Source: Wolbachia endosymbiont of Litomosoides sigmodontis
Lineage (GTDB): Bacteria > Pseudomonadota > Alphaproteobacteria > Rickettsiales > Anaplasmataceae
DNA: 32,000 nt
Direction: 5' to 3'
Assembly (NCBI RefSeq): GCF_013365435.1
Contig: NZ_CP046577.1
Location: 510,001 to 542,000 of the forward strand
Part shown: positions 1-32,000 of the stretch, one piece after another
Layout of the letters: each line of letters begins with the position of its first letter
Numbering within the stretch: the first letter of the stretch is position 1
Translations under genes and position numbers: made by a program
Notes under the pieces: generated by a model
Databases searched by the model: none
What the model was told of the DNA's origin: nothing
What the model saw: only the letters and a program-made list of their open reading frames with translations

Positions 1-2
1 GG

Positions 3-959
3 GGACAAGCATTAATCTATCCTTCTGGATTGTTTGCACTAACTTTTACCATTCTGACTTTTGCTAGAGCAGGTTCGCATATTTTAATTCAAGATAATAG
101 CTATTATCGACTTAAGAGGTTTGCTAAAAATGAGCTACCGAAAAGAGGAGTAGAGGTAACTTTCTATGATCCAACACAGGGTATAGCTAGTTTGATTCAG
201 AGTAATACTGAATTAATAATGATTGAGACTCCTGGTTCTATAACGTTTGAGATTTCAAATATAGAACATATAGTGAAAGTTGCTAAGGAGCATAAAATTT
301 TGACCGTTTGCGATAATTCGTGGGCTACTCCTTTGTTATTCAGGCCACTTGATTATGGTATTGATGTTGCATTGTATGGGGTTACGAAGTATATAGCCGG
401 TCACTCAGATTTATTAATGGGAGCCATTATTGCTGAAGGTGAGGTTTTTAAATTGCTCTATAAAAACTGCAGGAATTATGGAGTTACTGTGCAACCATAC
501 GACTGTTACCTTGCACATCGAGGGCTAAGAACACTGCACATACGCATGAGGAAGCATCAAAGTACAGCAATGAAAGCAGCAAAGTGGTTAGAAAAGCATT
601 CAAAAGTAAAAAAAGTCTTATATCCAGCACTTCCTTCCCACCCTCAACATGAATTATGGAAGAGTTACTTCAAAGGAGCAAGCGGCGTATTTAGTATAGT
701 ACTGGATAGAGAATATTCATGTGAGGAACTAAGCTATATGGTTGATCATATGAAAATTTTTAATATCGGTGCTTCTTGGGGAGGGTGTGATAGTTTGATA
801 TTACCAATAGATCGTAAATCTGTGTTAAGATCTGTAATGAATTCAGATTATAGTGGAAGTTTCGTGCGAATATTTTGTGGGCTAGAAGATCCTGAAGATT
901 TAATTTCTGATTTGAATGCTGCATTAGCAAGGTTGTCATGTTTTGGGCTTTCAAGCTGA
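3..959 (+). CDS. metC: Cys/Met-metabolism PLP-dependent enzyme, cystathionine beta-lyase-like (5' end lies outside the window)
   Basis: The frame is open from the window edge to TGA at 957-959. The PLP-lysine context 'GVTKYIAGHSDLLMG' and the C-terminal 'RIFCGLEDPEDLISDL' are typical of MetC/MetB-type enzymes. Confidence 0.75.
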   Translation, partial: GQALIYPSGLFALTFTILTFARAGSHILIQDNSYYRLKRFAKNELPKRGVEVTFYDPTQGIASLIQSNTELIMIETPGSITFEISNIEHIVKVAKEHKILTVCDNSWATPLLFRPLDYGIDVALYGVTKYIAGHSDLLMGAIIAEGEVFKLLYKNCRNYGVTVQPYDCYLAHRGLRTLHIRMRKHQSTAMKAAKWLEKHSKVKKVLYPALPSHPQHELWKSYFKGASGVFSIVLDREYSCEELSYMVDHMKIFNIGASWGGCDSLILPIDRKSVLRSVMNSDYSGSFVRIFCGLEDPEDLISDLNAALARLSCFGLSS

Positions 960-970
960 TGATGTAGGAG

Positions 971-2458
971 ATGATACTGAGAGCATTGCTGCATGATATT
1001 GGTAGTTTTCCTGTTATCCAAGTGTCAAGCACTGGGGTTCAGCAATTAGCGTTACACACTGGAACAATACTAGACAACTGCACTATTGATTTTAACCTTG
1101 AGGTTAAGGGTGTTACGTGTAACCCGAAGAAAGTTAAAGATGGTTATCTCTTTGTTTGTGTATCGGAAGAAGGTGAAAGATATGTAAGTATTGTAAAAGC
1201 TTCAGTAATAATAGCGAGTTTAAATGCAGTTCCAGCACATGGCGCTGAGATCTGTATCTTTTACCCCAATCCTCTAGCCATATATGGCAAAATAGTTAGC
1301 AGATTTTATCAATTTAAGCAGCTCAAATATGTTACTGCTGTAACAGGTACAAATGGTAAGACTTCAGTGGTGGAGTTTTGCCGTCAAATCTGGCAAAATG
1401 CAGGTTATAATGCAGCATCTGTGGGAACACTTGGAACATGTGTTAATAATGAAAGGGAAGATAATAACAACAGCCTTACTACTCCAGATGCAAATGATCT
1501 CTATTTCATATTGCGTGATGTGAATAGCAAAAATATAGAACACTTAGCATTAGAGGCTTCGAGTCATGGAATTGATCAGTATAGAATTCATGGATTAAAA
1601 TTAAATGCTGCAGCTTTTACTAATTTCTCACAAGATCATTTGGATTATCATAAAGACGTAAGTAAATATTTCGAAGCTAAGAAAAGGTTATTTTACGAGG
1701 TACTGCCAGAAGGAAAAACGGCAGTATTAAATTCGGATATAGATGAATATTACGCATTACTCAAGATAGCTAAAAAACGTGGCAACAAAGTTATAGCATA
1801 TGGAAAAATAGGATCTGACATTACTTTATTAAGACAGATTCCCACTTTTGATGGTCAGCATCTTATAATTAGAATTGGTAATGAAGTTTACAGTATGTTT
1901 TTTCCAGTTTTAGGGCAGTTTCAGGCGTATAATTTGCTGTGTGCAATAGGTATAGTTATTGCATCTAAGTTAGATTATCGTAAGATATGTATAAATAAAC
2001 TCGTTTCTTTACCTGGAAGAATAGAAAAGGTAAAACCTTTTGCATTTGTAGATTACGCACATACTCCAAGTGCTCTTAAACAAACTCTATTATCTTTAAA
2101 GTGGCATTTCAATAAAAAAATAGTTCTGGTTTTTGGTTGTGGTGGGAATCGCGATCAGGCAAAACGTGCAGAGATGGGTAAAATAGCGAAGGTGTATGCA
2201 GACAGAGTAATAGTTACAGATGATAATCCGCGTGATGAAGATCCAGCAAAAATTCGTCACGATATTTTGCTATGTTGCTCTGATGCACTAGAGGTAAGGG
2301 ATAGGAGAAAAGCTATAAAGAAAGGTATAAATATTGCCTATGATAAAAATATGATCCTGCTTGTTGCAGGAAAGGGACATGAAAAATTTCAAATTATAGA
2401 AAACAAAACTTTTGAATTTAGTGATGTTGAGATTATTAAAAATCACATTTTAATATGA
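971..2458 (+). CDS. murE: UDP-N-acetylmuramoyl-L-alanyl-D-glutamate--2,6-diaminopimelate ligase
   Basis: 495-aa ORF with the Mur ligase P-loop 'GTNGKTS', 'DYAHTP', and the mDAP-specific 'DDNPRDEDP' (DNPR) motif. There is no alternative ATG/GTG/TTG start between 971 and the conserved N-terminal domain. Confidence 0.9.
   Translation: MILRALLHDIGSFPVIQVSSTGVQQLALHTGTILDNCTIDFNLEVKGVTCNPKKVKDGYLFVCVSEEGERYVSIVKASVIIASLNAVPAHGAEICIFYPNPLAIYGKIVSRFYQFKQLKYVTAVTGTNGKTSVVEFCRQIWQNAGYNAASVGTLGTCVNNEREDNNNSLTTPDANDLYFILRDVNSKNIEHLALEASSHGIDQYRIHGLKLNAAAFTNFSQDHLDYHKDVSKYFEAKKRLFYEVLPEGKTAVLNSDIDEYYALLKIAKKRGNKVIAYGKIGSDITLLRQIPTFDGQHLIIRIGNEVYSMFFPVLGQFQAYNLLCAIGIVIASKLDYRKICINKLVSLPGRIEKVKPFAFVDYAHTPSALKQTLLSLKWHFNKKIVLVFGCGGNRDQAKRAEMGKIAKVYADRVIVTDDNPRDEDPAKIRHDILLCCSDALEVRDRRKAIKKGINIAYDKNMILLVAGKGHEKFQIIENKTFEFSDVEIIKNHILI
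1013..1040. repeat. Short palindromic motif (Wolbachia-type 'agtgtcaagcactgg' hairpin) inside the murE 5' coding region
   Basis: 'gttatccaagtgtcaagcactggggttc': stem ccaagtg/cactggg with loop tcaag. The 13-mer aagtgtcaagcac recurs exactly at 15806-15818. The 11-mer gttatccaagt recurs exactly at 26659-26669, inside the rluC insertion. Confidence 0.7.
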
Positions 2459-2491
2459 AGCTGTAATCCAGAAAAAAGTGGAGAGACCTTG

Positions 2492-2641
2492 GTAGACGAT
2501 AACTGAAGTAAGTAGGATAGCCAGGTTTAAGTGGACATTAAAAAGTGCAGAATAACATATATGTTGCGAATAAAAAGGAGCAAATCGTTCCCTCTTACAG
2601 TAGGAGTTAGTATAAGATAAAAGAAGAGTCATCGGGAAGAA
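2492..2641 (+). repeat. MITE-like intergenic repeat, copy A (partial termini)
   Basis: 'ctgaagtaagtaggatagccaggtttaagtggacatt...agtgcagaataacatatatgttgcgaataaaa' aligns with 4651-4735 at roughly 85% identity with one ~11-bp indel. The 70-aa ORF at 2450-2662(-) lies on this repeat. Confidence 0.65.
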
Positions 2642-2681
2642 AATGGAAATCTTTAAGCACAATTTTTGTATATTATAAATT

Positions 2682-3971
2682 TTATGTGTAATGCTCTTTT
2701 ACATAATCATCGATAATTACCTTAAATTCTTCAAAGATATTATTACCCTGTAGAGTTTTAAAATACTTTCCATCTTTATAAACCGCTGAAATTAGTTTTT
2801 CTCCATATCCATGTAAGCTAATTCCCAAATTAGCATGTTTACTTTCTCCAGGCCCGTTTACGATGCAACCCATGACAGCGATATTCATGTGCTCTACACC
2901 TGGATCTTTTTTCTTCCATATTGGCATACGAATTTTTATATAATCATTTACTTCTTCAGTTAATATTCGAAAACGATCATTATTCGTACGTCCACAACCA
3001 GGACACGAATTAACCTGAGGATTAAAGTGACGTAAGCCTATAGACTGCAGTATTTCTTGGCACACTGTTACTTCATTGATTCGTGATTCGCCAGGACGTT
3101 GAGTTAAAGAAGCCCGTATCGTATCTCCAATGCCATTTTGCAATAAGTAAGTAAGCCCTGCTGTGGTATTTATTATGCCTTTGCTACCCATACCGGCTTC
3201 AGTTAAACCTAAATGCAAGGCGTAATTGGAAGATTTTGCAAGAGCCGTATAAACTGAAATTAAATCTTGTACTCTACTGACTTTACACGAAATAACTATT
3301 TTATCTGAACTGAGGCCAATTTTTTCAGCTTTTTGTGCACTATTAAGTGCTGACATTACAAGTGCCTTGCGCAATATAACATTAGAAGATTTTGGATTAC
3401 TGGATAAAGAGTTCTCATCCATCAATTTTTGTAAGAGGTATTTATCAAGACTACCCCAATTCACCCCAATCCTAACTGGGATATTGTGCATTATTGTATA
3501 CTCTATAACCCTTTCAAATTTTTTATCACGTTTATCGCCAAAGCCTATATTGCCTGGATTGATTCTAATCTTACCTAATATTTTGATGTTGTCTGGATAA
3601 TCTCGAACTAACTTATCTAGCTCATACTGTCCACAGCCCACCAACATCTTACCATCAAAGCCTTCTTTATTTATCTCTTCTACTATATAAGGTACTGCTT
3701 TTGCTACTTCTTCTGAATTTAAAGCAATCCGCACCAGCTCTGAACCTGAATGTGCTAGTTCTATTATTTCTTTTGCATATTGCTTAGCACTGCTTTTTAT
3801 ATCATCAGAACCTATGTGTACACCAAGTGCCATAGATTGTATAACTATAGGATTATTTCCACCTATCTTTACTTGCCCGACTTTTACAACATAAGTTTTA
3901 TGCCTAGGAGAAGGTAATAATTCAAATACTTCATTACCAAAATTATGATCTACTAGATCTCTACTTAACAT
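2682..3971 (-). CDS. ispG: 4-hydroxy-3-methylbut-2-en-1-yl diphosphate synthase (MEP pathway)
   Basis: 429-aa ORF with Fe-S cysteine motifs 'NSCPGCGRT' and '[19 protein letters not shown]', and TIM-barrel N-terminal region '[14 protein letters not shown]'. Confidence 0.92.
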
Positions 3972-3974
3972 ATT

Positions 3975-4538
3975 TTAATCAGCGATACTTCCAAGTAAGT
4001 CAGAGTCCTTTGAACTAGCGTTATTTAAGTTGGCAATGGAATCATGTGAACAAATTCTTTTTGATGTAGTATTTTTTGTAGTAACATTTATAGGAGAAAC
4101 TTTTCTCTCCTGCGTTGAAGTGACTTTTTTTCCTTCTTGTTGTTCACTTTCATATTGCTCCTCATCCTTACGTTGAGAAATTGGTCCTTGGTCTATGAAT
4201 ACGGCACCCTTTAAACGCGCAATATTGATGCCATGTTGATTTACCATAGCATCCTCTTTTTTTTCTTTTAGCTTCTTGGCCAGGGTTTCTTTATTTATGT
4301 TAATATTAGTTCGAACCTGTGACTTTTTTTTCTTCAAGAGTTCCCTACGCTTTTCATATAGTTTATATGACTCAGCAAAATCCTCATCTTCATGAAAGTT
4401 TACACCACCAGGATTACCAGGAGGTATATATTTTTTACTAAACTTTATTTTAGGTTTAGCTTCAGCATCTTGCACAACAAAAAAGCTGAAAAACAAAAAC
4501 GCCAGTGTAGATAAAACTCCAAAAAAAAATCTAAGCAT
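3975..4538 (-). CDS. Hypothetical exported protein, Lys/Glu-rich, low complexity
   Basis: 187-aa ORF with an N-terminal signal-like segment 'MLRFFFGVLSTLAFLFFSFFVVQDAEA' followed by a highly charged sequence. It ends 3 nt upstream of the ispG start, so it is probably co-transcribed. I recognise no family. Confidence 0.55.
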   Translation of the reverse strand: MLRFFFGVLSTLAFLFFSFFVVQDAEAKPKIKFSKKYIPPGNPGGVNFHEDEDFAESYKLYEKRRELLKKKKSQVRTNININKETLAKKLKEKKEDAMVNQHGINIARLKGAVFIDQGPISQRKDEEQYESEQQEGKKVTSTQERKVSPINVTTKNTTSKRICSHDSIANLNNASSKDSDLLGSIAD

Positions 4539-4622
4539 ATAGTGCTATAGTAAATATTTACTTTTAAAGAATAGCAATTAACTTACTTTTAGTAAACCAG
4601 AATCTTTACTAACTTTATAATG

Positions 4623-4793
4623 AATAGACAATAATAGAAGAGAAGCCATACTGAAGTAAGTAAAATAGCGAAGTTTAAATGGAGCATTGAAATCAAAATT
4701 AAGTGCAGAATAACATATTATGTTGCAAATAAAACTAAATGGCTGTTCAAAAATAGCACTAACTGCATGGCTTCTTTTCTATTATTATCTATC
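4623..4793 (+). repeat. MITE-like repeat, copy B (complete, with ~26-bp terminal inverted repeats)
   Basis: Left end 'aatagacaataatagaagagaagccat' (4623-4649) and right end 'atggcttcttttctattattatctat' (4767-4792) are reverse complements at about 24/26 positions. The core 'ctgaagtaagtaaaatagcgaagtttaaatggagcattgaaatcaaaatt' is shared with copies A, C and D and with the IS 5' region at 25720-25765. Confidence 0.75.
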
Positions 4794-4930
4794 TGTTCCT
4801 TAAATATTATTTTCCTTCCGTTATCTACAATGAAACTCTCTAACCTTTAACTAATTGTACGAGTAAATTAAAAAAGAAACTTGAGCGCTTGTCTGTAATA
4901 CAGTATAGTAATTACTCTGAGCAGTATAGT

Positions 4931-6286
4931 ATGGATAATACCATTATAAGAAAATACGATATTAGGGGTATAGTAGGTAAAGATCTGCAGATTAGTGATG
5001 GATACGAAATAGGCAGAAAGTTTGGCCAGACCGTAGCTAGTGTTTGTGTAGGCTATGATAGTAGAATAGATTCACCAAGTATAGAAAAAGAGTTAACTAA
5101 GGGCTTGATTCTATCCGGAGCAAATGTCATACGCATTGGACTATGCTCTTCACCTATGCTCTGTGCTGCAACTCAAATCACACAGGCAGATCTTGGCATT
5201 ATAATAACTGCCTCCCACAACCCAAGCGGGTATAATGGCTTTAAATTTTTCAGTAGTGAAAAAGTTTACTCAGATCAAGAAACACAGGAAATTATAAGTA
5301 GTAAGGTTAAAAACAGCACAAAAATTGGAAGCTTAATTAACATAAATATATATAGTCAATATATTTACATATTAAAAAGTGCACTAAAGAACAATTCTAC
5401 ACGAAAATTAAAGATAGCCTGGGATTGTGCAAATAGCCCTGCAAGTGGAATCTTAAGGTATATTGAAACGTTCTTGCCAGGTCATACGCATATCATAATC
5501 AATAATTCTATAGATGGAGCATTTCCATCACATAACCCAGATCCCGTAGAAGAAAAAAATCTTGCTCAACTTATTGATATTGTAAAGCAAGATAAATGTG
5601 ATCTAGGCATTGCACTTGATGGTGATAGTGATAGGGTGCGTTTGATTGATGATAAGGGCAGTATTGTTTCCAATGATCATTTATTTATGATTTTTGTACG
5701 TGAAGTATTAGAGGAATATCCGCGTAGCAAAGTTATTGCTAATGTAAAAATGAGTATGAAAGTGTATGATTTTGTTAATAAGTTAGAGGGACAAGTGGTT
5801 ACCTGTGCTACTGGGCACTCACTGGTTAAGAAAAAAATGATAGAGGAAGGAGCAAAATTTGCTGGTGAATTAAGCGGGCATTTTTTCTTTTCTGAGCTAG
5901 GTTTTGATGATGGACTATATTCTGCTATTAAGGCCATTGACACTTTACTTAGACGAAGCCAAAGCTTATCTCAGATGGTTGAGGGTTTACCAAAGCTATA
6001 TATTACCCATGAAGTGAAGATTATGGTTAAAGATGAAAAAAGATTTCAAATAATTGAGTTAATAAAGAAAATACTAGAGCAGCAAAATATTGCATTTTCA
6101 GATCTTGACGGTATTAAGGTAACTGGTAATGATAATAAAGGCTGGTGGCTCCTTAGGGTGTCAAATACACAAAACTGCATTACAGCAAGGTGTGAAGGAG
6201 ATACATTAGAAGATTTTGAACTCACTAAAAAGATCTTGTTCCGTTATATTGATAAAGCAAGGTCTTTAGATTATAACCTTCCATAG
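4931..6286 (+). CDS. Phosphoglucomutase/phosphomannomutase-family sugar-phosphate mutase (possibly acting as phosphoglucosamine mutase)
   Basis: Active-site 'TASHNPSGYNGFKF', Mg-binding 'ALDGDSDRV', and sugar-binding 'GELSGHFFF'. The track starts at TTG 4889; ATG 4931 ('MDNTIIRKYDIRGIVG', the usual family N-terminus) is the more likely start. Confidence 0.85.
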   Translation: MDNTIIRKYDIRGIVGKDLQISDGYEIGRKFGQTVASVCVGYDSRIDSPSIEKELTKGLILSGANVIRIGLCSSPMLCAATQITQADLGIIITASHNPSGYNGFKFFSSEKVYSDQETQEIISSKVKNSTKIGSLININIYSQYIYILKSALKNNSTRKLKIAWDCANSPASGILRYIETFLPGHTHIIINNSIDGAFPSHNPDPVEEKNLAQLIDIVKQDKCDLGIALDGDSDRVRLIDDKGSIVSNDHLFMIFVREVLEEYPRSKVIANVKMSMKVYDFVNKLEGQVVTCATGHSLVKKKMIEEGAKFAGELSGHFFFSELGFDDGLYSAIKAIDTLLRRSQSLSQMVEGLPKLYITHEVKIMVKDEKRFQIIELIKKILEQQNIAFSDLDGIKVTGNDNKGWWLLRVSNTQNCITARCEGDTLEDFELTKKILFRYIDKARSLDYNLP

Positions 6287-6332
6287 AAAAAGTAAAATTA
6301 GATTATATGAATATATGTTTTGAGCAAAAACA

Positions 6333-6513
6333 TTGCGATATTTAAGAACAAGAGAAACTTTTCTTATCAGGCATTGTATTAGTTGGCATAAGTTAAAAAA
6401 TTTGGGGATTTTATGTCCAATTTGTATTACCTCTTCTTTTTCTTACTCACAATCAAACAATTCTACAATGTCACTAAAAATCTGTTTATTTGACCCAATG
6501 ATACTATTAGTAT
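6333..6513 (+). mobile_element. Decayed IS630-family element fragment (3' part, including a degenerate terminal repeat)
   Basis: Aligns by eye with 27675-27870 of the right arm (see 27114-27870): 'atatttaagaacaagagaaacttttcttatcaggcattg...ttagttggcataagttaaaaaattt...caatcaaacaattctacaat...tttgacccaatgatac'. The 60-aa ORF at 6333-6515 is this remnant. Confidence 0.5.
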
Positions 6514-6564
6514 AGCAGTTGAAACTGTTTCATAGACCTACACTCTAAGGAATTCACCACCAAC

Positions 6565-7782
6565 CTAACTATAACACACATAATTAAAGCCATTGCAGCT
6601 TGAGCATTTATAATTCCACTGTTCTAGTTCTTTGTTACAATTCTTACACTTCCAGCACGGATCAGGCAAAGCTTCTGAGCTCATCTTATTCAACCAATGA
6701 ATTGTCTGATCTTGCTCTTGTAGCAGAACTTTGAGCTGTACCATGATGAGATAAATTGACATGTAATTAGCTTTTTTTATAGCAGTATTTAGATATTGAC
6801 TTGCAAGATCATATTTACCTGAATTAATTGAGGACGAAGCAAGTAAACAATAACTAAAATAATAATCTGGGCGTAAGTTATATAGCCTTTCAGCACCTTC
6901 ACTATTCAAACCGATGTAAACTTTAGCTGATTGAGGAGTAGGATTTGCTATATACTCTGCCTCTAGCACTGCAGAAGCTTTTCTGATCTTCCCAAGAAGA
7001 ATATACAACTCTGCTTTTAAATAATTGATAGGTTGAAAAGTTGCATAATAATCTTGTGCTTTAAATAAAGACTTCATAGCCTCTTTAAAATTTCCCTTGC
7101 TTTTATACTGTTTTGCCAAAGCACAATAAAAAACTGCAAGCATCTTTTTACGATCAAAGGGAAGAAAAATATTAAACTTAATAGCTTCTTTTAATCTAGA
7201 AATTGCATTGATCCAATCTTCTTGTAAAGTACAGCGTTCTATTTGAAAAGGAATAGATAGAATTTTTTCATTAACTGAACTAGAGCAATGCTCTATGAAT
7301 TTTTGAAAGATTTTTCTTTCCTGTTTTAGGTGGGCAATCAGCTTGTTGGCTAGAAGTAGAGCCAAGTTACGATTTTTATTTGCAATATTCGTTAAACCAT
7401 CACTGAAGAAGCTATAATTTCCTGTTTTACCTGAGTTAAAAATCTTTATTAGAGATAATCTATCATTTTTCTCATTTAGACTTTTAACTAGCTTGTGAGC
7501 ATTTTCTATATTATCTAAATCTATGCTAAAAAATGCTTCAAAAAGAAACAATTCTTGTCTATCTCTTTTTCTATTTTTGATATTGGCAAATGTTAACAAA
7601 ATGAAAGAAAAAAAGTGTGCAAGAATAATTAACAAAAACAATAAAACTATACAAGCAAAAATAATGAAATATAGATCAACACTTATAGTATAATTACCTA
7701 ACTCTAACTTTACTGTTTCACCGCTCATCTTGGCGCATATGCCAAATAAGAATGAGAAAGTGAAAACTATAAAATAAATCAT
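6565..7782 (-). CDS. HemY-N-domain/TPR membrane protein with C-terminal zinc ribbon (hemY-like, not a proven heme enzyme)
   Basis: 405 aa with two N-terminal TM segments, TPR-like helical repeats, and the C-terminal 'CWKCKNCNKELEQWNYKCSSCNGF'. Its start overlaps the upstream ORF's stop by 4 nt. Confidence 0.7.
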   Translation of the reverse strand: MIYFIVFTFSFLFGICAKMSGETVKLELGNYTISVDLYFIIFACIVLLFLLIILAHFFSFILLTFANIKNRKRDRQELFLFEAFFSIDLDNIENAHKLVKSLNEKNDRLSLIKIFNSGKTGNYSFFSDGLTNIANKNRNLALLLANKLIAHLKQERKIFQKFIEHCSSSVNEKILSIPFQIERCTLQEDWINAISRLKEAIKFNIFLPFDRKKMLAVFYCALAKQYKSKGNFKEAMKSLFKAQDYYATFQPINYLKAELYILLGKIRKASAVLEAEYIANPTPQSAKVYIGLNSEGAERLYNLRPDYYFSYCLLASSSINSGKYDLASQYLNTAIKKANYMSIYLIMVQLKVLLQEQDQTIHWLNKMSSEALPDPCWKCKNCNKELEQWNYKCSSCNGFNYVCYS

Positions 7783-8513
7783 GAGATATATTGTAATAAG
7801 TGATGGTGTATTATTGAAATATTCTTAGAAGCTAAGATAAAGCTATTCAATTTATTAAGTAAAAGTTTAAATTCTGGGTTTGTTAAACTGCTTACTGCAG
7901 CAGCTGCACTTTGCCAATCATTATTGTTTACTGACTCCTCAATTTCCACGAATTTTGCCTTTAATGGGTCATTTTTATCTCGTATTTTTACCCAATTCGA
8001 AATGATTTTTTGAAAAAATGTGCCTTTATTGTAGTTAATACTAGCAATAGTTTTTTCAAAAGACAAACTCAATTCATGTAAAGTGTCTATCTCTTTCAAA
8101 CCTTCTAATTCATTTACTGCATTCTCTATTTCTGGATCATCAAGTTCTAATATTAAAGATTTTATTGAATTTATATGGTTATCAAATTTTGCTCCTTGCA
8201 ACAAAGAATTCTTCATCTTCACTACAAGCAACAGTAATTTTGCAAGATTCTTATATCTTGCACTACCATTACCTATTTGCTCACATTGAGCGAATAAACT
8301 TCTTTTAAAATCAAATATTTTTTTTTCTATTCTTGATTGATTAACTTCAAGCAACATCCTAAGCTCATTTATGCTCTCCGTCAAGACCTTTATTTTATTC
8401 TCACCCTCTTGTTGATTTACTTTAAAAAAAACTATGTTATTTATTGTAATATAACTAGTAAATAATAATATAATTAAGAACCAGCCTATGCATTTTTGCT
8501 GAGTATTATTCAT
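7779..8513 (-). CDS. Membrane-anchored coiled-coil protein, candidate alphaproteobacterial Mic60/mitofilin-like (HemX-position) protein
   Basis: The preferred start is ATG at 8513 ('MNNTQQKCIGWFLIILLF...'); the track's 8564 start would run 59 nt into lolE. It has an N-terminal TM segment, a central heptad-rich region, and the C-terminal 'WVKIRDKNDPLKAKFVEIEESVNNNDWQSAAAAVSSLTNPEFKLLLNKLNSFILASKNISIIHHHL'. It sits immediately upstream of the hemY-like gene. Confidence 0.6.
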   Translation of the reverse strand: MNNTQQKCIGWFLIILLFTSYITINNIVFFKVNQQEGENKIKVLTESINELRMLLEVNQSRIEKKIFDFKRSLFAQCEQIGNGSARYKNLAKLLLLVVKMKNSLLQGAKFDNHINSIKSLILELDDPEIENAVNELEGLKEIDTLHELSLSFEKTIASINYNKGTFFQKIISNWVKIRDKNDPLKAKFVEIEESVNNNDWQSAAAAVSSLTNPEFKLLLNKLNSFILASKNISIIHHHLLQYIS

Positions 8514-9735
8514 AACGTAATATCTCCGCAGGATCTTGCATAGCTGCCTGTAATGCAGGAGCAACTGCTGCTAGAAATGATAAGAATAATGTAAGTGCGG
8601 AAATATTTACTACGTCTTGAGGGACTAATATTACTGGTAAACTTGAAAAAAAGTATATCACAGGATCGAGTAGCTTGACGTTAGTAATACTTTCTAAAAA
8701 TACTCTGATATTTTCAATATTAAGGGAAAAAACAACACCTATAATACAACCAAGACAAGTCCCTGTAAAACCAATTAGTAACCCACAAATGCAAAATATG
8801 CGCATAATGCTTCCACTTGTTGCACCAAATGTGCGCATAATTGCAATCGCAGATTTTTTTTCTCGCACTATCATCATTAAATTCGAGGCAATATTGAATG
8901 CCGCCACAATTATAATCAAAGTAAGAATTAAAAACATCACATTCCTTTCAGTTTTCAAAGCATTAAAATAGTGGCTTTGTTGCAATTGCCAACTTTTAGC
9001 TTCCATTCCTGTTTCTTTTTCTATAGTATTTGCTATCCTATCAGCTTTAGTAACGTCGTCCACAAATATCTCTATGTTTCTTATACTATCTCTGTAGTTA
9101 AAAAAAGCCTGCGCTGGTTTTATGGGCATGTATATCAAAGTATTATCATACTCAAACATACCCATGTCAAATATGGCTACGACTTCATATTCTTTCATTC
9201 TCAGCATTTCACCAAGCAATGCATCAAACCCATCAGGTGATATAAGAACAATTTTGCCTCCATAATCAACGTTCAATACTTCCGCTAAGCGTGCCCCTAT
9301 TATTACTCCTTTATCGAATTTTTTTACATCACCTATAATTACACTATTTTTAACAGTAGTATTATCAAGTAAGTCTTTAGCTGATATACCTCGCACTACA
9401 GCACCAACAATTCCGCCATTTGCTGTAATAATAACCTGATCATTGGTCATTGGAGTCGCTTTTAATACACCTGGAATTTTCCCAATAGATTCTAATACTG
9501 CATGGTAATCTGAATTTATGTTTCTATCAAAATAAACATTGATATGGCCATCAATGCCAAGTATTGAGTCAAGTAACTTTATTCTAAATCCGTTCATTAC
9601 AGACATTACCACTATTAACGTTGCAACTCCAAGAGCAATACCAATAATAGAGAACAAAGTCATTACGGAGCAAAATTTGCCACTCTTTGCCTGCAAATAG
9701 CGAATAGCTATGGTAATTTCAAAGGCAATGGACAT
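8506..9735 (-). CDS. lolE: Lipoprotein-releasing system permease, LolC/LolE family (FtsX-type)
   Basis: 409 aa with the N-terminal 'IAIRYLQAKSG', one TM segment, a large periplasmic domain, and three C-terminal TM segments. This is the typical LolC/E architecture. Confidence 0.85.
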   Translation of the reverse strand: MSIAFEITIAIRYLQAKSGKFCSVMTLFSIIGIALGVATLIVVMSVMNGFRIKLLDSILGIDGHINVYFDRNINSDYHAVLESIGKIPGVLKATPMTNDQVIITANGGIVGAVVRGISAKDLLDNTTVKNSVIIGDVKKFDKGVIIGARLAEVLNVDYGGKIVLISPDGFDALLGEMLRMKEYEVVAIFDMGMFEYDNTLIYMPIKPAQAFFNYRDSIRNIEIFVDDVTKADRIANTIEKETGMEAKSWQLQQSHYFNALKTERNVMFLILTLIIIVAAFNIASNLMMIVREKKSAIAIMRTFGATSGSIMRIFCICGLLIGFTGTCLGCIIGVVFSLNIENIRVFLESITNVKLLDPVIYFFSSLPVILVPQDVVNISALTLFLSFLAAVAPALQAAMQDPAEILRYE

Positions 9736-9838
9736 TATTTCTGGTTAAACATTATATTTTAAAGATTCATATAATCTTAGATTTCATAACCTTCTATATA
9801 CATCATCTAATCTAATATCATTCCCAACTGGGCATAAA

Positions 9839-9927
9839 GAATAGATAGACAATAGTTGTATGGAGCTTTATCTATACAGTTAGTGTATGTATCTTGAAAT
9901 GCAACATATTTTTTGTGCTAAAACTAT
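9839..9927 (+). repeat. MITE-like repeat, degenerate copy F
   Basis: 'aatagatagacaatag...cttgaaatgcaacatattttttgtgctaaaacta' matches the copy B end ('atagacaataatag') and core ('cattgaaatc...aacatattatgttgcaaataaaacta'), with internal deletions. Confidence 0.4.
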
Positions 9928-10013
9928 TATACATTACCTATCAGTTTCCTATGGAAAAGATTGAACACAATAAATACCAGGGGCTAATAAATTTACGTAG
10001 GCTATAAAACTGC

Positions 10014-10901
10014 TTAATGGGCACCCAAGACCCTTATTTCCCATTCAAGTTCAATGTTAAATTTGTTTTTTACTGCATCTCTTACCTTGTTGCCAAGGTT
10101 TTCCAAATCAGATGCAGTTGCATTATTGTAATTAAGTAAGAAATTGCAGTGCTTCTTAGAAATTTTAGCTCCACCATTATTTAATCCTCGACAACCAGAT
10201 CCATCAATCAGTTTCCATGCTTGGTAAGCTCTGGGATTTTTGAATATACACCCGGCAGTTTTTCCTCTCACTAGCTGGCTCTTGTTTTTTTTATCAATAA
10301 TTTCTTTTAATTTATATAATATAACCTCATGCCTTGAACTTACCCCTTTAAACTCAGCTTCGATAAAAATCCACTGCCCTTTTAAGCTGTGCCCACGATA
10401 AATATAACCCATTTCTTTGCTGGAGAATTCATATAGATTTCCATCACTTAGATTCACCGCCTTTATAGATTGAACAACGCTTGCAATATCACTACAATAT
10501 GCACCTGCATTCATTTCTATTCCACCACCAATTGTTCCTGGAATTCCAACTAGAAACTCAAGCCCACTAATTTGTTGCTCTCCTGCAAAGTAAGCAAGAT
10601 TGCTGAGTGAAACAGCACCACCTGCAACGATAGAGTTGTTACTTTTGCATTTAATATATGAAAACTCCTTACCTAATTTTATTGTTATTCCTCGAATGCC
10701 ACTATCACGCACTATTATATTGGATGTTGCACCAATAACACTAATTGGTAATTCAGTATTCTTGATTAAAAATATTAAATCTTCAATGTCACGTGGTTTA
10801 AACAATACATCAGCTTGTCCACCAACATTTAACCATGTTATTTTAGACATTAGGACACTATAACGATAGATTCCACATACTTCAGGTAAGCTTATAGGCA
10901 T
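10014..10901 (-). CDS. murB: UDP-N-acetylenolpyruvoylglucosamine reductase
   Basis: 295 aa with an FAD-binding N-terminal region ('TWLNVGGQADVLFKPRDIEDL', 'GATSNIIVRDSGIRG') and a C-terminal MurB domain ('SAGCIFKNP'-like 'TAGCIFKNP'). It overlaps the hemC stop by 10 nt. Confidence 0.9.
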   Translation of the reverse strand: MPISLPEVCGIYRYSVLMSKITWLNVGGQADVLFKPRDIEDLIFLIKNTELPISVIGATSNIIVRDSGIRGITIKLGKEFSYIKCKSNNSIVAGGAVSLSNLAYFAGEQQISGLEFLVGIPGTIGGGIEMNAGAYCSDIASVVQSIKAVNLSDGNLYEFSSKEMGYIYRGHSLKGQWIFIEAEFKGVSSRHEVILYKLKEIIDKKNKSQLVRGKTAGCIFKNPRAYQAWKLIDGSGCRGLNNGGAKISKKHCNFLLNYNNATASDLENLGNKVRDAVKNKFNIELEWEIRVLGAH

Positions 10902-11770
10902 TTTGATTTTAATTCCAGTCCTGCATCCATACCAATTTTTTCTGCATCTTCTATAAATGAAGTGCGCTCAGTAAAGTATATATTTTTTTTATCTGCCAAC
11001 ATACAATAAAGATGTAGCACATTTTTACCCACATATTTTGCCAAAGCTGCAAGTGGTGTAAAGCATGACCCATTTACTGTTTTCATAAAGCTGCGTTCTG
11101 ATCTCACTCTTATAAAAGACTTATTGTTATTGATTTTCTCTAAAAGATCTATAATTTTTACGTCATTTTTTCTACATTGAATGCAAATTGCCCCCTGTCC
11201 TACTGCACTTAACATAGTTTTCGGTGACAATACCTCCGTAATCAAGTAGTCCTTTTTTAACCTTATTAATCCTGCTTCAGCTAGAATTATTCCATCAAAA
11301 TTTTGATTCTGCAGTCTAGTTGTCACATTTCCACGCAGTGGCACTATATTTAAATCTGGTCTAAAATTTAGCAACTGAACTCTTCTTCTTATTGAGGAAG
11401 TTGCAATTATAGCTCGTTGTGGCAAAGATTTAAGACTATCATACTTATTAGAAATAAATGTATCGTATGGGCTTAACCTCTCTAGAATACAAGGAATTAT
11501 TAAGTCTTTTGAAAAAAATGCAGGAACATCTTTTAGTGAATGAACTGCCATATCTATGTTGCTCTCAATCAATTCAGTCTCAATTTCTTTAATGAACAGT
11601 CCTTTACCTCCTATTTCGGCAAGGTTAGCATTTGCATATTTATCACCGGAAGTTTTTATTTTAATGATCTCAATAGATAAATTAGGAAAAAAATCCAACA
11701 ACTTTTGTTTTGCTTCCAAAACTTGAGCAATTGCAAGACTGCTTCCTCTGGTACCCATTCTGATTAACAT
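10892..11770 (-). CDS. hemC: Porphobilinogen deaminase (hydroxymethylbilane synthase)
   Basis: 292 aa with 'GTRGSSLAIAQ', 'HSLKDVP', 'SIRRRVQL', and the cofactor cysteine context 'NGSCFTPLAA'. Confidence 0.9.
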   Translation of the reverse strand: MLIRMGTRGSSLAIAQVLEAKQKLLDFFPNLSIEIIKIKTSGDKYANANLAEIGGKGLFIKEIETELIESNIDMAVHSLKDVPAFFSKDLIIPCILERLSPYDTFISNKYDSLKSLPQRAIIATSSIRRRVQLLNFRPDLNIVPLRGNVTTRLQNQNFDGIILAEAGLIRLKKDYLITEVLSPKTMLSAVGQGAICIQCRKNDVKIIDLLEKINNNKSFIRVRSERSFMKTVNGSCFTPLAALAKYVGKNVLHLYCMLADKKNIYFTERTSFIEDAEKIGMDAGLELKSKCL

Positions 11771-11849
11771 ATATTAAGTAGCTTTGAGAAAATTAATTAA
11801 CAAATTGTTTAAGTTTTACGTCGTCATGTCTATCTTTTATTTTCTGTAA

Positions 11850-12430
11850 TACCAATTCTTGTTGTTAATGGGTAAAAAATAAGTGGCATTTGTATTTAAG
11901 ATTGGTGAGTATAGTCGTAAGTATATAATTTCACAATATTTTTAGGTACATAAGGCTTCTCGCGTTCTTAAATATTGTGGCATTCAATACAAATAAGCTA
12001 AAACTTTCTTCACTTCTATGATTAATTGTACTGTAGAAATAAAAATTTTGTCTACCTACTTTTACTTTAATCTATGTTCTAACGCCCCTTTTTAACCACT
12101 CATGTATATAACTTTCTAGTATGTAATAAATCATGATTCATCAAAGATGAATAACTCTTGTCAGGATACTTACCAATAGTTTTATTAAGCTTTTTCAAAC
12201 TTTTCCCTACCTTCCTTTATCTTGTTAGGTGTACTGCAAATTTGCTGACATTAAAGCTAAATTTTTCTTGGATTCTCATTCTCGTTCTCTTAACAATAAT
12301 TTTTTGAATTTGGCATAGAGCAAATTGGAGCCATTAATAAACTAAACTTCTAGCTTTTCGCTGATGCTTTAGGGAAAGCTCATATTATAAAGAAATTTGA
12401 TAAAGTATAGCTAAGGAAAATTGATAAAAA
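11850..12430 (-). mobile_element. Decayed IS630-family element (internally deleted, many frame disruptions)
   Basis: It begins with the same TA + 'ccaattcttgttgtt' terminus as 24987-25003. It shares the exact 26-mer 'attcatcaaagatgaataactcttgt' (12136-12161 = 25344-25369) and 'gctgacattaaagctaaatttttcttggattctcatt'. The degenerate far end is 'aggaaaattgataaa'. Confidence 0.6.
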
Positions 12431-12734
12431 TAAGGGGGCAATTCACTGCGTCCTAATTTAACAATTAAAATACTACCTAAAAAAATAAAGCACATAATGG
12501 TCTGGAATATTAAAATCAATTTTGATAGAGATTAGAGTAAAAAAATTGATTATTGTAAAACATCAATCACTTTGATCCCATTACCGATAATTTGCGTAGG
12601 AGTTTAAAGAGCGCTATGTATACATATGTAAAAAACGAAAGATTGAACTTTAGCAAAGGAACCTAAAGTCTTTGCAGTTTACATGCTGAAAAATTGCAGA
12701 TGGATTAGATCTTACTCATGTTTTCTATACCTTG

Positions 12735-12809
12735 TGCACCCTGAGCGACTTGAACGCCCGACCTTTTGATCCGTAGTCAAATGCTCTAATCCAACTGAGC
12801 TAAGGGTGC
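12735..12809 (-). tRNA. tRNA-Arg (anticodon ACG)
   Basis: The reverse complement folds as a cloverleaf: acceptor GCACCCT/AGGGTGC, D-arm GCTC-AGTTGGATTA-GAGC, anticodon arm TTTGA-CTACGGA-TCAAA, T-arm GGGCG-TTCAAGT-CGCTC, discriminator A. It is 75 nt and CCA is not encoded. Confidence 0.9.
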
Positions 12810-12849
12810 ATTCATAAAATGAACTTTAACAGATTTATAGCTTAATTCA

Positions 12850-13016
12850 ATTAATTTGGTTGAATAAAAAAACAGAATTCTGCTTATTACTGTAAACTTA
12901 CTGACATTTAAGCCAAATTTTTCCTTGATTCTCATTTCTTCCAAATTTTAAGTACTTTATCTATAATGCTATTTCTTGTATAGTGATAATTAGTATAATA
13001 ATGAGAATTATGGTAT
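12850..13016 (-). mobile_element. Decayed IS630-family fragment (5' part with terminal repeat)
   Basis: 'ttactgacatttaagccaaatttttccttgattctcatttc' matches 25491-25540 and 12240-12280. The end 'aataatgagaattatggtat' (12997-13016) matches the terminal repeat 'aacagtgaaaattggtat' / 'aacaatgagaattggtat'. Confidence 0.45.
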
Positions 13017-13149
13017 TACTACTAATCATTTTGTATGAAAGTGCGAGTGCTAGTTTATTGTGTAAATTCCCTATTACTACTCTCCGCAAGTAAAATAACT
13101 GCCAAAGTAGCATGAATGCTAAATGGATCAAGTTAGTTTCATATAGTAA

Positions 13150-15729
13150 TTAATATGAATCTATGCTTACAATAAACTTTCTACTTTTAGTTGTAAGTCC
13201 TTCTTGTGTATTTTCATCACTCCATTCTATCATTTCAGCATTGCAGATCGTCTGTAAATCATTTTGCGCAGACTGATTCAACTTATCCTCTTGTACATTT
13301 GCTTTTATTATTAATTTTTTTATCAAATGCTTAACTGAGACATTATTGTCCGCTTTTATTTTTCTCACGATATTTAATATCTGCATGAAATTATCTCCCA
13401 TTTCTTCAGAATGCTTATCATAGATAAGCTCTTCCTTATTCGGCCAATTACCTCTATTATGCACAGAATTATAGCTATATAGTTGATGGTATATTTCTTC
13501 CGTAATATATGGTAGAAAAGGTGCAAATAACCGCAAAATAATATTTAATACACACGTCAAGCTTTGTTTCGCACTTAAATTTTCCTTACTGCTTACTTTA
13601 TTTCCGTATGCACGTTTCTTTGCTAATTCCAAATAATTGTTACAAAAATCTTTCCAAAAAAATTCTTCTACTGTACTCAAAGCTACACAGTATTCAAATT
13701 GTAATAAGTTATCCGTTGCTTTTTCTATAACCTTGTATAATTTAGACAATATCCACTGATCCATTGTCTCACTGACAGAATTTATATTTATAGCTTGATG
13801 CTTTTCTATGAACATAGAAACAAACTTGCTGGCATTCCAAAGTTTTGTAACAAGGCGCTTGCCAATTTTTAATGTATTTTCAGAATATACTGTATCAACC
13901 CCAAGATTTGAGTTTGCTGCCCAATAACGCACTACATCTGCACCGTATATATCAAGTATCGACTTTGGAGTTATTATGTTACCTTTTGATTTACTCATCT
14001 TTTTCTTATCATCAGCTAAGCACCAGCCACTGATCATGATATTTTTCCATGGTAAAGAATTTGCATGGTAGTACGCTTTCAAAATCGTATAAAAAGCCCA
14101 AGTTCTTATTATTTCATGGCTTTGGCTACGTAGATCCGCAGGAAATATCTTGTTATAACGGTGATTTAGCAAGCTAAACTCACTATTTATTGCTAATGCA
14201 TTCAGTTGAGGAGTAATTGCACTTGTAGCCCAGGTATCCATTACATCTTGATCTGGAATCACCTCATTCTTACTATACCCCTTAGGCAAATCCTTCAATG
14301 GATCTATAGGCAAGTTATTTACTTCAGCTATGATGATTTTACCTTCTTCCCCTTTACGTTTTGAATACCACACTGGAAATGGTACACCAAAATAACGTTG
14401 CCTTGAGATACACCAGTTCCAATTTAGTCCTTCTATCCACACTTCTATACGCTTGCGCATGGTGCTTGGGTGCCAGTTACATTCTTTTACTTTATCTAAT
14501 ATCTGAGCTTTTTGATCTAAAGTCTTAATAAACCATTGATAAGTAGGCAATATTTCAAGTGGCGCACCAGACCTCTCTGCATATTTGACAGAATGAGAAA
14601 TGTTGATGCTTTCTGTTAGAAGTCCTCTTTTAGTTAAAATTTCAATTATCCTCTTTCTTGCTTCTCTAATCCTTAGTCCATTGATTTCATTGTAGACTTC
14701 AGTATTACACACTGGAATGACGCTATGATGTAGTGAAATTGCACCTTCCTTTATAATCTTAGTACTTCTTTCTTCTGTCATTCCATTACCTTGACAATGG
14801 GATCTATTACTATCGTACACTGAATAATTTAGGTTTATTCTTCCATCCTGATCTATAATAATCTTTATCGGCAAATTATGTTTTTGTTGCCAATATATGT
14901 CAAGTTCATCACCGAATGTACAACACATAACAAGCCCAGTACCTTTATCTACCTTAACCTTATCATCAGCTATTATTGGAACTTTTGCTCCTATTATTGG
15001 TACTACAGATGTTTTTCCGATCAGATGAGCATAACGTGCATCCTCTGGGTGGCAAAAAACTGCAACACATGCTGGAAGTAACTCAGGCCGCGTCGTTGCA
15101 ATATCGATTTGCTCATTTTCTTCAGTGGAAAAAGTTATTGTGTTTAAAGATGACTCACAGACTTTTTCTTCTATTTCTGCTTGTGCAATTGCTGTTTTAT
15201 CAATCGGATCCCAAAGAATAGGCTGCATCTTTTTATATGCATATCCCTTATTATATAGATCAATGAACGACATTTGAGAAAGCGTTACAGTTTCTTTGCT
15301 GATTGTATGGTATACCAAACCCCAGTCATAACTAATACCAACTGATCTGAATAGTTCCTTAAATTCTTGCTTTGATTTTTCGATAACGTTATAGCACATC
15401 TCTATAAATTTTTCTCTGCCAACTTCTCTTGCACGGGTTTTATAAGTTTGTTCTACCAATCTTTCAGTAGGAAGGCCATTGTTATCAAATCCAATTGGAT
15501 AAAAGACATCTTTTCCAAGCATGCGTTGAAATCTTGCAATAAAGTCTGTGTGACAATAGCTGAATATGTGACCAATATGCAATTTACCTGATATCGTTGG
15601 CGGAGGTGTATCTATAGTAAAAGTATTCTCCTTTTTACCATTCCATTTATAAATCCCTCTACCTTCCCATAACATATTATACTTATTTTCAACTTCTTTG
15701 AAGCTGTATTTTTTTTCTAACATGATCAC
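13150..15729 (-). CDS. valS: Valine--tRNA ligase
   Basis: 859 aa with the class I motifs 'PPPTISGKLHIGH' and 'KMSKSKGN' and the editing-domain region 'TTRPELLPACVAV...CCTFGDELD'. It carries an extra palindromic-repeat-derived segment (see 14700-14803). Confidence 0.92.
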   Translation of the reverse strand: MIMLEKKYSFKEVENKYNMLWEGRGIYKWNGKKENTFTIDTPPPTISGKLHIGHIFSYCHTDFIARFQRMLGKDVFYPIGFDNNGLPTERLVEQTYKTRAREVGREKFIEMCYNVIEKSKQEFKELFRSVGISYDWGLVYHTISKETVTLSQMSFIDLYNKGYAYKKMQPILWDPIDKTAIAQAEIEEKVCESSLNTITFSTEENEQIDIATTRPELLPACVAVFCHPEDARYAHLIGKTSVVPIIGAKVPIIADDKVKVDKGTGLVMCCTFGDELDIYWQQKHNLPIKIIIDQDGRINLNYSVYDSNRSHCQGNGMTEERSTKIIKEGAISLHHSVIPVCNTEVYNEINGLRIREARKRIIEILTKRGLLTESINISHSVKYAERSGAPLEILPTYQWFIKTLDQKAQILDKVKECNWHPSTMRKRIEVWIEGLNWNWCISRQRYFGVPFPVWYSKRKGEEGKIIIAEVNNLPIDPLKDLPKGYSKNEVIPDQDVMDTWATSAITPQLNALAINSEFSLLNHRYNKIFPADLRSQSHEIIRTWAFYTILKAYYHANSLPWKNIMISGWCLADDKKKMSKSKGNIITPKSILDIYGADVVRYWAANSNLGVDTVYSENTLKIGKRLVTKLWNASKFVSMFIEKHQAININSVSETMDQWILSKLYKVIEKATDNLLQFEYCVALSTVEEFFWKDFCNNYLELAKKRAYGNKVSSKENLSAKQSLTCVLNIILRLFAPFLPYITEEIYHQLYSYNSVHNRGNWPNKEELIYDKHSEEMGDNFMQILNIVRKIKADNNVSVKHLIKKLIIKANVQEDKLNQSAQNDLQTICNAEMIEWSDENTQEGLTTKSRKFIVSIDSY
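14700..14803. repeat. Palindromic element inserted in frame within valS
   Basis: 'cagtattacacactggaatgacgc' (14700-14723) and 'gtcattccattaccttgacaatggg' (14778-14803). tggaatgac and gtcattcca form a perfect 9-bp stem around a ~53-nt loop. The segment is translated as '...RSHCQGNGMTEERSTKIIKEGAISLHHSVIPVCNTEV...'. Confidence 0.65.
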
Positions 15730-15861
15730 TTAAAGTATTCCTTAATTTCAAATCAATAGCCTAACATAAGCGGTTTCCCTATGTATAACTAAATTTCCTG
15801 AATCTAAGTGTCAAGCACATATCTGGATTACACCAGACCAATTTCCACTGTGCAAGAAACA

Positions 15862-15977
15862 GATAGACAATAATGAAAAAAAAGAAGCCTTTGACGAATC
15901 GCGGTTGGTACGCATTCGAAAGTTGGATAAGGGTGGTTTAAAATGGCATTAAAACACAAGTAAAATTAGATAGACAA
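15862..15977 (+). repeat. MITE-like repeat, copy D
   Basis: 'gatagacaataatgaaaaaaaagaagcc' matches the copy B terminal repeat. 'ggtttaaaatggcattaaaacacaag' matches the shared core. It ends in a second 'gatagacaaaaa'. A palindromic motif, 'ctaagtgtcaagcacat', lies just upstream at 15804-15820. Confidence 0.5.
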
Positions 15978-16023
15978 AAATTTTATCTCTTTTATACCGT
16001 GTATTAACACTAATTGTATGAAC

Positions 16024-16271
16024 GTATCTCTTGAATAAATGTGCAATTTTTAAAATACAAGAAGCCATTGAGTTCAATCATACCAAGAGACTTTTGCTGT
16101 ATATAAACAGAACATTTTGCGTAGCAAAGTCTGTGTGTAAATTTACAACTTCTCTTTATTCTCACTACGCAATAAAACAACTCTATAATATCATTTATTT
16201 GTTCTATATAATAGTGAGAATCATATTATGAGCGTGGATCTAGAGACACCTTAAATGTGAGAATTGCAATA
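16024..16271 (+). mobile_element. Decayed IS630-family fragment (3' part) with two tandem terminal-repeat-like ends
   Basis: 'ctcttgaataaatgtgcaa...aagaagccatt' matches 27654-27695. 'ttctcactacgcaataaaacaactctataat' matches 'ttccttactacacaattaaacaattctgcaat'. The ends are 'aatagtgagaatcat' (16210-16224) and 'aaatgtgagaattgcaat' (16253-16270). The 66-aa ORF at 16031-16231 is this remnant. Confidence 0.45.
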
Positions 16272-16523
16272 TGACAAATTGTGCTCTCAGCGCGCTACGC
16301 GAAGGAAGAAGTACTGGAGTGACATTAAAAGAGTTGTCTTTCTAGTGAGTTTCACCTGTAACCAATCATCTTTTACATTTATAGCAACAAGATACTGCTT
16401 TAGGCTATATTCATAGTAGCTTTATCACTAAACTTAAAAGTCAAATCCATATCAGGTTGTAGCTTTACTAAACCCCAAAAAGCAGTCACAATGAAGTAAG
16501 CAAATATTTACAAGTTAAATTTA

Positions 16524-17795
16524 GTGTGCAATCAGCAAACAAGAGCGTTGATATCAACAATACTCTGTAGAATTGCAATATGGTATGATCACATGCTCTT
16601 TATTGATTTGGTCAATATAATCAGTAGAGAGTTTTGTTCTGCAAAAGACGTCTACTACAATATACTGCAATTATTTGGAATTGCAGGGCTGGGTGCTATG
16701 GTCAGGCCACTTGGTGCATCTGCATTTGGTCACATTGGTGATAGGCATGGAAGAAGGATGGCACTAACGATTGCTATCTTGCTAATATCGATCTCATCTA
16801 GTCTTGTCGCGTTTATTCCAGGTTATAATCGAATAGGTATAACCTCTACTATATTACTTCTTGCAATCCATGTAACACAAGGGATTGCGCTAGGCGCTGA
16901 ACAAGGAGGCAGTTCTGTTTATCTCATAGAGCATTTATCCAACAAAAAAAAACTAGGAATGTTTTTTGGAATAATAAGTTTTGGTCGCTCCATTGCTGTC
17001 CTGCTTTCTGTCGTGATAGTGATTATATGCAAAAAAACTACTGATTTTAACGCCTGGGGCTGGAGAATGCCGTTTACTTTTTCAGCAATTTTGGGATTAA
17101 TGAGTGCATATAGTATATACACATTAGGAGAAACCCCAGCATATAAAAAAAATAGAGAACAAAGAAATTTGCCTAATTTACCAATAATAGAGCTTATAAA
17201 GCGCTATAAGAGAGCCATGATACTTGCCGTTTTAATATCTGTACCTGTTAATGTTGCTGTTGGATTTACTATATTTCTTCGAACAATTGCAAAAGAAATA
17301 GTACCAGTTGAGACTTATGTAACAACATATGTTAACGAAATTGTATTGATTATAACCAGTGTATTAATACCAATATCTTCAATAGCACTAGGAATGTTAG
17401 TGGATAGAGTAGGAAAAGAGCGCACTGCAATTTTATTTATAGTAATTACGATGATACTATGTTGTCCTATGTTATCTATTGCATATTACTATAAAAGTTA
17501 CCTTATAATTATGTTGAGTGTAATGGCCCTCTCTATAATAGAAAGGGGTATCAATCCCATAGGAATAGTTGCATCTGAACTCTTCCCTACCAACGTTAGG
17601 TTTAGTGGAGTGAGTTTATCACGCAATATCTCTTTTGCCTTGCATGGTGGATTTACCCCAATGATATGCACTTGGTTTACCATAACGTTCCCTCGAATAA
17701 ATTTTGTTGCTGGACTTTATATAATTTTCTGCTTATTAATCAGTCTGATAGCAATACTACAAATAAAATCACAAGATAAAAATTTTGATTGGTAA
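16524..17795 (+). CDS. Major facilitator superfamily transporter, ProP (proline/betaine)-like
   Basis: 423 aa with about 12 predicted hydrophobic segments, MFS motif A 'GHIGDRHGRRMAL', and the N-terminal 'IWYDHMLF' in the position of the ProP-family 'EWYDF'. The start codon is GTG. Confidence 0.8.
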   Translation: MCNQQTRALISTILCRIAIWYDHMLFIDLVNIISREFCSAKDVYYNILQLFGIAGLGAMVRPLGASAFGHIGDRHGRRMALTIAILLISISSSLVAFIPGYNRIGITSTILLLAIHVTQGIALGAEQGGSSVYLIEHLSNKKKLGMFFGIISFGRSIAVLLSVVIVIICKKTTDFNAWGWRMPFTFSAILGLMSAYSIYTLGETPAYKKNREQRNLPNLPIIELIKRYKRAMILAVLISVPVNVAVGFTIFLRTIAKEIVPVETYVTTYVNEIVLIITSVLIPISSIALGMLVDRVGKERTAILFIVITMILCCPMLSIAYYYKSYLIIMLSVMALSIIERGINPIGIVASELFPTNVRFSGVSLSRNISFALHGGFTPMICTWFTITFPRINFVAGLYIIFCLLISLIAILQIKSQDKNFDW

Positions 17796-17869
17796 AAATT
17801 CTATATAAATTACATACGTTAAGTGAAGCTTACATAGATTATGTATTAGTTGACATAAGTCAAAACTTA

Positions 17870-18015
17870 CCGAAGATCAATAAAATCAGTAACATAATCA
17901 CTTTGCTTGAGAGCGCTTATGTAAATTTATTACCTCTCCTCCTTTCCACTCTGTGGCAGTTAAACAACTTTATAACATCACTTATGTAACTTACTAATAA
18001 GCGGGTAAAATACTA
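17870..18015 (+). mobile_element. Decayed IS630-family fragment (3' part)
   Basis: 'cagtaacataatcactttgcttgagagcgcttatgtaaatttattacctctcct...cagttaaacaactttataacatcacttatgtaac' aligns with 27770-27860 ('cagttactttgcttaagagtgctttatacaatttattacttcctta...caattaaacaattctgcaattttacttatttgac'). The 66-aa ORF at 17789-17989 is this remnant. Confidence 0.45.
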
Positions 18016-18039
18016 CTATGTGCATGGTTATATAAGAAT

Positions 18040-18489
18040 CTAATGACAATTGTTAGGGCCTCTCAGTTTCTCAAAAAAATCTTTTAACAAAAAAGAGCAC
18101 TCTGTCTCTAATATTCCACCATAAATTTCAGGTACGTAGCTGCAAAATTGAAATATTTTAGCACCATTTTCAATTCCTCCACCTTTTGAATTATAAGCTC
18201 CAAAATACAACCTCTTAATTTTTGCAAAGGAGACAGCTTGAGCACACATCGGACATGGTTCTAATGTTACGTACATGTCAGCATCACAAAGTACTGGTGT
18301 CGAAAGTAATTTACATGCTTGCCTGATCACTAATATCTCTGCATGTGCAGTTGGATCACTGGACATATTATGTGCAAAGGAAATAATGTCATCTCCATTA
18401 ACTATCACAGCTCCTATAGGAACTTCATACTTTTTTTTGGCAAGCTCAGCTTGCTCTATGGCAAGCTTCATATATTGGCATTTAAACAC
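18040..18489 (-). CDS. tadA: tRNA-specific adenosine deaminase
   Basis: 149 aa with the CDA zinc motifs 'HAEILVIRQA' and 'PCPMCAQA'. ATG 18471 ('MKLAIEQA...') is a possible alternative start. Confidence 0.88.
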   Translation of the reverse strand: MFKCQYMKLAIEQAELAKKKYEVPIGAVIVNGDDIISFAHNMSSDPTAHAEILVIRQACKLLSTPVLCDADMYVTLEPCPMCAQAVSFAKIKRLYFGAYNSKGGGIENGAKIFQFCSYVPEIYGGILETECSFLLKDFFEKLRGPNNCH

Positions 18490-18510
18490 TTTTCTTTGTT
18501 TATCCTCTTC

Positions 18511-20115
18511 TTAAATTCTATTAACCGCTGCCTTAACAAAGGATATAAAAAGAGGATGAGGAGAAAACGGCTTCGATTGGAATTCTGGATGAAATTGAAC
18601 ACCGATAAACCATGGGTGATTTTCTAACTCTACTGCTTCTATACATGTTTCATCTTCTGACATGCTACTACATATTAGTCCATTTTTTTCTAAATCATCT
18701 TTATAATCTAAATTAATTATGTATCTATGTCTGTGTCTTTCCGAAACAATAGCACTGCTATATGCACCTGCCATTTTGGAGTTTGGTCTTATATTACATT
18801 TGTATGCCCCAAGTCTCATAATTCCACCAAGATTAGCATTTTTATTACCAACTAGCTTAACGATTGGGTGTCTACAAGTATAAAACTCTTCAGAGTGTAC
18901 ATCTTCAAACTTAATAACATTGCGAGCAAATTCAATAACTGCAAGCTGCATACCAAGGCATATTCCAAAAAACGGGATATTATTTATGCGAGCGTAATTT
19001 ATCGCTAACATTTTACCTTCTATTCCATTATCACCAAAACCACCTGGAACAAGAACTGCATGAGAATTTTTTAATTTATCCTCTATAAGCTCTTTATTTA
19101 CAGAACTTTCGCTCTCCTCTCTTGAATTAACCCAATTTATCTTCACTCCCACTCCATTACTAATTGCACCATGACTTAATGCCTCAATTAGTGACTTATA
19201 TGTATCAGGAAATTCAGTATATTTTCCCACTATAGACACAGTAACTTCCTGTATTGGATGCATCATAGAATGCACTATTTGATTCCACTCAGTCAGATTT
19301 GGTTTTGGTTTAGTTAAATAAAAATGTTCCAAAATTTGTGTACCAAGTCCATATTGACTATATAATACAGGCAGTTCATATATATGGCTTACATCAGGAG
19401 CTGGTATTACATTAGATAAAGAAACATTACAAAGGTTGGCTATTTTCCCTCTCTGATTACAAGAAATTTCTTTTTCACTACGGCATAATATAATATCTGG
19501 TTGCAGCCCTGCAAAATTTAGCTCTCGGACTGAATGCTGTGTTGGCTTTGTCTTTAGTTCTTGTGCTGCAGCAAGATATGGTACTAAAGTTAAGTGAACA
19601 AGAATAACTCTTTGTTTTCCTAGCTTATAGTCAATTTGACGTATGGCTTCTAAAAAAGGTTGGCTTTCAATATCACCTACAGTCCCACCAATTTCACATA
19701 TTACAAAATCTAAGCCTTCTGTACCATTAAAAATAAATGACTTGATCAGATCCGTTACATGAGGAATGACTTGCACAGTTTTGCCAAGATAATCCCCACA
19801 CCTTTCTTTTTTCAATAATTCATAATATATCTTACCAGTTGTTATGTTGTCATCTTTAGTTGCTCTAATTCCAGTAAAACGCTCATAGTGCCCAAGATCC
19901 AAATCAGTTTCAGCACCGTCTTCAGTAACAAATACTTCTCCATGCTGGGTTGGGCTCATCATTCCAGGATCAATATTTAGATATGGATCAAGTTTTCTGA
20001 TGCGAACTTTAAAGTTGTGAGATTGAAGAAGTGCACCTATACTGGAAGCAACCAAACCTTTACCGAGTGATGAAACAACTCCACCTGTTACAAAAATAAA
20101 TTTAGCGTCTTTCAT
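18511..20115 (-). CDS. pyrG: CTP synthase
   Basis: 534 aa with '[16 protein letters not shown]', 'GGTVGDIES', and the glutaminase site 'FFGICLGMQ' with 'HRHRY'. Confidence 0.95.
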
Positions 20116-20471
20116 TAATTTTCAAAGGGAACAGAAGTAGATTCATTTTTTTGTTGTTTTTCCAATATAATTTTCTCTGCTATCGATTTTTTATGTACAT
20201 CTTTTGAACATAACCCTGACAATAGTAATGTGTTCATAATAAACAACCCAACAACTATGGCTGTTATTCCGCTAAGCGGATCTGCAGAAGCCTTTATCGG
20301 CATTATCGAATTAAGTCCTTGCTGCGAACTACTAAAGCCACTTAGTGAGCTACTTCCTGGTGGCCGCAAGAGTACCAAAATTACTAACATAACAACCAAT
20401 ACTATTTGGAACACGCTTAATATCGTTATTGACATAATAAGTAGAATTGAAAATAAAAATTCTAGGAGCAC
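20115..20471 (-). CDS. secG: Preprotein translocase subunit SecG (probable)
   Basis: Small two-TM protein with the inter-helix segment '[19 protein letters not shown]' in place of the SecG 'LLQxGKGxGxG' loop. Its stop overlaps the pyrG ATG by 1 nt (TAATG). The true start may be the internal Met at about 20435. Confidence 0.65.
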
Positions 20472-20619
20472 AAAGTATATAAGTCAAGTTCTTATACAGA
20501 CCTATTATTCAATAAATTTATTAAATATTTTACTTTAAAATCTAATTTCTTATTAAAGTAGCTTAGAAAACACCTAAGAGAGAAAATTATTTTAGATATA
20601 TGCTGGAAAGTACCACTTG

Positions 20620-23283
20620 TTACTGTTTTCTGCTTTGCTTAGCACACTTAGATCTCTGCGCTGCTACTAGCTTTGCAATTGGTATTCTATAAGGTGAACA
20701 TGAGATATAATCCACCCCTAACTTAATGAAAAACTCTATTGATTCTGGATCTGCTCCGTGCTCTCCACATATGCCAAGTTTAAGTTCTTTTCTGGTTTTT
20801 TTGCCTTTTTCGATAGCTATTTTAATTAACTCCCCTACCCCTTCAATATCTAGTACTTCAAACGGATCGTTTTCAAATATATTGTTTCCTTTATAAGAAT
20901 TGAGAAAATTGACTGAATCATCCCTTGAGAGCCCCATAGTTGTTTGCGTTAAATCATTAGTGCCAAAACTAAAAAACTCTGCGTGTTTTGCTAAATTACC
21001 AGCAATCATTGCTGCACGCGGTAGCTCTATCATCGTTCCAATTGAATAGTTCACATCGAAATTTTCGGCCTCTTTCTTTAACAACTTACATATTAAAATA
21101 AACTCTTTCTCATTCATGATAAAAGGAATCATAATTTCTGGCTTAATTTCTACCTTTTTTTCCTTCTTTAACTCATCTACGCCACTGAATATTGCCCTAG
21201 CTTGCATACTATATATTTCAGGATAAGAAATAGCCAGCCTGCAGCCTCGGTGGCCAAGCATTGGGTTTTTTTCTGATAACTGTGCTATTTTATTTTTTAC
21301 TGATTCAACTGACTTATTTAGTGATTTAGCCATTTTTTCTATAGTCGATTGATTACTAGGTAGAAATTCATGTAGAGGCGGATCAAGTAAACGTATAGTA
21401 ACCTTCATACCTAGCATGATGGAAAATATCTCTTTGAAATCAGACTTTTGCATCTCCTCTAACTTGCTTAATGCACTTGCTCTTTCAGCTTTGTCATCAG
21501 CTATTATCAATCTTCGAATAAACTCAATCCTGTCATTAGCAAAAAACATATGCTCTGTACGGCATAAACCTATACCTTCAGCACCGAATTCTTTAGCAAT
21601 TTTTGCATCTTTTGGAGTATCAGCATTTGCTCTTACTTTAATTGTTTTAGTTTCATCTATCCAGTTAATTATCGTCTTAAATTCTTGCGATAACTCAGGT
21701 AAAATTGTAGGAAGGATGCCAAGCATAATCTCACCTGTTCCTCCATTGATGGTTATCGGATCACCTTTATCTACTATTGTATCTCCTACAGAAAAGAAAC
21801 TTCCGTTTTTATCGATATAAAGTCCACTTACACTACAAATGCATGGCTTACCCATCCCGCGAGTTATAACTGCAGCATGTGAAGTCATCCCTCCTCGTGC
21901 TGTTATCATACCACTTGCAGCATTTATTCCATTGATATCTTCTGGGCTCGTTTCTGATCTTACTAAAATTACTTTTTTGCCCTGTTCTGCAGTTTTTTCT
22001 GCATCATTTGCACTGAAAGCTACATATCCTGAAGCAACGCCTGGAGAAGCTGGCAGTCCCTTACCTATTACTTTTTGATCGCCTTTAGCTTCAAGAACTG
22101 GATGCAATAAATTATCAAAAATTTTTGGATCAATTTTTAGTATTCCCTCCTCTTTTGTAATCGTTCCTTCTTTCACCATATCAACTATTATGTGAATAGT
22201 AGCTTCAGCTGTACGCTTACCAGACCTAGTTTGTAAAATCCATAACTTGCCATTCTGTACAGTAAATTCAATATCTTGCATGTCTTTATGGTGCGTCTCA
22301 AGTTTTTTACATATCTCACATAATTCTTGATAAACGTTTGACATCAGCTTTTCCATAGTGTTTTCTTGTTCTCCATTAATCGGTATAGGAGTATAAGAGC
22401 CAGAAACCACATCTTCACCTTGAGCATTGACCAAAAATTCGCCAAAACATTTTTTTTCCCCAGTTGAAGGATTGCGTGTAAATATCACGCCAGTTGCTGA
22501 ATTATTATTCAGATTACCAAAAACCATTGCTTGTACATTAACTGCAGTTCCAAGATCTTCAGGGATATTATGAATTTTTCTATAGGAAACAGCTCTATCA
22601 TTTTGCCAAGAAGCAAATACCGCATTTACTGAGCTTAGCAACTGCTCTTCAACGTTCTGCGGAAAATATTTCTCTGCTTTTTTATGCACTATATTTTTGA
22701 AAGAGAGAACAATCTTCTTTAAAACATCAACATTAAGATCAGCTAAACTTTTTGCTCCATTTTTTTGTTGTTCTTTATCAATAACGCTTTGGAACAAATG
22801 GTGGTCGAGTTGTAATACAATATTGGAATACATCATAATAAAACGGCAGTAGCTATCGTAAGCAAAACGTTCTCCACTTCTTCTTGCAAGACCAATGACA
22901 GTTGTATCATTTAAGCCAACATTTAAAATTGTATCGAGCATACCAGGCATTGAACTAACACTACCAGAACGGATTGAAATCAACAAAGGATTATTTAAAT
23001 CTCCGAATTTACAACCTGTATCATTTTCAAGCATTGTCATATATTCTTTAATTGTGCTACATAAGTTAGCAGGTAGTCCATTACCTTGGTAATAATTTTT
23101 ATAAGCAGAAGTAGAGATTGTAAAGCCAGGTGGAACTGGAATGCCAATGTTGCACATTTCTGCTAAATTTGCTCCCTTTCCTCCAAGCAAATTTTTCATT
23201 TTTGCATTGCCTTCACACTTGTTCTGACTAAAGTAGTATATTAACTTTTCTTTTATCATTTCTTGCTTTTTCTTGATAAACAT
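20620..23283 (-). CDS. ppdK: Pyruvate, phosphate dikinase
   Basis: 887 aa with 'LLGGKGANLAEM', the phospho-histidine loop 'GGMTSHAAVITRGMGKPC', and the C-terminal PEP-utilising 'GLCRTEHMF' and 'SFGTNDLTQ'. The start may be Met9 (23259). Confidence 0.95.
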   Translation of the reverse strand: MFIKKKQEMIKEKLIYYFSQNKCEGNAKMKNLLGGKGANLAEMCNIGIPVPPGFTISTSAYKNYYQGNGLPANLCSTIKEYMTMLENDTGCKFGDLNNPLLISIRSGSVSSMPGMLDTILNVGLNDTTVIGLARRSGERFAYDSYCRFIMMYSNIVLQLDHHLFQSVIDKEQQKNGAKSLADLNVDVLKKIVLSFKNIVHKKAEKYFPQNVEEQLLSSVNAVFASWQNDRAVSYRKIHNIPEDLGTAVNVQAMVFGNLNNNSATGVIFTRNPSTGEKKCFGEFLVNAQGEDVVSGSYTPIPINGEQENTMEKLMSNVYQELCEICKKLETHHKDMQDIEFTVQNGKLWILQTRSGKRTAEATIHIIVDMVKEGTITKEEGILKIDPKIFDNLLHPVLEAKGDQKVIGKGLPASPGVASGYVAFSANDAEKTAEQGKKVILVRSETSPEDINGINAASGMITARGGMTSHAAVITRGMGKPCICSVSGLYIDKNGSFFSVGDTIVDKGDPITINGGTGEIMLGILPTILPELSQEFKTIINWIDETKTIKVRANADTPKDAKIAKEFGAEGIGLCRTEHMFFANDRIEFIRRLIIADDKAERASALSKLEEMQKSDFKEIFSIMLGMKVTIRLLDPPLHEFLPSNQSTIEKMAKSLNKSVESVKNKIAQLSEKNPMLGHRGCRLAISYPEIYSMQARAIFSGVDELKKEKKVEIKPEIMIPFIMNEKEFILICKLLKKEAENFDVNYSIGTMIELPRAAMIAGNLAKHAEFFSFGTNDLTQTTMGLSRDDSVNFLNSYKGNNIFENDPFEVLDIEGVGELIKIAIEKGKKTRKELKLGICGEHGADPESIEFFIKLGVDYISCSPYRIPIAKLVAAQRSKCAKQSRKQ

Positions 23284-23304
23284 ATTTTATAAAAACAGTA
23301 TCTA

Positions 23305-23733
23305 CTAAAAAGGTTTCATAACAACCATAATAACTATGATTATTATCAATACCGTGACCGCCTCATTTAAAACGCGAAAATAAATGTGAGTTTTCTTATT
23401 TGAACCCATTACAAACTTCTTCCTGTGCATTGCAAGTAGCTTATGAATACTAAACATAAAGAATAATGCCAGTGCTTTTATATGAAACCACCCTTCGCGA
23501 TATGTTTCCTTAATAATCATTAATATAACTCCAAAGCTGAGCGACAAAAGCATTGCAGGATTTATAATATACCTTAAAAGCCTCCTTTCCATTGTTTGAA
23601 GTAAGCTATCACTTTCCGATCTTGGCTTTACAGTTACGTGGTAAACGTATAGCCTAGGTAAATAAAGCATACCTGCCATCCATACAATGATGAAAATAAT
23701 ATGAAAAGCCTTGAACCAGCGGTAATAATCCAT
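23305..23733 (-). CDS. hemJ: HemJ-type protoporphyrinogen IX oxidase (CopD-like membrane protein)
   Basis: 142 aa with four TM segments and the diagnostic N-terminus 'WFKAFHIIFIIVWMAGMLYLPRLYVYH'. Confidence 0.8.
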   Translation of the reverse strand: MDYYRWFKAFHIIFIIVWMAGMLYLPRLYVYHVTVKPRSESDSLLQTMERRLLRYIINPAMLLSLSFGVILMIIKETYREGWFHIKALALFFMFSIHKLLAMHRKKFVMGSNKKTHIYFRVLNEAVTVLIIIIVIMVVMKPF

Positions 23734-23797
23734 GTAGATATTGTTACAAGATGTTAAAATTTCTGATATTATTTTAGTTTAATAAAAAAAAAACAAG

Positions 23798-24787
23798 ATG
23801 AAAGCAGAAAATTTCACTAAAGAGCGTATGATTGAATTTTACAGGAAAATGTTGCTTATACGCAGATTTGAGGAAAAGGCAGGGCAATTATATGGAATAG
23901 GACTAATAGGTGGATTTTGTCATCTATCAATAGGACAGGAGGCAGTTGCAGTTGGGACTTATGCTGCATCAAGACCTGGTGATGCTTTCGTCACAAGTTA
24001 TAGGGACCATGGTTTAATGCTTGCATGTAATTCCAATCCAGAGATTGTGATGGCAGAGCTGACTGGCAAAGAAACGGGGTGCTCAAAAGGTAAAGGTGGC
24101 TCAATGCATATATTTGATGTCGAAAAGCAATTCTTTGGTGGACATGGAATAGTTGGTGCACAAGTTCCAATTGGCACGGGAATAGCATTTGCTAATAGAT
24201 ATAAGAAAAAAGATAACGTAGTGTTCACGTATTTTGGTGACGGTGCAGCAAGTCAAGGGCAAGTATATGAGTCATTTAATATGGCTTCCTTGTGGAAGTT
24301 ACCTGTGGTTTATATCATAGAAAATAACAAGTATGCGATGGGAACCTCCGTACAAAGATCAACTTTAGTAACTGAGCTATATAAAAGAGGGGAAAGCTTT
24401 GGTATTCTTGGAAAGCAAGTTGATGGAATGAATTTCTTCCCTGTTTATGTGGCCACAAGTGAAGCAGCTGAGCACGCACGTAGCGGAAAAGGACCTATTT
24501 TACTTGAAATGAAGACATATCGATATCGCGGCCATTCGATGTCAGACCCTGCTACTTATCGTTCGAAAGAAGAAGTTGAAGACATGAAGCAAAATCATGA
24601 TCCTATAAGCACTTTAAAGAAGTGCATAATAGATAATAAAATCGCTTCAGAGGAAGAATGTAAAGCAATTGACAAGGAAGTACGAGATTTAGTGAAAAAG
24701 TCAGAAGATTTTTCTAAAAACAGTGAAGAGCCAAACATTAATGAGCTATATACTGACGTTTATAAGTCTACTAGACGTTATTTGTAA
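23798..24787 (+). CDS. pdhA: Pyruvate dehydrogenase E1 component, alpha subunit
   Basis: 329 aa with the TPP-binding region 'GDGAASQGQVYESFNMASLWKLPVVYIIENNKYAMGTS' and the phospho-loop-like 'YRYRGHSMSDP'. No pdhB follows it. Confidence 0.93.
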   Translation: MKAENFTKERMIEFYRKMLLIRRFEEKAGQLYGIGLIGGFCHLSIGQEAVAVGTYAASRPGDAFVTSYRDHGLMLACNSNPEIVMAELTGKETGCSKGKGGSMHIFDVEKQFFGGHGIVGAQVPIGTGIAFANRYKKKDNVVFTYFGDGAASQGQVYESFNMASLWKLPVVYIIENNKYAMGTSVQRSTLVTELYKRGESFGILGKQVDGMNFFPVYVATSEAAEHARSGKGPILLEMKTYRYRGHSMSDPATYRSKEEVEDMKQNHDPISTLKKCIIDNKIASEEECKAIDKEVRDLVKKSEDFSKNSEEPNINELYTDVYKSTRRYL

Positions 24788-24986
24788 ATTAAAGATAAAA
24801 ATAATTCCCTTACAAACCTTGCTAGCTCATAACACTGAAGCTTAATTATTTATCTTCCCTGTACAGATTGAACAATAAAAAAACTTAATGTATCTAACGC
24901 CTTATGTTTAATTTTTTGCACTGTGCGTACCTCACGTCTTTTATATGTCCACATTATCAACCAATACTATAAATCACATTTGCTGA

Positions 24987-25775
24987 TACCAATTCTCATT
25001 GTTAGCGAGTCAAATAAGTAAAATTGCAGAATTGTTTAATTATGTAATAAGGAGGTAATAAGTTGTACAAAGCACTCTTAAGCAAAGTAACTGTATTATA
25101 ACCTTTATTATGCAAAATCTTCTTGTTAAATTTTTTAATTTACACCAACTAGTGCCAATCCATGCCAAGAAAGGCTTCTCATATTCTTAAGTATTAGAAC
25201 ATTTATCAAGAAATATATTCATACAATCAGTGTTGATATTTAGTGCAAATAAGCTAGAACTCTCTCCATTTCCAGCATCTACTGCACTGTAACGCCATTT
25301 TAAAATCACTCGTGCTCAACTTTCAAATGTGTGACAAACTGCAATTCATCAAAGATGAATAACTCTTGTACGAAATATTTACTAATAGTCTCATTAAGTT
25401 TTTTAAAATCTTCCTGTCTATCTTTATCTTGTTCATTATGAATTGGTCTTGATGTAATATGTAAAACTTCATTTTTGAGGTATATTATAGACTTGCTGAC
25501 ATTCAAGCCAAATTTTCCTAGATTCTTATTTTCATTTCTCTAATGTTAATATTAGAATTTTCTTATATCCATACTTCAACTTATTTAAATTGGCTCTGAT
25601 TTAATCTAGTTCTTCTATAGCGTTGAAACTGTGCTTTTTGCTGATTATAGCAGCTAGTTTTTTTGTAACATATGCGTTGCTTCACACTTTTTTAGCATTT
25701 CTTTTGCTGATTTCGCGAGATTTTTTTTATTTAAAAATTTTGATTCTAATGCCATTTAAACAGTGAAAATTGGTA
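24987..25775 (-). mobile_element. Non-autonomous, decayed IS630/Tc1-mariner-type element with both terminal inverted repeats and flanking TA/TA (left arm of the inverted pair)
   Basis: The ends 'ccaattctcattgtt' (24989-) and the revcomp of 'aacagtgaaaattgg' (-25773) match at 13/15 positions, and each abuts a TA (24987-88, 25774-75). Minus-strand remnants read '...GKFGLNVSKSIIYL...' (HTH-like), 'QELFIFDELQF' (first acidic DDE region, 66-aa ORF 25306-25506) and 'NLLPPYY' (cf. family 'LPPYSPELNP'). Stops and frameshifts interrupt these. Confidence 0.7.
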
Positions 25776-25779
25776 TAAT
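25771..25779 (+). promoter_or_regulatory. Candidate extended -10 promoter (TGGTATAAT) at the IS terminus/TA junction, facing the rluC-like gene
   Basis: 'tggtataat': TGG is the last 3 nt of the IS terminal repeat, and TATAAT starts at the flanking TA. It lies 87 nt upstream of ATG 25866. There is no good -35. TATAAT-like strings are common in AT-rich DNA. Confidence 0.3.
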
Positions 25780-25865
25780 AAACGATTTTGCAGAGTATAT
25801 TTTGTGCTACACTTTAATCTATGCCATACAAATAACTGACACTGGTATTTATTCAGATAAAGTAG

Positions 25866-27104
25866 ATGGAAAATATAAAAACCATATCAGTAGAAGATAA
25901 CAATGTTAGGCTAGACAGATACATTAGAAGGATCTTTCCCAATTTAAAGCAATCTACAATTGAGAGGTCTTTAAGGAGAGGATTAATCAAAGTTAATGAC
26001 TGCAAAGCCCAGTCTAATGACAGAGTAAATTACGGACAAATTATAATGATAAAATACTTAGATTGTATTAAAAATACTAATTCTGATTTCAAATATAATG
26101 AAAAATTGATAGAGCTATTAAGAAGTAACATATTATACGAGGACGAATATATATTAGCCATTAACAAACCTGCAGGAGTAATTGTTCAAGGTGGAATAAA
26201 AGTAAAGATTAGTATTAGTGACTTGCTTGATCAAATTAGAGAGGGGAAAATATTTAAAATTGTCCATAGACTAGATAAAGACACAAGCGGAGTAATAATA
26301 TTCGCACGCAATGTTAATGTTGCCAGATATCTTATAGAGGAATTTAAAGGAAGGAGAGTAAAAAAAACTTACTTAGCATTAACCTCTGGCATACCAAGCA
26401 AGAATAGAGGAGTAATAGACTATCCATTGGTGAAGAAATATGTTTCAGGTCAAGAAAAAGTGGTCATTGACGAAAATTCATCCAAGAATGCTACTACACG
26501 TTTCTCGATTATAGCAAAATTCAAATTTAATAAACCTTTCATGCAACGTCCTATCATTCAAGTAGCTAATGCACAGTTATACGAACATTGTAATTCAAGT
26601 TTACCAAAAGTGCATCACTTAAGCGGCCTTTCTTCCTGTGATTTCAGTGCTCCCTTTTGTTATCCAAGTACCTTTTTTTGTCATCTCAGCGCCATGACAT
26701 TGAGACCTGGCAAAATTGATTGTAAACAAGCGCATTACACAACATTCTCAATCAAAAAGTCAGATTCTAGTGCTAAACGCTGGAATGAAACTAGATCTGT
26801 TGCTTATTTAAAATTACAACCAATCACTGGCAGAACACATCAGTTGCGTGCACATTTAGCTTATATAAACTGTCCTGTTCTTGGTGACGGCAAATATGGT
26901 GGCAAAAAAGCTTTTGTCGATGGCATAGCAAGTAAAATCCACCTTCACTCATATTCTTTATCTTTAAAACTACCAAATGGTAAAAAAATCACTATTACTG
27001 CACCTCCCCCTGAGCATATCATAAAGTCCATTGAGACGCTACACACTCTCTTTCAAGAGACAAATACTAGAGAAGCTTGCAAAGCAGTAATTAAAAAAAA
27101 ATAA
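25866..27104 (+). CDS. rluC: RluA-family 23S rRNA pseudouridine synthase (RluC/RluD-type) carrying a 92-codon in-frame insertion
   Basis: S4 domain ('RLDRYIRRIF...GLIKVN'), catalytic 'HRLDKDTSGVIIFA', 'KKTYLALTSG', 'TGRTHQLRAHL'. At 412 aa it exceeds my recollection of about 300-320 aa for this family. The extra segment lies between 'TRFSIIAKF' and 'VAYLKLQPITGRTHQ'. Confidence 0.85.
   Translation: MENIKTISVEDNNVRLDRYIRRIFPNLKQSTIERSLRRGLIKVNDCKAQSNDRVNYGQIIMIKYLDCIKNTNSDFKYNEKLIELLRSNILYEDEYILAINKPAGVIVQGGIKVKISISDLLDQIREGKIFKIVHRLDKDTSGVIIFARNVNVARYLIEEFKGRRVKKTYLALTSGIPSKNRGVIDYPLVKKYVSGQEKVVIDENSSKNATTRFSIIAKFKFNKPFMQRPIIQVANAQLYEHCNSSLPKVHHLSGLSSCDFSAPFCYPSTFFCHLSAMTLRPGKIDCKQAHYTTFSIKKSDSSAKRWNETRSVAYLKLQPITGRTHQLRAHLAYINCPVLGDGKYGGKKAFVDGIASKIHLHSYSLSLKLPNGKKITITAPPPEHIIKSIETLHTLFQETNTREACKAVIKKK
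26523..26798 (+). repeat. Palindromic-repeat-derived insertion inside the rluC-like CDS (frame preserved)
   Basis: The insertion contains 'gttatccaagt' (identical to murE 1013-1023), 'ttgtcatctcagcgccatgacattgagacctgg' (a degenerate copy of the tgtcatcccagtg...cactgggat-type palindrome), and terminal 'tatcattcaag' (26552-) / 'ctggaatgaaa' (-26790), whose arms are reverse complements at 8/9 positions. Confidence 0.7.
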
Positions 27105-27113
27105 AGAAATCAC

Positions 27114-27870
27114 TAGAATCAAAATTTTTAAATAAAAAAAGTCTCGCGAAATCAGCAAAAGAAATGCTAAAAAAGTATGAAGTAACGCATATGTTACAAA
27201 AAAAACTAGCTGCTATAATCAGCAAAAAGCACAGTTTCAACGCCATAGAAGAACTAGATTAAATCAGAGCCAATTTAAATAAGTTGAAGTATGGATATAA
27301 GAAAATTCTAATATTAACATTAGAGAAATGAGAATAAGAATCTAGGAAAATTTGGCTTGAATGTCAGCAAGTCTATAATATACCTCAAAAATGAAGTTTC
27401 ACATATTACGTCAAGACCAATCCATAATGAACAAGATAAAGATAGACAGGAAGAGTTTTAAAAAACTTAATGAGACTATTAGTAAATATCCCGTACAAGA
27501 GTTATTCATCTTTGATGAATTGCAGTTTGTCACACATTTGAAAGTTGAGCACGAGTGATTTTTAAAATGGCGTTACAGTGCAGTAGATGCTAGAAATGGA
27601 GAGAGTTCTAGCTTATTTGCACTAAATATCAACACTGACTGTATGAATATATTTCTTGAATAAATGTTCTAATACTTAAGAATATGAGAAGCCTTTCTTG
27701 GCATGGAATGGCACTAGTTGGTGTAAATTAAAAAATTTAACAGAGGATTTTGCATAATAAAGGCTATAATACAGTTACTTTGCTTAAGAGTGCTTTATAC
27801 AATTTATTACTTCCTTACTACACAATTAAACAATTCTGCAATTTTACTTATTTGACTCGCTAACAATGAT
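27114..27870 (+). mobile_element. Decayed IS630-type element, truncated at both termini (right arm of the inverted pair)
   Basis: It is the reverse complement of 24996-25748, with about 20 substitutions and 5-6 one-base indels by hand alignment. It lacks the inner ~25 bp and the outer ~8 bp of the terminal repeats. It starts 9 bp after the rluC stop codon. Confidence 0.7.
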
Positions 27871-28196
27871 ATTAATATTATCTGCGTTCTCTAAAATTGT
27901 TTTACTTTAAAGCTAGAGGTATAGGCACATTAGAAAATGTAGCAAATATTATAGATGCAAGTAATATAAGAGTACCCAAAGAACTTAGCTACAAGCTAAA
28001 ATGCGTTAGCCTTGTTAAGTGAATTACCCAATATCTTCTTTTTTTATAAACAAAATTTTGGCTATATTATGCATAATACCGTATTTTTATTTGTTATCAT
28101 ATTAATATTATGCTGTACCCACACCCCATCAGCTTTGACAAGCTTTGGCATTATTAGCACATTATGTTCTTGTCTACATAGGAAATAGAGGCCACA

Positions 28197-28225
28197 CTTG
28201 AAATTGATGTATACAATACCTATCT
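28197..28225 (+). promoter_or_regulatory. Candidate RpoH (sigma-32)-type heat-shock promoter of dnaJ
   Basis: CTTG (28197-28200), 18 nt, then CCTATCT (28219-28225). This fits the alphaproteobacterial heat-shock consensus as I recall it (CTTG-N17/18-CYTATNT), and CTTGAAA also matches the E. coli -35. It ends 28 nt upstream of the dnaJ ATG. Confidence 0.45.
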
Positions 28226-28253
28226 TTAAAAGTTAAATACTGAACTGTTACAT

Positions 28254-29378
28254 ATGAGTAAAAAAGACTACTATGAGCTGCTGGGAGTAGGTAGAAATGC
28301 TAGTATTGATGAAATAAAAAAAGCATATAAGAAATTAGCGTTAAAGTATCATCCAGATAGGAATCCTGGCAATAAAGAAGCAGAGGAAAAATTCAAAGAA
28401 ATAACAGCTGCATATGAAGTCCTGTCTGATTCTGAGAAAAGAGCAGGCTATGATCGTTATGGTCGCGAAGGTGCTTCCAGTGGATTTGACTTCAGCCAAA
28501 GTTTTGGCTCTGCAGGAGATTTTAGTGACATATTCAATGATTTTTTTGGTGGAGGATTTGGTAGCTCAAGTAAATCAAAAGCAAAAAGAAGCACAACAGG
28601 AGCACCTGGAGCAGATTTGCGCTATGATCTTGAAATTACCTTAGAAGATGCATTTAAAGGAATACAAGCACCTATACATTACGTCACGAACGTAAAATGT
28701 GACACGTGTCAAGGTACGGGTAGTGAAGGGGCAATTAAACCAGTTCAGTGCCATACATGCCAAGGAAGTGGTAGAATTAGAACACAGCAAGGCTTTTTTA
28801 CAATTGAAAGAACATGTACTACATGTTATGGAGAAGGAGAAATAGTACAGAATAAATGTAAGAAATGCGGTGGAAGTGGACGTAGAAGAGATGGAGTAAA
28901 TATATCAGTTTCAATTCCAAAGGGCATAGAGGAAGGTGCTAAGGTAAGGGTAAGCGGTAAAGGAGAAGCTGGAGTAAGAGATGGAAAAAACGGAGATTTA
29001 TATGTATATGTTAAAATTACTCCACATAAAATCTTTACCAGAAATAAAGCAGATTTACATTGTAAAGTTCCTATAAAAATGACACTAGCAGTACTTGGTG
29101 GTGAAATTGATGTTCAGTCTATTGATGGAACTAAAATAAAAGTAAAAGTTCCAGAAGGTACTCAGACTAGTACTAAACTACGCTGTAAGGAAAAGGGTAT
29201 GCCTTATATGAACTCACATACTCGTGGTGATTTGTATGTACAAGTAATAGTTGAGACTTTAAATCCGAATAATTTAACTAAAAAGCAAATTGAGCTATTA
29301 AAAGCACTTGAAGAAGAGGAAAATGCAAGTATACATCAGCAATCTGAAGGATTCTTTAGTAAAGTAAAAAAAAAATAA
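28254..29378 (+). CDS. dnaJ: Molecular chaperone DnaJ (type I Hsp40)
   Basis: J domain with 'YHPDRNPG', a G/F-rich linker, and four CxxCxGxG repeats ([32 protein letters not shown]). dnaK is not adjacent. Confidence 0.95.
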
Positions 29379-30231
29379 GAAATTTGCTAAATGATATTAA
29401 AAGTAGCTAATTATTATTGAGTTCTTCTAAATTATCCTTTAATTACCTAGTACTTAGTGTATAACTACACTAGCAGTGTGATTTAAAAAGAGGGAGAAAA
29501 CACGATTAAAAAATTACTTGACAAACTCTACCCTCACTTAATTATGAGTAATAAAGGATTAAGTTATCTTTAATCTGTATGGGTTATAATTATTATAGAC
29601 CTTTATCACGTGAAACGTTCCATTTTACATATAACTTAAAGTCTTTTAATAGGATTGCGTACTATAATTAGCTAAATCTAGGTAGGTAATTATGTTTATT
29701 TTACCAATTCTTTTATCTATTAGACTTGCTTTATTCAATTATTTTAATAAATTAATAACGTGCGCTGCCTTAGTTACAGAAGCTGCTTTTAGTTACAAAT
29801 TTAATAGTTAAATTTTATGATAAAGGAGAAAAGCTATATAGTCTAATAACGCACACAGTGTTATATTATGTCTTTAAATGATAAGATTTAAGCTTGATAA
29901 TATTGACTTCATACACTGCAATTTTAGTGCCAATTTTCTCATGTGTAATCATTTTTGAAAAATTAAAATCCAAGCTCCAGTTCCATATAACAAATTTCAT
30001 TACTTTTGTCACAGCATCAGTAATTGATAGTACCGTTAAGTACTTTGGCTATTATATAAGTTTTCTGTAAGAAAGTGCTTATTTATTAATACATGTCAGA
30101 GACTTAGCTCTTAAACTTTCCTACACATCAATATAGGGCACTAAGCTTTATGCCTAATCTGTTTTTTGACGGTGATTTCACGTTTTGAAAGCTGGAGTAA
30201 TTCGTATTAGTAAGCACTTTCTTCAGGCATT

Positions 30232-30343
30232 TTTCTTGCTAGTTTCACGACTCTTTCATTCAATAATCTTGATTTTAACACCATTTAAACCTTGTTATTT
30301 TACTTATTTCAGCAAGTCTTCCTTTTTCACATCATTATCTATC
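30232..30343 (-). repeat. MITE-like repeat, copy C
   Basis: The minus strand reads 'gatagataatgatgtgaaaaaggaagacttgctgaaataagtaaaataacaaggtttaaatggtgttaaaatcaag', which parallels the copy B left terminus plus core. The 74-aa ORF at 30185-30409 overlaps it. Confidence 0.55.
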
Positions 30344-30682
30344 AATTTAATGTATAGCCTCTTTGTTATAGCTGAAATTAAATATTTACCCTTGATCTAT
30401 GAACATTAATAGAAAGATATTAAAAATTTCTTTGTTCGTATAAGGGCAATAGATCGTTTAGTGATTAGCAATACCCAAAACAAAGTGATTTTCTTAAAAA
30501 GTGAATTAAAACAGGTAAGAAAAAGCTCAAGCAGCATTATTTGTGTTTTATCTACAAAAAAGCACCAAGCTTACTTTGTAGCCCAATTTATGAAAATTTA
30601 GCCCAAAATCAGTGAATAAAAAAAAATTTCATTACCCAAAAAGTATGCTATTTAATATAGTCTGAGCTATCTAAATAAATCT

Positions 30683-31300
30683 ATGTGGCATATAGCCTCG
30701 TTCTTTGTGTTATCAGCAATACTAGTAAGCTGTGGCATACAAAAACCTGTACTTGTGTTACTTAAAGGTGAGGAATTTTATGGAAAGAGACACCTAGAAC
30801 GTACAAGAGAATACCATTTAATTAGAGAAGATATCGATTTTTCAATGCAAAAAGAAAGTAGAAAAGTTGCCATAAGTGAAGCATATAACAACAACCCGCA
30901 AGATATAGCGATTAACAAGGCAAGTTATAAATTTGTAATGCCAGTAAAAGGTACTATCATTTCAGCTGCCTCTTCTGATGAAGAGTGCAAAGATGGAGTG
31001 AAAATCGCTGCTCAAGGTGGAACAAATGTGGTTGCATCTGCCCCTGGCGAAGTGATATACGTAGGCAAAGGACTGAGACGATATGGAAATTTAATTATAG
31101 TGGAACACAAAGATAATTACACAACTGCATACTCCTACTTAAAGAATATACAAATTAAAATTGGTGATAAAGTAAAGCAAGGTCAAGTGATTGGGTCTGC
31201 AGGTAAGTCAAGTGCACAAGATAAAGACTTACAGATGTGCTTTACAATACGCCATAATGGCCAGGTAGTAGATCCTTTGATGTATATGAACTATAATTAG
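30683..31300 (+). CDS. Lipoprotein with a degenerate LytM (peptidase M23) domain, NlpD/EnvC-like
   Basis: Signal plus lipobox 'FFVLSAILVSCG'. The M23 fold signature is 'GVKIAAQGGTNVVASAPGEVIYVG...YGNLIIVEH...GDKVKQGQVIGSAG...VDP', but the Zn-ligand positions read K..K (HxxxD) and 'LQMCF' (HLHF). Confidence 0.75.
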   Translation: MWHIASFFVLSAILVSCGIQKPVLVLLKGEEFYGKRHLERTREYHLIREDIDFSMQKESRKVAISEAYNNNPQDIAINKASYKFVMPVKGTIISAASSDEECKDGVKIAAQGGTNVVASAPGEVIYVGKGLRRYGNLIIVEHKDNYTTAYSYLKNIQIKIGDKVKQGQVIGSAGKSSAQDKDLQMCFTIRHNGQVVDPLMYMNYN

Positions 31301-31312
31301 GTTTGGATTTGT

Positions 31313-32000
31313 ATGAAATACAACTTTAAAAACGTAGAAAAATTTTATCAAGACAGGTGGGATTTTTCTGTTAGCAAAAATAATAAACAAGGGAAATGTT
31401 ACGTGTTGGAAATGTTTCCATATCCATCTGGTAAAATTCATATGGGACATCTGCGCAACTACGTAATAGGAGATGTGATAGCGCGTTACAAGAGAGCTCA
31501 TGGATTTGAGGTTTTACACCCAATTGGTTGGGACGCATTTGGATTACCAGCTGAAAATGCAGCAAGAGATAATAATATTAACCCTGCAGTGTGGACAAAA
31601 GAGAATATAGATAACATGCGTAAACAATTGAGATCTATAGGTCTTTCTTATAATTGGGAACGTGAACTCTCTACATGCGAACCTGACTATTACAAACATG
31701 AACAGAAATTTTTCCTAGATTTTTTAAAGCAAGGACTTGTCTATCGAAAAGAGTCTTGGGTTAATTGGGATCCAGTAGACCAGACAGTGCTTGCAAATGA
31801 ACAAGTAATTGATGGAAGAGGGTGGAGATCAGGTGCAATTATTGAAAAGCGTAAGTTGTCACAATGGTTTTTAAAGATTACTGATTTTGCCAAAGATTTA
31901 CTTGAGTGCTTACAAGGCTTAAAGAATTGGCCAGAAAAGGTTAAAATAATGCAAGAGCGCTGGATAGGAAAATCTGAAGGAGTAACTATAGAGTTAGAAA
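31313..32000 (+). CDS. leuS: Leucine--tRNA ligase (5' portion; continues beyond the window)
   Basis: ATG at 31313, with the frame open to the window end. '[16 protein letters not shown]' (HIGH motif), '[13 protein letters not shown]', '[15 protein letters not shown]'. It is absent from the ORF track because no stop codon lies within the window. Confidence 0.92.

Follow-up and report, generated by a model that had tools for sequence, protein, structure and literature searches.

Gene conversion among non-functional IS copies is said to have been described by Cordaux in 2009 for wBm (Mol Biol Evol 26:1679, cited in PMC3205602 and PMC3004938). The composite transposons Tn5 and Tn10 are built of two inverted IS copies around a cargo. 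Moreover, ectopic homologous recombination between IS copies in inverted orientation is a general bacterial mechanism of inversion that has been discussed for Wolbachia (Ling & Cordaux 2010, PMC3004938), and the IS630 family groups of Wolbachia include ISWpi10 and ISWpi11 (PMC3205602). In this study, a window of 32,000 nucleotides from the Wolbachia endosymbiont of Litomosoides sigmodontis (wLsig) was analysed, in which the gene rluC lies between two inverted relics of an IS630-type element. It is very probable that IS insertion, inversion of rluC, a second recombination and later gene conversion together form the best overall explanation of this arrangement. The locus is a clear example of known processes and involves no new mechanism.

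The two arms resemble the wBm copies of Cordaux (2009) in that both belong to supergroup D filarial Wolbachia and are dead yet similar paralogues with signs of gene conversion. The wLsig case differs in offering one pair with orthologues in a sister genome, which permits a direct paralog-versus-ortholog test with polarised substitutions. Moreover, an inverted gene lies between the two copies, and no relic of this IS was found at either of the two wBm loci examined. With other inversions between IS copies, the rluC locus shares inverted copies at the breakpoints, an inverted interior and exchanged junction flanks; however, at 1.4 kb and a single gene the inverted segment is unusually small, one IS copy would have taken part in both of two successive events, and the substrates are long dead. 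The two inverted IS copies around a gene are also reminiscent of Tn5 and Tn10, but the rluC unit has no functional transposase, lacks one outer end and has flanks that point to inversion in place. The element is like the Wolbachia IS630 family (ISWpi10/ISWpi11) in its short TIRs and TA flanks and, as judged from a better-preserved relative, in a DDE_3 transposase and a probable HTH domain, whereas the arms are 760-790-bp deletion derivatives; the likeness to ISWpi10/ISWpi11 is one of description.

The repeat finder, gapped blastn and global alignment all identified 24996-25751 as the reverse complement of 27111-27869 in the window. Global alignment of these arms gave 734 matches, 21 mismatches and 5 one-base indels (97.2% identity without gaps, 96.6% with gaps), and a second arm-to-arm alignment gave 732 matches, 20 mismatches and 5 gaps (97.3% identity). 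The original prediction of an inverted repeat with about 20 substitutions and 5-6 indels was accurate, and the self-blastn that it had proposed returned the arms in inverted orientation, their identity of 97% lying above 90%. Homology ends sharply at both limits of the repeat, and the 25 differences between the arms are scattered over their full length. By chance alone, a repeat of 756 bp with 97% identity is not remotely to be expected. As predicted, rluC is the sole real gene between the arms; the length of this segment (25752-27110) is 1359 bp rather than the 1365 bp first given, and the distance of 9 bp between the stop codon and the right arm holds from an arm start at 27114, becoming 6 nt from the start at 27111.

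The left relic (24986..25776, minus strand, 791 bp) was delimited by TIR search, by alignment to a 989-bp reference element and to the arms in wLbra, and by frame translations. The part that it has in common with the right arm (24996..25751, minus strand) and the right relic, which is itself the right arm of the repeat (27111..27869, plus strand), were defined by the repeat finder, blastn and alignments, the latter also by TIR search. The expectation of a left copy with both TIRs and TA flanks and of a right copy clipped at both ends was borne out. On the left, both 17-nt TIRs are present (24986-25002 and 25760-25776), each with 3 mismatches in 17 to the reference TIR and with 15/17 matches to each other, and TA occurs at 24987-88 and 25774-75 at the ends of the relic, which has moreover lost 62 nt internally, behind the 5' TIR, and contains numerous stops and frameshifts. 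On the right, about 100 nt including the TIR are gone from the 5' (inner) end, as are the last ~10 nt of the 3' TIR, and the TIR search found neither TIR. Frame translations revealed stops and frameshifts in all frames of both arms, the longest ORFs being 55-66 aa. Neither arm holds an intact transposase, and both are relics rather than active elements.

The raw window frame 27391-27558 matched P0122, a DDE_3 protein (E = 5e-18, 55% identity). P0122 itself scored 37.5 bits for DDE_3 against a cut-off of 28.6, and the ORF upstream of it (ORF1) scored 61 bits for HTH_33 and 23.9 for HTH_Tnp_IS630 against a cut-off of 21.3. The HTH region of the window arms is frameshifted and without a 99-nt piece kept only by the wLbra left arm. 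The Pfam check suggested by the original prediction gave a DDE_3 signal through the homologue P0122, but none of the raw window frames of the arms reached a Pfam threshold. The arms aligned to the reference element across ~650 nt (E = 1e-87); this 989-bp element, the best-preserved relative found, is itself truncated, and three copies of it carry TIRs and TA flanks. By homology to this better-preserved relative, their own domain being decayed, the arms are assigned as decayed elements of the IS630/Tc1 type, and the P0122/DDE_3 homology and frame translations agreed with the earlier view that their transposase remnants read away from rluC. A hand-repaired consensus transposase (DDE_3, 4e-19) was dropped because its residues had been filled from expectation, and the family call rests on the raw frames. 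A tblastn search of the raw arm frame against plasmids gave no match. TA stands beside the left copy, as it does beside each of the three reference copies; no clean empty site with a single TA was seen, the wBm spacer lacks TA at the junction, and the TA duplications are uninformative on which IS ends were originally paired. Further relics of the element were found by blastn at about eight other sites in the window, at 60-84% identity (16-40% diverged); the original prediction had been right that the other copies are far more diverged, though it had counted five.

The gene pdhA (pyruvate dehydrogenase E1 alpha; 23798..24787, plus strand; Pfam E1_dh 4e-103) is the fixed left neighbour and keeps its synteny with hemJ and ppdK in every Wolbachia compared. 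It is followed by the pdhA-proximal part of the ancestral rluC-pdhA spacer (24788..24985, no strand assigned), which aligns to wBm L039:11434-11631 and stops exactly at the outer TIR of the left IS, with the alignment starting '...GAATTGGTAT' and then 'CAGCAA'. The native rluC upstream region (25777..25865, plus strand) is homologous to wBm L039:~9915-10000, this homology starting directly after the inner TIR of the left IS, and would have moved with the inverted gene. The rluC gene (25866..27104, plus strand) encodes an RluA-family pseudouridine synthase of 412 aa, identified by Pfam PF00849 (PseudoU_synth_2, 1.7e-29), orthologs and the orientation comparison, and retains the catalytic HRLDKDTSG motif. 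To the right lie the native dnaJ upstream region (27908..28253, plus strand), homologous to wBm L049:9428-10000 upstream of dnaJ and without homology to the wBm region upstream of rluC, and dnaJ itself (28254..29378, plus strand; Pfam DnaJ, DnaJ_C and DnaJ_CXXCXGXG). This is a derived right neighbour, dnaJ not being near rluC in wBm and wDimm. That rluC is essential had been an assumption only; E. coli can do without pseudouridine synthases of the rluC type. In scans of 24700-28300, promoter-like sites numbered 26, with 18.2 ± 4.0 expected, and there was 1 terminator-like site, with 1.4 expected; neither result was informative.

An in-frame, repeat-derived insertion of 89 aa lies in the catalytic domain of rluC (26532..26798, plus strand), as seen by ortholog comparison and repeat matches. 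It is present in wLsig, wLbra and wBm and missing from most Wolbachia rluC genes, its DNA matches dispersed repeats, its dN/dS is 0.16-0.39, and P0004 and P0005 contain shorter versions of it. An AlphaFold2 model of RluC was unusable for placing the insertion (mean pLDDT 38). In 2005 Ogata, Suhre and Claverie (cited in PMC1779305) reportedly described palindromic repeats that code for protein in Rickettsia (RPE) and Wolbachia. Both these and the rluC insertion are dispersed repeats that lie in frame in a housekeeping gene and are kept open. The supergroup D insert differs in that it is seemingly a short repeat with a nested second piece of ~55 aa.

The history of the locus was traced by gene order between wLsig, a supergroup D Wolbachia, its sister wLbra and more distant strains, with one genome per strain compared. 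The order argS-x-rluC(+)-pdhA(-)-hemJ(+) occurs in wBm, wDimm, wOo, wDcau and the Howardula Wolbachia, supergroups C and J among them, and no IS stands at the locus in wBm or in supergroups C and J, whereas the wLsig window and wLbra have hemJ(-)-pdhA(+)-IS-rluC(+)-IS-dnaJ(+). Against wBm, window positions 20610-24946 match reversed and 25784-27099 match forward. The comparison of the pdhA - rluC - dnaJ order that the original prediction had recommended places rluC in flipped orientation in wLsig and wLbra relative to the outgroups; the IS ends coincide with the inversion breakpoints in both genomes, and the inversion that the geometry was said to permit did take place. Furthermore, the pdhA-proximal spacer adjoins the left outer TIR, and in wLbra the rluC-proximal spacer adjoins the right inner TIR; the left outer flank joined to the wLbra right inner flank reproduces the wBm spacer except for a single gap of 146 nt where the two flanks meet. 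It may be that these 146 nt were duplicated in wBm alone, or that the Litomosoides lineage lost them. The division of the ancestral spacer between the left outer and right inner junctions indicates that rluC was probably inverted in place by homologous recombination between IS copies, and not by composite transposition. A model of simple inversion only was rejected, since the right outer flank corresponds to the region upstream of dnaJ and not to that upstream of rluC in wBm, so that a second recombination is required. IS630/Tc1 elements transpose by cut-and-paste, and inversion by replicative transposition was set aside on this general knowledge; the duplications are all TA. In the window, a relic is found no more than 130 nt from 9/12 synteny-block ends. 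The orientation is known from one genome per strain, and its fixation is assumed.

The outer arm junctions are orthologous in wLbra, with identical junction sequences, and both insertions are therefore older than the split of wLsig and wLbra. Arm identity was 97.3% between the two wLsig arms, 76.6% between the two wLbra arms and 76-80% between the genomes. Site patterns grouped the arms by genome at 58 sites, by position at 2 and in crossed fashion at 2, and private changes numbered 84 in the wLbra right arm, 69 in the wLbra left arm, 10 in the wLsig left arm and 3 in the wLsig right arm. When the sites were polarised with an outgroup copy, 47 by-genome sites were derived and common to both window arms, 10 were derived in wLbra, and 5 grouped by position; the ten need either homoplasy or early conversion in wLbra as well. 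The window arms also have common deletions, one of 45 nt, that are absent from both wLbra arms. The 47 common derived substitutions and several deletions argue that the wLsig arms were homogenised, in all probability by gene conversion within the wLsig lineage, a process that the original prediction had named as one of two options. A third near-identical copy elsewhere in the wLsig genome may have served as donor. The possibility had also been raised of the same architecture being fixed in relatives with equally similar arms; the orientation is indeed the same in wLbra, but the similarity of its arms is not, at ~77%.

The second option, that one arm was copied from the other recently by duplication or re-insertion, agrees with the difference of 2.7% between the arms as against 16-40% for the other relics in the window. 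However, both arms have counterparts at orthologous sites in wLbra, so that the insertions predate the species split, and the wLbra pair is no more than ~77% alike; the derived substitutions and deletions common to the arms arose after it, and neither copy is able to transpose. This option was abandoned as very unlikely. It was also considered that the IS-rluC-IS unit had been mobilised whole and inserted between pdhA and dnaJ, and two inverted copies of one IS do bracket a cargo gene, as in Tn5 and Tn10. Nevertheless, rluC still adjoins pdhA, as in every outgroup; the inner rluC-proximal and outer pdhA-proximal spacers are contiguous in wBm, which argues that the unit never left its site; and the outer flanks, namely the pdhA spacer and the region upstream of dnaJ, do not adjoin each other in either wBm or wDimm. 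With this footprint of in-place inversion, a missing right outer TIR and no intact transposase, the past mobilisation as a composite unit envisaged earlier is extremely unlikely. Repeats are prone to consensus cross-contamination, and read mis-mapping between the arms during assembly or polishing could inflate their likeness. PacBio CCS reads are typically long enough to span a 0.76-kb repeat. Such an artefact is highly improbable, as PacBio CCS reads were used (PMC8116671), the 25 arm differences are retained over the full length, the distinct ends of each arm are kept, and the large deletions common to the arms and absent in wLbra are structural.

A further reading takes the segment as actively invertible, with rluC flipping now in the wLsig population, which would keep the arms alike and possibly affect rluC expression. 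Homologous recombination has an adequate substrate in arms of 756 bp with 97% identity, gene conversion shows that they have paired physically since the wLbra split, and one inversion has occurred at this locus already. Against this, wLsig and wLbra share the orientation, the published PacBio CCS assembly closed on one orientation (PMC8116671), no site-specific recombinase gene lies in or beside the segment, whose flanking genes are pdhA and dnaJ, and rluC keeps its own 89-nt upstream region either way, so that expression need not change. Present flipping is considered unlikely. Exact-protein look-ups of wLsig rluC (412 and 352 aa) and pdhA for other orientations in other assemblies returned no record. 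A programmed switch of the Hin/Fim type of phase variation finds no support, with no recombinase gene between the arms and with repeats that are 756-bp IS relics rather than short sites.

The preferred explanation, inversion followed by gene conversion, would run as follows. After the split of the Litomosoides and Brugia Wolbachia, the IS would have inserted at x in the rluC-pdhA spacer, at z just upstream of rluC and at y upstream of dnaJ, copies x and z being mutually inverted. By homologous recombination between x and z, the rluC segment of 1.4 kb would have been turned round where it stood. The new right-hand copy and copy y would then have recombined in their turn and exchanged the argS side for dnaJ, the outer end of the right arm being supplied by the IS copy that once stood upstream of dnaJ (27908..28253). 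Both recombinations would be older than the split of wLsig and wLbra, after which the wLbra arms would have diverged to ~77% identity, while in wLsig at least one gene-conversion event spanning the whole arm, at roughly 10-15% of the time back to that split, would have overwritten one arm with the other and left them 97% alike. We infer the order of the two recombinations, the number of conversion events and recombination of the RecA type. With no intact transposase and a right copy without its ends, the elements cannot transpose, and further change must come through host homologous recombination only. Occasional re-inversion is mechanistically possible, the arms remaining a good recombination substrate.

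It is doubtful that rluC flips recurrently, with both orientations present in the Wolbachia of a worm, and, more broadly, that dead IS630-type relics are a standing substrate reshuffling Litomosoides Wolbachia genomes relative to wBm. The wLsig rluC locus nonetheless offers a compact view of long-dead mobile elements still shaping the reduced genome of an obligate symbiont. The empty ancestral site in wBm, the inverted segment with diverged arms in wLbra and the inverted segment with homogenised arms in wLsig give the order of insertion, inversion and conversion. As a teaching or benchmark example the locus is useful, and long reads could be aimed at it to test for structural heterogeneity within a host. 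The results speak for the earlier claim that non-functional IS copies in filarial Wolbachia are preserved by gene conversion, and they help to account for the greater rearrangement of supergroup D genomes compared with supergroups C and J.

The rluC-like gene of wLsig (genome CP046577; supergroup D, built from PacBio CCS reads, PMC8116671) was found to lie between two arms forming an inverted repeat, 24996-25751 and 27111-27869. A repeat finder recovered the pair as six collinear inverted pieces, gapped blastn of the window against itself joined them into one alignment, and a global alignment gave 734 matches, 21 mismatches and 5 single-base gaps (97.2% identity without gaps; 732/20/5 in a second alignment), with similarity breaking off sharply at both repeat boundaries. 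These results confirmed the inverted repeat of the original prediction, the interpretation of which was only partly supported. The segment between the arms spans 1359 bp rather than the predicted 1365 bp, and its sole real gene is, as predicted, rluC, a 412-aa ORF on the plus strand (25866-27104; PseudoU_synth_2 domain, 1.7e-29) whose stop is indeed close to the right arm, at 6 nt instead of 9. Its neighbours, both on the plus strand, are pdhA (23798-24787) and dnaJ (28254-29378). Relatives of the rluC protein were found in Wolbachia only, the nearest species representative being that of L. brasiliensis (wLbra; 88% aa identity).

Every reading frame of both arms is riddled with stops, and no raw arm frame scored above threshold against Pfam; a hand-repaired consensus transposase scored well and was set aside as biased. 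The proposed IS630/Tc1-mariner origin was substantiated through P0122, the protein of a better-preserved element in Wolbachia OX366370.1, to which an unrepaired window frame (27391-27558) is homologous (E = 5e-18, 55% identity). P0122 contains DDE_3 at 37.5 bits (cut-off 28.6), and the ORF upstream of it matches HTH_33 (61 bits) and HTH_Tnp_IS630 (23.9; cut-off 21.3). The element measures 989 bp, occurs in at least three almost identical copies in OX366370.1 and ends in ATACCAATTCCCAYTAYA ... CAATGAGAATTGGTAT, with TA adjoining CCAATTC/GAATTGG. Since these copies define the termini, the left window element spans 24986-25776; it has TA/TA flanks and both terminal inverted repeats (TIRs) and has lost 62 nt internally. 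The right element (27111-27869) is clipped at both ends: about 100 nt are missing from its inner, rluC-facing 5' end, and its outer TIR lacks the final ~10 nt. The retained left ends and the clipped right copy had been predicted, as had the direction of the transposase remnants, which point away from rluC in both arms. In the 989-bp copy at L046:2488-3476, the DDE_3 ORF stops at 116 aa, short of the second catalytic Asp, and the HTH and DDE ORFs overlap by 59 nt; this element looks like a defective derivative that has nevertheless spread recently, via trans mobilisation or homogenisation by conversion.

The order ubiE-ABC-argS-x-rluC(+)-pdhA(-)-hemJ(+), where x is a gene position distinct from the IS copy x below, is shared by Wolbachia of Brugia (wBm; supergroup D), wDimm and wOo (C), wDcau (J) and a divergent Howardula Wolbachia, whereas the window and wLbra carry ppdK(-)-hemJ(-)-pdhA(+)-IS-rluC(+)-IS-dnaJ(+). 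By this difference in orientation, rluC is flipped relative to pdhA, solely in Litomosoides Wolbachia among the genomes compared, with the arms at the breakpoints, as their geometry had been predicted to allow. Window 20610-24946 aligns with wBm in reverse and 25784-27099 forward. The pdhA-proximal part of the wBm rluC-pdhA spacer meets the left arm outer TIR, exact to the nucleotide; the rluC-proximal part travelled with rluC and in wLbra adjoins the right arm inner TIR. Joined, the left outer and right inner flanks yield the whole wBm spacer except for one 146-nt gap at the junction, where wBm carries an extra repeat unit. Directly past the left arm inner TIR, the window becomes homologous to the native sequence upstream of rluC. 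The right outer flank showed no homology to the wBm rluC upstream region (scores 71-80; shuffled mean 75) and is the native dnaJ upstream region. No relics of the arm IS family were detected at the wBm rluC and dnaJ loci, even at 7-nt word size.

The extra wBm unit (L039:11287-11433) is a second copy of a unit of ~80-150 nt of which Litomosoides Wolbachia have a single copy; its layout is an A-run, GGCAAAA..., a GTGGTAGCTGGTTAT-like core and a hairpin-like AGCGTTTTT...AAACGCT, and the unit is possibly a small repeat, either dispersed or terminator-like. Additionally, the cumulative GC skew minimum lies at the divergent hemJ(-)|pdhA(+) junction (window ~23000-25000), left of which genes are mostly on the minus strand and right of which on the plus strand. 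After its flip, rluC has the same orientation as its neighbours.

The four junctions fit a model of three IS copies and two recombination events. Copies x, z and y would have inserted in the rluC-pdhA spacer, upstream of rluC and upstream of dnaJ, respectively; recombination between x and z would have flipped rluC in place, and the right-hand product copy would then have recombined with y, bringing in dnaJ, an order of events that we infer. Mobilisation as a composite unit, also raised by the original prediction from the paired arms, was ruled out: sequences that now lie inside and outside the unit adjoin one another in the ancestral arrangement, as the inner and outer spacer parts do in wBm. 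In wLbra the architecture is the same and the outer junction sequences are orthologous on both sides; therefore, both insertions and the inversion are older than the wLsig/wLbra split. This age argues against a recent duplication as the source of the arm similarity, and the alternative put forward with it, gene conversion, was favored. Arm identity is 97.3% within wLsig, 76.6% within wLbra and 76-80% between the two genomes. Informative sites across the four arms group by genome at 58 positions, by position at 2 and crosswise at 2, and the two wLbra arms carry 84 and 69 private changes against 10 and 3 in those of wLsig. When the OX366370.1 element serves as outgroup, both wLsig arms share the derived state at 47 by-genome sites; at 10 others the derived state is that of wLbra, and 5 sites support grouping by position. 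The wLsig arms have deletions in common, including one of 45 nt, that occur in neither wLbra arm, and the 25 leftover wLsig differences are scattered over the full arm length. These patterns show that, in the lineage of wLsig, the arms underwent concerted evolution through gene conversion; from ~6 private versus ~64 total changes per arm, the last homogenisation would have taken place about one tenth of the way back to the split. For wBm, an earlier study proposed gene conversion between dead IS copies (Cordaux 2009, as cited in PMC3205602 and PMC3004938).

Among the four arms, only the left one of wLbra (arms L001:8909-9890 and 11278-12224) still has the 99 nt that encode the HTH motif. An insertion of 81 nt is private to the right wLbra arm, in which the 3' segment has also been replaced. 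A mosaic ancestry of the wLsig arms is suggested by their inner halves, which look like the right wLbra arm, and their outer parts, which look like the left one.

Elsewhere in the window, about eight further relics of the family (~4619-4806, 6287-6513, 9863-9932, 11978-12311, 12888-12996, 15837-16221, 17878-18000 and 30216-30357), rather than the five predicted, are far more diverged, as predicted (60-84% identity). Blocks homologous to the wBm dnaJ neighbourhood (ispG, murB/hemC, leuS) are present and rearranged. Of the 12 wBm-syntenic block ends, nine have a relic no more than 130 nt away, a value reached by 1 of 100,000 random placements, although this coincidence is partly built in, as insertions absent from wBm necessarily fall in alignment gaps. 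What is informative is that four of five internal junctions show a change of order or orientation. At the relic at 15837, dnaJ and leuS, adjacent in wBm, are separated. The two wBm loci compared, 21 kb each, contained no detectable relics of the family.

The rluC gene itself carries an in-frame insertion of 89 aa (26532-26798) within the pseudouridine synthase catalytic domain, common to wLsig, wLbra and wBm (supergroup D; 82 aa in the latter two) and missing from most Wolbachia; in P0004 and P0005, the rluC proteins of two arthropod Wolbachia, this site holds a shorter insert bounded by identical peptides. The DNA of the 89-aa insertion matches repeats that are dispersed in other Wolbachia and is stop-free in the coding frame only, with a dN/dS of 0.16-0.39 and a dN 2-4 times as high as elsewhere in rluC. 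The insertion resembles protein-coding palindromic repeats reported from Wolbachia (Ogata et al. 2005, as cited in PMC1779305) and probably belongs to this class, with a second piece nested inside. A structure prediction for RluC was unusable (pLDDT 38). The database version of the protein, P0001 (352 aa), begins 60 codons downstream of the start conserved across Wolbachia (25866; region 25866-26045). In wLsig, a 16-aa C-terminal extension (27054-27104) arose because the ancestral stop, still present in wLbra and wBm, was lost, and the new stop now precedes the right arm by 6 nt.

The wLsig arm elements are unable to transpose. As inverted repeats of 756 bp with 97% identity, the arms could still undergo homologous recombination, and the gene conversion shows that they have paired; wLsig and wLbra share one rluC orientation. 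Flipped rluC keeps its own 89-nt upstream region, so that there is no obvious expression switch; a promoter scan around the gene was uninformative. In conclusion, this locus of a filarial Wolbachia offers a new and well-resolved case, of modest interest, in which two processes already known, IS-mediated inversion and gene conversion between dead IS copies, can be followed.

Follow-up and report, generated by a model that had tools for sequence, protein, structure and literature searches.

The RluC-like pseudouridine synthase gene of wLs, the supergroup D Wolbachia of Litomosoides sigmodontis, carries in its catalytic domain a lineage-restricted insertion of 89 codons, and this block is an old and eroded copy of a multi-copy Wolbachia palindromic repeat. 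In the 32,000 nucleotides of the wLs genome that were analysed (the window), the insertion occupies positions 26532-26798 on the forward strand and encodes residues 223-311 (KPFMQRP...WNETRS), between Asn222 and Val312 of the 412-aa product of the gene at 25866-27104 (+). With respect to its history, it is highly probable that an ancient and now decayed repeat of the CGTC-4 type landed in frame in rluC and was tolerated there, drifting near-neutrally within a host gene that stayed functional.

The host protein belongs to the RluA family as revealed by its match to PF00849 (E = 1.7e-29). It has an S4-like N-terminus, the motif HRLDKDTSG with Asp137, and the motif GRTHQLR at residues 322-328, and both motifs are invariant across the aligned Wolbachia orthologues (alignments A1 and A3). 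According to its best match and to the KEGG assignment K06179 in the wBm annotation it is RluC-like, i.e., a putative 23S rRNA pseudouridine synthase, although at 146.9 bits against a cut-off of 378 for NF008249, the equivalog model of E. coli RluC, it stays below the equivalog level. The score of 190.3 against TIGR00005 is slightly below the cut-off of 192.7 because the alignment is split by the insert. The protein is 100% identical to the NCBI entry of wLs (P0001), the annotation of which begins at Met62; annotators should thus be aware that insert-bearing genes score just under family cut-offs and receive shortened starts.

The original prediction had noted an excess of about 90 residues forming a single block before the GRTHQ motif, and this was borne out by alignments with E. 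coli RluC and with Wolbachia orthologues having an empty site. E. coli RluC (PDB 1xpi) aligns to residues 86-221 and 315-392 with about 90 extra residues in between, and when the insert is deleted the wLs protein aligns without gaps to E. coli RluC, RluA and RluD, with the E value improving to 9e-33. The insert lies between two beta-strands and precedes the GRTHQLR motif by 8-10 residues. Among the 120 best Wolbachia homologues it is present only in the five carriers P0001-P0005 and absent from the other 115 or so, and the Wolbachia without it include members of supergroups A, B, C, E, J and T. In every aligned Wolbachia orthologue without the insert the empty site reads ...AKFKHN/VAYLKL..., the slash marking the point of insertion. 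With more than 100 Wolbachia orthologues lacking it, the block is therefore lineage-restricted and not conserved sequence of the family. These alignments also bear on its length: an insertion of 92 codons at 26523-26798 had been proposed, of which the insertion as such stands but the length does not, as the insert starts at 26532 and a start at 26523 takes in three codons of the host.

An AlphaFold2 model of moderate quality (model 2, with enterobacterial RluD sequences added; mean pLDDT 58.5, pTM 0.50) predicts a core that matches the structures of RluD, RluC and RluA (pLDDT 60-90), and strands 210-218 and 312-319 that flank a coil comprising residues 218-310 (pLDDT 20-34); an earlier run with 34 Wolbachia sequences reached a pLDDT of 41 and was unusable. 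A surface excursion, as had been envisaged, is thus seen as a coil between the strands, though in a moderate model only. The excursion of about 89 residues is probably unstructured and located in a surface loop, low pLDDT values being no proof of disorder.

As delineated by alignment with intergenic copies (A4), blastn and nhmmer, the insert consists of a series of hairpin modules and spacers, all given here on the forward strand. The decayed left terminal module H1 (26550-26576), which contains the previously noted arm TCATTCAAG, is followed by spacer S1 (26577-26636), composed of a conserved part (TTATACGAACATTGTAATT...) and of supergroup D-specific sequence, and positions 6-69 of a canonical copy match 26554-26617 in blastn (E = 2e-10). 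Next come two tandem 21-nt half-module units (TGTNATNNNAGTNC...TTT; 26637-26678) as defined by the codon alignment and A4, the first of which (26637-26657) is found only in wLs and constitutes an in-frame indel of 7 codons in comparison to wBm and wLbra. Module H2 (TGTCATCTCAGCGCCATGACATTGAGACCTGG; 26679-26710) has the best-preserved stem in wLs and starts the longer nhmmer match (26679-26790), and the conserved spacer S2 (AAAATTGATTGTAAACAAGCGCATTACACAACATTCTCAATCAAAAAG; 26711-26759), which encodes KIDCKQAHYTTFSIKK, was delimited also by peptide matches to small Wolbachia ORFs. The right terminal module H3 (26760-26792) is decayed and inverted, contains the second arm noted before, CTGGAATGA, and matches the module pattern at 26764-26789 (-) with 3 mismatches. 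All motifs quoted in the original prediction were present where it had placed them.

However, while a canonical copy greatly surpasses shuffled sequences in folding (z = -5.1 and z = -11 in two tests), the insert in wLs folds no better than its shuffles (z = +0.71 as RNA, +0.75 as DNA, and -0.04), and its modules fit the module pattern only with 3 mismatches, the palindrome not being retained. A search against Rfam gave no match in the insert, the one match in the whole window being a tRNA. Calling the block a palindromic element is thus right for its ancestry but not for the present wLs copy, with its z values of about 0 to +0.75: it belongs to the repeat family by descent and not by present structure.

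This descent is evident from an HMM of the element that was built from eight intergenic copies of other Wolbachia only and matches the insert in nhmmer at 26679-26790 (E = 2.6e-21) and 26554-26627 (E = 1e-6), and from about 180 nt of the insert DNA being homologous to intergenic repeats that are scattered in the genomes of other Wolbachia. Intergenic copies are present at loci L005, L006 and L009-L012, one 20-kb locus from supergroup A contains at least five of them, and the repetition that is typical of WPEs is seen as multiple intergenic copies in at least five Wolbachia genomes or MAGs. A scan of a genome collection with the pattern of the conserved spacer returned only five loci and led to the wLbra DNA, neither wLs nor wBm being among the loci, and blastn with the insert found no second full copy in the 32 kb of the window. 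At the protein level, the profile of the insert peptide matches only small Wolbachia ORFs overlying intergenic repeats (e.g., ...SSQCLTLGSRKIDCKQTHYTTFSIKSWIPVS...), and phmmer with the insert against 1.84 billion representatives yielded the wLbra protein P0003, three small ORFs of Wolbachia, P0214 and P0215, and nothing else. The latter two are unrelated tandem-repeat proteins and were rejected as repeat artefacts.

In loci L001-L012, 19 modules follow the form ATCCCAGTG-CTTGA/TCAAG-CACTGGGAT-CCAG. CGTC-4 REPs have been described as hairpins with a loop of 5 nt and a short CCA tail that is unpaired (PMC3733652), and both features are found in these modules. The stem begins with AT, as CGTC-4 requires, and the tag is mostly TGTC and not CGTC, with TGTC-AT in most canonical modules and CGTC-AT in the copy in valS (GCGTCATTCC). 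Moreover, the published in-gene CGTC-4 of wRi, WRi_011360, encodes the peptide VIPVLDTGI (PMC3733652, supplementary file), and its back-translation (GTCATCCCAGTGCTTGACACTGGGATC; GTC ATC CCA GTG CTT GAC ACT GGG ATC) equals the module consensus found here. By the features tested, the modules can probably be assigned to the CGTC-4 REP family, i.e., to the RPE-4 type of Rickettsia.

Decayed relatives of the element were also found in frame in valS and murE. In valS (14690-14835, -), the element is in the opposite orientation and accounts for a block of about 42 additional aa (residues 299-347), as detected by nhmmer (14776-14805, E = 7.5e-4, and 14694-14722), alignment and pattern; the block, with the peptide ...HHSVIPVCNT..., falls into a gap when compared to the ValRS of T. 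thermophilus (1gax). In murE, a module at 1006-1080 (+) encodes residues 12-37 of the ORF (SFPVIQVSSTGVQQ...) as indicated by nhmmer (1012-1080, E = 1.6e-3) and pattern, and the homology to MurE structures in the PDB starts near residue 40. Allowing for up to 3 mismatches, the pattern GTCATYCCAGTGN5CACTGGRAT occurs at 1013-1038 in murE, at 14696-14721 in valS and at 26764-26789 in rluC and nowhere else in the window, with 0.00 matches expected in shuffled sequence. The kinship with murE and valS that had been proposed from shared motifs is thus upheld by the HMM and the module pattern, but not by the shared 11-mer, which by itself is no better than chance in plain blastn (E about 0.4); shared 11-14-mers are not significant alone, and the relation to murE and valS is significant only via the family HMM and the module pattern. 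The in-frame insertion without gene disruption that characterises WPEs is hence found in rluC and, in addition, in valS and murE within the window.

The insert contains no stop codon in frame 0, in contrast to 4-10 stops in each of the other five frames. A chance of the order of 1e-3 for such a stop-free run had been put forward, and the computed values agree with this: an open frame of 89 codons is expected with a probability of 0.0036-0.0046 from the composition of the insert (GC 38%) and of 0.0012 from that of the window. However, this figure overstates the evidence for selection because the homologous frame is also free of stops in four of the five anchored intergenic copies, where there are 1-5 stops per other frame, bar one reverse frame of one copy. 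Openness is therefore partly intrinsic to the element, and of the original reading of the open frame as a sign of selection what stands is that the host gene is kept under selection (downstream dN/dS 0.12-0.18), the constraint on the downstream codons being better evidence for this than the open-frame probability. This frame is likewise free of stops in all three genomes compared (wLs, wBm and wLbra), and the probability of its staying open over the about 70 substitutions observed is 0.03-0.05, or 0.2-0.3 if the substitutions are mostly transitions, so that its retention would not be very improbable as such.

The insert is found with identical junctions in wBm and in wLbra, the Wolbachia of L. 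brasiliensis, and the dS of the flanks reaches up to 0.35 among these supergroup D carriers. The raw divergence is 14-23% in the insert as compared to 12-21% at the four-fold sites of the flanks, and the differences in the three pairs are spread nearly evenly over the codon positions (24/11/22, 12/7/16 and 17/12/18), so that the insert evolves at about the neutral rate. In turn, the codons before the insert have a dN/dS of 0.15-0.23 among the carriers and those after it one of 0.12-0.18 in the three pairwise comparisons, with ratios of 0.8-1.16 in the alternative frames of the flanks. Inside the insert, Nei-Gojobori dN/dS is 0.16-0.39 and one alternative frame yields 0.27-0.55, making the signal ambiguous; judged by this alternative-frame control and by the codon-position counts, the ratio is unreliable as a sign of constraint. 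The wBm orthologue with the same insert, Wbm0206, the identity of which follows from synteny with Wbm0207 and Wbm0209, is transcribed (about 1000-1260 normalised counts) and not flagged as a pseudogene (PMC7787461 supplement), and the supplement of a dual RNA-seq study (PMC5373514) has no entry for Wbm0206. We infer that the host gene is still functional, including its translation and the activity of the enzyme in wLs, the expression data being those for the wBm orthologue.

It could be argued that the insert has been exapted and that its 89 residues now serve a function, e.g., as an RNA- or ribosome-binding arm, the peptide itself being under selection. The dN/dS below 1 inside the insert (0.16-0.39), which is lowest between wLs and wLbra (0.16 as compared to 0.55 and 0.82 in the other frames), would fit this, as would the retention of the block by three or more lineages of supergroup D at a flank dS of up to 0.35 and the good conservation of the KIDCKQAHYTTFSIKK stretch. 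However, this conservation reflects the element and not the protein, because non-coding intergenic copies conserve the stretch too, and the ratios in frame 1 are similarly low in two of the three pairs. Since in addition the insert diverges at least as much as the four-fold sites of its flanks, substitutions are near-even over codon positions, an indel of 7 codons was tolerated, and AlphaFold2 assigns no structure to the block, exaptation appears improbable. Still less probable is that the gene is, or is becoming, a pseudogene with a fortuitously open frame. It is true that filarial Wolbachia have many pseudogenes, a second, rluD-like pseudouridine synthase gene of wBm being flagged as such, that TIGR00005 scores 190.3 against its cut-off of 192.7, and that, with mutations being mostly transitions, the frame would have a non-negligible chance of remaining open. 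Yet the low TIGR00005 score is explained by the split of the alignment, the downstream dN/dS is 0.12-0.18 in all three comparisons, all catalytic motifs are invariant, the frame is open in three genomes, and Wbm0206 is transcribed and annotated as intact.

With regard to the origin of the block, inserts at the same site in separate strains, namely in supergroup D, in the P0005 MAG (closest to the Wolbachia of Atemnus politus) and in P0004 from the Wolbachia of Cantharis, might suggest ancestral Wolbachia RluC sequence that was deleted in most lineages, but as the block is lacking in E. coli RluC, RluA and RluD as well as in the vast majority of Wolbachia, and as its DNA is homologous to scattered intergenic repeats, this is extremely improbable. 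The same inserts bear on another question, namely whether those of supergroup D and those of P0004 and P0005 go back to separate events at a hot spot, by several independent colonisations or by recombination between supergroups. This is possible, albeit rather doubtful: the short forms (33-38 aa) have the same terminal modules and junctions and different interiors, P0093 as the closest empty-site relative of P0005 has no insert, and P0004 is a mosaic that changes at the insert from an N-terminal part with 93% identity to supergroups A and B to a C-terminal part with 95% identity to wFol. However, all insert-bearing genes share the left-junction codons for K-P/S-L/F-x-Q-R/H-P, which are unseen in the aligned intergenic copies and fit a single event followed by internal deletion, and P0004 is known here from its protein alone. 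Furthermore, separate events would concern only the history of the insert and are compatible with its explanation as a repeat insertion.

Repeat insertion followed by near-neutral drift, the preferred reading, would start from a repeat of hairpin modules of the form (C/T)GTC-ATCCCAGTG-5 nt loop-CACTGGGAT-CCA that are joined by two conserved spacers. One such repeat most probably landed in frame in a beta-hairpin turn of the RluC-like enzyme before wLs, wLbra and wBm, the filarial Wolbachia of supergroup D, split from each other, and was probably tolerated owing to the one intrinsically stop-free phase of the element family and to a site in a loop between strands. The insert has since drifted near-neutrally and lost its palindromes, and in wLs it gained the 21-nt in-frame tandem unit, whereas stops and frameshifts were probably purged, the essential C-terminal part of the enzyme being under selection. 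Inserts with common junctions and differing interiors are present in supergroup D, in the MAG closest to the Wolbachia of the pseudoscorpion, and in the Cantharis Wolbachia (P0004), the rluC of which is a chimera in which the parentage switches exactly at the insert. It might be, though this is a tentative and rather unlikely proposition, that CGTC-4-type repeats recurrently land or recombine in the turn before GRTHQLR in Wolbachia rluC. If independent events or a repeat-mediated exchange of gene halves between supergroups did take place there, the machinery mobilising CGTC REPs would be target-specific, and repeats within genes would serve as the recombination breakpoints by which mosaic housekeeping genes are built.

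Behaviour as in RPE- and WPE-type elements, which had been proposed for the insert at the outset, is borne out by an in-frame multi-copy repeat, by purifying selection downstream of it and by a transcribed wBm orthologue. Rickettsia palindromic elements (RPE) were reportedly described by Ogata et al. (2000), and in-frame Wolbachia palindromic elements (WPE) in protein-coding genes, first from wBm, reportedly by Ogata, Suhre and Claverie (2005, Trends Microbiol 13:253). WPEs are said to be rich in ATGAC. The insert resembles the latter in being an in-frame palindromic repeat in a Wolbachia protein-coding gene, with wBm carrying the same rluC insert, and in having modules rich in ATGAC (...GGGATGAC). 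WPE-like in-frame inserts are known from addA, addB and priA (PMC4224334) and from birA (PMC3767692). However, as the CGTC-4 REPs of Wolbachia are stated to be unrelated to the wBm WPE (Di Nocera et al., PMC3733652), the element found here may not be a WPE in the strict sense.

In Rickettsia, the CGTC-4 REP family is RPE-4 (Di Nocera et al. 2013, PMC3733652), and the element found here is likewise a short multi-copy palindromic repeat that resides in frame in housekeeping genes without destroying them. The hairpins agree in the (C/T)GTC tag, the stem starting with AT, the 5-nt loop and the CCA tail, and even the encoded peptides are alike, with VIPWLDHGI and WIPWSNHGMT in Rickettsia as compared to VIPVRGTGI, VIQVADTGI and WIPVSSTGMT here. 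Pseudouridine synthase genes are known as hosts as well, since R. conorii truB harbours an RPE-1 and truA and truB of Stenotrophomonas harbour REPs (PMC3733652). Unlike RPE-4, the element occurs in another genus, has another repeat sequence, and is no longer palindromic in its wLs copy; unlike a single REP, it is a composite of at least three modules and two conserved spacers (about 180 nt in the canonical form, 267 nt in wLs). With the REP/BIME clusters and MITEs of free-living bacteria it shares the modular hairpin arrays in both orientations, the conserved spacers, the mostly intergenic location and the non-autonomous nature. However, GTAG-type REPs have dedicated RAYT transposases, while none is known for CGTC-type REPs (PMC3733652), and classical REPs are rarely translated. 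The insert is hence a clear though unremarkable case of something known from both Rickettsia and Wolbachia, and leaves the understanding of RPE- and WPE-type elements unchanged. What the rluC case provides is a clean and datable selfish palindromic repeat that an obligate mutualist has long carried in the gene of an essential-type enzyme, with dS in the flanks reaching up to 0.35. Here the comparison of three strains separates the intrinsically open phase, the near-neutral decay of the insert and its palindromes, and the purifying selection on the host gene, the latter policing only the reading frame.

The insert lies in an ORF on the forward strand (25866-27104, 412 aa) whose best database protein, P0001, named from Wolbachia of Litomosoides sigmodontis (wLs, supergroup D), is 100% identical and which codes for a pseudouridine synthase of the RluA family (PF00849, E = 1.7e-29). 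Within NCBIfam, TIGR00005 is the best-scoring subfamily, and the protein is RluC-like with a score far under the RluC equivalog cut-off. The alignment to E. coli RluC (PDB 1xpi) is split in two (query residues 86-221 and 315-392 against chain residues 4-140 and 144-227), and removal of residues 223-311 yields a one-piece alignment to RluC (E = 9e-33), RluA, RPUSD4 and RluD. All 29 aligned empty-site orthologues from other Wolbachia are without the block and have the consensus ...AK(F/L/S)xHN directly followed by VAYLKL.... Set against these, the insert comprises nt 26532-26798 on the plus strand (aa 223-311, 89 codons); the originally predicted interval of 92 codons (26523-26798) had the correct end, but its start included three host codons. 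The full ORFs of wLs (412 aa) and of wLbra, the Wolbachia of L. brasiliensis (389 aa), include an S4-like N-terminus (window 25866-26048; wLbra locus L008 6449-6631), which all orthologues retain and for which the structure prediction is of high confidence. In the NCBI annotation, P0001 (352 aa) and its wLbra counterpart P0003 (329 aa) begin at the internal Met62, and both are probably annotated too short.

A peptide profile of the insert built from five strains matches only small Wolbachia "hypothetical proteins", which are ORFs called over intergenic repeats, e.g., ...SSQCLTLGSRKIDCKQTHYTTFSIKSWIPVSSTGMT. Intergenic copies were gathered from the DNA of these matches and from loci found by a spacer pattern, and full copies occur in a number of genomes and MAGs of Wolbachia (L005, L006, L009-L012), with at least five separate copies within one 20-kb supergroup A locus. 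Two stretches of the window match a canonical copy about 183 nt in length, namely 26554-26617 (E = 2e-10) and 26679-26788 (E = 1e-15), and an HMM built from eight intergenic copies only matches 26679-26790 (E = 2.6e-21) and 26554-26627 (E = 1e-6). Together with the empty-site orthologues, this HMM bears out the original prediction of a palindromic-element insertion in a pseudouridine synthase gene. Alignment of the insert with the intergenic copies reveals a modular element in the order H1, S1, H2, S2 and an inverted H3, where H denotes hairpin modules with the consensus TGTC-ATCCCAGTG-CTTGA-CACTGGGAT-CCAG and S denotes spacers. The rluC copies of supergroup D have additional tandem half-modules of 21 nt that lie between S1 and H2; wLs exceeds wBm and wLbra by one such unit, resulting in a 7-codon in-frame indel. 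In wMel, the intergenic DNA upstream of rluC (L004 285-1070 and 2618-2956) is crowded with intact modules and spacers, and the rluC site is empty despite these adjoining copies.

Frame 0 of the insert is free of stops, while each of the other five frames contains 4-10. The probability of an open run of this length is 0.004 under the insert's own composition and 0.001 under that of the window, in agreement with the value of about 1e-3 from which selection for an open frame had been argued. However, this argument overstates the evidence for selection after insertion, because the homologous frame is also stop-free in four of the five anchorable intergenic copies, and the element family thus has an intrinsically open reading phase.

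Among the three carriers wLs, wBm and wLbra, dN/dS is 0.15-0.23 for the part of the gene upstream of the insert and 0.12-0.18 for the part downstream, as compared to 0.8-1.16 for the flanks in alternative frames taken as control. The constraint on the downstream codons provides the strongest evidence that the insert is likely to be read through in frame and the enzyme to be in use. Within the insert, dN/dS is 0.16-0.39 in frame 0 and 0.27-0.55 in frame 1, and since frame 1 equals frame 0 in two of the three pairs, the low frame-0 value is an unreliable sign of constraint. Because, in addition, the raw divergence of the insert (14-23%) is equal to or above that of four-fold sites in the flanks (12-21%) and the differences are spread near-evenly over the three codon positions, we conclude from these comparisons that selection probably constrains the peptide sequence little, if at all, and would police the reading frame alone. 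Taken alone, the statistical case for such policing falls short of overwhelming: about 70 substitutions would leave the frame stop-free by chance with a probability of 0.03-0.05, which rises if transitions dominate.

The insert is present with identical junctions in wBm (L003) and wLbra, so that it entered the gene before these supergroup D strains (flank dS 0.19-0.35) separated. The loss of palindromic folding differs in degree between copies: relative to shuffled sequences, folding z-scores are -5.1 and -11 for intergenic copies of arthropod strains, -5.5 for a short insert in a MAG (P0005), -2.6 for wLbra, -1.4 for wBm and about 0 to +0.75 for wLs.

Shorter inserts (33-38 aa) reside at the same rluC site in two non-D strains, P0005 and P0004 from the Wolbachia of Cantharis cryptica, and share the terminal modules and extra junction codons with the supergroup D insert. 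The site might have received one ancient insertion followed by internal deletions and losses, or it might be an insertion hot spot; the gene nearest to P0005 is the empty-site rluC of the Atemnus politus Wolbachia. Spread of the insert through recombination may be a further explanation. P0004 is mosaic: its 157 aligned N-terminal residues share 93% identity with supergroups A and B, its 83 C-terminal residues share 95% with wFol (supergroup E) and 86% or less with any of the others compared, and the switch in parentage coincides with the short palindromic insert.

The rluC-like gene of wBm is next to Wbm0207, the gene for pyruvate dehydrogenase E1, and lies two genes from PPDK (Wbm0209), which identifies the carrier as Wbm0206. 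This gene (WBM_RS01235) is listed as "RluA family pseudouridine synthase" without a pseudogene flag and with a normalised expression of about 1000-1260 (PMC7787461 supplement); no proteomic evidence was found. A first AlphaFold2 model reached a pLDDT of only 41, and the model used, based on 53 sequences including enterobacterial RluD, has a mean of 58.5, with 60-90 for the N-terminal S4-like part and for the catalytic core; the core matches the structures of RluD, RluC and RluA (E = 1e-12 to 1e-17). Residues 218-310 are predicted as coil (pLDDT 20-34) between strands 210-218 and 312-319. The model hence fits, but does not prove, the proposed loop excursion, here from a beta-hairpin turn.

Of the motifs behind the proposed link to murE and valS, the 11-mer shared by the insert and murE is not significant alone, but the link gains support from the HMM of the family and from the module pattern. 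The HMM matches valS at 14776-14805 (E = 7.5e-4) and 14694-14722, the start of the murE ORF at 1012-1080 (E = 1.6e-3) and, weakly, intergenic DNA just upstream of valS at 15781-15834 (E = 8.6e-3). With up to three mismatches, the module pattern occurs in the window exactly at murE 1013-1038, valS 14696-14721 and rluC 26764-26789, and it has no matches in shuffled sequence. Compared to T. thermophilus ValRS, valS codes for about 42 extra in-frame residues (aa 299-347; about 14690-14835, minus strand), which consist of decayed modules of CGTC-4 type lying in reverse orientation relative to the rluC copy, the peptide including ...HHSVIPVCNT... (SNRSHCQGNGMTEERSTKIIKEGAISLHHSVIPVCNT). In the murE ORF (971-2458), a decayed module at 1006-1080 supplies the codons for residues 12-37 (SFPVIQVSSTGVQQLALHTGT), and homology of MurE to solved structures starts near aa 40, past these residues; either the element would thus provide the N-terminus or the true start would be located downstream.

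Inverted repeats of about 756 bp (24996-25751 and 27111-27869, 96.6% identical) bracket a unique segment of 1359 bp with rluC, with 115 bp between the left arm and the ATG and 7 bp between the stop and the right arm. This segment could be invertible or gene-converting. The arms contain short ORFs only and represent a non-coding repeat family of wLs and wLbra, with partial dispersed copies (70-87% identical) at 6301-6403, 12080-12290, 12893-12937 and 15889-16069. In wLbra, rluC is flanked by a version that has diverged further (74-84%); the loci of wBm and wMel showed none. At the gathering threshold, Rfam matches a single feature in the window, a tRNA gene (12735-12809, minus strand).

The description of the insert as an old, decayed in-frame palindromic repeat of RPE/WPE type in a functional rluC-like gene is essentially right. 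In the definition of CGTC-tagged REPs by Di Nocera et al. 2013 (PMC3733652), the stem begins with AT, the loop is 5 nt long and the tail reads CCA; CGTC-4, reported from wMel and wRi, was equated with Rickettsia RPE-4 and stated to be unrelated to the wBm "WPE" of Ogata et al. 2005 (PMC3733652). The rluC insert, which wBm shares, may therefore not belong to the WPEs in the strict sense. In a loose sense, "WPE-like" has also been applied to in-frame palindromic inserts of addA, addB and priA (PMC4224334) and of birA (PMC3767692). The sole Wolbachia in-gene example in the supplementary table of PMC3733652, VIPVLDTGI in WRi_011360, back-translates to the module consensus of the rluC element, and the shorter inserts at the same site of rluC code for VIPVRGTGI (P0005) and VIQVADTGI (P0004). 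As pseudouridine synthase genes are already known as repeat hosts in Rickettsia and Stenotrophomonas (PMC3733652), the rluC insert adds one case to a known phenomenon.
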